This document shows positions 1 to 64,000 of a DNA stretch of 64,000 nt, one piece after another. Numbering within the stretch: position 1 is the stretch's first letter; every line of letters starts with the position of its first letter. Source of the stretch: Escherichia phage LF82-9. Made by a program: the position numbers and the translations under genes. Under the pieces are notes generated by a model. It was not told where the DNA came from and ran no database searches. It saw only the letters and a program-made list of their open reading frames with translations. The stretch is taken from the sequence record PV660452; one strand, written 5' to 3'.

Positions 1-754
1 TTTGATAGTACTCAGTTTTAGTTGGTTTAAAAATTCGAATCAGCGCTTCTTCAGGATACTTATTTCTGTCGAAGCTATTATTTGGATCGGTTATATAAAG
101 CGGTTGACCTAATTGAATTGCACATTCAACCACTTGTTCAAAACGATAACATGGGTCACTAATTCGAAATGGATGAAAAATACCATCTAGATGAATAGGA
201 GCCAAATCACCTACAAGACGCTGCATGATGGAAGGACGTATAACTTTCTGAGTTACGATAATCTTATTACCATCTGCACCGGCGTTAACCAGCACTTCTT
301 TTTGACGTTCATTCAACACGGTAGTTTGAAGTGAACGATTAACTGACAACATATCGGTTTTTAAGAATTCGTCAATATAAAAACGTGGTTTATTAGGGTC
401 TGCCGTGATATTGAAATTGAATTCTACATCAAAAGCGCCGTCATATCCAGTGATATCTGTTATTAGAAAATCACAATCATAATAAGCAATTAATGAATCA
501 ACCACAAATTCATTTTCAGACCAGAAATATTTACGAGTGTTATACGCGTTATCTTTATACCATAATGGAACAAACTTAAATTCCGGGAAAAGACGTTCAC
601 ATTCTTTAATATCAGATGCATTACGTGGATATGTAATCACATCACCTGGATTAGCACGGTGCAAATGAAGTTGGAAGTTGCCATCCTTAAGGATAGCATA
701 CTGTCCAGTTTCATAAGACCGCATACTCAAGATAGGTACGCGGAAAATAGCCAT
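1..754 (-). CDS. hypothetical protein, partial (continues past window start), at the position T4 gives to beta-glucosyltransferase; candidate DNA sugar transferase
   Basis: Hand translation of minus strand is open from ATG 754..752 to position 1 (MAIFRVPILSMRSYETGQYAILKDG...), start overlaps stop of gene 42 homolog; no similarity to T4 Bgt visible by eye. Confidence 0.5.
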   Translation of the reverse strand, partial: MAIFRVPILSMRSYETGQYAILKDGNFQLHLHRANPGDVITYPRNASDIKECERLFPEFKFVPLWYKDNAYNTRKYFWSENEFVVDSLIAYYDCDFLITDITGYDGAFDVEFNFNITADPNKPRFYIDEFLKTDMLSVNRSLQTTVLNERQKEVLVNAGADGNKIIVTQKVIRPSIMQRLVGDLAPIHLDGIFHPFRISDPCYRFEQVVECAIQLGQPLYITDPNNSFDRNKYPEEALIRIFKPTKTEYYQ

Positions 755-1470
755 TAGTCAAGGAATCCTTTAACATAATCAAAATCACGTTCAAACACAT
801 GGGCACTTACCATGGTATGAGTATAATCACCAACTTCTACACCACATTCGTTAGCGATATAATGAAGTAATTTTCCTTGGAGATAAAAATCCAACTGCAT
901 AACAACAGCACAGTTCTGAGAACGCATATGACAGTGGGTATAAAGCTTACCATCGCGAATATAATAAGTCACTGAGTCAGTACATGGATATTCAAGTGTT
1001 TCGTCCGAATCAAGCAAAGCCTGATCAGAACTTTCTAGAATTTGGAACACAACTCTTCGAGAGTTAGGTTTCTCTTTAAGTTCTTTTAGAAGAGCTGGTA
1101 ATTGGGCCGCAATGCGAGGACCATAGAAAGTGTTGAAGTTCGCCGGCAAAGCGTCTGATTTAGGTTTAGAAATAAATTTAGCGACATTAGGATATGCCTT
1201 AAACGCTTCTTCTGCATCAGTACCACCAGAAATCATAAACTTCCAGAAGTCTTCGGCATATTCATAAGAGATGCGGTTAATACGTGGGTCGGTCATTTTG
1301 AATGATGATGGATTGTCAACAACTACTGTCATGGACCCGATTTCATTACAACGTCCAATACGAGAATCAGTTACGAATTCAGGATTTTCTAAAATTTCAC
1401 GATTGACTGCTTTAAATGCGGCTTGAAAATCTGCGGCTTTGATATATTTCATTGTGTTATGTTTTCCCAT
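754..1470 (-). CDS. 42: dCMP hydroxymethylase (gp42 homolog, thymidylate-synthase fold), divergent from T4
   Basis: Motif PCTDSVTYYIRDGKLYTHCHMRSQN aligns with T4 gp42 MCTNTVQYLIRDKK..MRSND (catalytic Cys; Asp at cytosine-specificity position); ATG at 1470 with GAGGT SD. Confidence 0.8.
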   Translation of the reverse strand: MGKHNTMKYIKAADFQAAFKAVNREILENPEFVTDSRIGRCNEIGSMTVVVDNPSSFKMTDPRINRISYEYAEDFWKFMISGGTDAEEAFKAYPNVAKFISKPKSDALPANFNTFYGPRIAAQLPALLKELKEKPNSRRVVFQILESSDQALLDSDETLEYPCTDSVTYYIRDGKLYTHCHMRSQNCAVVMQLDFYLQGKLLHYIANECGVEVGDYTHTMVSAHVFERDFDYVKGFLD

Positions 1471-1512
1471 GTTTACCTCAATACAATTTATTATATACTC
1501 AATTCGTAAAGC

Positions 1513-1752
1513 TTATTTGAATTTCTTGGCAATGTTGATATAACGTAAAGCTTCAGAATCTATACTTCCAAGAACACTATGAAGGAATGCATCAGTGTAG
1601 TATTCCAATTGAACAGGTTCTTTAATCACTTTAGCCGCTTTGGTTTCAAACAGGCCCATAAGGGCCTTTTTAAGAATTTGTTCGTTAGTGTTCAGTTTTA
1701 TAGTCAAAATCTCTTCATTAAGTTGGTGGTTAAAAGTTTTTCTAGAAATCAT
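1513..1752 (-). CDS. hypothetical small protein
   Basis: 79-aa ORF co-oriented between the Cys-rich ORF and gene 42. Confidence 0.4.
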   Translation of the reverse strand: MISRKTFNHQLNEEILTIKLNTNEQILKKALMGLFETKAAKVIKEPVQLEYYTDAFLHSVLGSIDSEALRYINIAKKFK

Positions 1753-2909
1753 TCCGGGTACCTCAAAGCGTCATCAGAGTTAGTTATATCAATAATAGAT
1801 ATAGAGTTTTCTGATAACCCATTTTTAGATAACTGACGTTTATAATATCTTTCACAATATGTACACGTCGTCCCGCAGATTTCATTAGCACAATCGAAAT
1901 CTGGATGTCTGAACCACCTTTTTTCTAAAAAACCGTCTAACAATGAGGTTTCAATATTTACTGTATGTGAAAACTCAGTCTCATTTTCAAGAGTGAAAAT
2001 AGTCTCTAAAGGCTTCCACAGTTCTAACAAATTACCTTCAAACTTTTCAGAAGCGTATGCTTCAAGAACTTTCAAAATGTAGTCTGTGCTACCTGTACGT
2101 CCTGAAACTTTGAATTGAGTGATACCAATATCATTATAAAGTTTCAAATCTTGAGGACGAACAAAACGAGTTCTCAACCAGTTAAATGGGTCTGTATCAC
2201 GAGCTTTAATGCAGTGTTGCATTGGATATCCATTTAAGGATTTAGCATCATCAGCTGTAACATCAGTACTATGGAAAATATAGCAAGAGTCACGATAACT
2301 ACAATGTGTTGTATACCCTTTACCAGCATTAGAACAGAACTCATTTACAAGAACTTCAAATATTATATTGTTCTTATTGCAAAACTCTGCTGCACGCTTC
2401 AGGAAAGAAACTGAACGGTTCTTATGAATTCCACAGCAGACCTTTTTGATATTGTATTGGTCATGTAAGTATTTTATTTGAGTTACAGCATCGACATGTA
2501 GAATTGTTGAAACTTCAATCTCAATGTCTTTATTGACTTCACGAACAATTTCCATAACAACAGGGTTAGCGATAGTAATACGCCATACGCCTATTGACCA
2601 AAGATACTGAACATAATCCTGAATAGCTTTCTTCTTCCACTCGACTAGTTCTCTTTTTGAACCAGGATTTATCGTGTTGAGTGTATAGTTAAAGCAAATA
2701 CCTAATTCGTTACAACGTTTAACGTAATCTTCTAACATCTTTTTGTCAACGTCAGGAAGCCTAAAATCAGGTCTGGCTGCTACAAAAGCCATTTCTCTTG
2801 TAGAGCCATATACTTCGTTTATCAAGCTATTAGGATAGGTTTTATTGAGCTCTACGATTTTATCAAGAAGAGCTAAATCAAAATTCGTTCCGATTTTAAA
2901 AGTATTCAT
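1749..2909 (-). CDS. hypothetical Cys-rich protein in the sugar cluster (C-terminal CxxxCx5CxxC cluster; possible metal/Fe-S binding; function unknown)
   Basis: 386-aa ORF, ATG at 2909; C-terminal CANEICGTTCTYC motif; weak resemblance to U32-type enzymes not verifiable by eye. Confidence 0.6.
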   Translation of the reverse strand: MNTFKIGTNFDLALLDKIVELNKTYPNSLINEVYGSTREMAFVAARPDFRLPDVDKKMLEDYVKRCNELGICFNYTLNTINPGSKRELVEWKKKAIQDYVQYLWSIGVWRITIANPVVMEIVREVNKDIEIEVSTILHVDAVTQIKYLHDQYNIKKVCCGIHKNRSVSFLKRAAEFCNKNNIIFEVLVNEFCSNAGKGYTTHCSYRDSCYIFHSTDVTADDAKSLNGYPMQHCIKARDTDPFNWLRTRFVRPQDLKLYNDIGITQFKVSGRTGSTDYILKVLEAYASEKFEGNLLELWKPLETIFTLENETEFSHTVNIETSLLDGFLEKRWFRHPDFDCANEICGTTCTYCERYYKRQLSKNGLSENSISIIDITNSDDALRYPE

Positions 2910-2965
2910 TTTTTTGCATCTCGCGTTAATTGATGCGATGGTTTTTGCAGGTCTTACTTAAATTA

Positions 2966-3367
2966 TTATAGATTTGGTTTATATGATTTAAATGTTTCGA
3001 ATTCGCCTTTATTCATAAGAGCTTTGAATTCGTCAGGACGCATAGCTTTGTCGTCGATAATCCAATCATATACTGGTTTATGTGTTAGCAAATTATGGTA
3101 CTTCAAACCAATGTTTTCCAAGTTCTGAATCAGACTTGGGAGAATGTCAATTGCTATACGACCAGGACCTACCGACTTCATACCACGGGCAGTGTAAAGC
3201 GTTATGGTATGCCCTGCATCATACAGAGCATTAATGGCAGACACCATTTCGACGTCTGGTTTGAAGTTCACGTAATCACGATTGTTATTCCACTCTGTTA
3301 TACAATCATCGACATCAAAACAAAGATTAAGCATGTTTTCTACACGGTGCATTAGATTCGTTCCCAT
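2966..3367 (-). CDS. HAD-superfamily phosphatase/phosphomutase-like protein
   Basis: N-terminal FDVDDCITEW matches HAD motif I (DxDx[T/V]); 133 aa; start uncertain (overlaps upstream gene by 16 nt). Confidence 0.6.
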   Translation of the reverse strand: MGTNLMHRVENMLNLCFDVDDCITEWNNNRDYVNFKPDVEMVSAINALYDAGHTITLYTARGMKSVGPGRIAIDILPSLIQNLENIGLKYHNLLTHKPVYDWIIDDKAMRPDEFKALMNKGEFETFKSYKPNL

Positions 3368-5037
3368 TGATGAGTGATATCGCCACCGATTGGACGATAA
3401 GAAACACCAGTTTCTTTATCAGTTAGTACCCATTTACCAGGATTTTTTGTAATCAGAGTAGCCGTTACAGGTTCTGCTACGTCATAACTAATAGAGCCGT
3501 CTTGAAGTACACGGCCCATGTTACGTAATTGCTTAGTCAGAAGTTCCATACCTTTATAATATGCGGCTACCGCTTTAAGTGGATTATTCTTGAAATAACC
3601 ACCTAATGCAATCCAGATAATTGCTACGGCCAAATGATGATACTCGTTAAACGAACTCATCTTTCCATATTTGTAAACTAATGGATTGATGTTAATAGTC
3701 ACATTACAAGTTGTTTCATCAATAGTAAACTGTCCCCAGGTCGGATTAGCATTGAATTCATCATAACCTGAAACAGCATAAAGCACTTTAGCTTCATCGT
3801 ACAATTTTGGCCCGTAAATCTTGGTTTCGCCAAAATATCCACGAGGGTCGATAAACTTGACTTCGCCGTTATCAGTAATCATAGTATTACTGAAGTTTGG
3901 GTCACCGTGAATAACAGAGTACTGTCCCTGAGAACGGTTATGATAACGAATAAGATGTTCTAAAGCTTGTTTCAACATTGGCTTCAGACGTCCAATTTTA
4001 GTGTAGTTCACGTGTGTGATTTTACCGAATGAATCAATCAATGGCTGAATGCTTTCACAACGATCAATAACTTTCGTATAGAACTCTTTAGTGAAATCAC
4101 AGCGAACAGTTTCAGGACTTACAAAATAAGTGTCCGTGCTGAATTTCAGTGCATCTAAAATTGCATCAACAATTTGTGGACGAGCAAGACTTGATTTGGA
4201 TTTAATATATTCAAATGCCGGCTTACCTTTAATACGTTCCATTTCAAAATTATTTTCATTTACCGAAACTAACTGAGGAACTGAATCTGATTTCACTTTC
4301 AAATACCATGAAATCTCATCTTTTTGAAGAGCTCGACCTTGTTCGGTTAACGCGAATTTAGTTACAGTTTCTTCGCCAATTTCAACTGCATTAAAACTAC
4401 GATTCAGTTCACGAACTTCATGAGCCTTTTCAAGTTTAGGCATATCACCTAAATCAATTAGATTCATAAGCTCTGATTTATTGAATGCACTGCCGTAAAG
4501 GAATTCTACGAAATCACGGCCTTTGCAGTATTCGTGAATTTCCTCATCAGTAGAACCCATGTAAAATTCCCAATCTTTGAACTGATAAATTCCTACAACA
4601 TTACCGCCTGTTGAACCTACGTTAGTGATATTTTCACCATCGAAATTATATCGACATTCATCACCCTTAACATAGATTGCGTTAACATTCCAAGACCATG
4701 AACCAAAATCGGGAATAATATCACACCAGTTAACAATTACATTATGGCCATCTAAATCTTTATATAATTTAGCAAGAGCATAAGCAGAACCATACGCTTC
4801 ATCAACTGTACGAATAGTCACATTGAACCCTTCTTGCTCACAATAAGCTCGAACAGTTTCAGCAAATTTTGAATGAACTACTACAATAATTTCATCTGCG
4901 CCAAGGTCAGAATAAATTGTATACAAATTGCTCAGAATAGTGTCTTGTTTATAGTTAACAAGCACCTTAGGAATATGATGCGTTATTGGATACAAACGAG
5001 TTGCCAGTCCAGCACCAAGAATAACAGCTTTTTTCAT
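3352..5037 (-). CDS. bifunctional sugar-phosphate nucleotidyltransferase (N-terminal) / sugar kinase-like (C-terminal, APH/choline-kinase fold)
   Basis: N-terminus MKKAVILGAGLATRLYPITHHIPKVLV resembles GlmU/RmlA-type NTP-transferase G-x-G-x-R motif; C-terminal HGDPNFSNTMITDNGEVKFIDPRGYFG resembles kinase catalytic loop HGDxxxxN...D. Confidence 0.75.
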   Translation of the reverse strand: MKKAVILGAGLATRLYPITHHIPKVLVNYKQDTILSNLYTIYSDLGADEIIVVVHSKFAETVRAYCEQEGFNVTIRTVDEAYGSAYALAKLYKDLDGHNVIVNWCDIIPDFGSWSWNVNAIYVKGDECRYNFDGENITNVGSTGGNVVGIYQFKDWEFYMGSTDEEIHEYCKGRDFVEFLYGSAFNKSELMNLIDLGDMPKLEKAHEVRELNRSFNAVEIGEETVTKFALTEQGRALQKDEISWYLKVKSDSVPQLVSVNENNFEMERIKGKPAFEYIKSKSSLARPQIVDAILDALKFSTDTYFVSPETVRCDFTKEFYTKVIDRCESIQPLIDSFGKITHVNYTKIGRLKPMLKQALEHLIRYHNRSQGQYSVIHGDPNFSNTMITDNGEVKFIDPRGYFGETKIYGPKLYDEAKVLYAVSGYDEFNANPTWGQFTIDETTCNVTININPLVYKYGKMSSFNEYHHLAVAIIWIALGGYFKNNPLKAVAAYYKGMELLTKQLRNMGRVLQDGSISYDVAEPVTATLITKNPGKWVLTDKETGVSYRPIGGDITHQWERI

Positions 5038-5078
5038 GTTGTGGTCCTCATTGGTAAGTAGGAGTATTGTACACTATT

Positions 5079-5222
5079 CTAGTTAAAGCATTCATACTTT
5101 GCCTGTAGACCAATCATAATCCATCCAATTACAAGTGTTGGAATCATTACTGGAGCCGTTAAGCTCCAGTAGATAGTCATGACAAGCATCAATAGTAAAA
5201 GTCCTATTGTTATTGCTTTCAT
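5079..5222 (-). CDS. small hydrophobic protein (47 aa), not in ORF track
   Basis: Hand translation MKAITIGLLLLMLVMTIYWSLTAPVMIPTLVIGWIMIGLQAKYECFN; ATG overlaps stop of SIS gene (ATGA); lies where T4 has imm. Confidence 0.4.
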   Translation of the reverse strand: MKAITIGLLLLMLVMTIYWSLTAPVMIPTLVIGWIMIGLQAKYECFN

Positions 5223-5854
5223 TGCTCGCCTCGTAACATGGCACCTAGTGCACCGCCTGGATGGAACTTAAGGAAATCATTAGAGGTAAATCCACGTTCA
5301 GACGAAAGGTTGATAGCAAAAGTATCGATAAGCGCTAACAATAATGTAGTGGACATGGTCGGAGCCAGAGAATTCTCATCAACCTCTACTGCGATGCCTG
5401 TACAGAAAGAGTAATCAAAAAGGGCTTCATTTTCTTGTGGAATGTCTGGGTTACAATGCAACAGAATCTGTTTGACGTTCGGTCGAATCATTTTAAGATG
5501 CTTAGCCACGCCTATCATTTCTTCAGTTTTACCAGAACGACTAATATGAATCAACACATCATTAGGCGCAATAAATCCTGCATCACCGTGAGAATAATGC
5601 CCAGTGTTCAAGTACATACTTGGGATACCGAGTGAAGCAAATGTCTCAGAAGCTTTAGTTGCAATATTAGCATTCTTACCAACACCTGTAATAATTACTC
5701 GGCTTTCATAATTACTAAGTCCAGGGCGTCGAAGAGTTTCTAGAATAGCATTATAACGAGCAGGGTTTTGACTAATTACTTTGGCCATAGCGGCCAAAGA
5801 AGAAGCTTGTTTTATGATTGCGTCAATAGCGATATTAATAGGAGTAGTTTTCAT
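5219..5854 (-). CDS. SIS-domain sugar-phosphate isomerase (KdsD/GutQ-like arabinose-5-phosphate isomerase candidate)
   Basis: TGVGKNANIATKASETFASLGIPSMYLNTGHYSHGDAGFIAPNDVLIHISRSGKTEEM matches KdsD-type SIS motifs (GxGKS..ASTGTPS..HGDLG..ISNSGES). Confidence 0.75.
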   Translation of the reverse strand: MKTTPINIAIDAIIKQASSLAAMAKVISQNPARYNAILETLRRPGLSNYESRVIITGVGKNANIATKASETFASLGIPSMYLNTGHYSHGDAGFIAPNDVLIHISRSGKTEEMIGVAKHLKMIRPNVKQILLHCNPDIPQENEALFDYSFCTGIAVEVDENSLAPTMSTTLLLALIDTFAINLSSERGFTSNDFLKFHPGGALGAMLRGEQ

Positions 5855-5894
5855 ATTTCTCTCATTTAATTAGTTTACCGTCCATGGCATTATA

Positions 5895-8606
5895 TCAAAA
5901 ATCGAACATATCGAAGAGAGATGCTTTCTTCTCGTAATCGAGTTTCGCTGCTGATGTGAATCCTTCAAGTGGTTTAATAAATGTCTTCTCAAGGAGAACA
6001 GTGTAGTCCATCCAATGAAGTACGTCGTCTTTAATTAAATCTGTGATTTCAGTACCAGAAGGCCATGCGATACATTTATCACCGAACGGGTTTCCTTCAC
6101 GTAAAGGCAGAACATATACTTTTTCACCTTCTACAACTTGTGGAGCATCAATATTACCTTTGATAGCTCGGTTATATGTCAGAATTCCACGAATATGGAA
6201 CGGACATTTAGGACCAGGGAATCCACCAACGTCATATTTAGCAATGTTATTCGCAGAAGATACCGACGCGATGCTAATATAATTCAATTGACGGAATTCT
6301 TTTTCAAACTCTTTAAAATATTCTTGTAATGATTCTTCACCTTCTTGAAGCATACGGCGAATACATTCTTTAAGAGCTTTCTGTACTGCTTTAGGGGTCG
6401 AAGATTTCTGTGTTTCGAGACCCATGATTTTGAGTTTAGGCTCAGCGTATCTGGTTCCTTCCATATCCCACACGTTTAATGCATAACGTTTCTTACCAGT
6501 CCAGAATCCGCCAATACCTTTAGAACCGAGTGGAGGACCAGCGATAGCTTCTCGGTCCATGAACATTAAGTGTTGTTTATTGTTCATGTATTCACACATT
6601 TCACGGAAACCTCTATCAATAGCCGGTTCCATACGTTCACGAGCGAACTTATCTAAGAAGTCTACCCAATGGTTGGTATCACGGAATTTAGATTCACCAA
6701 CCTTATCAATAATTTTATCTGCAGATACGTAAATAGAGTCTGTATCACCATAAAGAACGAAAGCTTCACCTTCTGTACCACAAACTTCGTTCAGATATTC
6801 ATTAACTTTACGTTCAATCCACTGTAAAGCCATTTGCCCGAATGTTGTGATTGCAGTAGCATTACGCAAATCATAATAACGGAACCAAACGTTTCCAAGT
6901 GCACCATAAAGTGAGTTGATGAGCAATTTACGGTTAATCTGTGCAGTCATACCTGCAACTTCAGTACGTTGAGCTCTAAACAACATTTCATTAAGAGATT
7001 TAGCAGACAACTTTTTAATCTTTTCTTTAATCTCGTCAGTGAAGTCAAAACGATAATCAACATCTAATGGTTCATCAACAGAAAGATTAGGATTATGTAA
7101 GGCTTCTTTAATTATTTCACCATTACGTTGAGCTGCAAGCATGTAACCTTTATGTTCTTTACGTTGATTAAAGACCTTAGTGATTTCAGTTGGAACTACA
7201 CCATCACGGTCTTTATAATACATCATGCCGTTAGGAGAGCAACTGTACACATCTGAAGGACGTTCAGCGATTGCGTTAATATAATCATGCAGTGGAGCTA
7301 CTTTAAACGTTCCTGCTATTGTTTCCGGGCTAATATTCACTTGGCGAATAATACTTGGATACAGGGATGTAAGGTCGAAACTCATTACATATTTGTATCG
7401 ATTTGGAATAGGTTCCTTAACAAAAGCACCGGGATAAGGTTGAACCGGGTGAGAACGACCTTGTGGAATCACCTTGCTCTGCTCTTTAAGGCTATTAAAA
7501 ATAATAGCATCCCATGTTTTAATTGGGCTAAACACAGATTGAATCTGTATCTTAGCATAATAACCCATGTCCAAACTCAAGTTGATGAACTGACGCTTAG
7601 CATCAATTTGCAATACACGATACACGTCGATAATGTTATAAGAAATATACCGTTGGTGATTGCTTTCACGAAGCTTAGAAATAGGGCCGTCATATTTCAG
7701 TTTACCAACGTTCAATTCAAATTCTGAAATGTAATCCAGAGAATACGACGGTTGATTGGTAAAAGAGAATTTTTTGTAAAGGTCGATATAATCAAGAACA
7801 GAGATACCGAACAATGTAATGATTTCACGAGAACCATACATGTTTTCGATAACTTTAACACGAGTTTTACGATGTGGTGATAAACGTTTCGCAGTAGATT
7901 CGCCAAAAATATTCTTGATTCGGTTATACACATATGGAATATCAAATGACTCAACGTTCCATCCAGTCAAAATGACAGGAGTTTTCTGTTGCCAGAAGTT
8001 GAGATATTCCATCAACAATTCTTTTTCGTTATCGAACGGCATATAAATGATTTTATCGATAATTTCAGATGGAACTTCATCACCGCCTTGTTCTTGAAGC
8101 TTAGCCGCAATTTCGATAGACCATTCTTCTACATTACCATACGGAGAATTCAATAGATCAAATACGTAGAACCTGTCGTCAATTGAGTCATAATGGGTGA
8201 TAGCATCAATCGGATGTTTTGCTTGTGACGGCTCAGGGAACCCATCCGGAGATGTTACTTCGATGTCGAAGTTAGCCACACGAATTTTTGTATGGTCGTA
8301 TTTGATTTCATAGTTATAAGTGTCAGACAAATACGCCAATTTGAAATCGTCCATGCCGAGTGCTTCAAGTCCGATATCTTCCATGCGTTTAATCCATTGG
8401 GAGGCATCACGCATATTAGCGAACAACTTACGAGTACACGGCTTACCGTAGATATCGAAATATTTCGTAGCCTGACTTTCTGGGCAATGAGCAAACAATG
8501 ATGGTTTATATTCTACTTCACGAGTACATTCACGGCCATTAGAATCGATGTAACGTTCAAAAATTGAATCACCAATCTGTTCAACCGTTAAGTAAAATTC
8601 TTTCAT
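5895..8606 (-). CDS. 43: DNA polymerase gp43
   Basis: 903 aa; matches RB69/T4 gp43 as recalled, incl. DIE exonuclease and YGDTDS polymerase motifs. Confidence 0.97.
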   Translation of the reverse strand: MKEFYLTVEQIGDSIFERYIDSNGRECTREVEYKPSLFAHCPESQATKYFDIYGKPCTRKLFANMRDASQWIKRMEDIGLEALGMDDFKLAYLSDTYNYEIKYDHTKIRVANFDIEVTSPDGFPEPSQAKHPIDAITHYDSIDDRFYVFDLLNSPYGNVEEWSIEIAAKLQEQGGDEVPSEIIDKIIYMPFDNEKELLMEYLNFWQQKTPVILTGWNVESFDIPYVYNRIKNIFGESTAKRLSPHRKTRVKVIENMYGSREIITLFGISVLDYIDLYKKFSFTNQPSYSLDYISEFELNVGKLKYDGPISKLRESNHQRYISYNIIDVYRVLQIDAKRQFINLSLDMGYYAKIQIQSVFSPIKTWDAIIFNSLKEQSKVIPQGRSHPVQPYPGAFVKEPIPNRYKYVMSFDLTSLYPSIIRQVNISPETIAGTFKVAPLHDYINAIAERPSDVYSCSPNGMMYYKDRDGVVPTEITKVFNQRKEHKGYMLAAQRNGEIIKEALHNPNLSVDEPLDVDYRFDFTDEIKEKIKKLSAKSLNEMLFRAQRTEVAGMTAQINRKLLINSLYGALGNVWFRYYDLRNATAITTFGQMALQWIERKVNEYLNEVCGTEGEAFVLYGDTDSIYVSADKIIDKVGESKFRDTNHWVDFLDKFARERMEPAIDRGFREMCEYMNNKQHLMFMDREAIAGPPLGSKGIGGFWTGKKRYALNVWDMEGTRYAEPKLKIMGLETQKSSTPKAVQKALKECIRRMLQEGEESLQEYFKEFEKEFRQLNYISIASVSSANNIAKYDVGGFPGPKCPFHIRGILTYNRAIKGNIDAPQVVEGEKVYVLPLREGNPFGDKCIAWPSGTEITDLIKDDVLHWMDYTVLLEKTFIKPLEGFTSAAKLDYEKKASLFDMFDF

Positions 8607-8618
8607 TTAATTTCCTTT

Positions 8619-8634
8619 AGACGAGTTATTGTCT
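8619..8634 (-). promoter_or_regulatory. hairpin (4-bp stem, 8-nt loop) next to the gene 43 SD; candidate gp43 translational operator
   Basis: Minus-strand AGACAATAACTCGTCT directly upstream of AAAGGAAA SD and ATG at 8606; resembles the T4 gp43 autoregulatory operator architecture. Confidence 0.4.
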
Positions 8635-8650
8635 TTTGTTTGTTGATGAA

Positions 8651-8690
8651 CTTATTATACTCCAAATGGGACCGAAGTCCCATTGCTTTA
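8651..8690 (-). promoter_or_regulatory. regA-43 intergenic hairpin (UUCG loop) followed by TATAAT; candidate promoter/processing element for gene 43
   Basis: AATGGGAC-TTCG-GTCCCATT then TTGGAGTATAATAA; the same TTGGAGTATAATAA -10 block recurs at 26331 and 27351. Confidence 0.35.
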
Positions 8691-9065
8691 ATTACCAATT
8701 GTATATTTTGCTTTCAAAGTCCAGTCATCTTTCTGTTTAAAAGAGATAACACGGAAGTTATTAGTCAGGCCAAACAGATCTTCACGAGCAGAGTCTTCAA
8801 TAACAATCAATCCCCAGTCTTCAAGCAACTGAGCAATCGAATCACGTCGCTGATAGTCTTCACCATCAATATCAACCTGACGTCCGTCCATACGCAGCAT
8901 TTCTTTAAAGTGGACGATGTAGTATTTACCTTGCTTTTGGAGGATATGACAGGACTGATAAAGGACTTTATCCTTGTTATTAGCGATGCCCATACGGGTC
9001 AGAGTCTCTTTGACTTTAAGAAAATCTTCGGGGTTCTTCAATTTAATTTCAATCATTTTTACCAT
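8688..9065 (-). CDS. regA: translational repressor RegA
   Basis: Near-identical to T4 RegA as recalled ([41 protein letters not shown]...). Confidence 0.95.
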
Positions 9066-9622
9066 TCCAATGCTAATTTTTTAAATTGTTTTTGTTCTTT
9101 CACATTTTTTGTAACTTCTTTGAGAAACTCATCAGTGACCATGGCCTTCAGTTCTTTAAGGACTATTGGCAACTTGTTATTTTTTTCAAGGAGCCGCTTA
9201 TACTCGGTAGCATCATTCATGTTGATTGTGTAATGTTTCATCAACAGTTTGATAACTAGTAACTCTGAAGTGTCTTCGACTAGTTTAGCCCATTTAGAGA
9301 ATCGACGACCACGCGGAATTGCCGCCATCATATAGTTGAAGTGCGCTTCATCACTTAATTCAGAACCGACTAAGTTCATCATGTAAACGGCTGGCATACA
9401 TTCTGGGAACTGGGATAATGAGTTCTCAACCATAAATTTTGAGTAGTCGACCTGAGCAATTGACATAGATTTCTTTTCATTAATAGCATTAATGATTTTA
9501 AAGAATTCATTCTCAGGTTTTTCTTTAAACATATCAGCACATTTTTGAATCGCATCAGCGTCATTAGACTTCCATGCAATTTGGTGCTCGTTAAGTTGGA
9601 CGTCATCATCAAATAAGTTCAT
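9059..9622 (-). CDS. 62: clamp loader small subunit gp62
   Basis: 187 aa, strong similarity to T4 gp62; position between 44 and regA. Confidence 0.95.
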
Positions 9623-9623
9623 A

Positions 9624-10586
9624 TTATTTCCAAGTCAGTTCGCAGGTCAGTTGAAGAAGCATATACATAACATGTAATTCAATATTACTTGCTAATCCAT
9701 GAAACTTATTATTTTCGCCTGCAATTTCATAAAGCGAAATAATACTTTTACCTGGTGCAACTTTGTCATAACATTCAGAAACTAATTTATCGATGAACCA
9801 TGAATAATCAGCGGCATATTTTGGAGCTAATGCACGAAGTTGTTTGATATCTTTATTTTTCATTGCTTCTATGACATCATCCACCGTGCCACGATCATTT
9901 GTTACAATCGACAAAATACCTGCATCAAGAACACCTTTAGACGAGTACTGGTCTAATTGACCAATTGTACGACGAAAGTCCGGGAAGTTCTTTTTAACCA
10001 GAGCTGCAACAACTTTCATATCAGCGATTTCGATATTTTCATTCTTACAGATTTCAACCATACGATGAATCATTTTCTTCATCATCGATATTTTATCTTC
10101 TTCGGTTGGACGTCCGAATTCGATAACTCGACAACGACTACGTAACGGTTCGATAATTCCATCGATGTTGTTGGCAGTAATAATAATAGAACAGTTACTA
10201 GAGAATTCTTCCATGAATGTACGAAGGTGCCGTTGTGATTCAGCAAGGCCACTACGGTCAAATTCATCAATAACAATAACTTTAGGCTTGCCTTCCATTG
10301 AGACTGAACGAGCGAATGCAGTTAACGGGCCACGCACAAAATCAATCTTACAATCAGAACCGTTGACGAACATCATTTCGGCATTGATATCATTACATAA
10401 TGCTTTTGCTACGGTTGTTTTACCTGTACCAGGAGAAGGAGAGTGCAAAATAATATGAGGAAGTTTTCCTTTAGATACTAAAGACTTGAATGTTTCATGG
10501 TCATACGCAGGCAGAATACATTCGTCAATGGAAGAAGGACGATATTTCTGTTCTAGAATGTGTTCTTTGGAATTGATAGTAATCAT
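9624..10586 (-). CDS. 44: clamp loader large subunit gp44 (AAA+ ATPase)
   Basis: Walker [11 protein letters not shown], Walker B VIVIDEFD; near-identical to T4 gp44. Confidence 0.96.
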
Positions 10587-10612
10587 GTAATTTTCCTCAT
10601 TATCATTAAACT

Positions 10613-10628
10613 GGAGGATTTCTCCTCC
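10613..10628 (-). promoter_or_regulatory. intercistronic hairpin between genes 45 and 44
   Basis: GGAGGA-GAAA-TCCTCC (minus strand) between gp45 stop and gp44 SD. Confidence 0.3.
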
Positions 10629-10661
10629 ATAATCGTACTACATTAAACGTAAAGCTTTGAC

Positions 10662-11363
10662 TTAGAAGTCGTGAGTAGAATCGGCTTCCATTGCAATAAC
10701 ATAACTTACTTGAGAGCTTTCAAACTTGGCTGCAACTTTATCACCAGCTCCCCACAACATTACTTTATAGTTACCTGGCTGGATTTTCATATTAGCCATA
10801 TTGATTACGAAGTTAAAGTTGTTAGAACCATCATAATCGGTAAGAGTCAAAGAATACTTAGGACGAGTTAGACCAGAATCTTCAACTTTATTATAGCCAT
10901 TGATAACAATTTTACCATCTTTATTTGTAATAGCAATTGTATCAATCTGAAGACCACGTGAAACTCGAAGCAATTGTTGAAGGTCTTCAGCTTTAATTTC
11001 AGTAATCACAGAAGCCACTGGGAATTGAATTGGCTTATTAGGAAAAACAATGGTGCTCTTGTCGGCAGCAGGCCAATAAACTGTGGAACGTGTGTCCGCA
11101 ATTTTAATATTGCCATCAGTGTGCATTGAAATTTCAGCATCGTCAGACACTAGACTCAAAATGCTTAAGAAGCTATTCAAATCATAAAGTGCTACGTCAA
11201 AATCAATTTCATCAGAGATATTTGCTTCCGCATAAGTGGTGCCATTAACTGCACGAGTCATAATAAATTTACCTTGACTCAGCAGAATGCCGGAGTTAAT
11301 AGAGGCAAAGTTTTTCAGAATAGCGATAGTATCTTTAGACAGTTTCATTTTATTTCCTTTCAA
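10662..11363 (-). CDS. 45: sliding clamp gp45
   Basis: Near-identical to T4 gp45 (MKLSKDT..ILKNFA.INSGI..). Confidence 0.97.
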   Translation of the reverse strand: MKGNKMKLSKDTIAILKNFASINSGILLSQGKFIMTRAVNGTTYAEANISDEIDFDVALYDLNSFLSILSLVSDDAEISMHTDGNIKIADTRSTVYWPAADKSTIVFPNKPIQFPVASVITEIKAEDLQQLLRVSRGLQIDTIAITNKDGKIVINGYNKVEDSGLTRPKYSLTLTDYDGSNNFNFVINMANMKIQPGNYKVMLWGAGDKVAAKFESSQVSYVIAMEADSTHDF

Positions 11364-11390
11364 GACAATTCAAAGTTTATAACAAATTTA

Positions 11391-11807
11391 TTATGCAGCA
11401 ACCATCTGCTTTTTAATAGCTTCAGGCAGTGATTCAATATATTCTGGAATTTTAGAAGCAACAATTTCGCCAGCTGCAATTAATTGTTCATCGGCATCAA
11501 CGCAGTAGAAATCTTCCAGGCGCTCAGAACCATCTTTATCAAGAACGATTTTTCCACCTGCTTCAATAGAATCTTTAAAGTGCTTACGCATCAGATGAAT
11601 CCACATATCAGATACATCGTTATCAATAAAACCATAAATCATAAAACGAGTTTCTTGTGGCAAAGATTGAAGCTTTTTAGCACTTGCGTCATCACAATGC
11701 AGGACCCATGCTTTACGAACACGATTATGGTTATGCGGGTTAGCGTCAGTACGGATAGAAGTAACTTTCAGATCAGCAGCAGTGAAACCTTTAGCAGTAG
11801 TAAACAT
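11391..11807 (-). CDS. rpbA: RNA polymerase binding protein RpbA (by synteny)
   Basis: 138-aa ORF between 45 and 46, as in T4. Confidence 0.45.
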   Translation of the reverse strand: MFTTAKGFTAADLKVTSIRTDANPHNHNRVRKAWVLHCDDASAKKLQSLPQETRFMIYGFIDNDVSDMWIHLMRKHFKDSIEAGGKIVLDKDGSERLEDFYCVDADEQLIAAGEIVASKIPEYIESLPEAIKKQMVAA

Positions 11808-11819
11808 ATTATTTCTCTC

Positions 11820-12020
11820 TTATTCGTAGAAGTCAGTAACTGTCCATGCGGAATTGCGATTAGACATTATTTTATTATACTCATCTTTAAAAGCAGATTT
11901 GAGCATTTGTTCAGTAACAATATGTTCTTCACCTGAAAACGTATTGGTCAAAACATATTTTTTAATTTCAGGGACAACAAGAAGATGTTGTCCGGTTGAA
12001 TACTCCATGTTGTTCTCCAT
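11820..12020 (-). CDS. hypothetical protein
   Basis: 66-aa ORF in minus-strand array. Confidence 0.4.
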   Translation of the reverse strand: MENNMEYSTGQHLLVVPEIKKYVLTNTFSGEEHIVTEQMLKSAFKDEYNKIMSNRNSAWTVTDFYE

Positions 12021-12062
12021 TTAATTTGATGTGGTCATTATAACCACATCGTGTTAAAGCGT

Positions 12063-13751
12063 TTATGAAACAGTCATTACAGTAAATCGTCCAACTTTAC
12101 TCATCTGAAGATGTTGTCCATAACGTTGAGGGTCATGGTCTCGATGAGAGATAATGAACACGTTAGTATTTTGTAAACTTCCAAGAATGGTATCTATAGC
12201 CTTAACAGCTTCAGAATCTACAGCGCCGTCAAAAACCTCATCAAGAATCAACGTGTTGATTTTAACACCAGAAACTTTTTCAGCAATATCTCGCCATGTA
12301 AACAACAATGCGATATCGATACGTGCCTTTTCACCTTGACTAAATGAAGCATAACTAAAATCTTCACGACCACGTGATTTTATAGATTCATTGAATTCTT
12401 CGTCAATAGAAAACACATAATCAGCTTCCATGATTTTAAGGTAATGGTTAATCTGCTTGTTGAACAGAGGCACATATTTTTTAATGATAGCACCTTTAAT
12501 ACCAGAATCTTTTAACATATCTGTTATAATACCACGATGGTATTTTTCAAGAACGTTATCCGATTTTGTTTTAATGATTTTATCAAGTTCTTTTTGAAGC
12601 AAAGCTATCTCATCGGCATGGTCGATAAATTCCGCCGAGGCTTGTTCTATTGCAGCTTTAACTTTCTTAGCTTTATCAATAGTGGCAATCATTGCTTGTT
12701 TCTTGGTACGAATATCAGATGCAAGGTCCTGTTTAGTCTTAACATTAGCTCTATATTCGTCCACTAGGACACTCAGATTATCTCTGTGACAGGTAAGTTG
12801 CTCGAATGAGTGATTACATTCATGAAGCTTATCGGTAATCTTAGAGACAATAGGATCACCCTGGTGCAACTGTGATGCACAAGTAGGACATGTGCCACCG
12901 TCATGATACATCTTAATAACTTTGTTGTATGAGTCGATTTTAGATTTAATCAAGAATGCTTCTTGTCCTATCTTGTTGAATGCCTCAGTAGGGTCTTCAT
13001 CAAGAACGATATTAAGTAGTCGCTCATTAGCTTCTTCGATTTCCGCTTTTAATGAACGAGCTTCTTTGGCTAGGTCGTCATACATATTCTGTAGACGCGC
13101 TACATTATCACCAGATAATTTCTTTTGACGTTCGATATTCTCGTTATAAATCTTAATTTGTTGGATAACACCATCTTTCTTAGCATCGAGAACTTGTCCC
13201 TGGGAATTAAGTTCTCGAACTTGAGACTTATTGATTTTATCCATTTCAGCGAGTGTGCCGACTTCTAAAAGGTCTTCGACAAGTTTTCTACGAGCAGGGG
13301 TGCTAAGAGCCATGAAAGGGGTATACCCTGCCGTCCCAAGCACAACGATCTGTTTAAAAGACGCGTATGACATTCCGATGCTACGTTCAAATTCTTCTTG
13401 GAAGTCACGACTGCTGGCAGATTCATCGAGACGAACACCGTCAACGGAGATTTCGAAAATATTGGGCTTTTGGCCTCGTTTAATGAAGTATTTTTTATCA
13501 TCGAATTCCATCCAAAGCTCAACTAAGAGCTCTTTCTTGTTCGTGCTATTAATGATTTGTCCTTTCTTAACATCACGAAATGGTTTACCGAAAAGTCCGA
13601 AAGTAATGGCTTCTAACATCGTAGATTTACCACCGCCATTTTTACCAGTGATTAATGTCTTTTGGACTTTATCTAATTGGATATCAATAGGATTCCCACC
13701 TACCGACATGATGTTTTGATAACGAACACGATTTAATTTAAATGATTTCAT
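12063..13751 (-). CDS. 46: recombination nuclease subunit gp46 (Rad50/SbcC-like ATPase)
   Basis: Walker A GKNGGGKST, coiled-coil middle, CxxC zinc hook, signature/D-loop at C-terminus. Confidence 0.92.
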   Translation of the reverse strand: MKSFKLNRVRYQNIMSVGGNPIDIQLDKVQKTLITGKNGGGKSTMLEAITFGLFGKPFRDVKKGQIINSTNKKELLVELWMEFDDKKYFIKRGQKPNIFEISVDGVRLDESASSRDFQEEFERSIGMSYASFKQIVVLGTAGYTPFMALSTPARRKLVEDLLEVGTLAEMDKINKSQVRELNSQGQVLDAKKDGVIQQIKIYNENIERQKKLSGDNVARLQNMYDDLAKEARSLKAEIEEANERLLNIVLDEDPTEAFNKIGQEAFLIKSKIDSYNKVIKMYHDGGTCPTCASQLHQGDPIVSKITDKLHECNHSFEQLTCHRDNLSVLVDEYRANVKTKQDLASDIRTKKQAMIATIDKAKKVKAAIEQASAEFIDHADEIALLQKELDKIIKTKSDNVLEKYHRGIITDMLKDSGIKGAIIKKYVPLFNKQINHYLKIMEADYVFSIDEEFNESIKSRGREDFSYASFSQGEKARIDIALLFTWRDIAEKVSGVKINTLILDEVFDGAVDSEAVKAIDTILGSLQNTNVFIISHRDHDPQRYGQHLQMSKVGRFTVMTVS

Positions 13752-14002
13752 ATGTATTCTCTTCGAATGAAGTCCTCTACATATTTTAACATGTCATCCC
13801 TATCAGCAAAATATTCATCTAGTTCTGCATACATAACAACACCTGGTGCGTACTCACAGGTAACATACATTGTTCCAAAGAAACGAGGAGTTGATTCCTC
13901 GTAATTCTCAGTCCATTCAACGATACCAATATAACCGTCACCAATACTAAATTCATGACGATGGATTTCATAATCAGTCTTCGTCATTATACGCATCCTC
14001 AA
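13748..14002 (-). CDS. hypothetical protein
   Basis: 84-aa ORF between 47 and 46. Confidence 0.45.
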   Translation of the reverse strand: MRMRIMTKTDYEIHRHEFSIGDGYIGIVEWTENYEESTPRFFGTMYVTCEYAPGVVMYAELDEYFADRDDMLKYVEDFIRREYI

Positions 14003-14231
14003 TACACGCTTCAGCCATTTTAAGAATAGAGCCAGGAGTATCGTTGTCCATTATATTAAAGCTAAATTCAACAGCCCAGTCGGTGCAGACATGAACTGCT
14101 TTAACTTCATTGCCTTCAACACGTAATGGCTCAATCCAATACTTGATAGTGTTCTCGAATCCATCATCATCTTTAACGTCTATTTCAACTTCAAGCCCGA
14201 GCCCAGCATTGTTAAATTCATCTAAAGTCAT
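13974..14231 (-). CDS. hypothetical protein
   Basis: 85-aa acidic ORF between 47 and 46. Confidence 0.45.
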   Translation of the reverse strand: MTLDEFNNAGLGLEVEIDVKDDDGFENTIKYWIEPLRVEGNEVKAVHVCTDWAVEFSFNIMDNDTPGSILKMAEACIEDAYNDED

Positions 14232-15247
14232 TGTGTTGCCTCAATATAAAGTTCGTTGGAATATTTAACCAGCGCTTCTCTGTCTTCGTTTGAGATATCT
14301 GGAATCGCGTCAATATATTCTTTAATGATATCTTGAAGTGATTTAATCTCGATTTCCTGGTCGTCATCAGATTCAACACTGTTATCAACTTTAGAAACCA
14401 TACGAAGAGAGTGAACTACTTTTTCAAGTTCAGATTCAAATTTAGTCAACTCTGAATCAATTTCTGATACTATAACACGTACGGCTAGATTAGTATAATC
14501 AGAATAATTGATTTTGCCTTTAAATGGATAAGTGATTCGTCGATGCCATGTTGTTTCATTAGGAATAAATTCCATACGTTCAACATCAGTGTCAAATACC
14601 CAGAATCCGCGAGGGTCGTTCTCGTCACCTGCAGTAAGGGTCCATGGTGTCCCAATATATTTGACGTTAGCAGCTTCAGAGATTGTGTGGAAGTGGCCAG
14701 ACCAGACTTGTTTATAGGTCTTTAAGAAATCAGGTTCAAGCCCATGAGACTTCATTCCTTTATAGAAATAAAAGCCGTTCAGTTCCCAGTGGCCAACACA
14801 ATACGCGGCAGAAGAAGTCTTGATGTGCTCTAAGATTTCACCTGTATTTTCTTCACACATCCATGGAACGATATCAATCAGACATCCGTCAAAATCTACA
14901 GTAGTTGGATGCTCGTAAATAGTAAAGTTTTCAAATTGAGTCAACAATTCAGAAACAGTGTTAGGTGTTATTGTATTCTTAAACGCCATGTCATGGTTTC
15001 CTATCGTGACATGAACGTGAATGCCTGCTTTAGAAATCATATCAACGATTTCACGATTGAATTCCATTGTACGATGTGTTATTGCTTTACGGACGTCAAA
15101 CCAATCACCGTACTGAATCCAAGTTTTAATCCCGTGTTTCTTAGAGTATTCAATTGCTTGACGAATACCATCACGTTGAATATCTTGGACCCATGGGTCG
15201 TCTTGTTTGACTCCGATATGGAAGTCGCCTAAGTGCAAAATTTTCAT
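14228..15247 (-). CDS. 47: recombination nuclease subunit gp47 (Mre11/SbcD-like phosphoesterase)
   Basis: MKILHLGDFHIG, GNHD and GHxH phosphoesterase motifs. Confidence 0.93.
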   Translation of the reverse strand: MKILHLGDFHIGVKQDDPWVQDIQRDGIRQAIEYSKKHGIKTWIQYGDWFDVRKAITHRTMEFNREIVDMISKAGIHVHVTIGNHDMAFKNTITPNTVSELLTQFENFTIYEHPTTVDFDGCLIDIVPWMCEENTGEILEHIKTSSAAYCVGHWELNGFYFYKGMKSHGLEPDFLKTYKQVWSGHFHTISEAANVKYIGTPWTLTAGDENDPRGFWVFDTDVERMEFIPNETTWHRRITYPFKGKINYSDYTNLAVRVIVSEIDSELTKFESELEKVVHSLRMVSKVDNSVESDDDQEIEIKSLQDIIKEYIDAIPDISNEDREALVKYSNELYIEATQ

Positions 15248-15292
15248 ATTATTTCCTCATTAGTTAATTCATTCTATCATCCGTTTATAAAG

Positions 15293-15320
15293 CAAAAAAG
15301 GAACTCCGAAGAGTTCCTAT
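15293..15320 (-). terminator. intrinsic terminator (UUCG hairpin + U6)
   Basis: Minus strand GGAACTC-TTCG-GAGTTCC followed by TTTTTT; overlaps stop of small ORF. Confidence 0.5.
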
Positions 15321-15490
15321 CCACATAGTACACCGTACAGAGGCTCATTTGAACTTTTAAATCGAATGGGCTTGTACGTAATAGTTCCTTCGGCTTTAGC
15401 TTTATCATAAGACTCTTTAAAACGTCTCATTCTTTCTGCTTTGCCTTTACGGATTTTATCGAAATTTTCAGAAGTCGGGATGTTCGTCAT
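15317..15490 (-). CDS. small basic protein (57 aa), not in ORF track
   Basis: Hand translation MTNIPTSENFDKIRKGKAERMRRFKESYDKAKAEGTITYKPIRFKSSNEPLYGVLCG; ATG with GAGGTG SD. Confidence 0.4.
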   Translation of the reverse strand: MTNIPTSENFDKIRKGKAERMRRFKESYDKAKAEGTITYKPIRFKSSNEPLYGVLCG

Positions 15491-15529
15491 GCATAAGCAC
15501 CTCTCAGAAAATGCCTAAATCGATTTCTC

Positions 15530-15751
15530 TCATCGTTTCCACCATTTCTTAACTTGAAATGAATCAACCCACACGAGTTGTTTTGGGTCTGCCTTTACAA
15601 TAGGCGGACAAATTTCTGTAATAGAACCGTCGTGATATTCCTTTTCGGAAATTTTAACACAAAGAGGACCTCCCAATTTAAGGGAGAACCCTGCGTTCAG
15701 CTTCAGACGTTTAAACTTTGTTTGAACTAGCGCCATTAATGATGTCCTCAA
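15530..15751 (-). CDS. hypothetical protein
   Basis: 73-aa ORF in region where T4 carries alpha-gt. Confidence 0.4.
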   Translation of the reverse strand: MRTSLMALVQTKFKRLKLNAGFSLKLGGPLCVKISEKEYHDGSITEICPPIVKADPKQLVWVDSFQVKKWWKR

Positions 15752-16034
15752 TAGCCTGACGAGTAGTAATCCACTGGATTTTAATTAACTTGTCATTGTA
15801 TGGTTGTCGTAGAATATCCCGAGATTTCTTAATAGCATATTCGTAAGCTTCGAAGTTGTTTTGAATTGCTGCTTCTTGAGCATGTGCATAAAGACGGTTT
15901 AGTTCAAAACGATTCTTTTTAAGAATCTTTTCGGATTTTTTACGTGCTTCAGCTTCATTTTTCTTTTGGATTTCTTGTAGCATTTTAGCTACTGCATCTT
16001 CTGCTTCTTTATTTTCAATAATCTCGGTAGTCAT
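15711..16034 (-). CDS. hypothetical protein
   Basis: 107-aa ORF. Confidence 0.45.
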   Translation of the reverse strand: MTTEIIENKEAEDAVAKMLQEIQKKNEAEARKKSEKILKKNRFELNRLYAHAQEAAIQNNFEAYEYAIKKSRDILRQPYNDKLIKIQWITTRQAIEDIINGASSNKV

Positions 16035-16035
16035 A

Positions 16036-16251
16036 TTATCTCATTAAATTAAAATAAAAACGTCCATCCTCTTCAATACAGAACTCGTACTCAACTGGAG
16101 TCCCATTTATTGAAAATGACACGTCATGTGGGTTCAAAGGGTCGATGTCAAAATTAATTTTAAATTCACGACCCAACAGTTTTACCAAATAAGGGATTGC
16201 TTCGTCAAAAGGTTCTTCTAAGTAGTTAGAGATGTCAATTGTCATCCTCAT
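16036..16251 (-). CDS. hypothetical protein (start placed at internal ATG)
   Basis: Track ORF 16036..16329 overlaps gp55; internal ATGs at 16251/16245. Confidence 0.4.
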
Positions 16252-16792
16252 ATAAAAAATCCAAACTAGGCGAATCGCTAACAACTTCCTTCTTTTCAGC
16301 CCCAGGAGCTTTATAAGCGGATTCTTCATAATGCGTCATTTTATCGTAGATGTCTTGAATAAACGTTTCATCTACCAACGCTACCATATCATCGTCATGA
16401 CTGTCGTAGACATTATGAACGAAGTAACTATATTTCTTTGCAACTTCCTTACGTTCTTTTTTGATACGTTGGACAAAAGCATTAAAACAAGCTCGAGTTA
16501 TGTATGCATGTGGGTTATTGTACTTAGTTTCGTCGAAATTATGAAGTCCCTTAATAGAGGCTTCAATCCCATCTGCAATCATCTCCTGCTTCCAAGACTG
16601 GGTATATCCTGAAAAGTTGAAACGTTTGGACAGGCCTTCGGCGATAAGCATAATTGCTAAACCGATGGTATCATTCTGACGAATAATTTTGTTTGGGTCT
16701 TTATTATTTAAGAGCTCCTTTTTCCACTCGATTATAGCGGCGAGAAGCTCTTTATTATTCACATAGTTATTTTTAGGTTTTTGTTCAGTCAT
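16235..16792 (-). CDS. 55: late-transcription sigma factor gp55
   Basis: [17 protein letters not shown].. near-identical to T4 gp55; ATG at 16792 (track start 16810 is TTG). Confidence 0.95.
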
Positions 16793-16812
16793 AAGTACCT
16801 CTTGGCTCAATT

Positions 16813-16849
16813 CATAGGTCTATTATATCATAATATTTAGAGACCTATC
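16813..16849 (-). promoter_or_regulatory. inverted-repeat element upstream of gene 55 (candidate promoter)
   Basis: ATAGGTCTATTATATCATAATATTTAGAGACCTAT. Confidence 0.3.
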
Positions 16850-16864
16850 TTAAAGCACGAGATA

Positions 16865-17134
16865 CTATCGGAGCAAACAATAAGCCTGGAATACTTTTTC
16901 CATTAAACGTTTGAACTCATGGATATCGATATAAAGCTCGGTTAATCCAGCTCCATAAAGAAAATCTAAAAAGTTCTCATGTGTTTCGTTATAGTCGCCT
17001 TCGTTTAATTGAGATACATGAGTTTCCCAAAAACCGACACCTTTAACAAATGGAAAATACGTAACTTTCATAAAGTTGTCGACGTAAAATTCGCCCAGCT
17101 TTTCTTCAGTTATACTGATTCGAGTTAATTTCAT
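16865..17134 (-). CDS. hypothetical protein
   Basis: 89-aa ORF. Confidence 0.45.
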   Translation of the reverse strand: MKLTRISITEEKLGEFYVDNFMKVTYFPFVKGVGFWETHVSQLNEGDYNETHENFLDFLYGAGLTELYIDIHEFKRLMEKVFQAYCLLR

Positions 17135-17358
17135 TCTAGTTCCTTTGCTGCAAATAAGGCAGCATCCAATGAATCAAATTGGTCAACGAAATCAATATTC
17201 AACGCATCGTCAACCGTAGCATATAACCACCATTGTTTGAATTCGTATTCTAGAATAAATCCAGGACCTTCAATCTGAGGAAGACCTAGGCTATTTGTAC
17301 CAACTTCGTAACCAGCTAGACGCAGGTCATTAATCAAAGTTTCTGTTAATACGCTCAT
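17131..17358 (-). CDS. hypothetical protein
   Basis: 75-aa ORF. Confidence 0.45.
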   Translation of the reverse strand: MSVLTETLINDLRLAGYEVGTNSLGLPQIEGPGFILEYEFKQWWLYATVDDALNIDFVDQFDSLDAALFAAKELE

Positions 17359-17687
17359 TTTGCCGCCTTAACAATTTTCAGGTCAACGAATTTTTTCTTA
17401 CGTTGATTTTTCATACGACGGATAGTCTTTTCAGAGATTTCATGTTTCTGATAAGCTTTAGATTCAACACCAAATGCAGCAACGTCAAATTCAGAAAGAA
17501 TATATTGTACTAGAATTTCACGAATAGAATTACGTCCAATTTTCTGGTCGTGTTTTTGCATGATTTCATAAAGACGGAATTCCCACGCGTCAAGAACTTG
17601 AGGAGTAACAATACCACCTTTTTCTAGAAGACTAACAACTTTATCGAAAGCGAAAGAGTTCACTACGTTTTTGATTTTAGTAGACAT
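17355..17687 (-). CDS. hypothetical protein (start moved to second ATG)
   Basis: First ATG lies inside the promoter -10; second ATG at 17687 has AGAGGAAAA SD. Confidence 0.5.
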   Translation of the reverse strand: MSTKIKNVVNSFAFDKVVSLLEKGGIVTPQVLDAWEFRLYEIMQKHDQKIGRNSIREILVQYILSEFDVAAFGVESKAYQKHEISEKTIRRMKNQRKKKFVDLKIVKAAK

Positions 17688-17705
17688 ATTATTTTCCTCT
17701 GTTAT

Positions 17706-17750
17706 TTTATTATCCAACGAGAGCATTATACTCTGCTCTCAAGAGTTTGT
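17706..17750 (-). promoter_or_regulatory. early promoter with -10 inside a hairpin (copy A of a 45-bp repeat)
   Basis: Minus strand ACAAACTCTTGAGAGCAGAGTATAATGCTCTCGTTGGATAATAAA; near-identical copy at 47804..47850. Confidence 0.5.
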
Positions 17751-17753
17751 GCG

Positions 17754-17993
17754 TTATTTCGTGATAAGATAATGTAAATAGTTTGCTTGACGAACACTGA
17801 TATCAACACCCATATCAAAGATACCTTTATAGAACGGGTATTTGTTTTCAGTAGAATCTAGACTAAAAGCCTTTCCGCCACAACTAACGGTAATAGCATC
17901 AGTTAAAGTGTCATATACAAACTTAATAGTTGAGCCGTTCACTACAACTTCAAGACGTTTTTTCGATGTAATAATGTCTAATTCTTGTTCCAT
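17754..17993 (-). CDS. hypothetical protein
   Basis: 79-aa ORF. Confidence 0.45.
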   Translation of the reverse strand: MEQELDIITSKKRLEVVVNGSTIKFVYDTLTDAITVSCGGKAFSLDSTENKYPFYKGIFDMGVDISVRQANYLHYLITK

Positions 17994-18048
17994 GATATTC
18001 TCCTCAAATTGGTAGGAAGAAGTGTTATCTTCCTACCATCATAAACTA

Positions 18049-18249
18049 TTAACCGAACTTTTTAGCGCCTTTCCAGCCTTCGTACATAATTGCGCAAGTC
18101 AATAGCACAGCATGTTGGCATTCTTTGTATTTGTAAATCCAGAACCAGCGTAAAAAGTCTTCATCCTCAACACCGTTGAGTTTCATATTGGCAAAGAATT
18201 CGGCACGTTCTTCACGAAGCTTTTGCGATAACATAGATTCAGGATTCAT
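18049..18249 (-). CDS. hypothetical protein (ATG start; track start is GTG)
   Basis: MNPESMLSQKLREERAEFF... Confidence 0.4.
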   Translation of the reverse strand: MNPESMLSQKLREERAEFFANMKLNGVEDEDFLRWFWIYKYKECQHAVLLTCAIMYEGWKGAKKFG

Positions 18250-18473
18250 TTTGTATTCCACGCCCCATTTTCATCGATGAACTTAATCCAGTCATTTACA
18301 GACCATTTAGTTGTATCACCCTTTGGATTAACATTTAAAGTATATAATCCTTGCTTAAAAAGCATTCGTTTGATATTCATAATTTCCTCAACTGTAACGA
18401 TAACATTCGTTAGCTTTACGTTTGGCTTCAGTATGAGAAGTATTATAATCATACTCTTCTTTACTGTAAACAT
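18246..18473 (-). CDS. hypothetical protein
   Basis: 75-aa ORF. Confidence 0.4.
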   Translation of the reverse strand: MFTVKKSMIIILLILKPNVKLTNVIVTVEEIMNIKRMLFKQGLYTLNVNPKGDTTKWSVNDWIKFIDENGAWNTK

Positions 18474-18681
18474 CTTTTTTCAACTTACGAACTTCTTTGC
18501 GGAGTTGTCGATTCATTTCATTCTTGACTTCAGAATCAACACCTTTCATACGTTTCCATTTATCTGAGCGGAAGATGTTTTCAACCATGTCTTTGTGGCT
18601 AACACCGTCAGGAGCTTTACGCTTACCAAAATAGTCGTAATCGCGAACTTTCAAATCTTTACGACGATATGTTTTACCCAT
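18388..18681 (-). CDS. hypothetical basic protein (ATG start with GAGGT SD)
   Basis: MGKTYRRKDLKVRDYDYFGKRK... Confidence 0.4.
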   Translation of the reverse strand: MGKTYRRKDLKVRDYDYFGKRKAPDGVSHKDMVENIFRSDKWKRMKGVDSEVKNEMNRQLRKEVRKLKKDVYSKEEYDYNTSHTEAKRKANECYRYS

Positions 18682-18688
18682 AAGTACC

Positions 18689-18937
18689 TCAGAGGTTGAT
18701 TGATACAATGCGTTTGATAAAATTCACTTCACTTACTGAAAGGTCTTTAAGTCCGATTGATTCTAAACGCTGAGTAAGCGTCAACATCGGGATATAGTCC
18801 CAATGAGTTTTATTTGCTTGATAAGTACGGACGCCATTAGCAATTTCAACATGTAAATCGGAAATGGTAATGAATACCGGATGCTCGTCATTAACTTTAA
18901 GGGTTAGAACAACCTTCTTTGAATCTAAACTAATCAT
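18689..18937 (-). CDS. hypothetical protein
   Basis: 82-aa ORF. Confidence 0.4.
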   Translation of the reverse strand: MISLDSKKVVLTLKVNDEHPVFITISDLHVEIANGVRTYQANKTHWDYIPMLTLTQRLESIGLKDLSVSEVNFIKRIVSINL

Positions 18938-19116
18938 GGCTTAATTTCCTTCGCAATTGAACAGAAGATACTACGGTCACAAAGCATTTCACCAATTTCT
19001 GGGTATTTGATTGAACGGTACCAAACATCCAGGCTTGAAACTCTGGTTATCTGTACTGCATTACCGTTGACAGAATAGTACTGGTCAACCTTAATTTCTT
19101 TATCTTCAATTGTCAT
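18934..19116 (-). CDS. hypothetical protein (start moved to ATG with GAGGAAAA SD)
   Basis: MTIEDKEIKVDQYYSVNGNAVQITRV... Confidence 0.4.
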   Translation of the reverse strand: MTIEDKEIKVDQYYSVNGNAVQITRVSSLDVWYRSIKYPEIGEMLCDRSIFCSIAKEIKP

Positions 19117-19264
19117 TTTGTTTTCCTCTATAGCAGATGGTTTAATCTTAACATATCTATCGAGGATGTAAACTGTTTTATGAAAATATTTTTGATTTGA
19201 GAGGGGCACAAGGAGATAGTGAAGTGAAGATTCCAATGGATTATATTAGAAATGAGATAAAGAA

Positions 19265-19283
19265 GACCAGGCGGCACCTGGTC
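19265..19283 (-). terminator. hairpin overlapping stop of the glutaredoxin-like gene (candidate terminator)
   Basis: GACCAGG-TGCCG-CCTGGTC followed by T-rich tract on minus strand. Confidence 0.3.
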
Positions 19284-19605
19284 AATCTTCTATGATATCA
19301 GAGTCGTATCCTAATGAAATCAAGGACTTTTTAAACTCTGCAATATTCTTTTGTTTCTTATCATTTAAAAATATGACAGGATAACGAATATTAAGTGAAG
19401 TGAATCCTGCACGTTTAGCAAGAGATACGATTAAAGGACGGTCATATTCAATCTTACCATTATTAGTGAGGACTTTATAAAATGTATAAGGAGCATTGAG
19501 CTCCTTTAAAAGTTTTGTAACAGTATAACATCCTGGACAACGTCCAACTTCTTCAGGGATGCCATAAATTTCAATCTTGTTCTTTAAGTTCGAGTTTTGT
19601 TCCAC
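19282..19605 (-). CDS. glutaredoxin-like protein (NrdH-like); start uncertain, possibly GTG
   Basis: CPGCY redox motif; no in-frame ATG downstream of upstream gene stop; GTG at 19605 with AAGGA SD. Confidence 0.5.
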   Translation of the reverse strand: MEQNSNLKNKIEIYGIPEEVGRCPGCYTVTKLLKELNAPYTFYKVLTNNGKIEYDRPLIVSLAKRAGFTSLNIRYPVIFLNDKKQKNIAEFKKSLISLGYDSDIIED

Positions 19606-19888
19606 GAGAAATAATTCCTTGGTAAGCCCAATAAGGAGGATTAACCGAATCCTCACCCGAGTTTTCTTCAGGAAAATAAACCTGGATAACGAAGCCGGAT
19701 TCATCAAATGTAAAATAAACTGTAGGCAGTTCACCTAACAATTCGGCACGAGCATTAATTTCTTCGAGGTCTTGTTCACGTCCAGCCCAAAAACTAGGAT
19801 TTAGATTACATTCGTAAAAATAATAGTCATTACCGAACATATCAAACCCCTTCCAACTCTCTACCACGTACCGCTCAAAACTAATCAT
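19571..19888 (-). CDS. hypothetical protein
   Basis: 105-aa ORF. Confidence 0.45.
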   Translation of the reverse strand: MISFERYVVESWKGFDMFGNDYYFYECNLNPSFWAGREQDLEEINARAELLGELPTVYFTFDESGFVIQVYFPEENSGEDSVNPPYWAYQGIISRGTKLELKEQD

Positions 19889-19890
19889 AA

Positions 19891-20106
19891 TTAAGCCTTT
19901 TTATCAAGAACAGAATTCAGTTTGTTAGTAATTTTATCCAGACGCTCATTGAACTCATTAGAAGATAAGCCCTTTTCTGGAGAAATTAAACTAATCACGA
20001 AAAATACACCAGTAAAAGGAATAAGAAAAATAGCTCCAACTGCCATAAACAGAAAGAATGTTACAGTTGTAAGAAAATCAGCTAAACCTTTACGAAATTT
20101 ATACAT
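19891..20106 (-). CDS. small membrane protein
   Basis: 71 aa with hydrophobic core. Confidence 0.45.
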   Translation of the reverse strand: MYKFRKGLADFLTTVTFFLFMAVGAIFLIPFTGVFFVISLISPEKGLSSNEFNERLDKITNKLNSVLDKKA

Positions 20107-20217
20107 ATTTACCCTTAATTAATTAACCAAGCGTTGATAAGCAAACCATATTGCGAATAAAATTCTGGGCCAAAATGAAAAATCATATCATTTATAGTAT
20201 CCATAATATAATTCAAT

Positions 20218-20688
20218 TTAATCATGTTTCCACACCCCATCGGTATTTGACCAAAGTCGCTGATTATCTGATCCTCGCCACAGCTTTTTGGTCGGAAGAT
20301 TTTTCTCATACTTCCCATCAATAATAACATCAACATATTTAAGCATTTTTAGTTGTTTAATATCTTCAAACTTATATCCTGTCCACAACCAAATGCTTTT
20401 ATTGGGATAAAGATTTTTAATAGTTTGAACCACAGAGTGAATCACATCTCGGTTATCAGGATAGAGAGGGTCACCTCCGGTTATAGTCAATCCTTCTATA
20501 TAATCATTATTCAAACATTCAATTAATTGTTCTAGTGTTTCACCAGTGAATGGAATACCATTTCTAGCATTCCATGTTGATTTATTATAACACCCTTCGC
20601 ATTTATGCAAACAACCTGTGACGAAAAGAACGACCCTACAACCAGGGCCATTCACAAAATCGCAAGGATAAAATCTATCATAATTCAT
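20218..20688 (-). CDS. nrdG: anaerobic ribonucleotide reductase activating protein NrdG (radical SAM)
   Basis: CLHKCEGC radical-SAM cysteine motif; position next to nrdD. Confidence 0.9.
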   Translation of the reverse strand: MNYDRFYPCDFVNGPGCRVVLFVTGCLHKCEGCYNKSTWNARNGIPFTGETLEQLIECLNNDYIEGLTITGGDPLYPDNRDVIHSVVQTIKNLYPNKSIWLWTGYKFEDIKQLKMLKYVDVIIDGKYEKNLPTKKLWRGSDNQRLWSNTDGVWKHD

Positions 20689-22502
20689 TGGTGTTTAACC
20701 CTATGCATGATTTCTTTATTTTTGCCGAGATTAAATCCACGTTCGTTCGGGTTCCCCAAATAACCGCACGTTCTTCTTATGGTGTTCATCTTTTTAGGAT
20801 CAGTTTCTCCACAAACTGAACAAACAAATCCATTTTCAGTAGGAGTCATCTCATGGGTACTTCCACACGTAAAACATTTATCTACTGGCATGTTAACACC
20901 AAAATAATCTAAATGTTGTGCAGCATAATCCCACACGGCCTCAAGACCTTTTAAGTTATTTTTCATATCAGGAAGTTCAACATAAGAAATGTGACCACCT
21001 GTCGCAATGAAATGATATGGCGCTTCACGAGAAATCTTTTCAAACGGAGTAATATTTTCTTCTACTGAAACATGGAAACTATTAGTGTACCAGCCTTTAT
21101 CAGTAACATCCTTTACACTTCCATATTTTTCTGTATCAAGTTTACAGAAGCGATAACAAAGGTTTTCAGCAGGAGTAGAATACAAGCTAAAAGCAAATCC
21201 GGTTCTTTCAGTCCACTGTTTAAGACGAGCATTCATTTTAGTTAAAATTTCTTGCCCAATATCACGACCGACAAGAATATTCAATTCGTGAATACCAATG
21301 TATCCTAAAGACACTGAACTTCTACCGTTTTTAAATAACTCAATTATGTCGTCATCAGGTTTAAGACGAACCCCGAATGCACCTTCTTGGTAAAGAATAG
21401 GAGCAACAGTCGCTTTAACACCCTTTAAAGAACTAATTCTACACATCAAGGCTTCAAAACACAGATCCATTCGTTCATTAAATAATTCGATAAATTTCTG
21501 TTCATTGAACTGTGTTCCAATATAAGAATCTAATGCGATACGAGGAAGATTCAGTGTTACAACACCAAGATTATTACGTCCATCAAGAATTTCATTACCA
21601 GTCGAATCTTTCCATACGCTCAAGAAACTACGGCAGCCCATTGGAGAAACTGGAACTGAAGAACCGGTAATAGCTTTATTATTCTTAACAGAAATAATGT
21701 CAGGATACATTCTTTTGCTTGCACATTCTAACGCAAGTTGTTTAATATCATAGTTCGGATCATCTTTATAAAGATTAACACCTTCTTCAACAAACATAAC
21801 AAGTTTAGGAAAAATAGGAGTTATTCCATCACGACCAAGACCTTTAATCCGATTTTTCAGAATTGCCTTCTGAATCATTCGTTCAGTCCAATCGGTTCCC
21901 GTACCAAATGTAATTGTTACAAAAGGCGTTTGTCCGTTTGAACTAAAGAGAGTATTTACTTCATATTCATAAGCTTGGAACGCATCGTATACGTCTTTTT
22001 CTGTTTTAGATTGGGCATAATTCAACGCATCAGCGATTTGCCATTTTTCTGCATCCTCAATATGTTTTGCATAGGTGCGTTTAACATAAGGAGAAAGAAC
22101 TTTATCGACATTCGCAAATGTAGTTCCGCCATACTGATGTGAAGCAACTTGTGCAGTAATTTGTGCCATAATTGCAGTAGCAACACCAATCGATTTAGGC
22201 GTTTCAATTTGAGCATTGCCTAATTTAAATCCATTCTCAAGCATCCCCTTTAAATCGACTAAACAGCAATTAGTAAATGGAAGAGCAGGAGAATAATCAA
22301 TATCATGCATATGAATGATTCCGCTTTCATGCGCATTCATAATAAAAGACGGGACCATATTTTTGGCAATGTGCTTAGACACAATACCAGCCATAAGGTC
22401 CCGTTGAGTTGGAAAAACACGAGAATCTTTATTAGCATTCTCGTTCAAAAGATCTTTATTAGTTTTATAAATTAATCCTTCAATTTCTTTTTCAATTTTC
22501 AT
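20685..22502 (-). CDS. nrdD: anaerobic ribonucleoside-triphosphate reductase NrdD, uninterrupted
   Basis: 605 aa; C-terminal glycyl-radical motif RTCGYLG and Zn-ribbon CxxC..CxxC. Confidence 0.95.
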   Translation of the reverse strand: MKIEKEIEGLIYKTNKDLLNENANKDSRVFPTQRDLMAGIVSKHIAKNMVPSFIMNAHESGIIHMHDIDYSPALPFTNCCLVDLKGMLENGFKLGNAQIETPKSIGVATAIMAQITAQVASHQYGGTTFANVDKVLSPYVKRTYAKHIEDAEKWQIADALNYAQSKTEKDVYDAFQAYEYEVNTLFSSNGQTPFVTITFGTGTDWTERMIQKAILKNRIKGLGRDGITPIFPKLVMFVEEGVNLYKDDPNYDIKQLALECASKRMYPDIISVKNNKAITGSSVPVSPMGCRSFLSVWKDSTGNEILDGRNNLGVVTLNLPRIALDSYIGTQFNEQKFIELFNERMDLCFEALMCRISSLKGVKATVAPILYQEGAFGVRLKPDDDIIELFKNGRSSVSLGYIGIHELNILVGRDIGQEILTKMNARLKQWTERTGFAFSLYSTPAENLCYRFCKLDTEKYGSVKDVTDKGWYTNSFHVSVEENITPFEKISREAPYHFIATGGHISYVELPDMKNNLKGLEAVWDYAAQHLDYFGVNMPVDKCFTCGSTHEMTPTENGFVCSVCGETDPKKMNTIRRTCGYLGNPNERGFNLGKNKEIMHRVKHQ

Positions 22503-22972
22503 TTTAAACTCTTTCTAAGCTGCTTTTTGAATGAAGCTATTAATTGTGTTTTAGTATCAGATTCATTATATTCAAATCCTCTTTGAAGCATCTCGGTCAT
22601 CATTTCCTCTTTACCTAGTCTTGAGAACTCTTTAGTTTTGTCTGGAACAAAATTAGGATGGATATTATTATCAGAATAATCTTGTTTCAAATAAGCAAGA
22701 AGAGCTTCAAGCCATTCGAGGTAGTCGACATCACGTCCTTTAAGACCGGAACGGTTGAACTTATGCTTCATTTGACCTTCTGCTGCGTTGCACAGATTAC
22801 AGAGTAATCCACGAACTCTACCGGCTTTTGGCCCGTTTAATTCATGGTCGTGGTCAAGATGGTTACCTTGAACATCAGGGTCTAATTCACGGTGGCAAAT
22901 AGGACACTTACCATTCTGTGCATCATAAAATTTTTGTTTTTCTTCTTTATATTTTGCGCCTGATAATAACAT
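22499..22972 (-). CDS. 49: endonuclease VII (gp49)
   Basis: Near-identical to T4 gp49 (..KCPICHRELDPDVQGNHLDHDHELNGPKAG..). Confidence 0.93.
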   Translation of the reverse strand: MLLSGAKYKEEKQKFYDAQNGKCPICHRELDPDVQGNHLDHDHELNGPKAGRVRGLLCNLCNAAEGQMKHKFNRSGLKGRDVDYLEWLEALLAYLKQDYSDNNIHPNFVPDKTKEFSRLGKEEMMTEMLQRGFEYNESDTKTQLIASFKKQLRKSLK

Positions 22973-23007
22973 GATAAACCCTTACCTTAAATAGATAAGG
23001 GTATTTA

Positions 23008-23433
23008 TTAACTTAAACGTCTTTCTAAATATTCAATGTATTCTGCGGCTGCTTGCATCAGGTTACCTTCATAGCCGTCGTTATTTTCTTGTCCAGCTAA
23101 TTTAGCTAATGCATAAGAAATTCGTTCACCTTCGAATTCACCAAGTTTACTACCTAGCACATCAGCAATATCAGCCGAATCAATTTCTTCGAGTTCATCT
23201 ATTGAATGGGATTCCCAGAAGCACCAAAGAGAAGTATCACGGTCATAGATGCAAAGTTTCTCACCTGTGTTCAACATCACTTCGATAATGCCATGGTCGC
23301 CATAACCATCTTCGGTAGTAGTACCAATTACCTTGAGGATTGTTCCTTTCTTTAATTCAGGAAACTTGACTTGTAGTTCTTCGTCTTCTTTAACAATCTT
23401 GAACCATTTACCGCGAGTTTCAGAAATATTCAT
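23008..23433 (-). CDS. hypothetical acidic protein (49.1/pin region); start at internal ATG
   Basis: MNISETRGKWFKIVKEDEEL... Confidence 0.45.
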   Translation of the reverse strand: MNISETRGKWFKIVKEDEELQVKFPELKKGTILKVIGTTTEDGYGDHGIIEVMLNTGEKLCIYDRDTSLWCFWESHSIDELEEIDSADIADVLGSKLGEFEGERISYALAKLAGQENNDGYEGNLMQAAAEYIEYLERRLS

Positions 23434-23434
23434 A

Positions 23435-23632
23435 TCAATATTCTCTATAAAAGTTACGATGAGAACGTTTAGCTTTGCGAAGCTGACGTTTAGTAGGACG
23501 AACTGTAAATAGTTGTCCAGAGAAAAAATTCGAATCGGTTTTAATAAGCAAATACCAATCATGCTTGCCATTTTTTAATAAACGGTACAATAATTTAACT
23601 TGCATAATAATCTCTTCCCATTTCCATATCAA
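23435..23632 (-). CDS. hypothetical basic protein
   Basis: 65-aa ORF ending 2 nt before next ATG. Confidence 0.35.
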   Translation of the reverse strand: MIWKWEEIIMQVKLLYRLLKNGKHDWYLLIKTDSNFFSGQLFTVRPTKRQLRKAKRSHRNFYREY

Positions 23633-23733
23633 TTAATTCATTTATTGAAGGTTCATCATAACATGGTTCTTCGTCGTTGTAAACCGTTTCGACGTCTGGC
23701 TCGACAGTCTCCCATCGAGCAGAATACCACGGT

Positions 23734-24069
23734 TTAACCCCGGAGTTTATTGAGCTCTTCATAATCAATCCAGGATTCTAGCCCTGACGGCAGGTCACAT
23801 TCAATGTTCCACAGAAGCTCTTCAATGGCTTGCAGGCGATTATATTCTTCAACAGTAATAGTAACCATTGTTTCAGGCTTTTTAACCATCATGTCATTCA
23901 TCAGAATGTACAGATCTTCACAAACAGCCGGGTCGTCCCATGTCCATATTTCAGCATCTCGAACCAATGAAGTCGGAATAGAATTTAAAACTTCAAGCTT
24001 AGTAGGAGCGTCAGGACCGAGAAGAGTTGCTACAAATTTATATGCTTTGGCGAAATCAATATCGTTCAT
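23734..24069 (-). CDS. hypothetical protein
   Basis: 111-aa ORF. Confidence 0.45.
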   Translation of the reverse strand: MNDIDFAKAYKFVATLLGPDAPTKLEVLNSIPTSLVRDAEIWTWDDPAVCEDLYILMNDMMVKKPETMVTITVEEYNRLQAIEELLWNIECDLPSGLESWIDYEELNKLRG

Positions 24070-24087
24070 TTAAAATATTCTCGCAGT

Positions 24088-24384
24088 TTATTGTTCTACC
24101 CAGGCACAGGAAACTTCGAAATCAGGACCACCGTATTCCCAGTGATATTCACCAACAGGAATCCAGTCACCGTGCTCGTTTTCTTCGTAGTCTTCAGGTT
24201 CAAGACCAACGAATCGCCATTGAACACCTATGATTCGATTACCCATTAATATACGAAATTCACCCCATGGATTATCGATAGCATATTGGATATCGTTCTT
24301 AGCACGAGAACACATTTCTTGATATAACAAAGCTTCTAATTCGCCCTGATCATAAGGGCCCGGGAAAGTTAAATCAATACTCAT
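24088..24384 (-). CDS. hypothetical protein
   Basis: 98-aa ORF. Confidence 0.45.
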   Translation of the reverse strand: MSIDLTFPGPYDQGELEALLYQEMCSRAKNDIQYAIDNPWGEFRILMGNRIIGVQWRFVGLEPEDYEENEHGDWIPVGEYHWEYGGPDFEVSCAWVEQ

Positions 24385-24644
24385 TTAAAATATTCTCGCA
24401 GTTGGTCAAATCCACCAATATGACTTCCATCAGGAGCAAATACTTGAGGCATAGTCAATCCAACTTGTGATTCACGTCCTAGTTTATTCAGAAGCTCGTC
24501 AATTTTTTCTTCATCAAATACACCTTTCTCTGGCATAACATTAATGAATTCGAATGGCTGTTTCTTAACAGTCAGCAATCGTTTCGCATTATCACAATAA
24601 ATGCATTTATGAATAGTAGAGTCATACCCGTACACTTTAAACAT
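24381..24644 (-). CDS. nrdC: thioredoxin/glutaredoxin NrdC
   Basis: MFKVYGYDSTIHKCIYCDNAKRLL.. near-identical to T4 NrdC. Confidence 0.9.
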   Translation of the reverse strand: MFKVYGYDSTIHKCIYCDNAKRLLTVKKQPFEFINVMPEKGVFDEEKIDELLNKLGRESQVGLTMPQVFAPDGSHIGGFDQLREYFK

Positions 24645-25050
24645 TATTTTTCCTTTCATCGATTAAATATGCAATGCCAAATACAATACATGTAATAAAA
24701 CCTGTGATACAGATAGAAACCAACAACACTGTACCAAAGAACCAAATCAAGTTATCTTTAGTAGTTTGTTTGATATCCATCTCACGAATTTCTATAGCTA
24801 TCGTATCACCTTTATTCAGAAGCGTATAAAACGACGGTGATACACGCCTGTCAAAAACTCGTCCTTGCTCATCTTTATAGACTGCAATAAATTCTAATTT
24901 AGAATATTTTCCTGTAGATTGGCCTGAGATTAATTCCACTACCTCCACAGGAATTACTTTAGTTTCCATGTAAGTATTCTGACTGTTCCAAATGAATGGA
25001 ATAACGGCAAAAACTAAAGCTGCGATAAAACAACGAAGGCTATATCTCAT
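24637..25050 (-). CDS. membrane protein
   Basis: N- and C-terminal hydrophobic segments. Confidence 0.45.
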   Translation of the reverse strand: MRYSLRCFIAALVFAVIPFIWNSQNTYMETKVIPVEVVELISGQSTGKYSKLEFIAVYKDEQGRVFDRRVSPSFYTLLNKGDTIAIEIREMDIKQTTKDNLIWFFGTVLLVSICITGFITCIVFGIAYLIDERKNNV

Positions 25051-25355
25051 TATAATATTCTCTCAAATTTGTGGAAGCATTTACGGCATTTCAATTTCAA
25101 GTTATCAGTGGTCCAGTTAACCAGTTGGACTTGGATAGTTCCACATTCCGGGCATGGATGTTTTGCTGCTGATTTGGCAGCATTTTCACGTCGTTCAACC
25201 ATTTTCATTATTTCGTTCCATGCTGGAGGAACGAACTCTTCTTCACCGTGGATTTTATCTCGCTGAACAAATTCAATCTTTGAACTATCGTCAATAAACT
25301 TAACCAAGCCATGATTAGTGCTCATATCAATATCCTCTAAAAGACGTAGTTTCAT
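25050..25355 (-). CDS. hypothetical Zn-ribbon protein
   Basis: CPECG...CRKC motif. Confidence 0.45.
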   Translation of the reverse strand: MKLRLLEDIDMSTNHGLVKFIDDSSKIEFVQRDKIHGEEEFVPPAWNEIMKMVERRENAAKSAAKHPCPECGTIQVQLVNWTTDNLKLKCRKCFHKFERIL

Positions 25356-26305
25356 TATAACACCTCAATGGCATTTCGTAAACCGTCCGCTTTCGCATTC
25401 AGAGCTTTTAACGATTTAGTCTGTTCTTTAATCTGGGCTTCGACTTCTTTCAGACGAGATTTGAGATATTCACGTTCTTCGCTCAAGTTGTCAACTTTTT
25501 CTACTTTAGGTTCTTTAATAGTCTTAAGTTTATACTCGTTAGGGTTCTTCAGCTTAATTCGGGTGCGAGAACTGTATAACATTGAACCGTTATCTTCGGA
25601 TTCGTCGAACGTTTCAACAACATCCATAGTCTCTAACAATGTAATAAGTTTATAAGACAATGAACGAACGGTTTTGTTATGCTTATTAATTTCTTCAGCT
25701 TTCATGGTACCGAGATTACGTGAGTAGTAATAAGGAACCTGGATATCAATTGATAATGATGCGTTACCATTACCGGTCGGTTTGAATACTGCAGTAACCC
25801 AATCTTTAACATGAACTTTATTTGTACGACCATCACCGCCCGTGAATAATTTACGAGAATGTTTAAAAAGCATATTCACTTGGTTATTGAATTCACAAGC
25901 AAATTTATCAGCGAATTTAGTTTCAGGAATGGTAGATAACCAATCAGCCAAATGAGTCTTTTTAACATCATTAATAATAGTGAATTCAACCAAATCAGTT
26001 TTAGATGTCACAGATTTAATAAAGCTCGGTTTCATAAAGTTTTTAATGTTATCGCGAGCTACAGTAGAAGATAATAAACGAGAACGTTTGAACCATTGAA
26101 GCAGTGTCCCTAATGAATGAGAATACGCATTCTGAGTATCTTTACAGATATGATTTTCTTGACCTGTGTATGTACCAAAATCGCGAAGAATACCACTTAC
26201 TACATCTCGGTGTGGAACATCAAATCCTAGTGCACCAACAGCGCGCTGGGCACGAACGTTAGCGATAAGACCGGCAAAGTATTCAATGTAATGTGAACGT
26301 GTCAT
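25355..26305 (-). CDS. hypothetical protein with C-terminal coiled coil
   Basis: 316-aa ORF; shared promoter cassette upstream. Confidence 0.5.
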   Translation of the reverse strand: MTRSHYIEYFAGLIANVRAQRAVGALGFDVPHRDVVSGILRDFGTYTGQENHICKDTQNAYSHSLGTLLQWFKRSRLLSSTVARDNIKNFMKPSFIKSVTSKTDLVEFTIINDVKKTHLADWLSTIPETKFADKFACEFNNQVNMLFKHSRKLFTGGDGRTNKVHVKDWVTAVFKPTGNGNASLSIDIQVPYYYSRNLGTMKAEEINKHNKTVRSLSYKLITLLETMDVVETFDESEDNGSMLYSSRTRIKLKNPNEYKLKTIKEPKVEKVDNLSEEREYLKSRLKEVEAQIKEQTKSLKALNAKADGLRNAIEVL

Positions 26306-26330
26306 AATATTTTCCTCTCGTTAAGATAGA

Positions 26331-26363
26331 TTTATTATACTCCAACCATCCTTGGTTGTAAAC
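26331..26363 (-). promoter_or_regulatory. early promoter/stem-loop cassette (GTTTACA - hairpin - TATAAT)
   Basis: Minus strand GTTTACAACCAAGGATGGTTGGAGTATAATAAA. Confidence 0.5.
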
Positions 26364-26367
26364 CGTT

Positions 26368-27327
26368 TTATGATTTTAATGCATTCATTGCATTAAAAAG
26401 TTTAGAGTACTGCAACTGGAGATTCGTTACAACACTTTGAGCATCACGAAGCTTAGCTTGTGCTTTGTCAAGTTCAACGGACAGTTGGTCTGCAGTAGCC
26501 TTGATTTGGTTGTAATGATAATCTTCGGCCGGAAGAAGGTCATTAGAAACATTTAGTTTTACTGCCGACAGTTTGCACACATTTGGCAAACCTTTAAACA
26601 TACCGGGTTGTGTCGGAGAATATGCGCTTAGAACCTCTGCATTACCGACTGGTGTTGCTGTAATATTGCCTTCAAACAATGCATTTTCCTTTTTAAGATT
26701 TTGATAGTATTCAGAGTCTTTGTGCCACCATGGCGCAGGAACCTTTTTACCAATAGATACACGAGCCTGGATAGCGATATGGCCCTTATTCTTGATAGGG
26801 TCGATAATATTAAGCTCACGAGAATAAATTGCTTTAATTTGGTGAATATTATCACCTAACACTTCCAACGCTTGGTGGAATACACGAGCAACGTTATCGT
26901 TCTTAGGTTTATATGTAAGAGTGAACTCGTTCTCACTGATAACCATGATTTCTAACTTATCGTAAGTATATTTCAAATGTTTCATGTTAATTGCTTGAGG
27001 ACGAATACGAGAAGCAATGGCCATCAGATTGTTAAGGTTATTTCGGAACTGTTTAGCGAAATATTGTCCTTCACCGCCGATACAAAAATTACGAAGTTTC
27101 TGTTTGGCTAATAAACGGCTGAACTCACCATTTTTAATGAACTCTTTAACGGGTGTGTTAGTAATGCATTCAAATTGAGTAAACATACGAGAATTAATCC
27201 CATAATATGAACAGATTTCCTCAATCTCTTCAGGAGTCTTTACAGGCATACGGATAGGATTAGGTCCTGGAGTATATGCGTTCGAGGTAAATTCTTTGAT
27301 AAGTTCTCTACGTGTAATAAAAGCCAT
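26368..27327 (-). CDS. hypothetical protein with C-terminal coiled coil
   Basis: 319-aa ORF. Confidence 0.5.
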   Translation of the reverse strand: MAFITRRELIKEFTSNAYTPGPNPIRMPVKTPEEIEEICSYYGINSRMFTQFECITNTPVKEFIKNGEFSRLLAKQKLRNFCIGGEGQYFAKQFRNNLNNLMAIASRIRPQAINMKHLKYTYDKLEIMVISENEFTLTYKPKNDNVARVFHQALEVLGDNIHQIKAIYSRELNIIDPIKNKGHIAIQARVSIGKKVPAPWWHKDSEYYQNLKKENALFEGNITATPVGNAEVLSAYSPTQPGMFKGLPNVCKLSAVKLNVSNDLLPAEDYHYNQIKATADQLSVELDKAQAKLRDAQSVVTNLQLQYSKLFNAMNALKS

Positions 27328-27350
27328 TTTATATTCCTCATGTTGAAAAA

Positions 27351-27383
27351 TTTATTATACTCCAACCATCCTTGGTTGTACAT
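27351..27383 (-). promoter_or_regulatory. early promoter/stem-loop cassette (near-identical copy of 26331..26363)
   Basis: TTTATTATACTCCAACCATCCTTGGTTGTA shared with 26331 copy. Confidence 0.5.
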
Positions 27384-28378
27384 CATTCCTTAAGAAGTTT
27401 TACTACTTGAATAAGATTAGCTCGTTCTGTTTTATTTTTACCGTTTAAGCCTGCTAATCGTGAGATTTCATCGTCAGTCTGTTGAATAGTTACATTAAGT
27501 TCGTTAATCAAAGCTTCAAAGTATTTGATTTGCTCAGCATGTTTTGATTCAAATTTCTGAACCGGAATAACGTCTTGGTTCAGTCCATCAATAAGGTCTT
27601 TAAGAGCATCTTCTTGGTTGATATCATATTCAACTTCCTTTATTTCTTCAACGAGCTCGTCTTTATATCTAACGTCTTTTAGTCCTGGTGCTGGTCCTGA
27701 AATCTCTTCTTTAAGAGTACAAACATACCCAATACGGTATCCAATGCCGTCTCGCTTGATATCAACTTCGTCGATAAATCCACAATGTTTAAGTCCAGAG
27801 CCGATTATGTCAAAATATCCTTGACGACGTCCTTCAAACGTTACACGAACTACTAAGACAGTTTTGCCACCGACCTTTTGAAGCTCACATTTATAAAAGT
27901 CCGTTGAACCTGAATAACGTGGATGAGTTTTAAAGTTCATCTGACGATCTAGGCCCATTTGTAAACGTGCTGTTACGGCCATAAAACGTGTTTGGTTCTC
28001 GTTAAGATGAGCAACAATCCATTTCAAAGGCATTTTACACTGTTCACGACCGAACAAATCAGTACGTCCTAGATTACGCAGGATGTTGTTAGAGTTAATC
28101 ATCGACAGAACGTTAAGTTTATTCAACGCGCTGAAGATTCCGTCAGCCATTGATTTTCCATAACCTTTACACGCTTTAATAAGTGCTCGCGGCAGATTAG
28201 TATAGATTTCAGACGGCATATGAAAATCAAATTTACTAGTCAGTAATTGATGAACTTGGATAGCAATTTGCTCATAATTAAGTGCTCTGCGATCGTTATG
28301 GTCTTTAAACCACACTTTAATCTGTGAAGCACATAAACCGTTAATTTCATGTTTTACCGCATCAGATGTAATGCTCAT
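27383..28378 (-). CDS. hypothetical protein with C-terminal coiled coil
   Basis: 331-aa ORF. Confidence 0.5.
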   Translation of the reverse strand: MSITSDAVKHEINGLCASQIKVWFKDHNDRRALNYEQIAIQVHQLLTSKFDFHMPSEIYTNLPRALIKACKGYGKSMADGIFSALNKLNVLSMINSNNILRNLGRTDLFGREQCKMPLKWIVAHLNENQTRFMAVTARLQMGLDRQMNFKTHPRYSGSTDFYKCELQKVGGKTVLVVRVTFEGRRQGYFDIIGSGLKHCGFIDEVDIKRDGIGYRIGYVCTLKEEISGPAPGLKDVRYKDELVEEIKEVEYDINQEDALKDLIDGLNQDVIPVQKFESKHAEQIKYFEALINELNVTIQQTDDEISRLAGLNGKNKTERANLIQVVKLLKE

Positions 28379-28440
28379 AACTATTTCCTCAGATTGAATT
28401 GGAACTCAAAACCATTATAACCCGTCCTTGGGTAAAGCGT

Positions 28441-28968
28441 TTATGCGTGAACCGTCTTTAAACGTTCTTCAAATTTCCGAAGAGTACTAATACGTTCTGC
28501 TTTCTGTTTTGTATAGTTTGCAATACGTTCTGAAGTGAGAGCGTATCGTTCGTTTACTGTTTCTTTCATGAAGTCAGGGATTTCACGAGAAGCTTTAATT
28601 TCATCAAACTTGTCGAGTACTGCCTGGTCTTCAGCGATTAAATTTTCGTACATCTCGATATCTTTCTTGATAAACTCGATATCTTCCTGGGTTACTTTGG
28701 ATAAACGAGACGCTTTATCCTTTTTGTACTGCTCGTTAGTTTCACGAGACCAGAATAATGTACGTTTTTTGTTAGTGTTTTTGTAGACTTCCACAATTCC
28801 AACTGAATCGATGATAACAATCCAATTCCAGCGAGATTTGAAAATCTGACCTCCGTCCACGGTAATCTCGTTATCATAAGCAACGTCATTAAAGAACTTG
28901 CTCTGTGCTTCAGATTTAAATTTACCGTCGTTATAATTTACCAGGTTGAAAATATCTTTAGCGTTCAT
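28441..28968 (-). CDS. hypothetical protein
   Basis: 175-aa ORF. Confidence 0.45.
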   Translation of the reverse strand: MNAKDIFNLVNYNDGKFKSEAQSKFFNDVAYDNEITVDGGQIFKSRWNWIVIIDSVGIVEVYKNTNKKRTLFWSRETNEQYKKDKASRLSKVTQEDIEFIKKDIEMYENLIAEDQAVLDKFDEIKASREIPDFMKETVNERYALTSERIANYTKQKAERISTLRKFEERLKTVHA

Positions 28969-28987
28969 GTTTTACCTCCAGTAGTTG

Positions 28988-29026
28988 ATAGGTCTATAAT
29001 AACACAACCATAGACCTTGTAAACAA
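28988..29026 (-). promoter_or_regulatory. early promoter/stem-loop cassette
   Basis: Minus strand GTTTACA N17 then -10 flanked by inverted repeat GGTCTAT/ATAGACC. Confidence 0.45.
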
Positions 29027-29314
29027 CTAAAAGAAACTTTTTTCAGTATTTTTTCCACTGAACCAAACCGACTTCGGGGTTTTCTGTAACTTTTCAGATT
29101 TAAGTTTCTCTTCCTGTTCTTTCTTATATACACTCTTGTCGTACTGGAGCATCTCTATGGCATTCTTTTGCAAACGATCTAAGGTAATTAAGGCTTTAGT
29201 TTTTCCTTTCAAGGAAGAGTCCTGGCGAACCTCCTCGCTATATTGCATTGTAGAACTAACCATACGATGAGCATAGAGTTCGACTGCGGCTTTAATTTTT
29301 TGCATAAAATCCAT
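29027..29314 (-). CDS. hypothetical protein
   Basis: 95-aa ORF. Confidence 0.35.
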   Translation of the reverse strand: MDFMQKIKAAVELYAHRMVSSTMQYSEEVRQDSSLKGKTKALITLDRLQKNAIEMLQYDKSVYKKEQEEKLKSEKLQKTPKSVWFSGKNTEKSFF

Positions 29315-29452
29315 AACATATCCTCTTTGATTTGTACATCATTATTTTTAAATATTTCTATGCCCTCAGTAGGTTCCTGGTGTCCTTCTTTGAGGTAAGC
29401 CATATGATTATTCATCTTTATGGCTTTTGTTACCTCAGGACTTCCTGTAAGC

Positions 29453-30433
29453 TTATTTCAGTAAAGTTACTTCAGAGATTTCCTCCCAACCATCTTTATC
29501 AGTTGAAATAAAATCTGCCACATAAAGAGCCGTACGTAATGATACATTGCGAAGACGAGACACGTTAGCCTTCATCCAGGACAATGCTTTGTACGTTTCA
29601 GCATTAGTCAAGCCACGTTTCTGCATCATGTCAGTAGATAATATTACATCTTCAACTCGAACCATAATCTCTTCATTAGAGTGTACTCCAAGGTCGAGAT
29701 ACACTGAACGAGATACTAAAGCTTGAAGGTGCGGAGCAAGTTTCGAACCGCGTTCTAACTCTTTATCGATATCAACGTTTGTAATGAAAACAATAGTACC
29801 TTCAAACTCAAATTCTTTATCGATACCCTTATCATCAAGATAAGATGATGCAGTGCTCCAGCAAACTTTGCGTTTATCATCAGTATCTAATGCTGCTTTA
29901 AGAAGGTTCAAGATATCTATATCCGAGAATACATCAACATCGTCGATTAAGAGAACGCTGTCTGCATCACGGTTGAGCCAAAGTTGTTCGTAAAGGCCAA
30001 TACCAGAGATTTTACCATTAATGCTTTTGTATTTGATGAAACCATTATCATTAGCATTATTAAGCGCTTTATCCAGAGAATACGTCTTACCAATACCAGC
30101 TGCACCTGAAATAATGAGTGAACGAATTTTGCCATCGATAATGCCATTCGTCATCATGTTCATTACTTTAAAGCGTTTGTTGATACGAGTTTTCATATCT
30201 TCAGTGCTTTCAACAACTGCAACTGGTGTCGTCTCAACTCCTTCCATTACGATGTCTGATTTGAAGACCCATACTCCACGTTCAGAACCATCAATCATAA
30301 CGAAAATTTTACCGTCACCTAAGTGGGAACATTCAGGATTAAGCTTTGCTGGGAACCATGTCTTTGTGGCAACATAAGAACCGGAGATTTCATTATTACG
30401 ATAGATACCTTTTTTGATTTGAACGTTGAACAT
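29453..30433 (-). CDS. P-loop ATPase (AAA-like)
   Basis: Walker A SGAAGIGKT, Walker B LLIDDVD; ATG at 30433 with GGAGAATAAA SD (track start is TTG). Confidence 0.6.
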   Translation of the reverse strand: MFNVQIKKGIYRNNEISGSYVATKTWFPAKLNPECSHLGDGKIFVMIDGSERGVWVFKSDIVMEGVETTPVAVVESTEDMKTRINKRFKVMNMMTNGIIDGKIRSLIISGAAGIGKTYSLDKALNNANDNGFIKYKSINGKISGIGLYEQLWLNRDADSVLLIDDVDVFSDIDILNLLKAALDTDDKRKVCWSTASSYLDDKGIDKEFEFEGTIVFITNVDIDKELERGSKLAPHLQALVSRSVYLDLGVHSNEEIMVRVEDVILSTDMMQKRGLTNAETYKALSWMKANVSRLRNVSLRTALYVADFISTDKDGWEEISEVTLLK

Positions 30434-30463
30434 TTTATTCTCCAAATTTACTCATTTCGTTTT

Positions 30464-30501
30464 GATAGGTCTATAATAACATATCCTAAAAACATGTACA
30501 C
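30464..30501 (-). promoter_or_regulatory. early promoter/stem-loop cassette
   Basis: GATAGGTCTATAATAACATATCC...TGTACA. Confidence 0.4.
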
Positions 30502-30529
30502 TACTTTTTAAAAATATTTTGACCCCCTA

Positions 30530-30547
30530 AAGGGCCCGAAGGCCCTT
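30530..30547 (-). terminator. hairpin just after stop of the nucleotidyltransferase-like gene
   Basis: AAGGGCC-CGAA-GGCCCTT; short T-run. Confidence 0.35.
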
Positions 30548-30548
30548 A

Positions 30549-31538
30549 TCATTTATAGTATGAATTGTGGTTTTCTAAGTAGACTTGCTCAAGGAAGTCA
30601 TCCCAGAAACTCATATCTACTTTTTGCTGCATACCATTCTTGGCAGCTTGTTCTGACGCATGTTCAACTTGGTCAACGATATCTTCTAGGAATTCTTGTA
30701 CAGTTTTAAACGTATGTTTACCAAGCTTAACATCGAGAATAAATGGAGCATCCTGAAGCGGGTAAACCAGGTCGCCGGTTTTGTAAATTTCTAAGAGCTG
30801 AAGTCCACCACGGCATGCGTGACTCAATGCTTTCCAATCAATGCCTTCATTGGCTTCTGCCTTACGAGCACGTTCACCGTAGTTCTCTTCAAGTTTAACC
30901 AGGATGGCATTGAACTCTTTGTTAGTTAACGTATCTTGGAATTTACGGTCTAACAGACTATAGAATGTTTGCTTACCTGTTTTCTCGTTTTCAGTTTCAA
31001 CCCATGAAGCAAATTCACCTATAGGCAAAACATTCTTCATATGTGATAAACGAATTACTGCACCGTTATCAAAGTATTGTCCCCATTCATTAGAACGTTT
31101 AAGGGCTTGACGAAGAACAGCCAGCCGAGAACCCTTGACACCGTATTTAGAAGCTTGCTTACGGACATACCCTAAATAAGATTTCATGTTAGTGGTATAG
31201 AAACGAGACCTGTTATCTTGAATATACTTCCATACATCAGGCAAATCAGATTTAACTACTAGACTTTGTGGAGTGTGAAGCATATCTAATGCGACGGTTT
31301 CACCATCCGCAGCTAGTTTAAAGAAATATTTGAGACTATATAACTCATGGTCTACGTCGTCTTTTGTGTTCTTAGAAGATGTGTTATTCGTGTTCTTGCT
31401 CATATGTTCTTTAACGTTACCGGTCAAGATATCACGAGCATGAGGGACATAAATTTCTTTAAAATCGACGTCAGACTCAGGAGTAGACGTTCCATAAAGG
31501 TGGCTACCAAAGTAGCCTTTCATAATTGTTTTCATCAT
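30549..31538 (-). CDS. nucleotidyltransferase-fold protein (Pol-beta superfamily motif)
   Basis: N-terminal GSHLYGTSTPESDVDF fits G[GS]x9-13DxD nucleotidyltransferase motif; helical C-terminus. Confidence 0.5.
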   Translation of the reverse strand: MMKTIMKGYFGSHLYGTSTPESDVDFKEIYVPHARDILTGNVKEHMSKNTNNTSSKNTKDDVDHELYSLKYFFKLAADGETVALDMLHTPQSLVVKSDLPDVWKYIQDNRSRFYTTNMKSYLGYVRKQASKYGVKGSRLAVLRQALKRSNEWGQYFDNGAVIRLSHMKNVLPIGEFASWVETENEKTGKQTFYSLLDRKFQDTLTNKEFNAILVKLEENYGERARKAEANEGIDWKALSHACRGGLQLLEIYKTGDLVYPLQDAPFILDVKLGKHTFKTVQEFLEDIVDQVEHASEQAAKNGMQQKVDMSFWDDFLEQVYLENHNSYYK

Positions 31539-32008
31539 TTAGCCTTATATTCAAGAGTAGGACAGACTTTTTCTTTATGAGCTTTAAGGTATTCACCTAT
31601 TAATGATTTCTTACGTTCAATAGGCTCAAGTCCATTTTTAATTCGTTCTTGGTTTTGTGCAATGAGCTCAATTTCTTTATAATATTTTCTGTCGTTATAT
31701 TTGTCTAACAACCAAGACGGACCAATTACCAACCCGGTAGCAATAAAAGCCATGACTGCTACAATTAAAATGCCTACACCAATTGAGGCTGGAACTAATG
31801 TCCATAGACTGCTAAAAACAAAGAATTTAGTTAAAATTTCCTGGCCAATGATTGTGACTGCTGCTAAAATCGCAAATCCAATAATTGAAGCAGCCAATAC
31901 CGGGATTAACGTTTTCCAAAAATAAGCACACAACGTTTTAGGACGATTCCATGTACTATTGAATGCAGCATAAATTTTATAGTGCCAAGAGTTTTCATTG
32001 ATAATCAT
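31535..32008 (-). CDS. membrane protein
   Basis: Several hydrophobic helices. Confidence 0.5.
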   Translation of the reverse strand: MIINENSWHYKIYAAFNSTWNRPKTLCAYFWKTLIPVLAASIIGFAILAAVTIIGQEILTKFFVFSSLWTLVPASIGVGILIVAVMAFIATGLVIGPSWLLDKYNDRKYYKEIELIAQNQERIKNGLEPIERKKSLIGEYLKAHKEKVCPTLEYKAK

Positions 32009-32017
32009 AATAATTCC

Positions 32018-32554
32018 TTATTTCAAAGTCGGGATAATAGAATCAAGATAAGCTTTAAGAGCAACTGCTTCGTCTTTGGTAAACGTAGTAATATGTGAAC
32101 GTAAATCATCAATTTGACGAATAGTTACGACATCACCATCTTCATAAGAATTCCGTACATCCAACGTCGTGGTATAGTTTAGAGCTACCGGATTAATAAT
32201 AAAAGCACCACGTCCTTTACCCCATTGAAGTTTAGCCTTTTCGGGTGTTTCAGGTGTTTCAGAATTCAAGAATTCTTTAACCTTATCAACGAATGTTTTC
32301 CAATTATCAATAGAAAGACACATATCTTCAGTTTCGATATTAGCACCACGTTCCCCACGATAAAAACGAACTTGTAGCTCATTGCCAATACTAGTTACGC
32401 TATTAAATCCTGAAGGAGCATAAGATAAAATCTCTTCCAATTCCATAGGAAGAATAGTAATACTATCATCTTCTTGAGTGAAAAGATAGGTATTACCGAG
32501 TTTTTCGATAGTCAAGTCACCGAACATTTCAGTTGTTTCAATTACAGTTTTCAT
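32018..32554 (-). CDS. hypothetical protein (ATG start)
   Basis: MKTVIETTEMF...; track start is alternative codon. Confidence 0.5.
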   Translation of the reverse strand: MKTVIETTEMFGDLTIEKLGNTYLFTQEDDSITILPMELEEILSYAPSGFNSVTSIGNELQVRFYRGERGANIETEDMCLSIDNWKTFVDKVKEFLNSETPETPEKAKLQWGKGRGAFIINPVALNYTTTLDVRNSYEDGDVVTIRQIDDLRSHITTFTKDEAVALKAYLDSIIPTLK

Positions 32555-32555
32555 A

Positions 32556-32735
32556 TTATTCACCAATTAAAGTTTCAACAAAATTCACCAAATCATTCTG
32601 ACGAGCATCAACTTGCTTTTCATAGAAGTCTCCGCTATCATTTACTGCGTGATAAGCTACATCATTTAAATCAGTATCGGCTTCACGCAAGTCATGGATA
32701 AGGTCCATCAATTTATTAGCTTGTTCACGGGTCAT
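32556..32735 (-). CDS. small acidic protein (59 aa), not in ORF track
   Basis: Hand translation MTREQANKLMDLIHDLREADTDLNDVAYHAVNDSGDFYEKQVDARQNDLVNFVETLIGE; stop then ATG of next gene (TAATATG). Confidence 0.4.
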   Translation of the reverse strand: MTREQANKLMDLIHDLREADTDLNDVAYHAVNDSGDFYEKQVDARQNDLVNFVETLIGE

Positions 32736-32861
32736 TTTACCATACTCGTTTCAATAAGATTCACTATGCCGTTTACCATGTTATAAGTAAACATCGGATA
32801 ATTGTATTGTACTACAACATAAGCGATAAGCAAAAGTTTCATTTTGTTCTCCGTTCGTTTT

Positions 32862-32900
32862 GGTAGGACTACTATAACATAGTCCTACCAAGATGTAAAC
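32862..32900 (-). promoter_or_regulatory. early promoter/stem-loop cassette
   Basis: GTTTACA N17 TATAGT with inverted repeat GGTAGGACTA/TAGTCCTACC. Confidence 0.45.
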
Positions 32901-33133
32901 TACCGATTGTGTTTTAAATGTTGATAAAGTTCTTCAACTTGTTTAGGGTCCAAAACAATTAGGTCATTTTCTTGGCGAAGATAAAGCCATCCCTTATCCC
33001 CAGGACCATTTTTACAAAACATCGCCACCATATCATCATCTTCAGCGCTTTCAGGTAAAAGTTCAAGCACACCGTCTTCAGATTTTCCAGTATAATCGTA
33101 AAGCATAATATCCTCACATAATCTCGTTAACAT
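32900..33133 (-). CDS. hypothetical protein
   Basis: 77-aa ORF. Confidence 0.4.
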   Translation of the reverse strand: MLTRLCEDIMLYDYTGKSEDGVLELLPESAEDDDMVAMFCKNGPGDKGWLYLRQENDLIVLDPKQVEELYQHLKHNR

Positions 33134-33293
33134 ACATTTGCAATTCGGTGTGAGCGTCGGCCATCTTTTTCATAGCTCTGTTAATGTCGATGTCTCCATC
33201 TTCGCAACCATGAGCATTTTCCCAATCAGATACCGCATTAGCGTACTCTTCAATCAAAAACATCAACTTAGAAATCTTTTCTTTACGTGTCAT
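33114..33293 (-). CDS. hypothetical protein (ATG with AGGAG SD)
   Basis: MTRKEKISKLMFLIEEYANAVSDWEN... Confidence 0.4.
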   Translation of the reverse strand: MTRKEKISKLMFLIEEYANAVSDWENAHGCEDGDIDINRAMKKMADAHTELQMYVNEIM

Positions 33294-33313
33294 AACGTTC
33301 TCCTCTAGTAAGT

Positions 33314-33349
33314 AAGGTCTACTATAACACAACCTGAGGAGAAGTAAAC
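33314..33349 (-). promoter_or_regulatory. early promoter/stem-loop cassette
   Basis: GTTTACT N16-17 TATAGT. Confidence 0.4.
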
Positions 33350-33360
33350 TGCTAAATGCA

Positions 33361-33390
33361 AAAAAGCCCCAACCTTTCGGAAGGGGCTTT
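33361..33390 (-). terminator. conserved terminator hairpin, copy 1 of 4
   Basis: AGCCCC..CCGAAAGG..GGGGCT then T6 on minus strand. Confidence 0.5.
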
Positions 33391-33392
33391 GA

Positions 33393-33950
33393 TTAGTTTT
33401 TGTAATATCGTAAAGGGTTGATATGGAATGAAAGCATTGCGCGTGGAATAGGACGTCTCAAAAGACTCTTAAGTTTCCAACCACAGTAAACACGCAGATA
33501 AAATGTAATACCACCAACCTTAAGATAAGGTATAGCAGCGAATAATCCCCATGCAGACTCGTTCCAAACTAAAAGATATCCATGATGTGCTGGGTCAGGA
33601 GATCCTGATTTAGTTTCGGCGTTGCCTTTATAGTGCCATTTTGATGAAGCTTCGCGACCTAAAACATGATACGAAAAATTATATGCTTTGTTGCGCCATA
33701 ACCAAGCTACGCGTTGAGCATATTTACCTATAACAGGAATTTTACGTATTTTAGACCAACGTTCAACATGGCCACGGTCACCATCGATAGGATTATCGTA
33801 AGTCATCATCCAGTCAAAGCCATAAGGTAGTTTACCGGTTTTTTCACTATGGAATGGAACTACAAATGGTGCTAGAATAATTGCTAAAATCGCTGCGATC
33901 CAATCTATAGGAACAAGAACAACCCAACTTACATATTTTAAAAATTTCAT
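33393..33950 (-). CDS. membrane protein
   Basis: N-terminal hydrophobic helix; 185 aa. Confidence 0.5.
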   Translation of the reverse strand: MKFLKYVSWVVLVPIDWIAAILAIILAPFVVPFHSEKTGKLPYGFDWMMTYDNPIDGDRGHVERWSKIRKIPVIGKYAQRVAWLWRNKAYNFSYHVLGREASSKWHYKGNAETKSGSPDPAHHGYLLVWNESAWGLFAAIPYLKVGGITFYLRVYCGWKLKSLLRRPIPRAMLSFHINPLRYYKN

Positions 33951-33974
33951 ATATCCTCTCTTAGTTTACAAGGA

Positions 33975-33982
33975 TATTTATA
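33975..33982 (-). promoter_or_regulatory. late promoter TATAAATA
   Basis: Exact TATAAATA on minus strand about 25 nt upstream of ATG at 33950. Confidence 0.45.
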
Positions 33983-33987
33983 CAAAA

Positions 33988-34011
33988 AGCCCCAACCTTT
34001 CGGAAGGGGCT
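33988..34011 (-). terminator. conserved terminator hairpin, copy 2 of 4
   Basis: Same hairpin sequence as 33365..33388. Confidence 0.45.
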
Positions 34012-34017
34012 AGTAAA

Positions 34018-34320
34018 TTAGATAGATGTAGGCTCTAATTTTATTTTCATGAACTCGGCAAATTGTCTGGCGGTTTTTATGCCTTGTTCATGACATTCAA
34101 ATGCATCATCACAGGGGCTATTTTTGTAATGCTTTGCCATATACTTATAGAATTTTTCAGAGTTCTCGACATTTTGAATTTCAAACAAAGTATATACGTT
34201 TTTAATCCCTGATTCCATAAAGTTATCAAAGTATGGGTCAATATGTGCAGTACCAACGATAGGAGTTGTTGCTGCAAAAAACCCCAGCATCGCCATGACA
34301 GCTATCGCTCTTAAGGCCAT
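34018..34320 (-). CDS. secreted/periplasmic protein (signal peptide)
   Basis: MALRAIAVMAMLGFFAATTPIVGTA signal-like N-terminus. Confidence 0.5.
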   Translation of the reverse strand: MALRAIAVMAMLGFFAATTPIVGTAHIDPYFDNFMESGIKNVYTLFEIQNVENSEKFYKYMAKHYKNSPCDDAFECHEQGIKTARQFAEFMKIKLEPTSI

Positions 34321-34332
34321 ATAGGCCTCCTG

Positions 34333-34545
34333 TTAATTTTGGCCAGTATTTATTTTTCGCCTTTGGACGGCCTTAACATCTGTGAGGTATTTTTCCAGCT
34401 TGCGCTTGCGTGTATAATCAGCTTTAGAACCAGTTTGACGGATATCCTCGTTTAAATGAGAAATAGAATGTCCTAATTCTCTTCGGATTTCATCCAATTG
34501 GGTTACAGTAAGATTACGAAGTTGTCTTTCGTTTAATTGCTGCAT
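34333..34545 (-). CDS. hypothetical protein
   Basis: 70-aa ORF. Confidence 0.4.
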
Positions 34546-34572
34546 ATATACCTCTTGGTTAGATATTAGTAT

Positions 34573-35154
34573 TTATAACAACCCTGTCAAATCATTCCAA
34601 TGCTTCCGGCATAATGACACATATCTATCGGTATCACCAATTTCAATTTGACTGCCATCTGTAATTGGAAGTCCGTCTTCCGTGACTCTAGCTACCATTG
34701 TGGCCTTTTTACCACAATGACAGACACCTTTAAGTTCAACAAGCTTATCGGCAATAGCCATTAATGCTTGAGAACCTTCAAATAGATTACCTTTAAAATC
34801 TGTTCGTAGTCCATATGCCATTACCGGCACATTGTATACGTCAACAATACGACTAAGTTGATACACCTTTTCAGTAGTTAAGAACTGAGCTTCGTCAACA
34901 AATACGCAGTGAATATCCTTTTGTGCTGCAGCCCATTTATAGAATTCAAAGATATCCATGTCTTTTGTAATTATATTGGCATCCTGACGAATACCAATAC
35001 GAGAGACTATTTCACCTTTTGAATTACGAGTATCAATAGCCGGTTTAAGAACTAATACACCCATGCCACGTTCTTTATAGTTATGTGCGGCAGTAAGTAA
35101 TGAAGCAGACTTACCAGCGTTCATAGCGGCATAGGTAAAAATTAAACTAGCCAT
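34573..35154 (-). CDS. tk: thymidine kinase
   Basis: P-loop AMNAGKS, Zn-binding CHCGK..C; 193 aa as T4 Tk. Confidence 0.92.
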   Translation of the reverse strand: MASLIFTYAAMNAGKSASLLTAAHNYKERGMGVLVLKPAIDTRNSKGEIVSRIGIRQDANIITKDMDIFEFYKWAAAQKDIHCVFVDEAQFLTTEKVYQLSRIVDVYNVPVMAYGLRTDFKGNLFEGSQALMAIADKLVELKGVCHCGKKATMVARVTEDGLPITDGSQIEIGDTDRYVSLCRKHWNDLTGLL

Positions 35155-35344
35155 AAGAGTCCTTAGTTAAATTTTCTAAATATGTTTCTAAATCATTTTC
35201 AGCTTTATTGATAGATTTTACTAATTCGTAGTATGTTTCGGCATCTCCATATTCAGAAGATATTTCAAAAGACAAATCCTTTTCTAAACTAATAATTTCA
35301 CCAACTAAAAATAATATTTCGTTCTTTTGTTCGCGAGTAATCAT
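35147..35344 (-). CDS. hypothetical protein
   Basis: 65-aa ORF. Confidence 0.4.
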   Translation of the reverse strand: MITREQKNEILFLVGEIISLEKDLSFEISSEYGDAETYYELVKSINKAENDLETYLENLTKDSYG

Positions 35345-35532
35345 AATGAATTTATATAATCAATAAGTTCTTGCTCTTTATCGTCAAAATCTTTACACAG
35401 TTCTTCGTATTCGTCAGTATTAAAAGGACCGCATTCATTACAAACTTTTTCCAATTCGCTATTTTTATCCATAACTTCGTGGATAAGAGAAAAGAGTTTG
35501 TCTTTTTGTTCTTTACTTAAACTCATAACCAT
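35341..35532 (-). CDS. hypothetical protein
   Basis: 63-aa ORF. Confidence 0.4.
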   Translation of the reverse strand: MVMSLSKEQKDKLFSLIHEVMDKNSELEKVCNECGPFNTDEYEELCKDFDDKEQELIDYINSL

Positions 35533-35750
35533 GTCACCTTTAAACAGTATTCTTCTACATGCTGTTTACGACCTTTCTTATCAATAAAGGTATATTCAAC
35601 GAATGTTCCAATGTAGTCTTTATCGACATCATGTGGACTATTAATTGGACATTTAGTACGACAAATGCGTTCCCATTGACGAATAATTACTGCTTTATTT
35701 TTAGGATCAAACGGATGTGGGTAATGCACATTCATAATAATGGTTCCCAA
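35523..35750 (-). CDS. hypothetical protein
   Basis: 75-aa ORF. Confidence 0.4.
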   Translation of the reverse strand: MGTIIMNVHYPHPFDPKNKAVIIRQWERICRTKCPINSPHDVDKDYIGTFVEYTFIDKKGRKQHVEEYCLKVTWL

Positions 35751-36229
35751 TCAACAATCACAATTTCTAGTTTAGTGGAATATGTATCAAGAATTTCTTC
35801 AATGATATCCCAGTTTCCACCACCTATACCTGCACCAATTCTTGGCATGTAAATCACAGGCTTTGCTATCTTATTCTTTCCGAATTTATTTAATTCTATT
35901 ATACAATTCATTAAAGCAGAGTACTCAAAATTAGGTCCGGGCTCAAACTGTGTATAAAGATTAAAGCAATAAGCTTTATGGGTCTTAAAATATTTTTCAT
36001 AAACCGAATAGGAACCGAGTTTAGACTCGTCTCCGAATTCGGTTTGAAGTTTATCGGCTTCTAAAATTTTTGGATAAGCCTTTGCTAATTGTCCTGCTAC
36101 ACCAGCGCCCATTGTATGAAAACAATTGCACCCATGAGCAATATTATTACCTTTAGAAAACAGGGCGACAATATCGCCCTTGATATAGTTTTTAATCACT
36201 TGCTGCAAGTCCTCTAGTATAAGAGTCAA
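35732..36229 (-). CDS. macro-domain-like protein (ADP-ribose binding/processing); start uncertain (TTG at 36229 or GTG at 36199)
   Basis: IAHGCNCFHTMGAGVAGQLAKAYP and PRIGAGIGGGNW resemble macro-domain motifs. Confidence 0.5.
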   Translation of the reverse strand: MTLILEDLQQVIKNYIKGDIVALFSKGNNIAHGCNCFHTMGAGVAGQLAKAYPKILEADKLQTEFGDESKLGSYSVYEKYFKTHKAYCFNLYTQFEPGPNFEYSALMNCIIELNKFGKNKIAKPVIYMPRIGAGIGGGNWDIIEEILDTYSTKLEIVIVDWEPLL

Positions 36230-36539
36230 CTAGACGGTCCACCATAGAATTGCATGCTGCCTTATCTTTAGGTTCCGCCACCGAGCATTCTAATATTTGC
36301 CATTTTTTATAGTATCTTTTAATTAAGGTAGACGCCTTGAACCTACTAGACGCCCCATCTTTTTCTCCGTCTTTATATGCATATAACAATTTTTGTGAAA
36401 AATCTACTTTACACTCTTGACTTTTACCACAATAATCAGACGCCGTTCTGTTTGTATACTCCGTTACATCAGTATATGTAGTATTAGCAAGAGCGTTAAA
36501 TGAAACCAAGCCAACTATTAAAGCCAACATTTTGGTCAT
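36192..36539 (-). CDS. periplasmic protein (signal peptide)
   Basis: MTKMLALIVGLVSFNALA signal peptide. Confidence 0.5.
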   Translation of the reverse strand: MTKMLALIVGLVSFNALANTTYTDVTEYTNRTASDYCGKSQECKVDFSQKLLYAYKDGEKDGASSRFKASTLIKRYYKKWQILECSVAEPKDKAACNSMVDRLVDSYTRGLAASD

Positions 36540-37078
36540 TCTTTTATTTCCAGTAGTTTATTTGATTTAAGGTAATTAGCCTTTTCTAGGACTTCAGAAG
36601 CATATTTACTTCCAGCACTTGTCTTCCATCCAGCATTATATGAGGATATGGCTTTCCTTATATCCCCGTTATGTATATTTAACCAATAAGAAAATTCGAT
36701 ATAAGCCCATCTTGCTGAATTAGACCGCTTAGATAGCATTTTCTTAATTTGGGCATCAGTCATATTATAACCAAGCTGGTTAATTCTTGCCCTCATTGTT
36801 GGTAGATAATTTTGGAACATTCCATACGCATGGTGACCTTTCTTATCTTTAAGATTAATACCGGCAGATGATTCCTGCCATAGTATTGCGGCCATTATGT
36901 ATCCAAGTCCTTTCTTATGCATATTTTCATGCGTTTTAAATTTTCCATCCTTAGAAAACTGTTCCCCAAACTGATAAGCATAATTCAAGTTATCGAGTTG
37001 GACATTACTAAAAGTATGCTCGGAGCTATGTGCTGATAACGAAAGAGCAAATAGACCAGCGAGTAGTGCTTTTCTCAT
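36536..37078 (-). CDS. secreted lytic transglycosylase-like protein
   Basis: Signal peptide plus WQESSAG...GMFQ resembling family 1 lytic transglycosylase catalytic motif. Confidence 0.55.
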   Translation of the reverse strand: MRKALLAGLFALSLSAHSSEHTFSNVQLDNLNYAYQFGEQFSKDGKFKTHENMHKKGLGYIMAAILWQESSAGINLKDKKGHHAYGMFQNYLPTMRARINQLGYNMTDAQIKKMLSKRSNSARWAYIEFSYWLNIHNGDIRKAISSYNAGWKTSAGSKYASEVLEKANYLKSNKLLEIKE

Positions 37079-37086
37079 GTTTACCT

Positions 37087-37545
37087 CTAGATTTTAATCA
37101 CTGCTTTAGAAGCTTTTCCTGGTAGTCGTTTACTGTTAATAATAGCCATTCTGCATTGAAGAGTCTTCATTTTGAATGCTGGATTTTCGCGACAAACTGT
37201 AAGTCCTAACCAAAGATTTCCATCAGTTATTTCTAAACGGCCTGGGCGATATTCGACACCTTCGACAAAATCTTCATCAACATCTGGACGTGCCGGCATT
37301 GATAAAAATTCTGCAACTTCTTTAGCATGATTTTTTACTTTATGAAATAATTCAAAAACGTAATTCTCATCTATTTCTCTCTGGATGGCACGATCTAAGA
37401 GATGTTGAGAATACTTGATATGAAAGCCTGGTAGTCCAAGAGACTTTGCAGCATCTTTTATACCGGCATTTATTTTGCGGAACTCCGTTTCAAAGATTCG
37501 ACGGAGTTTATTACGGCGGATAAAAACTTCCGAATTGATAGTCAT
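37087..37545 (-). CDS. regB: endoribonuclease RegB
   Basis: MTINSEVFIRRNKLRR.. close to T4 RegB; ATG at 37545 with GAGGAG SD. Confidence 0.9.
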   Translation of the reverse strand: MTINSEVFIRRNKLRRIFETEFRKINAGIKDAAKSLGLPGFHIKYSQHLLDRAIQREIDENYVFELFHKVKNHAKEVAEFLSMPARPDVDEDFVEGVEYRPGRLEITDGNLWLGLTVCRENPAFKMKTLQCRMAIINSKRLPGKASKAVIKI

Positions 37546-37564
37546 TTTGATTTCTCCTCTAGTT

Positions 37565-37602
37565 GACAAGTCTATAGTAACACAACTAGAGGAGAAGTAA
37601 AC
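37565..37602 (-). promoter_or_regulatory. early promoter/stem-loop cassette upstream of regB
   Basis: GTTTACT N17 then -10 region with inverted repeat. Confidence 0.4.
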
Positions 37603-37901
37603 TACTCTTTGAAAGGAATTAACTTTTTAACTGCTTTAGATACTTCGTCACGAACCTGATGGAAGTTCTTGAGCTGTTCAAGGCGTTGTTCGTAATACGC
37701 AATCTCATCTTCTTCAAGACAATCGTCAGCGTCTTCTTTCAGATATGCCTTGTACTCATTAAAGAGGGCCCATAGGCGGTTCTCAAAGTCATCAAGGCTT
37801 TGAATTTTCTTGTGCTTCGGAACAAGGCCAAAAGGATTGCTTTCAGTTATGCGTCTAGATGCTTCATAATGAGTTCCAAAGCCTGATAGGATTTGAGCCA
37901 T
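37602..37901 (-). CDS. hypothetical protein (vs region)
   Basis: 99-aa ORF. Confidence 0.45.
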
Positions 37902-38167
37902 TAGTATTTTTCCTCAGGTCGAAATACTGCACGACAGGCCCACATGCTGGCTTCTTTTAGATGTTGCTTAGCATACTTAAGAGCCTGTACTGCATCCATA
38001 TCTTCTTTGGTTTGTTGCTCTGTTTCATTTTCTTTCAAGATATATGCTTCTTCAATCAGAGCATCAAACAACAATCCAAGACGGACTTCTGCATCTTTAA
38101 TAGCGTTCACTTTACCGATTTTATCGTCGGTATGCGGCTTGTAGCCTTTGATGTCTTCAATCGACAT
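37901..38167 (-). CDS. hypothetical protein (vs region), ATG with GAGGAAA SD
   Basis: [20 protein letters not shown]... Confidence 0.4.
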
Positions 38168-38381
38168 AAGGAATTTCCTCATCGGTGACAAGGTCATATT
38201 CGACCAATTGGATAGGCTCGTTAATACCATATCCACGTACAGTGATATCGGTTGTCGGATATTTTCCAGTAATATCACCCATTCTAAATGCTTCAGTGAA
38301 TGATTGCTCACCTGAGCAACTAAACCAGGCGGCAAAACATTTTAAAACATCTTCAGACCCTTCTATAATCAATTTAGCCAT
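38157..38381 (-). CDS. hypothetical protein
   Basis: 74-aa ORF; ATG overlaps stop of GrcA-like gene. Confidence 0.45.
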   Translation of the reverse strand: MAKLIIEGSEDVLKCFAAWFSCSGEQSFTEAFRMGDITGKYPTTDITVRGYGINEPIQLVEYDLVTDEEIPYVD

Positions 38382-38743
38382 TATAGACTCTCAGTAAAGG
38401 TACGAGCGATAACGTCGCGCTGCTGTTCCGGAGTCAGAGAGTTAAAGCGAACTGCATAACCGGATACACGAATGGTCAGCTGAGGATATTTTTCCGGATG
38501 CTTAACTGCATCTTCCAGAGTTTCACGACGCAGAACGTTAACGTTCAGGTGTTGACCACCTTCAATTTTAACTTTAGGTTGATGTTCAATTTCAATTTCA
38601 CGGGCATGTAAACCGTAGAAAATTTCCGGGTCTACAATAGCGTCTTCTTTAAAAGTCTTAGAGACGATAATCCGGGCTTGAGTACCATCTTCAAAATAAA
38701 TAGTGCCTTTATGTACACCTTCAAGAATTTGATATGCTTTCAT
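38381..38743 (-). CDS. autonomous glycyl radical cofactor (GrcA/YfiD-like; T4 Y06I-like)
   Basis: C-terminal half near-identical to E. coli GrcA incl. glycyl-radical motif RVSGYAV. Confidence 0.85.
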
Positions 38744-38749
38744 ATAACC

Positions 38750-39058
38750 TCAATTAGAAAATAAATTTATCCAAGTTTTTTCTTTAATCAAAAATGGGTC
38801 GGAATTAAACGCCATTAAACTTTGAGTGATTAATCCCTTAAACGGCCCATCAATAAATTCCATTTTGAAATGCGGAATACTAGTCATCAACCGTGCATTA
38901 GGAGCAGTACAAAGAACCTGCTGCCCCGCGAAAGGACCTTTAGTCAAACTGTATCGTTTAGGTTTAAAATGGTAAATCTCATAATTTTCTACAAGAGCCC
39001 TTTTATTGCATACTGGGCTGTTATAACAATATTCAAAAACTTCAATAGTGGTCATCAT
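38750..39058 (-). CDS. hypothetical protein
   Basis: 102-aa ORF. Confidence 0.45.
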   Translation of the reverse strand: MMTTIEVFEYCYNSPVCNKRALVENYEIYHFKPKRYSLTKGPFAGQQVLCTAPNARLMTSIPHFKMEFIDGPFKGLITQSLMAFNSDPFLIKEKTWINLFSN

Positions 39059-39595
39059 TGCATTCCAATCACAAAAAATTGAGGACGAGCATTACCGCCG
39101 ATGCAATATTTGCTTTTGCAACAGTGTTGGACTGTTTTAATATGGACATTGTAAATCTTATCCATATCAGGAGCTTTAATAGGCTCGTCAATTATGTACA
39201 GAATACGAGAAAGCGTTAATCCACGGAATTTAGAACCTTCATTGCCAATAAAACTACGGACAGAATCGGTAAATAAACGGAATCGAATATCATCGCTAGA
39301 ATAACGAGAAAATTCTTTTTTTAATGTTGCCAGCAGAAATTTTAGCATAGGCTGAAGTATTAGAAAGAACAATAACTGTTCCACCATCATACAGCCAATT
39401 AGCAGCAAAGTTAGTCACAGCAATTGATTTACCTGATTGTCGGCCGCCGTCTAAACGAAGTGTACAGTACTGCTTGAGTACGTCTTCAAACGGTGGGATA
39501 TAACCGTTCTTACAAATTTCTTCTACTCTAGCATCAGAATGGTGTGTAAAAGCATTCATCAGGGATAGATAAGGTCCAGTTAAAAATGTTCTCAT
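39055..39595 (-). pseudogene. P-loop NTPase gene split by a frameshift at a T7 homopolymer (39316..39322)
   Basis: N-part carries Walker A GGRQSGKS, C-part Walker B LYIIDEP; removing one T fuses both frames (..AGNIKK|EFSRYSSDD..). Confidence 0.55.
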
Positions 39596-39672
39596 TTAGT
39601 TTCTCTTTTAGGTTGGGCCATTCCGTGGCGCATGAATTGTCCATTTCTGTATTTACCCCTCTAAGTAATTAT

Positions 39673-39706
39673 GAATATACTATCACAATTCTAGGAGAAA
39701 GTAAAC
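39673..39706 (-). promoter_or_regulatory. early promoter/stem-loop cassette
   Basis: GTTTACT N17 TAGTAT. Confidence 0.4.
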
Positions 39707-39708
39707 TG

Positions 39709-40011
39709 TTATTTACCTTTAATTACTTTAGCTGCTTCGATAGCCGCTTGCTGAAGGTCATCCATAGACATACCGAATTTAGAAGCAAAGTTATCAATTT
39801 TCTTTTCGACAGCATTCAAAGGCTTGGCCTGTTTACCTTCATTAGCGCCAGGAAGAGCGAGAATACGCTCTTTGTCAATATAAAGGCTTACAAGTTTCTT
39901 ACGGTCTTTATCGGACAAATCATGAAATGAATGGGCCTTTTTATTTATAGCGGCTTCTAATTTACCTGCACTCACTCGCGCTTCAGTAATAAATTCTTGA
40001 TATGTTTTCAT
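39709..40011 (-). CDS. internal protein (IP) with capsid-targeting N-terminus
   Basis: N-terminus MKTYQEFITEA as in T4 IPI/II/III. Confidence 0.7.
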   Translation of the reverse strand: MKTYQEFITEARVSAGKLEAAINKKAHSFHDLSDKDRKKLVSLYIDKERILALPGANEGKQAKPLNAVEKKIDNFASKFGMSMDDLQQAAIEAAKVIKGK

Positions 40012-40075
40012 TTTTTGTTTCCTTGTTTGTTTTGATAGAGTAATTATACCATATTAATACTTAAGCGTAAACAAT

Positions 40076-40336
40076 TTAAGCTTTACCGCCAGAAATAATT
40101 CCGAAGTTGTTAAAATCGTATCCAATATCGTCAACATCTACTTTAGGATTTACTACAACATAAGCAATTTCACTACGTTTTGCATAGGTGTTGATTTCTT
40201 TACCATCGCCACCTAAGAAAGAATACCCATTACGTTTTAATGAGCCAAAGTCTTCGGCATCACCAATGAAAGCTTTAACTTTAAATTTAGGACCTTTGGC
40301 ATCTGCTTCAATGATAAATTCTTGATACATTTTCAT
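40076..40336 (-). CDS. internal protein-like with capsid-targeting N-terminus
   Basis: N-terminus MKMYQEFIIEA. Confidence 0.65.
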   Translation of the reverse strand: MKMYQEFIIEADAKGPKFKVKAFIGDAEDFGSLKRNGYSFLGGDGKEINTYAKRSEIAYVVVNPKVDVDDIGYDFNNFGIISGGKA

Positions 40337-40342
40337 TTTTCC

Positions 40343-40756
40343 TTAGTAAATTGATTTACCATAGTATTTGTACCAAGTAGGACGTTGAGCAATTTTTTCA
40401 TCTAAGCGTGCTTGACTTATCGCAACGGACGCTTCGGACGGGACATAATTATTACGAAATTCGGCAGGGATGTCGGAAATATCCTGGACTGTCGTGTCCT
40501 TGATTTTGAAACCACGTTTCAAGCATTCAGCGATTAGCTCGATTTGTCGTAAACGTAAAAATTCAAGTTTGTCGTAAAAGAATGTTACGTGACCTGTGCC
40601 TAAGATAAATGTTGGAGAGATTTTAAAATCCTTTACACGTTTACCGTTTTGGACATGTTTACGGACTGCACTAAATACGCGTGGTAATTCACGATACTCA
40701 GCCATAAGATGTTGATCGGTCAGTTCAGAAACAAGTGTTAAATTGATACGAGTCAT
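40343..40756 (-). CDS. denV: endonuclease V (pyrimidine dimer glycosylase DenV)
   Basis: [27 protein letters not shown].. near-identical to T4 DenV. Confidence 0.93.
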
Positions 40757-40774
40757 AATTTCCTCCAAGTAGTT

Positions 40775-40813
40775 GATGAATGTATAGTATCAAAACCCTT
40801 GGAGGAAGTAAAC
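40775..40813 (-). promoter_or_regulatory. early promoter/stem-loop cassette upstream of denV
   Basis: GTTTACT followed by hairpin and TA-rich -10. Confidence 0.4.
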
Positions 40814-40814
40814 A

Positions 40815-41096
40815 CTATTTTTCTGAAGCGCCTGAAATATATTTTTCAAGACGTTGTTTCATCAGCGAGCCGTTCTTAGCGATTTCTTCCGGTTTATCGC
40901 ACATACGTAACAAGGCTTCAAGCTTAGCGATATCGCTGGTACGTTCAAATTTGCGAGTATCTATCTTACTAGCAAGTTCAGAAATACGTGCTAATAGACT
41001 TTCGGCTTCAACCAAAGCTGCACCTAGCTTAGTTGCAAATGTGTCAGTAGCTTCGTTAAGAATAGATTCTGATAAAAATTCACTATATGTTTTCAT
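40815..41096 (-). CDS. internal protein-like with capsid-targeting N-terminus
   Basis: [11 protein letters not shown]... Confidence 0.55.
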
Positions 41097-41581
41097 ATAT
41101 ACGCTTTCCAAGTTCCTGTTTTAAATGTTGAGATTACGCGTTTCGCGCGATTAGGTGTCTGACGATACCATTTAGATTGGGCGAGATTTACTGCCGCTTC
41201 ATCCCAACGTTTCTGTTGAAGCATACGAAGAGAATTAGTAAAACCAGCAACGCCTGCTACACCCATTTGGAAGACCATATTGACCAATGCACACCGACGA
41301 ACTGCATCTAAAGAATCATATACCGGTTTAAGTTTAGCATTACCCAAGATTCCGCGAACGGCTTTATCGACGTCTTCATTAAATAGCTTTTCAGCCTCAT
41401 CAAGGGTAATTGTACCGTTGCATTTACGACCGATCATTCTGTCAAGTTCAGCTTTAGCTACGGCTAAAGACGGGTTCTTTGTTACCAAGTGGCCTATGCC
41501 AATCGTCCAAAAGCCTTCAGTGTCTTTGTATAAAGTCAGTCTAAGACCTTCGTCATTACGAAGCATTTCAAATATATTCAT
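41093..41581 (-). CDS. e: lysozyme (gene e)
   Basis: [29 protein letters not shown] near-identical to T4 lysozyme. Confidence 0.97.
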
Positions 41582-41609
41582 AATACCTCCCACGTTTATA
41601 GGAGGTATT
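41582..41609 (-). promoter_or_regulatory. RBS-sequestering hairpin with late-promoter-like TATAAAC in the loop, upstream of gene e
   Basis: Minus strand AATACCTCC-TATAAACGTG-GGAGGTATT then ATG; SD GGAGG paired with ACCTCC. Confidence 0.5.
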
Positions 41610-41615
41610 TATTAC

Positions 41616-42074
41616 TTATAGGATGGTAGTGAGCACCTTATATAATGATTTGCCCATTACATATTCCCATTGAGAAGGTTTAATTAAAGCGAATGCATCA
41701 AATTCAGGAATCTGTCGTCCGTCCTGGAATGTATGATATGAATTACAAACACTGTTTCTGAATTGCTCGTGCTCTACAGGGATGGTATATAGGAACAGAT
41801 GAATATTCTTATTGTCTGAGTAATGATGTTCACCTAGGTCTTTCAGGAAGGCAGGGTCATATTGTGTAAACCCAGTTTCTTCTTCGCATTCACGAATAGC
41901 GGCTTCGATAGGAGATTCGCCAGGTTCGACACGGCCTTTAGGAATATCCCACCGATGAGCTAATGCACCTTTAGGACGAGAACCAGTTACACGACCCATG
42001 AATAATTCTTTATCTTTTGTCATGAAGATAATACCGGCTGATAGTTCTTTCACTTTATTTTTCTTACTCATCAT
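41616..42074 (-). CDS. nudE: Nudix hydrolase NudE
   Basis: Nudix box GRVEPGESPIEAAIRECEEETG. Confidence 0.88.
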   Translation of the reverse strand: MMSKKNKVKELSAGIIFMTKDKELFMGRVTGSRPKGALAHRWDIPKGRVEPGESPIEAAIRECEEETGFTQYDPAFLKDLGEHHYSDNKNIHLFLYTIPVEHEQFRNSVCNSYHTFQDGRQIPEFDAFALIKPSQWEYVMGKSLYKVLTTIL

Positions 42075-42315
42075 CTCGGTCCCATGATTTGGCCATTAAT
42101 TCGGACATAAATTCTTCAATACGCGTTTCTTTAGATGGACTTTCACTATTAGAGACCGCAAGTTTGTAATCTGCAATAGGACTGAACAAATCAAGGTCCG
42201 TATTAAGGTCGTCTTTGATTTTTTCTTCTGACACATCTTTATCATATGTGTACAGATAACTATCACATGATTCTGATTTAATGTAAATTGCTATACTCAT
42301 CTCAAATTCCTGCAT
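42064..42315 (-). CDS. hypothetical acidic protein
   Basis: 83-aa ORF. Confidence 0.4.
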   Translation of the reverse strand: MQEFEMSIAIYIKSESCDSYLYTYDKDVSEEKIKDDLNTDLDLFSPIADYKLAVSNSESPSKETRIEEFMSELMAKSWDRDDE

Positions 42316-42680
42316 TCGGTAATAAAACGTTCAACTTCGTTATTCTTGGCCTTTATCTTGTCTTTACGTTCCTGTAAACTACTTTTAACAAGATTAATAA
42401 TGATGCCTATAGTACCTCCACCAATTATACCACCAATTATACTTACGATAGTAGATGCCAATAAGATAGCGATAATATCTGGTATGGCAAAGGCACTTAC
42501 TTTAGTACTAAAAAACCATACCGACGGTACAAATATAATCCATCCTGTTATCCATTGGCACTTATTGAAAAACTTTTCAAGATCAGCTTGAGTTGTTCGT
42601 ATTACTTCATCGATAGGTTGATATCCATTAATGTATCTGTTCACGATAATACCTTCGTTGCCATCGTCTATATTAACCAA
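42297..42680 (-). CDS. membrane protein
   Basis: Gly-rich hydrophobic segment IVSIIGGIIGGGTIGIIINL. Confidence 0.45.
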   Translation of the reverse strand: MVNIDDGNEGIIVNRYINGYQPIDEVIRTTQADLEKFFNKCQWITGWIIFVPSVWFFSTKVSAFAIPDIIAILLASTIVSIIGGIIGGGTIGIIINLVKSSLQERKDKIKAKNNEVERFITECRNLR

Positions 42681-42696
42681 TATGTTTTGTTAATCA

Positions 42697-43383
42697 TTAC
42701 CAGCCTTCCATAGGGAATTCCAGATAAACTTGGGCATTGACGCGAATTTCATTGGTAATCTTTTTAACTCGGTCTGTATTACGAGATACACGTCCGAACC
42801 AACGCCATCCATTACTAATTGCACGAGAACCAGTGTGCCATGTTTGCCAATCAAACTGAAGAAGAGTACGGTCTGGAGCTTCCCATTTCTCTAGTTCACC
42901 TTTTTCAATTTTTTCGAGGACTTCTTTGTGCCATTGGCGATAGATAAGTTCGCCATCAGGAATCTGACTGAACTCTGCAGTTCCTGTTGCAAAATGAGTA
43001 GGACACACGTCAGCGTTAACAAGACCAAGAATATGTTCAGACAAATAGCGAGGATTGTCATAGTCAGGTTGTCCTGCAGTAATAAAATGTTGACCAACCG
43101 GAATATCCGGGCGTGGTACATCATCATGGTGATAACCTGGGATAGCAGGGTACCAACCAGGCATCAGCATGTGGACTCGTGAATCAAATACAACCTGGTC
43201 GGTGTTCCAATCATCCGGCAAGTTCATGATGAAGCTGCGAGTAATAGGACCGCCGTTATTATAAGCAAATTCTAAACTACAGTTGAAGAACATAGGCTCG
43301 TTCTTGATTTTATCATTAGAAATACCGCCGGCAAAACCACCTACTGCACGAGCTTGACTATTAAACACTTTAGAACTATTCAT
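42697..43383 (-). CDS. hypothetical protein
   Basis: 228-aa ORF. Confidence 0.5.
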   Translation of the reverse strand: MNSSKVFNSQARAVGGFAGGISNDKIKNEPMFFNCSLEFAYNNGGPITRSFIMNLPDDWNTDQVVFDSRVHMLMPGWYPAIPGYHHDDVPRPDIPVGQHFITAGQPDYDNPRYLSEHILGLVNADVCPTHFATGTAEFSQIPDGELIYRQWHKEVLEKIEKGELEKWEAPDRTLLQFDWQTWHTGSRAISNGWRWFGRVSRNTDRVKKITNEIRVNAQVYLEFPMEGW

Positions 43384-43384
43384 A

Positions 43385-43690
43385 TTATTTTCCTCGACAT
43401 TCTTTAATGAAATTTTCTAGATTGGTAGATTCAATAGCTTTTTTACGAGCTTCTGCATGTTCTTCTTCAGACAATTTACATTTATAATTAACCCAGACGT
43501 TATGGTCAAAACTAGTCGTGGCATATAATAACAAAGCCCCGACGAATAATAAAAATGGCGATAAGAATACAAAACCAGGAACACCATCCATATCGTAAGC
43601 CTTTTGTAATACTGCAACAGAAAGAGCTGCGTAAAAAAGTGATACAAATATTGTTAAAAGACCAATTCGGTTGGTTTCTGTTAATTTCAT
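43385..43690 (-). CDS. membrane protein
   Basis: Two hydrophobic helices. Confidence 0.45.
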   Translation of the reverse strand: MKLTETNRIGLLTIFVSLFYAALSVAVLQKAYDMDGVPGFVFLSPFLLFVGALLLYATTSFDHNVWVNYKCKLSEEEHAEARKKAIESTNLENFIKECRGK

Positions 43691-43710
43691 AATATTCTCC
43701 TCATGTTTTA

Positions 43711-43748
43711 ATAGGACTACTATAACATAGTCCTATAATTGTGTAAAC
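43711..43748 (-). promoter_or_regulatory. early promoter/stem-loop cassette
   Basis: GTTTACA N17 TATAGT with inverted repeat ATAGGACTA/TAGTCCTAT. Confidence 0.45.
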
Positions 43749-43760
43749 AGTTTTGTGAAA

Positions 43761-44717
43761 TTATTTGAAAGGTTTTACCATATGAAAGTTTTGTTTGAAA
43801 CGCTTGACGTAATCGTCGTGTCCTAAGCTTTGGTACATACTTACTACTTTGCTATAATTTTCCCAAGCGAACTCACGGAACCATCCTGATGTGATTGATG
43901 TACAGACCTTTTCAAGGGCCATCATAAAACTATCACGTGGATGGATTTCAAAGTTATTAGGAATCTGAGAACGTTCTAACGCTAGTACACATGATTCTTC
44001 GTATACGCCGGCCAATTTGACCATTTCTGGTAATGATTCGAACTTCTCGCGTGAGGTCATGACTTCAGAACCATCTTTCATATAAAATGTATACGCTGGA
44101 CGGTCCGTTAGTGCAATGGCTTCGTGAATAGTATCATGGTCATACGTATAGATGTCATCTTTAAAGAATGCGCTTTTAGAAGTGTCAAGAACTGGGTGAG
44201 CATAGTTCAAGGTTTCTTTCTGGCGTTTCAGCATAATTTCATTAAGTTCATCGTTCAGTGTAACACCTTTACCACGAAGATACTGAATATGGTTCATAGT
44301 CTTTAAAAAGAATGGATTATTTTTCTTGAAACGATGGGACATCTTAATTGCAAGGCACATCTCAGGAGTTGCCCAGTAAAACCCGTTCAAACGGTCTTTA
44401 GTCAAATTTTTCTTGGCGTATTTTAAAAGGTCATAAGAAGACGTGAAATCTTCAGGAGTGAGTTCACCGACTAATTCACGGACATTAGTGATTGCCGGAA
44501 CAATATATGCTTCAAAATGAGTTTCGCGCCCATTATGGAAGCATTTGAAAACTTGGACATCAGGGTTATCTTGGTGAACATATACACCCATCATTTGATT
44601 TTTGAATGCATTCCAAGAACCTTGGTCCGCAATAAAGTCCCAATCACTATTTTTAATAGCGCTAGAATCAATAAGACCGTGATAGTGAAGTGCACGAGAA
44701 CCAATAACTAACATCAT
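43761..44717 (-). CDS. hypothetical protein
   Basis: 318-aa ORF. Confidence 0.5.
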   Translation of the reverse strand: MMLVIGSRALHYHGLIDSSAIKNSDWDFIADQGSWNAFKNQMMGVYVHQDNPDVQVFKCFHNGRETHFEAYIVPAITNVRELVGELTPEDFTSSYDLLKYAKKNLTKDRLNGFYWATPEMCLAIKMSHRFKKNNPFFLKTMNHIQYLRGKGVTLNDELNEIMLKRQKETLNYAHPVLDTSKSAFFKDDIYTYDHDTIHEAIALTDRPAYTFYMKDGSEVMTSREKFESLPEMVKLAGVYEESCVLALERSQIPNNFEIHPRDSFMMALEKVCTSITSGWFREFAWENYSKVVSMYQSLGHDDYVKRFKQNFHMVKPFK

Positions 44718-44745
44718 AATATTTTCCTCGGATTAATTCATTAAC

Positions 44746-44997
44746 TTAAATTTCACGACATGCGATATTATATTCATCCCAGAGGTCATCATGTGAAGCC
44801 TCTACCAATGGAACGATTGTACCGTTTATGTCTTCATTATAAGGGCAAATTGTACAGTGCGCATCTTCGAATCGGATGCCTTTGTGTTCAGATTTTTTAT
44901 AACGCATATCGAATATCTTTGCAAACTTTTCACGAGTAATGGTTTTACCAACCACTTTGGTTCCGATACTTTCGTAATAAATCATTGTGGACTCCAT
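44746..44997 (-). CDS. hypothetical protein
   Basis: 83-aa ORF. Confidence 0.45.
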   Translation of the reverse strand: MESTMIYYESIGTKVVGKTITREKFAKIFDMRYKKSEHKGIRFEDAHCTICPYNEDINGTIVPLVEASHDDLWDEYNIACREI

Positions 44998-45004
44998 TTG
45001 TTTT

Positions 45005-45043
45005 GATAGGACTACTATAACATAGCCCTATCTTGTTGTAAAC
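45005..45043 (-). promoter_or_regulatory. early promoter/stem-loop cassette
   Basis: GTTTACA N17 TATAGT, sequence nearly identical to 43711 cassette. Confidence 0.45.
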
Positions 45044-45047
45044 TGTT

Positions 45048-45245
45048 TTAGCAAGAATAACTAGATGATACCCAGCCTTGAACAGTGATACTATTGTGGG
45101 ATAATGAGATCGCGTCCTGGAGATTCAGACCTGCGTTATCTTCAATCCATAATGTAACTTCTTCGCGTTCTTCTGTTGCAATTTGGAACAGGTTTTCCAG
45201 AGCAGCTACTGCCGTACGTACAGCACAATCTAATTCACGAGACAT
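45048..45245 (-). CDS. small protein, member of tandem paralog triplet (C-terminal WVSSSxxC)
   Basis: Ends QGWVSSSYSC; identical TAAGGAATCAT-ATG junction to neighbours. Confidence 0.5.
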   Translation of the reverse strand: MSRELDCAVRTAVAALENLFQIATEEREEVTLWIEDNAGLNLQDAISLSHNSITVQGWVSSSYSC

Positions 45246-45254
45246 ATGATTTCC

Positions 45255-45527
45255 TTAGCATTCCATAGAAGATGCAACCCAACCACCTGATTCGAGGCTG
45301 GTGTAATATGAGTGTTGGTTGACAGTGGCCCAATTCGGATTGCCTTGTTCGGTATAATGCTCAAGTTCTTTTTTCAAGAATCCAGGAGAATAATACGTTC
45401 CACCCATACCATAAGCTGGATACAAGTCGAATGTTGTGTTTTGTTTATCAGCAATTTCTTTGGCAGCCTCAATAGCTGCATAGATTTTTGCTACAGCTTC
45501 AGCCAGTTCGGTTTGTTCTTTAGACAT
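45255..45527 (-). CDS. small protein, member of tandem paralog triplet
   Basis: Ends GGWVASSMEC. Confidence 0.5.
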   Translation of the reverse strand: MSKEQTELAEAVAKIYAAIEAAKEIADKQNTTFDLYPAYGMGGTYYSPGFLKKELEHYTEQGNPNWATVNQHSYYTSLESGGWVASSMEC

Positions 45528-45536
45528 AATGATTCC

Positions 45537-45842
45537 TTAGCACAACGCAGAAGACGAAACCCAAGCACCTTCAGTAATAACGTAACCATTACCTTCACGC
45601 TTAACATCGCCACCATTATTTTCAATTTCATCTTTCATCCACTGGGATACGATTTCACCCTTAGGATAATAAGTACGACCGCTACCATAATCACCTACAG
45701 AAAACGATACAGCGTATTGGTCTGCAATCTTTGTAGCTTCTTCTTCGATACGTTCAGCTTGATTCAGAAGTTTATAAATTGCATCTGAAGCGGATTTGGC
45801 ATCATTAAACTCTGGTACTTTAATTTCAATAATCTTACTCAT
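45537..45842 (-). CDS. small protein, member of tandem paralog triplet
   Basis: Ends GAWVSSSALC. Confidence 0.5.
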   Translation of the reverse strand: MSKIIEIKVPEFNDAKSASDAIYKLLNQAERIEEEATKIADQYAVSFSVGDYGSGRTYYPKGEIVSQWMKDEIENNGGDVKREGNGYVITEGAWVSSSALC

Positions 45843-46198
45843 TTTCTACATTCCTTAATAAAGTTTTCTATTGTTTCATTTTCACGTCTAGCTAGGAGTT
45901 CATTATAACTAATCATTTGAGAAGCGTAAACCTTTTTATTTTTCTTGTTATGGTTTATAAAATCGTAGTAAAAATAGACTACAGTACAAAATGATGCGAT
46001 GGATGCAAAGGCTTGAGTATATCGTAAGTCCTGCCATTGGTCTGTGAATCCACCGGTGTTCCCTATAAATCCTAACACAACTCCGTCAATAAGAAATCCA
46101 ACTAATCCAAAGGCAAATCCCATGCCAATACTCATAATAAAAATTAGAATGTTCTCACCGAGAGAAGGCCGTACGGTTAAGAGTTGAGGCTTTTGCAT
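45839..46198 (-). CDS. membrane protein
   Basis: Hydrophobic helices. Confidence 0.45.
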   Translation of the reverse strand: MQKPQLLTVRPSLGENILIFIMSIGMGFAFGLVGFLIDGVVLGFIGNTGGFTDQWQDLRYTQAFASIASFCTVVYFYYDFINHNKKNKKVYASQMISYNELLARRENETIENFIKECRK

Positions 46199-46572
46199 CT
46201 TATTTCCTTAACGAATTCCATAGCTTCTTCATATTCATACTTTTTAACAGCTTCAACATACTGAGCTTGGGCTTTTGCGCACTGAACTTTCCACTCGCGA
46301 ACTCGAGCTCTGTGATGACGGCCTTGGTGCCAATATCCTGCCCAATTAATAGGCATTAATAAAAACGGTACAATAAGTGGTGCGACGAACATTAATGAAA
46401 ACGCTGCATCAGACGTTATAACTTTATTGGAATCTAAAATAGCTCCTATAATCATAAAGATTAAAAATGCTAAAGCTAAAATAGGGCCAAATAGTACTTC
46501 GTTTGGGATTAATTTACGTTTGTATTCGTATGCCCAGGGCTTAATTGGCATGTACAGGGTTGGCTTTGACAT
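46177..46572 (-). CDS. membrane protein (start uncertain)
   Basis: Hydrophobic helices; internal ATGs at 46572/46551. Confidence 0.4.
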   Translation of the reverse strand: MSKPTLYMPIKPWAYEYKRKLIPNEVLFGPILALAFLIFMIIGAILDSNKVITSDAAFSLMFVAPLIVPFLLMPINWAGYWHQGRHHRARVREWKVQCAKAQAQYVEAVKKYEYEEAMEFVKEIRCKSLNS

Positions 46573-47137
46573 ATTCTCTACATTCCATAATAAATTGCTC
46601 AAGGATTAAATTGTTAGTGAAATTAGGACTAACAACCATAGTTTCATAAAGCGCATCAATAGCACTTAAAGCATCAACTCTTTTAAGCAAAGGCTTGCCT
46701 TCATACATAGTTTCAGAATCGATGATTAACGTAAAGTAATATTTTTTATTATCGACTAGAACTTCTGTATCGATATAAAACATATTAGACCTCAGAAGCT
46801 TATCTCTAAAACCATAATAATCTTCTGAACGTTCGCTGATATATTCCCATTCAGTGTTTAAACAACAAACAGACCATGTAGGAGCAACGAAATCAGTGAA
46901 TCTAATATCATGGTCTGCAACTAGTTTAGCAATAGCTCCGATATCATGAATCATAATACCTGGGGCTAATAAAGATTTTCGGCGATTTGCGTATTCAGTT
47001 GTCTCATAAGAAGCTGACCAGTACCATTTACGTCCAGTTGCAACATATCGTAATGAATCAACTAAAGACGTAGGTGGATTTACCTTATCTCGGAACTCTT
47101 CGAACATTGAGTCAATATCATTATTTTGGTTTCGCAT
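46541..47137 (-). CDS. hypothetical protein (ATG with AAAGGAG SD)
   Basis: MRNQNNDIDSMFEEF...; track start is TTG. Confidence 0.5.
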   Translation of the reverse strand: MRNQNNDIDSMFEEFRDKVNPPTSLVDSLRYVATGRKWYWSASYETTEYANRRKSLLAPGIMIHDIGAIAKLVADHDIRFTDFVAPTWSVCCLNTEWEYISERSEDYYGFRDKLLRSNMFYIDTEVLVDNKKYYFTLIIDSETMYEGKPLLKRVDALSAIDALYETMVVSPNFTNNLILEQFIMECREYVKANPVHAN

Positions 47138-47160
47138 GTTAACTCCTTTATTATCCAAAA

Positions 47161-47178
47161 GGAGGACCGGAGTCCTCC
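47161..47178 (-). terminator. intrinsic terminator hairpin
   Basis: GGAGGAC-TCCG-GTCCTCC followed by TTTT on minus strand. Confidence 0.45.
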
Positions 47179-47186
47179 GTATTATT

Positions 47187-47780
47187 TTATTTCAAAGAGT
47201 TAATATATTCTTGTACATCAGCAGAAGTGGTTTCGACACCGGCTGGAGTACCATTGAACGTTTCAACACGAGTCAGAGTGTCTTCGATATCAACCTTAGT
47301 CAGTGCAGCGATTTCAATTACATCATCGGCCGTAGAGATACCAAGGGCATTGGCTGCTCGAGTTTCACGAATGTATTCGAGTTTGATTGCCAGGTTCTGA
47401 CGAGCATCGTCAAGTTCAACCACCTTACGAGCAATTTCAATTCGCATAGCGGCATACCCGTCAGCTTTTGTATTAAGTTGTTCGGCAGTTCGACGATACA
47501 GAAGACCAAGCTTAGCATGCATGGTAACATCTTGTCCTTCAGCCAGGAGCTTACGAATTTCACGTTCCTTAGAAGCGGCTTGCTTGTTCTTTTCATTAAC
47601 AAGTTCGCGAATACGTTTTTCTTCATTAATAGATTTAACAGAAGCCGTTTTTAGTTCTTTGATCTGGGTAATCAACTTATCTGCAGCTGCGTTATACTGT
47701 TCTTCGACAGTCAGATTTTTAGCCATAGCAGTACCCAGTTTAGTGCGGATAAATTCAACAAGTTTCTTCAGTGTGTTCAT
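47187..47780 (-). CDS. coiled-coil protein (PspA-like appearance, unverified)
   Basis: [10 protein letters not shown]...; long heptad-like helical sequence. Confidence 0.5.
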
Positions 47781-47803
47781 ATTATTACCTTTCAATTGGT
47801 GGT

Positions 47804-47850
47804 TTATTATCCAATGAGAGCATTATACTCTGCTCTCAAGAGTTTGTAAA
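47804..47850 (-). promoter_or_regulatory. early promoter with -10 inside a hairpin (copy B of 45-bp repeat)
   Basis: TTTACAAACTCTTGAGAGCAGAGTATAATGCTCTCATTGGATAATAAA. Confidence 0.5.
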
Positions 47851-48078
47851 TTATTTTTTAATCAAATTGACATAAAACTTGGCGTCTTCGGGGTGCATGC
47901 CTTCGCAGTATTCTTCAACCATGAAATTCTTAACAGCTTCATAAGGACCACTCAGATTAAGCTCAGTTGTCCAAAACTTGGAATCTTGGACTGAATCGAT
48001 ACGAACTTCAGGATGACGATTGCGAATAACTTCTTCGGTGTATTCATAATCAACGACATCAATACTAACTTTAGCCAT
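47851..48078 (-). CDS. hypothetical protein
   Basis: 75-aa ORF. Confidence 0.45.
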   Translation of the reverse strand: MAKVSIDVVDYEYTEEVIRNRHPEVRIDSVQDSKFWTTELNLSGPYEAVKNFMVEEYCEGMHPEDAKFYVNLIKK

Positions 48079-48103
48079 TTTGTTTCTCCTCTTGATTTGA
48101 TGT

Positions 48104-48137
48104 GATTACTATAACATAAACGTACTTAGATGTAAAT
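48104..48137 (-). promoter_or_regulatory. early promoter cassette
   Basis: ATTTACA N17 TATAGT. Confidence 0.4.
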
Positions 48138-48290
48138 TATTTCAACGTCACCTTTAGCGGCTTTATAACCTTCAGCCCAAGATACAACAGAGTTTTTATC
48201 TGAGGATTCAAATTCAGGCATTGGACTTTCACCAATATTCACACAGTATGTTTCTTCATTTTCATCGAACCAAATAATTAAAGTAGTCAT
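48126..48290 (-). CDS. small acidic protein (54 aa), not in ORF track
   Basis: Hand translation MTTLIIWFDENEETYCVNIGESPMPEFESSDKNSVVSWAEGYKAAKGDVEIIYI; GGAGTAAACAAA SD. Confidence 0.4.
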   Translation of the reverse strand: MTTLIIWFDENEETYCVNIGESPMPEFESSDKNSVVSWAEGYKAAKGDVEIIYI

Positions 48291-48311
48291 TTTGTTTACT
48301 CCTTTGTAGTT

Positions 48312-48350
48312 GATAAGTCTATAGTATCACCATCCTTGGTGCTTGTACAC
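48312..48350 (-). promoter_or_regulatory. early promoter/stem-loop cassette
   Basis: TGTACA-type -35 with hairpin CACCAAGGATGGTG and -10 TACTAT. Confidence 0.35.
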
Positions 48351-48352
48351 AA

Positions 48353-48616
48353 TTATTTCATATTATTGAAATATTCTTCTGCGATTTCGTCGTTATCATG
48401 GTAAACTTTAGAAGACAGTTTAACATAACCTTCTGCCGTGAACATGTTAATCACAACCTTTACAGTATACCACTGACCGTCTTCATTACCCATTACTGCG
48501 TAAGTTTCAAACATCGGATGATCAGGACCAATAACTTTAATATCATTCACTGTACGACCGAAATCTTCTGAAACACATTTCATAAAGAAGTTGAACAGTT
48601 CGCCGTAATTATCCAT
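48353..48616 (-). CDS. hypothetical protein (ATG with GGAG SD)
   Basis: MDNYGELFNFFMKCV... Confidence 0.45.
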   Translation of the reverse strand: MDNYGELFNFFMKCVSEDFGRTVNDIKVIGPDHPMFETYAVMGNEDGQWYTVKVVINMFTAEGYVKLSSKVYHDNDEIAEEYFNNMK

Positions 48617-48650
48617 TTCATTCTCCAAATTGTTTTCTGTATCAGTAGTT

Positions 48651-48689
48651 GATAGTTGTATAGTACCATGGAAGAACAGGGATGTAAAC
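48651..48689 (-). promoter_or_regulatory. early promoter/stem-loop cassette
   Basis: GTTTACA N17 TACTAT. Confidence 0.45.
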
Positions 48690-48827
48690 AGTTTTGTGAA
48701 AAAATTTTTTAAAAAGTTTTAGGGAATTCTAGGGTCAGGAGGGACAATTAAAAGGTAGGATAATATATTATAAAGGGTATAAACTAAATGATGCCCAGAG
48801 AGGCCCGGAAAGGCCTAGATACCAAAA

Positions 48828-48851
48828 AGCCCCAACCTTTCGGCTGGGGCT
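48828..48851 (-). terminator. conserved terminator hairpin, copy 3 of 4
   Basis: AGCCCCAGCC-GAAA-GGTTGGGGCT then T5. Confidence 0.5.
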
Positions 48852-48858
48852 AAGAATG

Positions 48859-49332
48859 TTATATGATTTGTTTAGCAGACCAAATGCGGTCTTTAATAAT
48901 TTTTTGGATGTCTTCAACATATTCAAGAGAGTGAACATGTGGGTTATCTTTGAAACTATAAGCACGAGCTAGCTTTTGGCCTTCAGTTTTGATTATCAAA
49001 AGTTCTTTAAGAATTGCTTCATACCTAGAGATAATTCCTTTAGCAATATTTTTTTCTTGTGCTGCTTTAGGGTCAGCCTTAGGAGCAGGTTTACCTGAAG
49101 CCTTTGCAAAAGCAGCTCCAGTAGCAACTAAACTTTTCCAAGCCATACTAACTGCATTCCCTGTAAATCCTTCGGCTTTCATATCACGAGCAAATTGGAA
49201 TCGTGATTCATCGGAAGCATCTTTATAGGAATATTTACCCGCGGCAATGGCAGCTTTTGCAACAGCTTGAATTTCAGTGCTAGATGCTTCATTTAACACC
49301 GCTTCATTTAAAAATTGAGCATATGATTTCAT
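48859..49332 (-). CDS. internal protein-like with capsid-targeting N-terminus
   Basis: N-terminus MKSYAQFLNEA; Ala/Lys-rich. Confidence 0.55.
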   Translation of the reverse strand: MKSYAQFLNEAVLNEASSTEIQAVAKAAIAAGKYSYKDASDESRFQFARDMKAEGFTGNAVSMAWKSLVATGAAFAKASGKPAPKADPKAAQEKNIAKGIISRYEAILKELLIIKTEGQKLARAYSFKDNPHVHSLEYVEDIQKIIKDRIWSAKQII

Positions 49333-49368
49333 CTTATTTCCTGTTTTAATTCGTGGTTTTAATATACT

Positions 49369-49376
49369 TATTTATA
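49369..49376 (-). promoter_or_regulatory. late promoter TATAAATA
   Basis: Exact TATAAATA on minus strand 37 nt upstream of ATG at 49332. Confidence 0.45.
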
Positions 49377-49382
49377 CTAAAA

Positions 49383-49406
49383 AGCCCCAACCTTTCGGTC
49401 GGGGCT
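49383..49406 (-). terminator. conserved terminator hairpin, copy 4 of 4
   Basis: AGCCCCGACC-GAAA-GGTTGGGGCT then T5. Confidence 0.5.
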
Positions 49407-49458
49407 AAGCCTTGCGGCAACCTTGTCGGGGTTCCACCTGCTAAGGCAAGTGTTTGTA

Positions 49459-49549
49459 CGAAACGCCGGGATTCGAACCCGGTTATTAAGCAGTTGACGC
49501 TACTCAATATTTTTAAAAGGCCATATCTCGACCATATCCGAACGTTCCG
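49459..49549 (-). ncRNA. tRNA-like element / candidate small stable RNA (not a canonical tRNA)
   Basis: Perfect T-arm CCGGG-TTCGAAT-CCCGG and a 7-bp acceptor-like pairing 49543..49549 with 49459..49465, but 91 nt long and no canonical D/anticodon arms. Confidence 0.3.
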
Positions 49550-49693
49550 TCAAAAACGCTACTCGGCTTACGGCAAAGATATTTCCTCGAATCGATAATT
49601 CGGTGCGCCGTTTCTGCTGTGATGTAAGAGGGCATCAATAAACGCAAAGATTATTAACGCAATTCCTTACTCAGGGAACATCAGTCCGACGAC

Positions 49694-50248
49694 TTACCGG
49701 TAGCGACCCGGTTTCTCATTTGGTATTTCAAATTGTGTAGATTTAGTATCTAATTTTTTAACTATGGAACTTATGTCATGAAAGAAAAACCATTCACCAT
49801 TTATATGGTCCTGATTATAAATGCTGTGCATATATTTTTCAAGTTCTACTGCATCCTGGGAATATCTAAATGATACTATTTTAAAACTTTTAAACGGTGA
49901 AAATGTATTTGCTGTTATAACTCTAACATCAGGTTCTATACTTCTTCCTATTTTATAATAATTAGGATTTGTAGTATCTACCATTATGTATACGAAAGCC
50001 TGTCGATAGCTTTTTTCTATATCAAATTCATCTTTAAATTTCAAAAGATTTAGGGCGGCAGTCCTACAAAATACTTTCCATTTTGACAAGCGTTTGGCTT
50101 CAGTCATAGAAAAGAATTTTTTCTTATCTGTTATTTTAAGAAAAGCAACATTTTCAATTAGTTCTTGTGTTATTTCAAAATTACCATGGTATATTAATCC
50201 AGCTTTTATAGCCAAATTAATTTGGTCCCAGTCTACATCACTTCTCAT
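49694..50248 (-). CDS. T5orf172/GIY-YIG-like domain protein inside the tRNA region (candidate homing-endonuclease-like gene)
   Basis: Motif FVYIMVDTTNPNYYKIGRSIEPDVRV resembles VYxL..N...YKIG.T....R core; AT-rich ORF; sits where T4 has segB. Confidence 0.4.
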   Translation of the reverse strand: MRSDVDWDQINLAIKAGLIYHGNFEITQELIENVAFLKITDKKKFFSMTEAKRLSKWKVFCRTAALNLLKFKDEFDIEKSYRQAFVYIMVDTTNPNYYKIGRSIEPDVRVITANTFSPFKSFKIVSFRYSQDAVELEKYMHSIYNQDHINGEWFFFHDISSIVKKLDTKSTQFEIPNEKPGRYR

Positions 50249-50269
50249 AATATTATTCTCTCAATAATT

Positions 50270-50346
50270 TGGTCAGGGTGAAAGGATTCTAACCTTTAAC
50301 CTGCGGTTTAGAGGACCGCTACTCTATACAATTGAGTTACACCCCG
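50270..50346 (-). tRNA. tRNA-Arg (anticodon UCU)
   Basis: Hand-folded cloverleaf; T-loop TTAGAAT; anticodon loop CCTCTAA (C at position 33 atypical); CCA encoded. Confidence 0.6.
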
Positions 50347-50472
50347 TAATTAGTTCACAGCAATACCTACTCCAACAATCAAGATGTCTTCACACGAAAT
50401 TAAGAGAAGTGTGATCAGTTCAACCCCTATAATCGCGTCAAGTAGATATTAATGTGACAGTTGTCACAAGTT

Positions 50473-50547
50473 TGGCGGACATGCATGGATTCGAACCATG
50501 GACCAATTGATTAACAGTCAACTGCTCTACCACTGAGCTACACATCC
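50473..50547 (-). tRNA. tRNA-Asn (anticodon GUU)
   Basis: Cloverleaf with D-arm GCTCAGTGGTAGAGC, anticodon loop CTGTTAA, T-arm CATGGTTCGAATCCATG, CCA encoded. Confidence 0.7.
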
Positions 50548-50551
50548 AAAT

Positions 50552-50638
50552 TGGTGGGGAGTGGTGGAGTCGAACCACCCGAGTCGCAATGACAATGAAT
50601 TTACAGTCCACACCGCTACCTCTACGGGATAACTCCCC
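50552..50638 (-). tRNA. tRNA-Tyr (anticodon GUA), long variable arm
   Basis: Acceptor GGGGAGT/ACTCCCC, anticodon loop CTGTAAA, T-arm GGTGGTTCGACTCCACC. Confidence 0.6.
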
Positions 50639-50644
50639 TTAATT

Positions 50645-50719
50645 TGGTGGCCCTGGGTGGAATTGAACCACCATCTGGCGATTATGAGTCGCTTGCTTGA
50701 ACCTTCCAGCTACAGGGCC
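50645..50719 (-). tRNA. tRNA with CAU anticodon (Met or lysidine-modified Ile)
   Basis: Acceptor GGCCCTG/CAGGGCC, anticodon loop CTCATAA, T-loop TTCAATT. Confidence 0.6.
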
Positions 50720-50720
50720 T

Positions 50721-50796
50721 TGGTGCTGATTAACGGAATCGAACCGCCGACCTTCTCATTACAAGTGAGTTGCTCTACCTACTGAGCTAAATCAGC
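50721..50796 (-). tRNA. tRNA-Thr (anticodon UGU)
   Basis: Acceptor GCTGATT/AATCAGC, D-arm GCTCAGTAGGTAGAGC, anticodon loop CTTGTAA. Confidence 0.7.
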
Positions 50797-50801
50797 AAAA
50801 C

Positions 50802-50891
50802 TGGCGGAGGCGATAGGATTTGAACCTATGAGTCGCCGGAGCGACTGCCGGTTTTCAAGACCGGTGCATTAAACCACTCTGCCACGCCTCC
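50802..50891 (-). tRNA. tRNA-Ser (anticodon UGA), long variable arm
   Basis: Acceptor GGAGGCG/CGCCTCC, anticodon stem-loop CCGGT-CTTGAAA-ACCGG. Confidence 0.7.
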
Positions 50892-50893
50892 AG

Positions 50894-50967
50894 TCTCCAT
50901 ACAAGGATTTGAACCTTGGACCTCCTGATCCCAAATCAGGCGCTCTACCAAACTGAGCTACACGGAG
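50894..50967 (-). tRNA. tRNA-Pro (anticodon UGG)
   Basis: Acceptor CTCCGTG/TATGGAG, anticodon loop TTTGGGA, T-arm CAAGGTTCAAATCCTTG; CCA not encoded. Confidence 0.7.
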
Positions 50968-50977
50968 TAAATTAAAT

Positions 50978-51051
<74 letters not shown>

Positions 51052-51056
51052 AAATT

Positions 51057-51143
51057 TGGTGCGAGAAGTGGGACTCGAACCCACAAGGAAATCATTCCGC
51101 AGCATTTTAAGTGCTGTGCCTTTACCAATTTGACCATTCTCGC
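51057..51143 (-). tRNA. tRNA-Leu (anticodon UAA), long variable arm
   Basis: Acceptor GCGAGAA, anticodon loop CTTAAAA, T-arm GTGGGTTCGAGTCCCAC, CCA encoded. Confidence 0.75.
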
Positions 51144-51144
51144 G

Positions 51145-51217
51145 CTGGGAATAAAGGACTCGAACCTTTGCATCCTGGAATCAAAATCCAGTGCCTTACC
51201 AACTTGGCTAATTCCCA
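51145..51217 (-). tRNA. tRNA-Gln (anticodon UUG)
   Basis: Acceptor TGGGAAT/ATTCCCA, anticodon loop TTTTGAT, abuts tRNA-Leu with 1-nt spacer as in T4 Gln-Leu dimer. Confidence 0.75.
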
Positions 51218-51303
51218 ATTATTAACAAAGGCTCTCAAACAAGAACCCTTGATGATAGAGGGTATTAATCAGTGCGGTATAAGTTAATAATAACAAATAA
51301 TTC

Positions 51304-51819
51304 TTAAAGCAAATTAAACATCTTAACGGTCGGCAAAACAATTTCTTCTTCTATATAAGAGTATTTAACACTCTCAACTACACGCAAAAAATCATAATCA
51401 TAATACTCAGAAGCATTACCTAAAATATTAATAAGTCCTTCAAGCACTTTATTACCATTCACAAAGAATAAGTCAAATACACGTTCTTCATCTTCTTCAG
51501 ATTTATTACCAAGGTCAACTTCTATATCAAAGACCTTTTTAATGAATTCTGGATAAAGTTGGTCTGAGAACAGTCCTTCAACCAAGTATTCATAGATAAA
51601 AAGCGATTGCTCACTGAACGAAGCATTACCACAATAGTGATCAACTTTTGTGCTAGAATGACGGCTTTTAAACTTCTTTAAAAGATATTGGAATTGTAAG
51701 ATTTCATGCTCTTCTACACCAAACAATGTTTTGGTTTTATAGTTGTCACCGTCATTTTCCCATGTAGTTACATCAATCACATAACCCTGCGGAATTGTAG
51801 TACCTAAACAAATATTCAT
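51304..51819 (-). CDS. hypothetical protein
   Basis: 171-aa ORF. Confidence 0.5.
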   Translation of the reverse strand: MNICLGTTIPQGYVIDVTTWENDGDNYKTKTLFGVEEHEILQFQYLLKKFKSRHSSTKVDHYCGNASFSEQSLFIYEYLVEGLFSDQLYPEFIKKVFDIEVDLGNKSEEDEERVFDLFFVNGNKVLEGLINILGNASEYYDYDFLRVVESVKYSYIEEEIVLPTVKMFNLL

Positions 51820-52109
51820 TTGCTCACCATATTAATGTAAGTATATTCAATACATTCAAGACCCAAAGGATTCTTGAAAATATCATATTCAAGAGGACCT
51901 TTTTCCGTTTCAATAAAGAAATCAAAATTTACTGTATTAAATTTACGGTCTTCCTTCACTAATTTAACTTGAGAAGATGAACGGTCAACATAAACCTTTT
52001 CAACTTCAAAACACGTTAAAACGCCATAATCATCAATCAAGGCTTTAGCTGCTTCTTGATCATATTTATATCCATTTTCAATGGATGATACTTTTGCATA
52101 AAGAATCAT
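51816..52109 (-). CDS. hypothetical protein
   Basis: 97-aa ORF. Confidence 0.45.
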   Translation of the reverse strand: MILYAKVSSIENGYKYDQEAAKALIDDYGVLTCFEVEKVYVDRSSSQVKLVKEDRKFNTVNFDFFIETEKGPLEYDIFKNPLGLECIEYTYINMVSK

Positions 52110-52111
52110 TG

Positions 52112-52522
52112 TCAGCCTCTATCAACGATAGCATGAGTATGGGCATTTACGATTTGCCACCAGTCGAAACGATTGGAACCATAATCTGGTTTATTTTCAT
52201 TTTCTTTAATGATATCACGCAGCTTATCTTCTGTTTCAGCATACGCAATTAAATCATCATATCCACCGCAAGGATAATAATTATCACCTGCGAATAAAAG
52301 AAAATTTACCTTAGATGGATTTACGTAATAATGGTCTTTAGGATATTTAGTTCCTCTCCAATCAGTTACTTCAACATAACGGTAAGAAAATCCATTTTTA
52401 CTTTCAATCCAACTCCACGCTTCAAAAGGAGTATTAAAAACTTTATCAGGTATTAAATTACCTTCAAAATGAGAAGGATTTGCATAATCCCCAGCATAAA
52501 CATAATATTCGTTAATACTCAT
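52112..52522 (-). CDS. hypothetical protein
   Basis: 136-aa ORF. Confidence 0.5.
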   Translation of the reverse strand: MSINEYYVYAGDYANPSHFEGNLIPDKVFNTPFEAWSWIESKNGFSYRYVEVTDWRGTKYPKDHYYVNPSKVNFLLFAGDNYYPCGGYDDLIAYAETEDKLRDIIKENENKPDYGSNRFDWWQIVNAHTHAIVDRG

Positions 52523-52708
52523 TTATTCACCTTTAGAAATTTTATCCATAACGATAGTGATTAAACCAATTAAAAATGCTACTACAAGTGAAAAAACATT
52601 TTCTGCTGTAGTTAATAATCCGCATATAAATCCAACAAACATTGAAAAACTAAAAGCAGAAGCAGAAATTGCAATAGCAACATTTCGAATTAATTCACAG
52701 CGTTTCAT
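52523..52708 (-). CDS. small membrane protein
   Basis: 61 aa, hydrophobic. Confidence 0.45.
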   Translation of the reverse strand: MKRCELIRNVAIAISASAFSFSMFVGFICGLLTTAENVFSLVVAFLIGLITIVMDKISKGE

Positions 52709-52727
52709 TTTATTCTCCTCAGTAGTT

Positions 52728-52766
52728 GATAGGGTAATAGTATCACAACTAAAACCCTATGTAAAC
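52728..52766 (-). promoter_or_regulatory. early promoter/stem-loop cassette
   Basis: GTTTACA N17 with inverted repeat TAGGGT/ACCCTA around -10. Confidence 0.45.
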
Positions 52767-52784
52767 AACTTTGTGAAAAATTTA

Positions 52785-53072
52785 TTACAAAAGATTTTTA
52801 GCAATAATTTTAAGCTGAGCTACTGAAATATGCTTGGCTTTAAACAAAGCAGTTTCTTCAGCAGGGGAGATAACGATTGTAGCACCATCTTTCTTAGCGG
52901 ACCATCCATCACCAAGGTAAACAGTACCTTTGACTTCTTCTCCATCAACCAGGCTAATCATCGGTTTACCTTCACGTCCTTTGTTTGCTTTAATAACTTC
53001 GGAAGTAAGGGTCGCTTCGGTCAGAGTAGAAACGTTAGCATCAGGTGATATAAATTCTTTATAGGTTTTCAT
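52785..53072 (-). CDS. internal protein I-like (capsid-targeting N-terminus)
   Basis: N-terminus MKTYKEFIS; 95 aa; position upstream of 57B as T4 ipI. Confidence 0.6.
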   Translation of the reverse strand: MKTYKEFISPDANVSTLTEATLTSEVIKANKGREGKPMISLVDGEEVKGTVYLGDGWSAKKDGATIVISPAEETALFKAKHISVAQLKIIAKNLL

Positions 53073-53098
53073 TTTATTTCCTTGAGGTTGTTTATTTT

Positions 53099-53136
53099 AT
53101 AGGATGATAGTAACACACCATCATCCTTATGTAAAC
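53099..53136 (-). promoter_or_regulatory. early promoter/stem-loop cassette
   Basis: GTTTACA TAAGGATGATGGTGTGT TACTAT with inverted repeat GGATGAT/ATCATCC. Confidence 0.45.
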
Positions 53137-53149
53137 TGTTTTGTGAAAA

Positions 53150-53835
<686 letters not shown>

Positions 53836-53839
53836 TTTA

Positions 53840-54574
53840 TTACCTTAAGATTTTTTCAATTTTAGAATAAAGCTCTTCTAACGAGCCGTCGTTTGTAATA
53901 ACTAAGTCGCCTTCTTCAATAGGCAACCCAGCTTCTGTAATATGTTTATCAGTGGATTCCGTACCAGAGCGAACCACATGAATAACTGTAGCACCCATCG
54001 CTCTAGCGGTTTCCATTTCATGGACTTGTCGTGTATCGGTCACAACGTAGTAATCGAAATCACTTCCAATATAATCCATATAGTTTAATGCAAAAAGCTT
54101 AACCCAATACATACGGTCAAATAAATTAACGACAACATCCGTACCGAGGGCTTGCATAAGACGGCGGATCGACCATGTGTCGTTGATATTATTTATAGCT
54201 TCACGCAGGGCTTCATATGGTTTAATATCTAGATATGAATATCCACCTTCTAACGATGATAATACTTTAACATTATTAATTGGTAAATATTGACTTTGCA
54301 AATAAATTAGCGCTTCTTCCAATAATTCAATAACATCCAACTTATTGAGATTTAATGGTGTTTCACGGTCGTATCCAATGCCTTCAAAGTATTCGTATTT
54401 CAACTCTGTGAATACATCAGGATTTTCAGCATGTCTACGTCCCCAGGCTATTGCTAGAGCGTCTTTAATTGGATATGCTAATTGGTATTTTACGGATTTA
54501 AAGTTTGAATTGATGTAATCAGCAGTAGTGTCTTTACCACTACGTTTGATGCCACTTAAAAAGATTAGCTCCAT
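53840..54574 (-). CDS. 1: deoxynucleoside monophosphate kinase gp1
   Basis: MELIFLSGIKRSGKDTTADYI.. close to T4 gp1 P-loop. Confidence 0.93.
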   Translation of the reverse strand: MELIFLSGIKRSGKDTTADYINSNFKSVKYQLAYPIKDALAIAWGRRHAENPDVFTELKYEYFEGIGYDRETPLNLNKLDVIELLEEALIYLQSQYLPINNVKVLSSLEGGYSYLDIKPYEALREAINNINDTWSIRRLMQALGTDVVVNLFDRMYWVKLFALNYMDYIGSDFDYYVVTDTRQVHEMETARAMGATVIHVVRSGTESTDKHITEAGLPIEEGDLVITNDGSLEELYSKIEKILR

Positions 54575-54627
54575 AGGTTTTCCTCATATAATTTATAAGT
54601 GATTATAACATACGGAGCTAGAAGCGA

Positions 54628-55212
54628 TTAACGCAAGGAAGGGTGTCTAGAAATGGATTTAGATTCGGCTGCTTGACGAGGCTGTTGAGATACAATGACT
54701 TCGCCGTCTTTTTCTATCGTCATATACGCGTAGTGAATAGTTGCTACGCACGTAACGGCAGGATCAGAATCTTCAGTGTAACTAAATTCAATTTCGCTCA
54801 AATCAGAAATCCATGGTTTATAGAAATTTGCCGTCAAAACGACTTCAGTCTTATTGTTGTTTAAAATGTGCAAAGTAACAAACTCAGGACCATCGGCATG
54901 GGCTGTATTATGACCGGTTATATAGTTATTAGTGCTGAGCATCCATTTATACATGTTCATCCAGGACGTCATGTCTTCATCAACTATAAATCGTACAATA
55001 AAAGGGTCATATTCAAATGTAGTGCCTGCGCGCATTGCACGTCCTAACCCCATTGTGCCTGTCACAGTTTCAACAACAGGAATTCTCACACCTGGCAATG
55101 GTGCCGTTTGGGCATTGAGCACAAAACCTGAAGTTCGTGTACTATCTGGGATATCCACAACAAAGTTTGTTATATTTGTTTGGTTAAAAATCTGTCTCGT
55201 TGGACGAGTCAT
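54628..55212 (-). CDS. 3: tail completion/sheath stabiliser gp3
   Basis: MTRPTRQIFNQTNITNFVVDIPDSTRTSGFVLNAQTAPLPG similar to T4 gp3; ATG at 55212 with GAGGTG SD. Confidence 0.85.
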   Translation of the reverse strand: MTRPTRQIFNQTNITNFVVDIPDSTRTSGFVLNAQTAPLPGVRIPVVETVTGTMGLGRAMRAGTTFEYDPFIVRFIVDEDMTSWMNMYKWMLSTNNYITGHNTAHADGPEFVTLHILNNNKTEVVLTANFYKPWISDLSEIEFSYTEDSDPAVTCVATIHYAYMTIEKDGEVIVSQQPRQAAESKSISRHPSLR

Positions 55213-55314
55213 AAGCACCTCAAAAACGCTTTAATAAAAATACAGTATAATGGTTTTAGGTCTCTTCCATTAATCCGGTTCAACAGAATATCAGAAGAAC
55301 GGAAGAGAATAGAA

Positions 55315-56136
55315 TTAAGATTTCCAAACAGTATTCGCAGAGAAACGTTTTCCTTTTGACATAAATTGCTGAGTAGGTAACATGATTATGTTAGCCCAGT
55401 CTTTAGGAGCGATTTCTGTTATTGTTCCTCTAATGTGGCCTGGCAGGTATGCTTTAATCATTTTGTCAGCACCTTGAAATCCTTTCACCTTGCTCCAGTC
55501 TATCTTCAACTTTGTGTTATTAGTAATAGTAGTTGTGCTAGCATATTGCTTCAGCAATTCTTCAAGAAACTGTTGACGTGCTTTAGGTGGGATATAGTGC
55601 AAGTTTAACCCGTACATCAAATTATGTTTACCTAATCCTAAATAAATAATCAAAGGATATCGGTCCCAGTATGGCAGAGTATCTTTATGTTTAGCATCAT
55701 ACACGTAAGTATAAATTTTGCCTGGTGTAGGCTTGACTACTTTGTGACCTTTTACACTTTTCTTAATTGTTTCAACAAACCACTTAGATGATTTGTTGTT
55801 TACTGCTGCGCCTTCATTTCTAATCTTTTCTCGTATTGAACTGCGAAACGAGTTTATCATCAGAAGTTGTCGTTCTTGCTTATTGAGTTTATTTTTAGGT
55901 TTGGATTCAAGCGTTTCAATTTTCTGTGCAGTCTTAATAGATGATGCATATCTAGACATTGCAGATGTAAACGACGAGTATTTTATTCCTTTTGATTCTG
56001 CAAATGCTTTTGCAGTGATTCCTTTCTCTTTAGCTTTCTTGTATTCTAATCCTATCTCAATCCATTTTCTTTCATTCATAGACTGAGCAATCTTAGGGGC
56101 TTGTACGCCTTCAGATATAATTTGGAATATGCTCAT
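55315..56136 (-). CDS. 2: DNA end protector gp2
   Basis: 273 aa; synteny 3-2-4. Confidence 0.85.
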
Positions 56137-56138
56137 AA

Positions 56139-56588
56139 TTACCCCTTGTATCCGAGTTTCCTAAGTCCGTCTTCGGTTAGAACTCGAAATTTTATATTTC
56201 TCTTTTCTGCGACAGCAGAAGCAGCTTTCCATTTGTCGCAGTTCACAGACCAGGTGTATATTTCATTCATATAACGTTTCTTTGCTGCGGTCGTAAGATT
56301 TGCAGGCTTAATAGGTGGTTGAGTTTCTTTCTTTGGTTTTATTTCTACAAAGAACTCTTGACCTGATGCATCTTTCATCCATATGTCCATATAGTATCGA
56401 CGTTTCTTACCTTCAGCATTACAAAAATATGGAATTACGGCTGTTTCACTACCCCATGCAATAATTTCCGGATTTTTATCCAACCATTCGAAAAAGAATT
56501 TTTCCCAGTTTGAACGATACGTTATTTTGGTATGGTCTCCACGGTATTTTTTTAAATTTTTTGGGACCCATTTACCAGAGTAGGCCAT
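56139..56588 (-). CDS. 4: head completion protein gp4
   Basis: 149 aa; synteny. Confidence 0.85.
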
Positions 56589-56599
56589 GTTGTCCTCCT

Positions 56600-56607
56600 T
56601 ATAAATA
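56600..56607 (+). promoter_or_regulatory. late promoter TATAAATA for genes 53-5-6
   Basis: Exact TATAAATA on plus strand about 43 nt upstream of gene 53 start. Confidence 0.5.
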
Positions 56608-56614
56608 GTATTAT

Positions 56615-56622
56615 TATTTATA
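56615..56622 (-). promoter_or_regulatory. late promoter TATAAATA for gene 4 (divergent)
   Basis: Exact TATAAATA on minus strand about 27 nt upstream of gene 4 ATG. Confidence 0.5.
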
Positions 56623-56649
56623 CCAATTTAATATTGGAAGGAGACTATT

Positions 56650-57225
56650 TTGTTATTTACATTCTTCGACCCAATAGGATATAGTGCTAAAACAGTTGAT
56701 AAGAATGCACCTACTATTCCTATGACAGACATATTTCGTAACTATAAAGAGTACTTTAAACGTGTTGCTGCCAATTATAGATTACGTTCTTATTACATTA
56801 AAGGCTCTCCACGTCCTGAAGAACTAGCAAACATAATTTATGGCAACCCTCAATTATACTGGGTCCTTTTGATGTGTAATGATAACTATGATCCGTATTA
56901 TGGTTGGATTACATCTCAGGAAGCAGCGTATCAAGCGTCTATTCAGAAATATGCAAATGCTGGCGGAGACCAAATTCTTTACCATATTAACGAGAATCGT
57001 GAGAAATTTTACAATTTAGTTTCATACCCAGACGAGCCTTTAGTGTGGTATGATAAAGGTGATGAAGCTCGTAAGTATCCGCAATATAAAGGACCTTTAG
57101 CTGCAGTAGATACTTATGAAGCGGCAATATTAGATAATGAAAAACTTCGTAAAATAAAAATTGTTGCAAAAGAAGATATAAACTCGTTTATTACTGATTT
57201 GATTCGTGAGATGGAGATTGCATAA
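56650..57225 (+). CDS. 53: baseplate wedge protein gp53 (TTG start)
   Basis: MLFTFFDPIGYSAKTVDKNAPTIPMTDIFRNYK.. near-identical to T4 gp53; GGAAGGAG SD 6 nt before TTG. Confidence 0.93.
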   Translation: MLFTFFDPIGYSAKTVDKNAPTIPMTDIFRNYKEYFKRVAANYRLRSYYIKGSPRPEELANIIYGNPQLYWVLLMCNDNYDPYYGWITSQEAAYQASIQKYANAGGDQILYHINENREKFYNLVSYPDEPLVWYDKGDEARKYPQYKGPLAAVDTYEAAILDNEKLRKIKIVAKEDINSFITDLIREMEIA

Positions 57226-58958
57226 TGGAAATGATTAGCAGTAGCCTTAATTGGTTCGTGGGTGTTGTTGAGGACAGAATGGACCCATTAAAACAAGGGC
57301 GAGTTCGAGTTCGAGTCGTTGGTCTTCATCCAGCACAGAGAGCACAAGGTGATGTACAAGGTATTCCTACAGAAAAACTTCCGTGGATGACTGTTATTCA
57401 ACCTATTACGTCTGCATCAATTTCAGGTATTGGTGGTTCTGTTACAGGTCCTGTTGAAGGAACTCGAGTATATGGTCATTTCTTAGACAAATGGAAAACA
57501 AACGGGATTGTACTTGGTACATACGGCGGAATCGTACGTGAAAAGCCTAATAGACTTGAAGGTTTTTCAGACCCGACTGGCCAATATCCGCGACGTTTAG
57601 GTAATGATACGAACGTATTAAACCAAGGTGGTGAAGCTGGTTATTATTCAAACTCTAACGTAATTCAAGATAACAACTTGGATTATGGTATAAACCCAGA
57701 TGATACAGATTTGGCAAATATTCCAGAAGATGATGACCCTAATTTTACAATAACAGAAATGTTACGTCGTGACGAAGGACTTCGTGATAAAGTGTATTGG
57801 GACCATCTAGGGTATCCTACAGTAGGTATTGGACACCTTATCGTAATGGAAAAGACCCGAGATATGTCTCGAATTAATAAATTGTTATCTGACCAAGTAG
57901 GGCGTGAAGTAACAGGAAATCCAGGGACTATTACATTAGAAGAAGCAACAGCGTTATTTGAGAAAGACCTTGCTAAGATGCAGAAAGATATTCGTTCTAA
58001 TTCTAAAGTAGGTCCTGTTTATGCCAAAATGAATAGGTCTCGCCAAATGGCATTAGAAAACATGTGCTTCCAAATGGGTGTTGGCGGTGTAGCAAAATTC
58101 AATACTATGCTTAAAGCAATGGCCGCAGGCGATTGGAAAACTGCATACAAATCTGGGCGTGATTCGTTATGGTTCCAACAGACTAAAGGACGTGCTTCAC
58201 GCGTAACAACAATTATTTTAACTGGTAACATGGAATCATACGGTGTTCCTGTTAAAACACCACCTTCGCCTGGTGTTGGTGCCGATTTAGTTACTAGAAA
58301 TACAGATCCAGAAGATCCGGCTAGTCCTCCTGTTCCATTAGATTCACGTATCCTTTTTAAAGAACCGGAATCAAGTTATCGTGGTGAATACCCGTATGTT
58401 CATGCTATGGAAACAGAAAGCGGACATATCCAAGAGTTTGACGACACTCCAGGTAATGAACGTTATCGCTTAGTTCATCCGACAGGGTCATATGAGGAAG
58501 TTTCTCCATCCGGTCGTCGTACTCGTAAAACTGTAGAAGACCTTTTTGACATCACTAATGGCGATGGGAACTTCTTGATTTCTGGTGATAAACTTGTTAA
58601 CGTTGGTGCTAATGAAATATATTATAACATGGCAGACCGCCTCCATCAAATAGATGGCAGCGACACAATCTTTATTCGTGGTAACCAAACTAAAACTGTT
58701 GAAGGCGATGGAACTCTTTACGTTAAGGGCAATATCAAAATAGTTGTTGACGGAAATGCAGATATTCTTGTTAAAGGTGATGCTAAGACTCAAGTTGAAG
58801 GGAATCATGACTATACTGTCAATGGTAATGTTAAATGGACTGTCAATGGTAATGTTGATATGACTGTTGCTGGCAATTGGTCTGAGACAATGACTACAAT
58901 GAGCTCAATAGCTTCAGGACAATATACTGTTGACGGATCTCGTATTGATATTGGGTAA
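57225..58958 (+). CDS. 5: baseplate hub / tail-associated lysozyme gp5
   Basis: MEMISSSLNWFVGVVED.., OB-fold, lysozyme domain (GLRDKVYWDHLGYPTVGIGHL), C-terminal VxGxxxxx beta-helix repeats. Confidence 0.96.
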   Translation: MEMISSSLNWFVGVVEDRMDPLKQGRVRVRVVGLHPAQRAQGDVQGIPTEKLPWMTVIQPITSASISGIGGSVTGPVEGTRVYGHFLDKWKTNGIVLGTYGGIVREKPNRLEGFSDPTGQYPRRLGNDTNVLNQGGEAGYYSNSNVIQDNNLDYGINPDDTDLANIPEDDDPNFTITEMLRRDEGLRDKVYWDHLGYPTVGIGHLIVMEKTRDMSRINKLLSDQVGREVTGNPGTITLEEATALFEKDLAKMQKDIRSNSKVGPVYAKMNRSRQMALENMCFQMGVGGVAKFNTMLKAMAAGDWKTAYKSGRDSLWFQQTKGRASRVTTIILTGNMESYGVPVKTPPSPGVGADLVTRNTDPEDPASPPVPLDSRILFKEPESSYRGEYPYVHAMETESGHIQEFDDTPGNERYRLVHPTGSYEEVSPSGRRTRKTVEDLFDITNGDGNFLISGDKLVNVGANEIYYNMADRLHQIDGSDTIFIRGNQTKTVEGDGTLYVKGNIKIVVDGNADILVKGDAKTQVEGNHDYTVNGNVKWTVNGNVDMTVAGNWSETMTTMSSIASGQYTVDGSRIDIG

Positions 58959-58961
58959 TAT

Positions 58962-59477
58962 ATGGCACAAATACTTCCTTTAAATACCGACTTAGGAGAA
59001 GACATGGAAGTGGCGTCTATTGACGTCCTTTTTACTCCTCAGCTAGAAACGTCCGAAACTTTAGTGTCAATAAATATAACAGATTATGAACCGACACAAG
59101 GCATTACGGTAGATGGTAATCGTTTATATGGAACATATGAAAGTGTGTTTAGCTTTTCTTCGGATGCATTGAAATATCGATTAAATGATGATTTTAAAAC
59201 TGCATCTTCATGGGATGATTTACCGAAAGATGAATCCGCACAGTTATATTTGTGGAGAGCTCCTCAGAATCTTCGTAAAGTGTTTAGTTATACGGTTGAA
59301 ATGATTTATAACTACCAAGAAGAAAGTTCATCAGGCGGCACAAGAAGTGACTCTGGTGCAGAACCTCCACCGGCTCCAGTACAAAAAACTCTTACTAAGG
59401 TTTATACAAAAACTATAGTAGGAAATTGGAGCAAATGGGCACAACAATTACGAAACTATGTTTATATGAGGCCATAA
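58962..59477 (+). CDS. gp5.1-like hypothetical protein
   Basis: 171-aa ORF between 5 and 5.4. Confidence 0.6.
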
Positions 59478-59479
59478 AA

Positions 59480-59773
59480 ATGTCTGGCTTAAGTTACGAC
59501 CAGTGCGTTACAACAGGTCATGAAGCATGGCCTCCTACGGTAATTAACGCTTCTCAATCTAAAGTATTCACCGGTGGTATTCCTGTTCTTGTAGCAGGAG
59601 ACCAAATAACACCTCATACAGAAATTAAAAAACCATACGAGACTCATGGTGGTGTTACTGAACCTCGTACATCTAAAGTATATGTCACCGGTAAAAAGGC
59701 CGTTCAAATGGCTGACCCAATTTCATGCGGGGATACTGTTTCTCAGGCCTCGTCAAAAGTCTTTATCAAATAG
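59480..59773 (+). CDS. 5.4: PAAR-repeat spike tip protein gp5.4
   Basis: 97 aa, ATG at 59480; size/position as T4 gp5.4. Confidence 0.75.
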
Positions 59774-59781
59774 GAATTAAA

Positions 59782-61752
59782 ATGGCAAACACTCCTGTAA
59801 ATTATCAATTAACCCGAACAGCGAATGCTATTCCCGAGATTTTTATCGGGGGCACATTTGCCGAAATCAAACAAAACATTATCGAATGGCTCAATGGACA
59901 GAACGAATTTCTTGATTATGATTTTGAAGGTTCGCGTTTAAACGTATTGTGCGACCTTTTAGCATATAATACTCTTTATATCCAACAGTTCAGTAATAGT
60001 GCGGTGTATGAAAGCTTTATGCGCACTGCAAACTTGCGTAGCTCTGTTGTACAAGCGGCTCAAGATAACGGATACCTGCCTGCATCTAAATCGGCAGCAC
60101 AAACAGAAATTATGCTCACATGTACGGATGCGTTAAATAGAAACTATATCACTATTCCGCGTGGTACTCGTTTCCTGGCGTATGCTAAAGGTACTTCTGT
60201 TAACCCGTATAACTTTGTTTCCACCGAAGACGTCATTGTAGTTAAAGACAAAAATAATCAATATTTCCCACGTCTTAGGTTAGCTCAGGGACGTATTGTT
60301 CGTACTGAATTAACATTTGATAAATTAAAACCTATCATTATTCGTGATAAGAACATTGACCGTAATTTGGTTAAATTGTATGTTGACGGAGCAGAATGGA
60401 TTAACTGGACTCGCAAATCGATGGTTCATGCTGGTTCTACTTCAACCATTTATTATATGCGAGAAACTGTTGACGGGAACACTGAATTTTATTTTGGTGA
60501 AGGTGAAATCTCTATTAACACATCAGAAGGTGCTTTAACATCTAACTACGTTGGCGGCCTTAAACCTGTCCAGGGTTCTAAAATCGTAATTGAATATATT
60601 TCTACTAATGGTGCTGAAGCAAATGGTGCAGTAGGATTCTCTTATGCTGATACATTAGCTAATATCACAGTTATTGGAATTAATGAAAACCCAAGTAATA
60701 ACCCTGACTTCGTTGGTGCGGATGGCGGTGGCGACCCTGAAGATATTGAACGTATCCGTGAATTAGGTACAATTAAACGCGAAACTCAACAACGATGTGT
60801 GACTGCGACAGATTACGACACATTCGTCTCTGAACGATTTGGTTCTATTATTCAAGCGGTTCAGACATTTACGGATTCATCTAAGCCTGGGTACGCATTT
60901 ATTGCTGCTAAACCTAAGTCTGGGTTATATTTGACTTCCGTCCAACGAGACGATATTAAAAATTATCTTAATGAGTATAACTTAGGGACGATAACTCCTG
61001 TTGTTATTTCTCCTGATTATTTGTTTATTAAAATGAATATTCGCGTTACGTATGCATTGAACAAATTACAGGAATCTGAACAATGGTTAGAAGGCCAAAT
61101 TATTAATAAAATCGACCGGTATTATATTGAAGACGTGGAAATTTTTAACTCGTCATTCGCAAAATCTAAAATGCTAACGTATGTCGATGACGCAGATATT
61201 TCTATCATTGGTTCGTCTGCGACTATTCAAATGGTTCGCGAGGTACAGAACTTCTACAAAACACCTGAAACAGGTATTAAATACAATAACCAGATTAAAG
61301 ATAGAACATTAGAATCTAACGTGTTTTCATTTGATAGTTTACGCGTTGACCCTGAAACGGAAGCTACTATTAAATACGACGTTCGCATTGTAGGTTCAGA
61401 TAGAAATGACCGTGGCATTGGACAAGTTATCATTGGCCCGTTTGCAGATGGCGACGTTATAGAAAATGCTTATATTCAACCATATACTGGTGACGATTTT
61501 AATAAACTTCATGTTACGGACGGAAGAAACAAATATTACTCTATAGGTGAAGTAAATTATCCTGCTGATTCAATTTATTGGAATATAGCTAAAATTGATT
61601 TAACTTCTGATAGGTTTGAAGTTCAAACTATTGAACTCTATTCAGACCCAGCTGATGATGTTATCTTTACTAAAGACGGGTCATTAATTGTATTTGAAAA
61701 TGACTTACGTCCGCAATATTTAACCATAGATTTGGAGCCTATTTCACAATGA
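59782..61752 (+). CDS. 6: baseplate wedge protein gp6
   Basis: MANTPVNYQLTRTANAIPEIF.. near-identical to T4 gp6; track ORF start is upstream alternative codon. Confidence 0.95.
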   Translation: MANTPVNYQLTRTANAIPEIFIGGTFAEIKQNIIEWLNGQNEFLDYDFEGSRLNVLCDLLAYNTLYIQQFSNSAVYESFMRTANLRSSVVQAAQDNGYLPASKSAAQTEIMLTCTDALNRNYITIPRGTRFLAYAKGTSVNPYNFVSTEDVIVVKDKNNQYFPRLRLAQGRIVRTELTFDKLKPIIIRDKNIDRNLVKLYVDGAEWINWTRKSMVHAGSTSTIYYMRETVDGNTEFYFGEGEISINTSEGALTSNYVGGLKPVQGSKIVIEYISTNGAEANGAVGFSYADTLANITVIGINENPSNNPDFVGADGGGDPEDIERIRELGTIKRETQQRCVTATDYDTFVSERFGSIIQAVQTFTDSSKPGYAFIAAKPKSGLYLTSVQRDDIKNYLNEYNLGTITPVVISPDYLFIKMNIRVTYALNKLQESEQWLEGQIINKIDRYYIEDVEIFNSSFAKSKMLTYVDDADISIIGSSATIQMVREVQNFYKTPETGIKYNNQIKDRTLESNVFSFDSLRVDPETEATIKYDVRIVGSDRNDRGIGQVIIGPFADGDVIENAYIQPYTGDDFNKLHVTDGRNKYYSIGEVNYPADSIYWNIAKIDLTSDRFEVQTIELYSDPADDVIFTKDGSLIVFENDLRPQYLTIDLEPISQ

Positions 61753-64000
61753 CAGTAAAAGCGCCAGCAGTCACGAGTCTCAGATTATCTAAATTGTCCG
61801 CAAACCAAGTTCAAATTCGCTGGGATGAGGTTGGCGCTAATTTCTACTATTTTGTGGAAATAGCTGAGACCAAAACAGCTAACGGGGAAGCAATTCCCCG
61901 TAATAGCTATAGATGGACTAATTTAGGATATACCGCTGATAACAATTTCTTTGAGTCTGGTTTAAATTCATTAACAACATATATGATGCGTGTGGCTACA
62001 GCAGCGGAGGGATTTGAGCAGTCTGATTGGAGATACACCGAAGAGTTTGAAACATTTGAAATAAACGCTTACACATTCCAACATATGATTGAAATGCAAT
62101 TAGCTAACGAGTTTATTTCTGAAAAATTTACAAAAAATAATACAAACTACGTTGATTTTAATAATGACACGATCATGGCAGCACTGATGAGCGAGTCGTT
62201 CCAATTTAGTCCTGCATACACCGATGTGTCATCGATTAGAAATTTTATAATTGGTGAAAATCAGTATCATGAAATCCAGGGGCATATCCAGGATGTATGT
62301 AAAGATATAAATCGAGTATATCTAATGGAATCTGAAGGAATTCTTTACCTTTTTGAAAGATTCCAACCTATTGTAAAAGTGTCTAATGATAAAGGCCAAA
62401 CATGGAAAGCGGTTAAATTGCTTAATGACCGTGTAGGATATCCACTTTCACGAACCGTATATTACCAATCAGAATATACGACGTATTTGCTCGGCTATGA
62501 TAAGATTTTTTACGGGCGTAAATCATCCGATATTCGTTGGTCTGCTGATGATGTTCGTTTCAGTTCACAAGACGTAACATTTGCTAAAATCGGGGACCAA
62601 TTAAATTTAGGTTTTGATGTAGAGATTTTCGGTACATACGCGTCATTGCCAGGAAACGTATCACGTATTGCAGAAGCTATTACTTGTAATGATGACTATG
62701 TTTATATTGCGGCCAGAGATAAAGTTCGCTTCGTTAAAACCAGTAACGCTCCTATTGATTCAGATCCATTATCTCCGACCTATTCCGAACGGTTGTTTGA
62801 ACCTGAGATGTTTACAATAACAGGCAACCCTAAAGCAGTTTGTTATAAAATGGATTCTGTTGGTGGAAGAATATTCGCTCTTATTATTGGTGAAGTCGAA
62901 AACGTTAATGACGACCCAAGAACAAAGCCTATTTTGGATTCTGTTGATAAAGGTGTATACGTTTTAGACCATGACGCTGGAACATTTAAAAGGATATTTG
63001 GTAATACTGAAGAAGAACGCCGTCGTATAGAACCGGCTTTCACCAATATGTCTACTGACGGTGTTGAGCTTTATATCTCTTCTAGTAATTTTAAATTTTT
63101 AGAATCTGATATTGTTGACGACCCGGAAACGCAATCTAAGTATGGACTTTTAGGAGCGGTTAAGTATGAATATCCTAGAGAATGGCTCGCAGATAAACAT
63201 TACCATATGATGATTTTCGCATCAAACGAAGAAAGTAATTGGGAAACTTTTTCACCAACTCCTATGCAGTATTATGCAGAACCTTTCTTTAGTTATTCTA
63301 GAAAATCAGGCACACGTTCTTGGATTAATAACTCTGATAGAGCGGTAGTGATTTATTCTGATTTGCTTTACACAAAGGTAGTGGAAAGCTACCCTAGCAC
63401 TTCACCTGATCGTAAAGTTCACGAATACTGGAATGATGGCGATTGTAAGATTGTTATGCCGAATATAGAATTCACTGGATTTAAAAAATACGCGTCTGGT
63501 ATGTTGTTTTATAAATCATCAGGTGAAATAATTTCATATTATGATTTTAGTTATCGTGTTAGAGATAACGTTTCTATAATTTGGAAGCCCACTAACGTAT
63601 TTTTGACCGCCTCATTACAAAACCAAGAAAAAGAAACTTCTTGGGTTCCTGTTGAAGAGACAGGTCTAGCTGACCCGGATTTACGCCCATTACTCACTAC
63701 AATGATGCCAGAGTCTTATCTGTTGGATAATACAAACTTTGAAGCATTTTGTGAAGCGTATATTCAATATCTTTCTGATGGATATGGGACTCATTATAAT
63801 AACTTATTGAATTTGATTAAAAATAAATACCCGCGAGAAGAACACGCATGGGAATATCTTTGGTCTGAAATTTATAAACGGAACATTTATTTGAATGCTG
63901 AGAAACGTGATTTAGTTTCTAGGTTCTTTGAGTCCAGAAGTTATGATTTTTATTCTACTAAAGGAACTGAAGCATCGTATAAGTTTTTGTTTAAAGTTCT
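61749..64000 (+). CDS. 7: baseplate wedge protein gp7, N-terminal ~750 aa (continues past window end)
   Basis: ATG at 61749 overlapping gp6 stop; MTVKAPAVTSLRLSKLSANQVQIRWDEVGANFYYFVEIAETK.. matches T4 gp7; no stop in window. Confidence 0.92.
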   Translation, partial: MTVKAPAVTSLRLSKLSANQVQIRWDEVGANFYYFVEIAETKTANGEAIPRNSYRWTNLGYTADNNFFESGLNSLTTYMMRVATAAEGFEQSDWRYTEEFETFEINAYTFQHMIEMQLANEFISEKFTKNNTNYVDFNNDTIMAALMSESFQFSPAYTDVSSIRNFIIGENQYHEIQGHIQDVCKDINRVYLMESEGILYLFERFQPIVKVSNDKGQTWKAVKLLNDRVGYPLSRTVYYQSEYTTYLLGYDKIFYGRKSSDIRWSADDVRFSSQDVTFAKIGDQLNLGFDVEIFGTYASLPGNVSRIAEAITCNDDYVYIAARDKVRFVKTSNAPIDSDPLSPTYSERLFEPEMFTITGNPKAVCYKMDSVGGRIFALIIGEVENVNDDPRTKPILDSVDKGVYVLDHDAGTFKRIFGNTEEERRRIEPAFTNMSTDGVELYISSSNFKFLESDIVDDPETQSKYGLLGAVKYEYPREWLADKHYHMMIFASNEESNWETFSPTPMQYYAEPFFSYSRKSGTRSWINNSDRAVVIYSDLLYTKVVESYPSTSPDRKVHEYWNDGDCKIVMPNIEFTGFKKYASGMLFYKSSGEIISYYDFSYRVRDNVSIIWKPTNVFLTASLQNQEKETSWVPVEETGLADPDLRPLLTTMMPESYLLDNTNFEAFCEAYIQYLSDGYGTHYNNLLNLIKNKYPREEHAWEYLWSEIYKRNIYLNAEKRDLVSRFFESRSYDFYSTKGTEASYKFLFKV

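Follow-up and report, generated by a model that had tools for sequence, protein, structure and literature searches.

Genes and operon context

The window (the whole 64-kb stretch of DNA analyzed here) carries two small stable RNA genes, rnaD and rnaC, on the minus strand, in an operon with 10 tRNA genes and immediately ahead of the operon terminator. The features of the locus, in the order of transcription, are as follows.

50270 to 51217, minus strand: 10 tRNA genes of the same operon, upstream of rnaD and rnaC (ARAGORN and Rfam)
49694 to 50248, minus strand: 184-amino-acid ORF with a MUG113/T5orf172 domain, between tRNA-Arg and rnaD (stop codon at 49696 to 49694)
49601 to 49719, minus strand: rnaD, ortholog of T4 species 2 RNA, 119 nt, the first 26 nt overlapping the end of the upstream ORF
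49696 to 49712, minus strand: rnaD 5' hairpin ACCGG-GUCGCUA-CCGGU, 5 bp with an invariant 7-nt loop
49595 to 49600, minus strand: 6-nt spacer AAUUAU from rnaD to rnaC, forming the 5' leader of rnaC
49458 to 49594, minus strand: rnaC, ortholog of T4 species 1 RNA, 137 nt encoded, from C49594 to the discriminator U49458
49435 to 49452, minus strand: 3' trailer hairpin CACUUGC-CUUA-GCAGGUG, also present in T4 and in JS98 (which is without rnaC)
49383 to 49406, minus strand: intrinsic terminator of the tRNA/stable-RNA operon, labeled "pot. terminator" in X03016

When compared to phage genomes by BLAST, the minus-strand interval 49411 to 49693 was most similar to Escherichia phage REP2 (100% identity), with T4 at about 98%. 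The region matched 805 phage records, nearly all of them from T4-like phages of Escherichia, Shigella, or Yersinia. The original record of the T4 tRNA region (X03016) labels the matching segment as "species 2 RNA" (4615 to 4734), "species 1 RNA" (4741 to 4877), and "pot. terminator," and the T4 GT7 genome annotation reads "rnaC; small, stable RNA; species 1 RNA" at this place. The rnaC label is found in KJ477686, and the flagged region is about 98% identical to such T4 features. Boundaries of rnaC and rnaD in the window were transferred from X03016 by pairwise alignment with the T4 sequence. Judged by these sequence identities, the source of the window is a T4-like phage, and the interval holds orthologs of rnaD (species 2 RNA) and rnaC (species 1 RNA), which are already known entities and not a new element.

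An initial annotation of this DNA had proposed, as one option, a small stable RNA of the kind found in the T4 tRNA region; this is borne out by the T4 features for species 1 and 2 RNAs, to which the region is about 98% identical. The annotation had treated 49411 to 49693 as one element; the interval is structured RNA, but it merges two RNA genes (rnaD and rnaC) and a 3' trailer. The region does lie, as described there, between a terminator hairpin (49406 to 49383) and a T5orf172-like ORF (49694 to 50248), the domain of which was confirmed by Pfam. The absence of a canonical tRNA also stands, as ARAGORN predicted none in 49411 to 49720 and no Rfam tRNA match was obtained there at an E value of ≤10. 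The Rfam scan that had been suggested (cmscan, E ≤ 10, positions 49000 to 51500) returned real tRNAs and noise, with nothing credible in 49411 to 49720 and no Rfam family for rnaC.

The order on the minus strand (tRNAs, rnaD, rnaC, and terminator) is the one by which the rnaC family is recognized. A site resembling a MotA-box middle promoter is located at about 51313, upstream of the tRNA cluster, and X03016 has promoter PM2 at the homologous place. The terminator has the features of the Rho-independent type, with a 10-bp stem (7 G-C pairs), a GAAA loop, and UUUUU (49406 to 49378). Between rnaC and the terminator lies a structured trailer of 51 nt; the segment from 49457 to 49377 folds at -36.5 kcal/mol (z = -4.2). 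Two Pfam domains were detected in the 184-amino-acid ORF, PF13455 (E = 2.6e-9) and PF10544 (E = 3.4e-6).

The T4 copy of rnaC has the same neighbors as the copy in the window, with rnaD upstream and trailer hairpins and the terminator downstream. The T4 operon differs further upstream, where the set of tRNAs is another one, and the window has an extra MUG113/T5orf172 ORF ahead of rnaD that is absent at the equivalent T4 position. T4 rnaD starts one nucleotide after tRNA-Arg, whereas the first 26 nt of rnaD in the window double as the last codons of the ORF. A middle promoter drives the T4 tRNA cluster, giving a precursor of about 1.75 kb that contains eight tRNAs along with species I and II RNAs and terminates beyond the species I gene; the region is dispensable (PMC2330249). 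Deletions of the T4 tRNA region are viable. In T4, rnaD and rnaC make up the last part of the operon transcript, which runs from the middle promoter upstream of the tRNA cluster down to the terminator, and they are cut out of it as discrete stable RNAs.

Compared to X03016 (4615 to 4734), rnaD in the window has one 1-nt deletion and one substitution. It is 100% identical over 118 nt to T4 strain GT7 and lies directly upstream of rnaC, as is typical of the rnaD family. The consensus of 15 distinct homologs consists of the 5' hairpin and a long irregular hairpin, with double changes in 8 pairs; the base of the long hairpin is conserved, and its apex is variable and covarying. The 5' hairpin and the basal helix are the same in T4 rnaD. 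The closing pair of the 5' hairpin is A-U in 9, G-C in 4, and G-U in 2 of the 15 sequences. In the terminator search, this hairpin was scored as a spurious plus-strand "terminator." The 3' end of rnaD reads CACCA in T4, CACCG here, and CACCU or CACAG in other phages. A tRNA-like nature of rnaD, prompted by the CCA end in T4, was rejected: just 2 nt remain unpaired 3' of the basal helix, the final two nucleotides differ among phages (CA, CG, CU, or AG), and no motif resembling a T-arm was seen in the sequence.

Fold, ends, and distribution of rnaC

The following elements were delineated within rnaC, from 5' to 3'.

49588 to 49594, minus strand: 5' strand of the acceptor-like stem, CGAUUCG, pairing with 49465 to 49459; positions 4 and 5 are U.U mismatches
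49518 to 49587, minus strand: arm I, a long irregular hairpin of 70 nt at the position of the tRNA D-arm
49548 to 49553, minus strand: loop I, UUGACG, the apical loop of arm I
49510 to 49517, minus strand: A-rich single-stranded linker UUUAAAAA, 8 nt, from arm I to arm II
49484 to 49509, minus strand: arm II, a hairpin with 10 bp and a loop of 6 nt, separated from the T stem downstream by 1 nt
49494 to 49499, minus strand: loop II, CGUCAA, the apical loop of arm II, complementary to loop I
49466 to 49482, minus strand: T-arm, a 5-bp CCGGG/CCCGG stem with the 7-nt loop UUCGAAU
49455 to 49465, minus strand: 3' strand of the acceptor-like stem, CGUUUCG (49465 to 49459), discriminator U49458, and ACA (49457 to 49455)

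Over its full length, rnaC has the same nucleotide as X03016 (4741 to 4877) at 135 of 137 positions, and BLAST showed no difference from the rnaC annotated in phages RB3 and RB10 (100% identity). The two substitutions relative to T4 are structure neutral: one turns U20.U65, within a 1x1 internal loop, into U20.C65, and the other turns U93-A104 into U93.G104. Covariance model R1 matched exactly 49458 to 49594 with 150.9 bits, the sole copy in the window. As a single sequence, rnaC has a minimum free energy (MFE) of -50.1 kcal/mol (z = -4.4).

Homologs of rnaC were gathered from GenBank phages, IMG/VR, and metagenomes, yielding 37 distinct sequences of 136 to 140 nt that span Tequatrovirus, Karamvirus, Kanagawavirus, Gelderlandvirus, Tegunavirus, Moonvirus, Marfavirus, and unclassified Straboviridae (at least eight genera). 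A scan of metagenomes with a relaxed structural pattern added few new true variants, most of its hits being GC-rich sequences that matched by chance. The sequences were aligned with MAFFT (alignment A3) and under the guidance of the model (alignment A6). Covariation with related phages had also been proposed as a check in the initial annotation, and on the 37 distinct sequences it gives good support to a predicted four-helix, tRNA-like junction composed of the acceptor stem, the 70-nt arm I, the 10-bp arm II, and the T-arm. In both A3 and A6, 91% of cells pair under this fold. Compensatory double changes occur in 34 of 54 pairs in A6, the observed values were reached by none of 500 shuffles, and slid partners were paired in only about 40%. 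RNAalifold, as an independent method, predicted these four helices as well (covariation term, -8.07).

Each helix shows its own record of substitution. At the third pair of the acceptor, 13 of the 37 sequences have A-U and the other 24 have G-C, and the 5' strand of this stem coincides with the annotated 5' end of T4 species 1 RNA. In Tegunavirus the acceptor (CGGUCCG/CGGACUG) is paired at all 7 positions by Watson-Crick or G.U pairs, the tandem U.U mismatches, otherwise conserved, being replaced by U-A and C-G. The 26 bp of arm I are divided among five segments, and a bulge of 3 nt on the 5' side lies beneath the top stem; compensatory double changes occur in 15 of the 20 lower pairs and 5 of the 6 top-stem pairs. 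The sequence of arm I is swapped wholesale in the copies of Gelderlandvirus, Marfavirus, Moonvirus, and some Kanagawavirus and Karamvirus, with length and pairing retained. Arm II has compensatory double changes at 9 of 10 pairs. The T stem is 100% paired across the homologs, its third pair being U-A, G-C, or A-U; the T-loop is noncanonical (UGCAUGC) in one Kanagawavirus clade. The ...AAAAU core of the linker is conserved in alignments A2, A3, and A6 and is unpaired both in the MFE structure and in the RNAalifold consensus.

Two other readings of the locus were weighed against the four-helix fold. The initial annotation had noted the motif CCGGG-TTCGAAT-CCCGG on the minus strand (49482 to 49466), which is present and, with 3 mismatches allowed, is the single match in the 64-kb window (expected, 0.05); it is the T-arm of rnaC. 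A 7-nt stretch following the motif had been paired with a stretch 84 nt upstream as an acceptor stem. The complementarity itself is real, since CGTTTCG (49465 to 49459) can pair with CGGAACG (49549 to 49543) with one G.U, but as an acceptor stem it fails: no compensatory change was found in 27 homologs, and the score fell below those of all 500 shuffles. The partner supported by covariation and by the T4 5' end is instead CGATTCG (49594 to 49588). Elaborated into a tRNA-like gene or remnant of 91 to 96 nt, with arm II as a long variable arm and the linker as a degenerate anticodon loop, the upstream pairing can draw on pairing in 84% of cells across homologs, and ARAGORN reports the same fold in two Karamvirus loci as "tRNA-Phe(gaa)" with a length of 96 nt, an annotation also carried by one GenBank record. 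The fold is, however, mutually exclusive with arm I and the double changes in 15 of its 20 lower pairs, it lies 13.8 kcal/mol above the MFE when imposed on the sequence, neither ARAGORN nor Rfam calls a tRNA here, and the annotated T4 5' end is 45 nt further upstream, making this model highly improbable. The ARAGORN tRNA-Phe calls in the Karamvirus homologs were rejected as false positives, as the pairing is without covariation and arm I covaries. A "tRNA remnant" is likewise at odds with non-tRNA arms that have been kept by many compensatory changes across genera. Translation of the region into small proteins has next to no chance of being correct: a 44-amino-acid ORF (49513 to 49647) and a 53-amino-acid ORF (49346 to 49507) do exist on the minus strand of the window, and dozens of records list hypothetical proteins here, but stop codons break the frames even in T4 and in the majority of the other genera, homologs are separated by 1- and 2-nt indels, and substitutions preserve base pairs. 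The protein-coding reading of both ORFs was rejected on these grounds.

The ends of rnaC suggest tRNA-type maturation. The acceptor stem would stack on the canonical T-arm, rendering rnaC a tRNA mimic at its ends, and with arms I and II replacing the D and anticodon arms, the RNA would present an acceptor/T minihelix on a rigid body. Because arms I and II stand in the place of the D and anticodon arms, rnaC cannot decode. RNase P would cut at C49594, and 3' trimming followed by CCA addition or repair after U49458 would be carried out by the host tRNA machinery; both steps are predicted from the T4 annotation, the spacing in clusters, and the tRNA-like ends. The window encodes U-ACA, and the species 1 feature of X03016 stops at the discriminator, consistent with posttranscriptional addition of CCA. 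Immediately 3' of the discriminator, most genera have ACA, Tegunavirus has UCA, and Marfavirus has an encoded CCA. In tRNA clusters, rnaC starts about 5 to 8 nt past the CCA of the upstream tRNA or the 3' end of rnaD. A length of 140 nt including CCA, the modified T/psi, and processing by RNase P were reportedly described for T4 species 1 RNA in the 1970s. Given the two conserved U.U mismatches in the acceptor and the one clade with a noncanonical T-loop, full tRNA-like recognition is no certainty.

The genes rnaC and rnaD behave as independent modules: JS98 has rnaD without rnaC, and most genera other than Tequatrovirus have rnaC without rnaD. In Karamvirus, Gelderlandvirus, and Tegunavirus, rnaC lies in the middle of the cluster, flanked by tRNAs, with another tRNA directly 3' of it. 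Some Kanagawavirus and Moonvirus genomes have rnaC located apart from tRNAs, and four copies (loci L006, L021, L070, and L072) follow neither a tRNA nor rnaD. An element of about 66 nt upstream of rnaC in Marfavirus loci folded no better than shuffled sequences.

Complementary loops of arms I and II

Loops I and II were complementary in all 37 distinct sequences (222 of 222 cells), even where the stem of arm I was fully replaced. Two double substitutions maintained the complementarity, C-G to U-A in Tegunavirus (loops UUGAUG/CAUCAA; 2 sequences) and A-U to G-C in Marfavirus (loops UUGGCG/CGCCAA; 6 sequences), so that the loop-loop covariation amounts to only two independent events. No one-sided loop change was found among the 37 sequences. 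Because the patterns used to search IMG/VR and metagenomes left the loop sequences free, the complementarity is not an artifact of selection.

Use of the loop complementarity in an ordinary nested helix was ruled out on energy (-29.1 kcal/mol versus an MFE of -50.1 kcal/mol). As a nested helix would cost 21 kcal/mol, the complementarity is read as a pseudoknot, and loops I and II most likely form a kissing-loop contact. The defining feature of kissing-loop RNAs, loop complementarity kept by compensatory change, is found in rnaC. No published kissing-loop or tertiary-contact model for rnaC was found in the literature searched.

A simple count gives a total of 22 bp for the 10 bp of arm II, the 6 bp of the kiss, and the 6 bp of the top stem of arm I. 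Lower arm I, with 20 bp and three internal-loop layers, matches this 22-bp stack, which makes intramolecular closure into two side-by-side stacks geometrically conceivable. If intramolecular, the kiss would close the body of rnaC into two adjacent helical stacks of about 22 bp each. An intramolecular kiss requires a bend of nearly 180 degrees at the 3-nt bulge, which is no recognizable kink-turn.

Pairing of the loops between molecules, by which rnaC would join head to tail into dimers, rings, or filaments displaying several tRNA-like minihelices, has perhaps a modest chance of being the case. Covariation speaks for pairing and is silent on whether it is within the same molecule or with another, and arms I and II, if stacked coaxially in the manner of the tRNA D and anticodon stems, would point their loops apart. 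There are precedents in ROOL and GOLLD, phage RNAs found near tRNA islands that make RNA-only cages via kissing loops (PMC12286853), and in phage RNAs of <200 nt that also multimerize by kissing loops (bioRxiv 10.64898/2026.07.01.735769). Against this, the helix lengths appear to fit closure within one molecule (22 bp versus roughly 20 to 24 stacked layers), and the length of arm I is constant despite replacement of its sequence (136 to 140 nt in total). In classical gels, T4 species 1 RNA is said to have run as a monomer-sized band, which counts against intermolecular pairing, with the qualification that the gels were denaturing. It is improbable that the two RNAs are structures acting only in cis, as processing or stability elements or as a terminator-proximal 3' untranslated region, with no function as free RNAs. 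In T4-type phages both are indeed the last genes of the operon, immediately ahead of the terminator, and 50 years have passed without any trans function being found for a dispensable region. Yet rnaC is found in the middle of clusters in Karamvirus, Gelderlandvirus, and Tegunavirus and away from tRNAs in some Kanagawavirus and Moonvirus genomes, rnaC and rnaD occur separately, T4 accumulates each of them as a discrete stable RNA, and the conservation of the loops and linker exceeds the needs of a stabilizing hairpin. 

Taken as a whole, rnaD and rnaC very probably form the tail of the tRNA operon and are excised from it, rnaC having tRNA-like ends and a body with pairing loops.

Relation to other RNAs and possible roles

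Compared to canonical tRNA (RF00005), rnaC shares a 7-bp acceptor joining its ends, a discriminator, a four-helix junction, tRNA-like spacing in clusters, and a 5-bp T stem with a 7-nt loop, UUCGAAU, that fits the UUCRANY motif. It differs in having neither a D arm nor an anticodon arm, so that no cloverleaf is formed, and in its encoded length of 137 nt. Its acceptor contains tandem U.U mismatches, ACA and not CCA is encoded, and the junction linkers are 0/8/1/0 nt, versus 2/1/4-5/0 nt in tRNA.

The tRNA-like domain of tmRNA, mascRNA, the tRNA-like structures (TLS) of plant viruses, and YrlA all carry an acceptor/T minihelix on a nondecoding body, as rnaC does, and such a minihelix is expected to be sufficient for RNase P and the CCA-adding enzyme. 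In contrast to these RNAs, rnaC is without an mRNA-like part, a G3.U70 pair, or a pseudoknotted acceptor, and the architecture of its body is its own. The Rfam scan detected no sequence similarity of rnaC to these tRNA-like RNAs, the YrlA matches being to real tRNAs only.

Phage phi29 pRNA and the ROOL, GOLLD, and manA RNAs resemble rnaC in being structured RNAs encoded by phages, with an unknown or structural function and with conserved complementary loops (PMC12286853; bioRxiv 10.64898/2026.07.01.735769), and ROOL and GOLLD are often encoded beside tRNA islands (PMC12286853). None of the four is homologous to rnaC, and their kissing contacts are intermolecular. rnaC is far smaller than ROOL or GOLLD, and a tRNA-like end is found in rnaC only and not in those two.

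Species 1 and 2 RNAs have been known since the 1970s, and their presence in the window is the rediscovery of a textbook T4 feature. Northern blotting in T4 has validated RNAC and RNAD, the former as a discrete stable RNA of about 140 nt, and both were classed as late and "of yet unknown functions" (PMC9697503); a 2010 review described the roles of species 1 and 2 RNAs as unknown (PMC3014915). No function assigned to rnaC or rnaD was found in the literature searched. In a 2025 evolution experiment, all T4-like lines adapting to host ECOR34 gained the same single nucleotide polymorphism in rnaD (PMC12685909).

Because Rfam is without an rnaC model, many T4-like records mislabel the region as "hypothetical protein," "tRNA-OTHER," or a 96-nt tRNA-Phe. 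An alignment of the A6 type and model R1 could seed an Rfam family and correct such annotations.

As a guess with weak support, rnaC may be a decoy or scaffold for a host or phage tRNA-binding protein and may thereby affect host-specific fitness. A further proposal, which is doubtful, is that in the rnaC family (at least eight T4-like genera, outside Rfam) the loop-locked body would act as a clamp or an oligomer interface enabling the decoy or scaffold role. The comparative model of rnaC, with its exact ends, four helices, tandem U.U mismatches, linker, and loop contact, supplies concrete mutants for a 50-year-old question. If the proposal is true, rnaC would be the decoy or scaffold of a tRNA-recognizing factor, for example, a host tRNA-targeting defense nuclease or a tRNA-processing or CCA enzyme, and would in this way contribute to the fitness of T4-like phages on particular hosts.

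Annotation of the rnaC locus in sequence records

The species 1 RNA gene, rnaC, was systematically misannotated across records. ARAGORN placed a false 96-nt tRNA-Phe(gaa) over rnaC in two Karamvirus loci (L005 and L008, positions 747-842). Among the GenBank phage records recovered by BLAST (hits H1-H40 and H41-H100), one labeled rnaC "tRNA-OTHER," and dozens carried one to four "hypothetical protein" coding sequences laid over rnaC and the species 2 RNA gene, rnaD.

Variable sequence upstream of rnaC

The slot 5' of rnaC was occupied by rnaD in T4-type phages and by a different, conserved element of approximately 66 nt (AAGGGGTGG...CCCACYCC) in Marfavirus-type contigs (L028 to L030, L035, and L063), where it separated the upstream tRNA (ending ...GGGTCACCA) from rnaC. 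One example is as follows:

L029 1868-1933, minus strand, Marfavirus-type element of approximately 66 nt

The predicted fold of this element was not more stable than that of shuffled sequence (z = -0.2), and the element was not present in Klebsiella phage EI (L068). Phage JS98 (L010, 694-930) had no rnaC but retained rnaD together with the trailer hairpin and terminator, and the 3' end of rnaD was followed by a few bases (GAA) and then by the trailer hairpin sequence, CACTTGCC....

The window also differed from T4 in carrying an ORF in the slot that separates tRNA-Arg from rnaD, which is empty in T4:

49694-50248, minus strand, MUG113/T5orf172-domain ORF between tRNA-Arg and rnaD

The first 26 nt of rnaD (49694-49719), including its 5' hairpin, were shared with the final 8 codons and stop of this ORF. 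Homology to T4 restarted at ATACCA, the 3' end of T4 tRNA-Arg. This arrangement looks like a mobile element-style insertion or replacement junction. A near-consensus sigma-70-like promoter match (TTGAAA-17-TATAAT, 11/12; 49842-49814, minus strand) was found within the ORF, with a predicted transcription start approximately 90 nt 5' of rnaD; this match could be due to chance, since 5 such sites were found in the region versus 7 expected.

The entire middle of the window's tRNA cluster (tRNA-Met, Tyr, Asn, and Arg plus the ORF) differed from that of T4 (Ile-segB-Arg) and was similar to the T2L/RB1/RB3-type clusters described in PMC2330249. The tRNA-Arg(tct) (50270-50346, minus strand) differed in sequence from T4 tRNA-Arg. 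The 126-nt gap between tRNA-Asn and tRNA-Arg (50347-50472, minus strand) contained short inverted repeats (GTGACA-AC-TGTCAC and CACAC...GTGTG).

Trailer, terminator, and repeats in the rnaC arms

Within the trailer (49411-49457, minus strand), a hairpin of 7 bp (49452-49435) was conserved, and the terminator 5' arm was partially repeated in direct orientation, with CCCCGAC at approximately 49433 and 49403 (duplicated motif, CCCCGAC...AAGGUUG). Two bases past the terminator U-run, the T4 late-promoter consensus TATAAATA was found (49376-49369, minus strand); this match presumably drives the downstream 157-aa ORF (48859-49332), which had no Pfam match.

In T4-type rnaC, the 9-mer GAGUAGCGU occurred twice, once in each arm. 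The copies in the window were as follows:

49564-49556, minus strand, arm I copy (rnaC 31-39)
49505-49497, minus strand, arm II copy (rnaC 90-98)

In rnaC of phage KaAlpha (L009), 15 nt of arm I were complementary to arm II, and RNAfold therefore favored an inter-arm duplex there. Such repeats and complementarity may indicate that rnaC arose through internal duplication or that it has an alternative conformer.

What the first reader, a model, noticed from the sequence alone, without database searches (positions are those of the whole stretch)
49694..50248. AT-rich ORF with a T5orf172/GIY-YIG-like motif embedded next to the tRNA array
The 184-aa protein carries FVYIMVDTTNPNYYKIGRS...R, resembling the GIY-YIG-related T5orf172 core. 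It sits between the tRNA-like element and the tRNA array, the place where T4 carries the homing endonuclease segB, and looks more AT-rich than its neighbours, suggesting a mobile or recently acquired gene.
Basis: inference. Interest (0 to 1): 0.5.

Follow-up and report, generated by a model that had tools for sequence, protein, structure and literature searches.

The report
Mobile T5orf172 nuclease gene beside tRNA-Arg
The flagged ORF is a real, selectively maintained T5orf172-type (GIY-YIG-fold) nuclease gene that moves between T4-like phages as a 628-bp unit with its own tRNA-Arg gene, most likely as a free-standing homing endonuclease; this is a well-supported but fairly ordinary kind of selfish phage gene.

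Summary

The window is a Tequatrovirus close to phage teqskov. The gene occurs in 18 of more than 1000 related records. A 628-bp unit (variant tRNA-Arg(UCU), 21-nt spacer, ORF) is 95.7% identical in the Gaprivervirus VR26, where flanks are 75-77%. In phage sutha it forms a 99-100% identity island. dN/dS is 0.11. The unit sits at the tRNA-Arg|rnaD junction, and its stop codon lies 26 nt inside rnaD. Relatives, including T5's own T5p067, dock 18-22 nt after a tRNA 3' end.

Best reading: a free-standing homing endonuclease that co-converts its neighbouring tRNA. Nuclease activity and target are not shown. T4's segB lies on the other side of tRNA-Arg. This is a new member of a known kind, of moderate interest.

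The parts
49694..50248 (-). ORF184, a T5orf172-type putative homing endonuclease gene (identical to teqskov_169 / QHR64313.1, annotated 'hypothetical protein')
50009..50248 (-). N-terminal four-helix domain (about aa 1-80) with the invariant motif W57...CRTAALNLLKFK. It is the presumed DNA-targeting domain, has no Zn-finger and matches no known fold
49739..49999 (-). T5orf172 / GIY-YIG-fold nuclease domain (about aa 84-170). Invariant residues: Y87, K99, G101, R109, P118, E137, E152
49694..49720 (-). Junction-derived C-terminal tail (aa 177-184 plus stop), encoded by the 5' end of rnaD. The native protein is about 176 aa
50249..50269 (-). 21-nt spacer carrying the Shine-Dalgarno-like GAGAG. 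It is homologous in all T4-like family members
50270..50346 (-). Variant tRNA-Arg(UCU) ('Arg-prime'), which co-transfers with the ORF. Its T-loop is GGTTAGAATCC
49720..50347 (-). 628-bp laterally transferred module (tRNA-Arg-prime + spacer + ORF up to ...GAAATACCAA)
49602..49719 (-). rnaD (species 2 RNA) homologue. Its first 26 nt overlap the end of the ORF
49383..49406 (-). Intrinsic terminator hairpin. It is the first terminator downstream of the tRNA array, the ORF, rnaD and rnaC
50473..51217 (-). Upstream array of nine tRNA genes (Gln, Leu, Gly, Pro, Ser, Thr, Met/Ile-CAT, Tyr, Asn), co-oriented with the ORF

Best explanation
ORF184 is a free-standing homing-endonuclease-type selfish gene. 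Its C-terminal T5orf172 domain (GIY-YIG fold) would cut DNA. Its N-terminal four-helix domain would supply sequence recognition. In a mixed infection the enzyme would break the tRNA-Arg/rnaD region of a related phage that lacks the gene. Recombinational repair from the gene-carrying genome would then copy the ORF, its 21-nt leader and the adjacent variant tRNA-Arg into the broken genome by co-conversion. In common Tequatroviruses this replaces tRNA-His + tRNA-Arg + a 116-aa ORF. The gene is packed between RNA genes with no terminator, so it is probably translated from the unprocessed tRNA precursor transcript.

Shown here: the domain identity and fold; invariance of the catalytic-type residues; purifying selection; sporadic distribution; discrete module boundaries; intergeneric transfer; and docking at tRNA 3' ends.

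Inferred: nuclease activity, DNA binding by the N-terminal domain, the location of the cleavage site, and the double-strand-break repair route.
For: Domain: Pfam MUG113 and T5orf172 score above their gathering cut-offs.

Catalytic residues: Y87, K99, G101, R109, E137 and E152 are invariant in 34 homologues down to 21% identity. hhalign puts Y87, R109 and E137 in register with Y127, R148 and E180 of ICP1 Odn, and Odn's E180A mutant loses nuclease activity in vitro and in vivo (PMC8263062). Odn has the same domain order, with the targeting domain N-terminal and T5orf172 C-terminal.

Selection: dN/dS = 0.11 against the VR26 copy.

Sporadic distribution: 18 records (14 phages) carry the gene, out of 1028 records that match the region. 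An unrelated 116-aa ORF occupies the same site in 278 records. T4 has nothing there.

Mobility: window 50347-49720 is 95.7% identical to VR26 (Gaprivervirus) over 628 nt, while the flanking genes Trna.3 and Trna.4 are 75-77% identical. Against sutha, the module is a 99-100% identity island, with rnaD at 75%, the upstream tRNAs at 79-90% and the far flanks at 60-80%.

Composition: 29.9% GC, z=-2.25.

Family habit: the family docks 18-22 nt after a tRNA 3' end. tRNA-Arg(UCU) is that tRNA in 8 of 9 T4-like contexts. The 3' end runs into the next RNA gene in the window, KpV477, NR01 and T5p067.

Precedent: SegB, a homing endonuclease in the same tRNA cluster, targets tRNA genes (PMC2330249).
Confidence: 0.6

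Rival explanations
1. It is a domesticated T5orf172 protein that acts as a DNA-binding regulator or other non-homing factor, like CapR of the ICP1 satellite PLE. The phage retains it because it is useful, and the gene spreads only by ordinary recombination.
For: CapR is a precedent for domestication of T5orf172 homing-endonuclease-like genes (PMC8096241, listed, and PMC10448857). Purifying selection is strong (dN/dS 0.11). In AV110 the module is as diverged as its backbone, which is consistent with stable long-term retention. The N-terminal helix motif CRTAALNLLKFK is invariant.
Against: The catalytic-type residues Y87, R109 and E137 are invariant across homologues at 21-77% identity, which is not expected if nuclease activity were dispensable. 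Distribution is very sporadic. There is a sharp identity island. The gene is wedged in a tRNA cluster, with no obvious regulatory target.
Confidence: 0.12
2. It is a nuclease used in conflicts and not for its own spread. It could be an Odn-like weapon against a satellite, a competing phage or host DNA. It could also be a SegB-like driver of segmental amplification of the tRNA locus that helps the phage escape tRNA-targeting defences.
For: Odn has the same domain order and is a sequence-specific T5orf172 nuclease directed against a satellite. SegB in the same tRNA cluster promotes amplification of tRNA genes to evade Septu (PMC13096335). The module carries a variant tRNA-Arg, which could be cargo that resists an anticodon nuclease. 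There are weak PADLOC hits to PD-Lambda-1 and PDC-S57.
Against: The PADLOC hits cover only the shared nuclease domain, with E-values of 4e-5 to 6e-3. No target is identifiable. These roles are not exclusive of homing, since SegB does both. No tandem amplification is seen in the window.
Confidence: 0.15
3. It is an ancestral T4-like gene that has been lost from most lineages, and is neither mobile nor recently acquired.
For: Homologues at 53-63% identity sit in the same kind of position (after tRNA-Arg) in Jiaodavirus, Serratia phage PS2 and metagenomic T4-like contigs. In AV110 the divergence of the module equals that of its flanks.
Against: The module is 95.7% identical between Tequatrovirus and Gaprivervirus, against 75-77% for the flanks. 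It forms a 99-100% island in sutha within a 60-90% background. Different upstream tRNAs (Arg-prime type, T4-type Arg, Met-CAT) are joined to the same spacer and ORF. The GC content is atypical.
Confidence: 0.05
4. It is an RNA-level enzyme that processes or modifies the tRNA precursor transcript in which it is embedded.
For: It is invariably positioned between RNA genes, with ends abutting or overlapping tRNA or tRNA-like genes, in T4-like and T5-like phages.
Confidence: 0.03

Closest known systems
Phage T5 T5p067 (172 aa, in the T5 tRNA region; possibly the namesake of Pfam T5orf172, not verified) and its T5-like relatives such as Salmonella phage NR01_0009
   Same: Full-length homologue: 29% identity over 166 aa, E=5e-15, covering both the N-terminal helical domain and the T5orf172 domain. 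The gene layout is the same: a tRNA 3' end, a spacer of about 21 nt, the ORF, and a 3' end that overlaps the next tRNA gene. NR01's copy reads into a tRNA-Arg(UCU) gene.
   Different: The host phage family is different (Demerecviridae, not Straboviridae). The flanking tRNAs differ (Cys/Asn in T5). In NR01 the tRNA-Arg lies downstream, not upstream. I found no functional data on it.
ICP1 Odn (gp88) and the ICP1-type T5orf172 homing endonuclease genes (Barth et al. 2021, 2023)
   Same: A C-terminal T5orf172 nuclease domain with an N-terminal targeting domain. The motif residues Y, K-x-G, R and E align in register, with E137 matching the experimentally essential E180. They sit at boundaries of genetic exchange between phages.
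   Different: The N-terminal domain is unrelated. Odn has a RepA_N domain, and most ICP1-type genes have CapR, DUF723 or DUF4397 Zn-fingers. ORF184 has a four-helix domain with a single Cys and no Pfam match. The hhalign probability is only 20% against the single Odn sequence. Barth et al. state that T4 has no T5orf172 genes.
T4 SegB (GIY-YIG homing endonuclease of the T4 tRNA gene cluster)
   Same: A free-standing nuclease gene embedded in the same tRNA cluster, next to tRNA-Arg, and sporadically distributed. SegB cleaves tRNA genes of segB-less phages and drives preferential inheritance of the tRNA region.
   Different: There is no detectable sequence relationship (hhalign probability 0.1%). 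The domain order is the opposite, because the canonical GIY-YIG domain is N-terminal in Seg proteins. SegB lies upstream of tRNA-Arg and ORF184 lies downstream.
Canonical GIY-YIG nucleases (I-TevI catalytic domain, SLX1, UvrC N-terminal domain)
   Different: Pfam PF01541 is not significantly matched (13.1 bits against a cut-off of 22.6). The second motif is K-I-G with a variable preceding residue instead of Y-I-G.

Membership tests
T5orf172 / MUG113 (Pfam PF10544 / PF13455) | Score above the curated gathering threshold of the family HMM | tested here: met
   MUG113 scores 38.0 bits (cut-off 22.3) and T5orf172 scores 27.9 bits (cut-off 20) at residues 85-155. The precomputed Pfam domains of all 12 close homologues are the same.
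T5orf172 / MUG113 (Pfam PF10544 / PF13455) | Homology to phage T5's 172-aa T5orf172-domain protein T5p067 | tested here: met
   BLASTP to T5p067 gives E=5e-15 and 29% identity over 166 aa. T5p067 itself matches positions 1-100 of the 101-position T5orf172 profile.
GIY-YIG nuclease superfamily | The three-stranded beta-sheet/alpha-helix GIY-YIG fold | tested here: met
GIY-YIG nuclease superfamily | Catalytic Tyr (GIY), Arg and Glu are conserved | tested here: met
   Y87, R109 and E137 are invariant in 34 homologues. They align with Y127, R148 and E180 of Odn, and Odn E180A is inactive.
GIY-YIG nuclease superfamily | Second motif Tyr ('YIG'), and a match to the canonical Pfam GIY-YIG model | tested here: not met
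   Y98 is variable across the family, and only K99 and G101 are invariant. PF01541 scores E=0.13 and 13.1 bits, below the 22.6 cut-off. This is typical of the T5orf172 branch.
Free-standing homing endonuclease gene | Presence/absence polymorphism among otherwise collinear relatives | tested here: met
   18 records carry the gene out of 1028 that match the region. Alternative occupants of the site, or an empty site, are seen in T4, PaulHMueller, Aplg8 and RB18.
Free-standing homing endonuclease gene | Evidence of lateral spread with flanking co-conversion | tested here: met
   A 628-bp module is 95.7% identical between genera whose flanks are 75-77% identical. It forms a 99-100% identity island in sutha. 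The tRNA-Arg-prime gene differs at 1 of 77 positions from the VR26 copy.
Free-standing homing endonuclease gene | Site-specific DNA cleavage of the allele that lacks the gene, and resistance of the carrier's own allele | not testable with these tools
   This needs purified protein and cleavage mapping on the tRNA-Arg/rnaD regions of gene-less phages.
Free-standing homing endonuclease gene | Endonuclease-dependent preferential inheritance in mixed infection | not testable with these tools
   This needs phage crosses with wild-type and catalytically dead alleles.
T4 Seg family (SegA-G) | N-terminal canonical GIY-YIG domain homologous to I-TevI and the Seg proteins | tested here: not met
   hhalign of the family profile against T4 SegB gives probability 0.1%. 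The nuclease domain is C-terminal.
ICP1-type T5orf172 homing endonuclease genes with CapR/DUF723/DUF4397 Zn-finger DNA-binding domains | A CxxC...CxC Zn-finger DNA-binding module | tested here: not met
   The N-terminal 80 aa contain one Cys (C61) and match no Pfam family above noise. The fold is four helices.
PADLOC defence proteins PD-Lambda-1 / PDC-S57 | Full-length match to the defence protein model | tested here: not met
   Only residues 81-173 match part of the 212-496-position profiles, with E-values of 3.7e-5 to 5.8e-3. This is sharing of the nuclease domain only.

The most novel reading that the evidence does not exclude
A lineage of T5orf172 endonucleases with a previously undescribed four-helix targeting domain homes specifically to the ends of tRNA genes, chiefly tRNA-Arg(UCU), in T4-like and T5-like phages. 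It would carry along a tRNA-Arg allele whose T-loop (GGTTAGAATCC, with a compensating D-loop change) escapes cleavage by tRNA-gene-directed endonucleases such as SegB. Its expression would be gated by tRNA-precursor processing, because its stop codon lies inside the downstream RNA gene. This would make tRNA clusters arenas in which two unrelated endonuclease families compete and reshape the tRNA repertoire. Here that reshaping costs the phage its tRNA-His.
Probability: 0.25. Interest if true: 0.6.

Novelty: new member of a known kind. Interest (0 to 1): 0.4.

Why it matters
The work turns a 'hypothetical protein' into a testable homing endonuclease candidate in Tequatrovirus, the best-studied phage group for homing. 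A recent survey states that T4 itself has no T5orf172 genes. The work also shows that the tRNA-Arg/rnaD junction is a recombination hot spot with at least four alternative occupants, and that acquiring the module changes the phage's tRNA set: tRNA-His is lost and tRNA-Arg is swapped for a variant. Phage tRNAs are now known to counter tRNA-cleaving host defences, and SegB remodels this same locus. A second, unrelated nuclease acting there is therefore relevant to how phage tRNA repertoires evolve. The small protein (about 176 aa) with an uncharacterised recognition domain could also be of interest as a compact site-specific nuclease scaffold. All of this depends on demonstrating activity.

Tried and rejected
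1. A sequence search of the family profile against all PDB chains found no hit even at E=10, so the link to solved structures had to come from fold comparison.

2. hhalign of the family profile against T4 SegB found no relationship. I therefore rejected 'segB-like'.

4. NCBIfam returned nothing. The PADLOC hits cover only the nuclease domain, so I rejected membership of a defence system.

With the narrow alignment it returned only 3 IMG/VR loci, all of them already-known phages. I assembled the tRNA-linkage tally from GenBank phages and three metagenomic contigs instead.

6. I considered whether 'ACCAAAT', which occurs at both ends of the spacer+ORF insert, is a target-site duplication, and whether the terminal ATACCA is a remnant of T4-type tRNA-Arg. 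I did not accept this. ATA-CCA encodes the I/L-P that is conserved near the C-terminus of homologues with different downstream sequences, so the match may be coincidence or microhomology.

7. I considered that the variant tRNA-Arg is an obligatory part of the element. I rejected this at deeper evolutionary distances, because the same spacer+ORF follows T4-type tRNA-Arg in KpV477 and L014, and tRNA-Met(CAT) in L016.

8. The sigma-70 promoter scan found no more sites than in shuffled sequence (7 against 7.6 expected), so I assigned no promoter.

9. Two scripts failed because locus L002 had not been copied to the sandbox. I used the alignment tool instead.

Full report
OBSERVATION. It spans 49694-50248 on the minus strand, starts with ATG, and encodes 184 aa with FVYIMVDTTNPNYYKIGRSIEPDVR at residues 85-109. 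It is co-oriented with a 10-gene tRNA array at 50270-51217 and with 93 of the 102 ORFs called in the window. The window is a Tequatrovirus. This region is 98% identical to Escherichia phage teqskov, and the protein is 100% identical to teqskov_169, which is annotated 'hypothetical protein'.

AT-RICHNESS. The ORF has 29.9% GC, or 28.8% for its 176 native codons. The mean for the window's ORFs is 36.8 +/- 3.0%. That gives z=-2.25 and rank 4 of 102, and it is the lowest value among ORFs of at least 100 aa. The contrast is exaggerated locally by the GC-rich RNA genes on both sides.

WHAT THE PROTEIN IS. Pfam MUG113 (38 bits, cut-off 22.3) and T5orf172 (27.9 bits, cut-off 20) match residues 85-155. 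The canonical GIY-YIG model does not reach significance (E=0.13). PHROG 5032, of unknown function, matches end to end at E=3e-59, and weaker hits go to PHROGs annotated as endonuclease or homing endonuclease.

A profile search of 1.84 billion representative proteins finds only 4 clusters at E below 1e-30 but 2875 at E below 1e-3. Many of these are 160-190-aa proteins that cover both domains. In an alignment of 34 such proteins, at 21-77% identity to the window protein, Y87, K99, G101, R109, P118, E137 and E152 are invariant.

Aligning that profile to ICP1 Odn (gp88) puts Y87, K99-x-G101, R109, E137 and H141 in register with Odn Y127, K138-x-G140, R148, E180 and H184. Odn is the one T5orf172 protein I found with demonstrated nuclease activity. 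Its E180A mutant is inactive in vitro and in vivo, and E180 was equated with I-TevI E75 (PMC8263062). The hhalign probability is low (20%) because the target is a single sequence, but every motif is in register.

The N-terminal domain carries an invariant W57...C61-R-T-A-A-L-N-L-L-K-F-K72 helix. It matches no Pfam family and no solved fold in any informative way. A DNA-recognition role for it is an inference from the domain logic of Odn and other homing endonucleases.

LOCAL ANATOMY. Read in the direction of transcription (minus strand), the order is as follows:
- the tRNA array, from Gln through Asn (51217-50473)
- a 126-nt spacer that is conserved in many phages
- a variant tRNA-Arg(UCU) at 50346-50270
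- a 21-nt leader with GAGAG (50269-50249)
- the ORF (50248-49694)
- rnaD (49719-49602)
- rnaC (49595-49457)
- the first terminator (49406-49383)

The ORF's last nine codons (176-184, the first only in part) and its TAA stop lie in sequence identical to the T4 tRNA-Arg|rnaD junction (ACCAAATGAGAAACCGGGTCGCTACCGGTAA). The stop codon is 26 nt inside rnaD. Homologues and the PHROG profile align only to residues 1-176, so residues 177-184 were created by the junction.

COMPARATIVE EVIDENCE FOR MOBILITY. Megablast with the native ORF finds it in 18 records, which represent 14 phages. There are eight Tequatroviruses at 98.5-100%, then VR26, VR7 and ESCO10 at 91-96%, and three phages at about 80%. By contrast, 1028 records match the surrounding region.

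The site has several alternative states:
- T4 has tRNA-Arg abutting rnaD, with segB on the other side of tRNA-Arg.
- PaulHMueller has segB, an Arg-prime-like tRNA and then rnaD.
- Aplg8, RB18 and 278 records in all have tRNA-His, a third type of tRNA-Arg, and an unrelated 116-aa ORF.

Against Aplg8, homology breaks at window 49716/49717 and at 50355/50356. The second break falls at the 5' end of what is tRNA-His in Aplg8.

Against the Gaprivervirus VR26, a single 628-nt block is 95.7% identical. It runs from window 50347 to 49720, that is, from the first base before tRNA-Arg-prime to ...GAAATACCAA. The neighbouring Trna.3 and Trna.4 genes are 75-77% identical. The tRNA differs at 1 of 77 positions, and the ORF has 15 synonymous and 8 non-synonymous differences (dN/dS 0.11).

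Against Tequatrovirus sutha, the module is a 99-100% identity island. rnaD immediately downstream drops to 75%, the upstream tRNAs to 79-90% and the more distant backbone to 60-80%.

The window-type tRNA-Arg occurs at 95% identity or more only in ORF-carrying genomes.

In the Mosigvirus AV110 the same 630-nt block has the same boundaries. It is 80.5% identical, which is no more than its flanks (80-81.5%), and it is followed there by the 116-aa-type ORF. So the unit may be long resident in some lineages and recently imported into others.

FAMILY-WIDE HABIT. In nine T4-like contexts the homologous leader and ORF begin 18-22 nt after a tRNA 3' end. The contexts are the window type, VR26, AV110, KpV477, PS2, a second Serratia phage, and three metagenomic contigs. 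In eight of them that tRNA is tRNA-Arg(UCU), but of two unrelated sequence types. In the ninth it is tRNA-Met(CAT).

In T5-like phages the nearest relatives (about 39% identity) read into a downstream tRNA-Arg(UCU) gene and stop at the TAA in its anticodon loop. T5's own 172-aa T5p067 sits 21 nt after tRNA-Cys and overlaps tRNA-Asn by 24 nt. It is 29% identical over its full length to the window protein.

The minimal unit is therefore leader plus ORF, docked between RNA genes. The adjacent tRNA hitch-hikes over short evolutionary distances.

MECHANISM. The best-supported reading is a free-standing homing endonuclease.

Shown: membership of T5orf172; the GIY-YIG fold; an invariant catalytic-type triad that aligns to a validated nuclease; purifying selection; sporadic distribution; discrete boundaries; intergeneric transfer; an identity island; and anomalous composition.

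Inferred: that the protein cuts DNA; that the N-terminal domain recognises a sequence in or beside tRNA-Arg or its junction in gene-less phages; and that double-strand-break repair copies the ORF and co-converts tRNA-Arg-prime, replacing tRNA-His, tRNA-Arg and the 116-aa ORF.

SegB is a direct precedent in the same cluster. It recognises the T-psi-C motif GGTTCRANTCC of tRNA genes and drives preferential inheritance of the T4 tRNA region (PMC2330249). It is statistically associated with tRNA genes across phages (PMC13096335).

No terminator or above-background promoter separates the ORF from the array. The ORF is therefore probably translated from the tRNA precursor. Processing at the rnaD 5' end would remove its stop codon, which may keep expression low. 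This last point is speculation.

RIVALS. I considered four alternatives, and the structured fields weigh each of them:
- a domesticated regulator like CapR
- a conflict or amplification nuclease like Odn or SegB
- an ancestral gene lost from most lineages
- an RNA-processing enzyme

The first two are not excluded. The last two are contradicted by the transfer evidence and by the gene's absence from most phages that have the same tRNA array.

COMPARISON AND NOVELTY. Functionally the gene behaves like SegB, but it is unrelated to it and sits on the other side of tRNA-Arg. By sequence it belongs with T5p067 and the T5orf172 homing endonuclease genes described for ICP1 and T5-like phages. It lacks their Zn-finger DNA-binding modules. 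That survey states that T4 has no T5orf172 genes. My literature searches found no description of this tRNA-docked subfamily in T4-like phages.

The domain family, the concept of homing endonuclease genes in T-even tRNA clusters, and the gene itself (as a database 'hypothetical protein') are all already known. I therefore rate it a new member of a known kind, with moderate interest (0.4).

Noticed in passing
window 48859-49332 (-), with hairpins at 49383-49406 and 48828-48851: A 157-aa ORF between rnaC and e.8 is absent from T4 and has no Pfam match. It is bracketed by two near-identical terminator hairpins (AGCCCCGACCGAAAGGTTGGGGCT and AGCCCCAGCCGAAAGGTTGGGGCT). This looks like a second insertion that duplicated the terminator. 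The ORF is only 69-88% identical in sutha, although rnaC next to it is 100% identical.
   Followed up: partly
window 50270-50346 (-); also L018 1406-1482, L015 1406-1482, L013 1807-1883: The variant tRNA-Arg has a non-canonical T-loop (GGTTAGAATCC, with A where C56 is nearly universal) and a D-loop UUGUAU in place of the usual GG. The metagenomic relative L015 has G at that T-loop position together with C in the D-loop. This suggests covariation of the 19-56 elbow pair. The change also breaks SegB's core recognition motif GGTTCRANTCC, and a similar allele sits right next to segB in PaulHMueller.
   Followed up: partly
window 50347-50355 compared with L003 2160-2235: Genomes that carry the ORF lack the tRNA-His gene that most Tequatroviruses with the Tyr/Asn tRNAs have at this position. 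Acquiring the module therefore costs the phage a tRNA.
   Followed up: partly
L003 1711-2061 (-) (Aplg8); L004 1663-2013 (-) (RB18); L018 2042-2386 (AV110): The alternative occupant of the site is a 116-aa ORF (MKGNVYLVVHD...), found in 278 phage records. It has no significant Pfam match, and its stop codon also abuts the rnaD 5' end. Its function is unknown.
   Followed up: partly
window 49694-49719; L007 1725-1734; L008 1705-1743; L012 4469-4492: In four family members the ORF's stop codon lies inside the downstream RNA gene: 26 nt into rnaD, 10 nt into tRNA-Thr, 39 nt into tRNA-Arg and 24 nt into tRNA-Asn. In NR01 the stop is the TAA of the anticodon loop. 5' processing of that RNA would leave an mRNA without a stop codon.
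   Followed up: partly
window 50541-50770 compared with L001 (teqskov): Teqskov, the closest database relative, lacks the segment that carries tRNA-Thr, Met/Ile(CAT), Tyr and most of Asn. Its array goes from Ser straight to a remnant before tRNA-Arg. The window is therefore not teqskov itself, and tRNA content varies even among near-identical phages.
   Followed up: no
window 51304-51819 (-): A 171-aa ORF just upstream of the tRNA array has no Pfam match. It is absent from T4, REP3 and sutha but present in RB18 and AV110, so it is another accessory gene in this variable region.
   Followed up: no
L006 1501-2160 (VR26): In VR26 the homologue is annotated as 219 aa, because it lacks a stop at the native end and reads 43 codons into a degenerate remnant of the rnaC 3' region.
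   Followed up: partly
window 50347-50472 (-): The 126-nt spacer between tRNA-Asn and tRNA-Arg is about 97% conserved across many Tequatroviruses. It contains short inverted repeats (TGTGACAACTGTCACA; CACAC...GTGTG). Its function is unknown; it might be a promoter or processing signal for the distal part of the cluster.
   Followed up: no
window 50645-50719 (-): ARAGORN calls this gene tRNA-Met(CAT). The RB18 and REP3 records annotate the orthologue as tRNA-Ile, with the CAU anticodon presumed to be modified.
   Followed up: no
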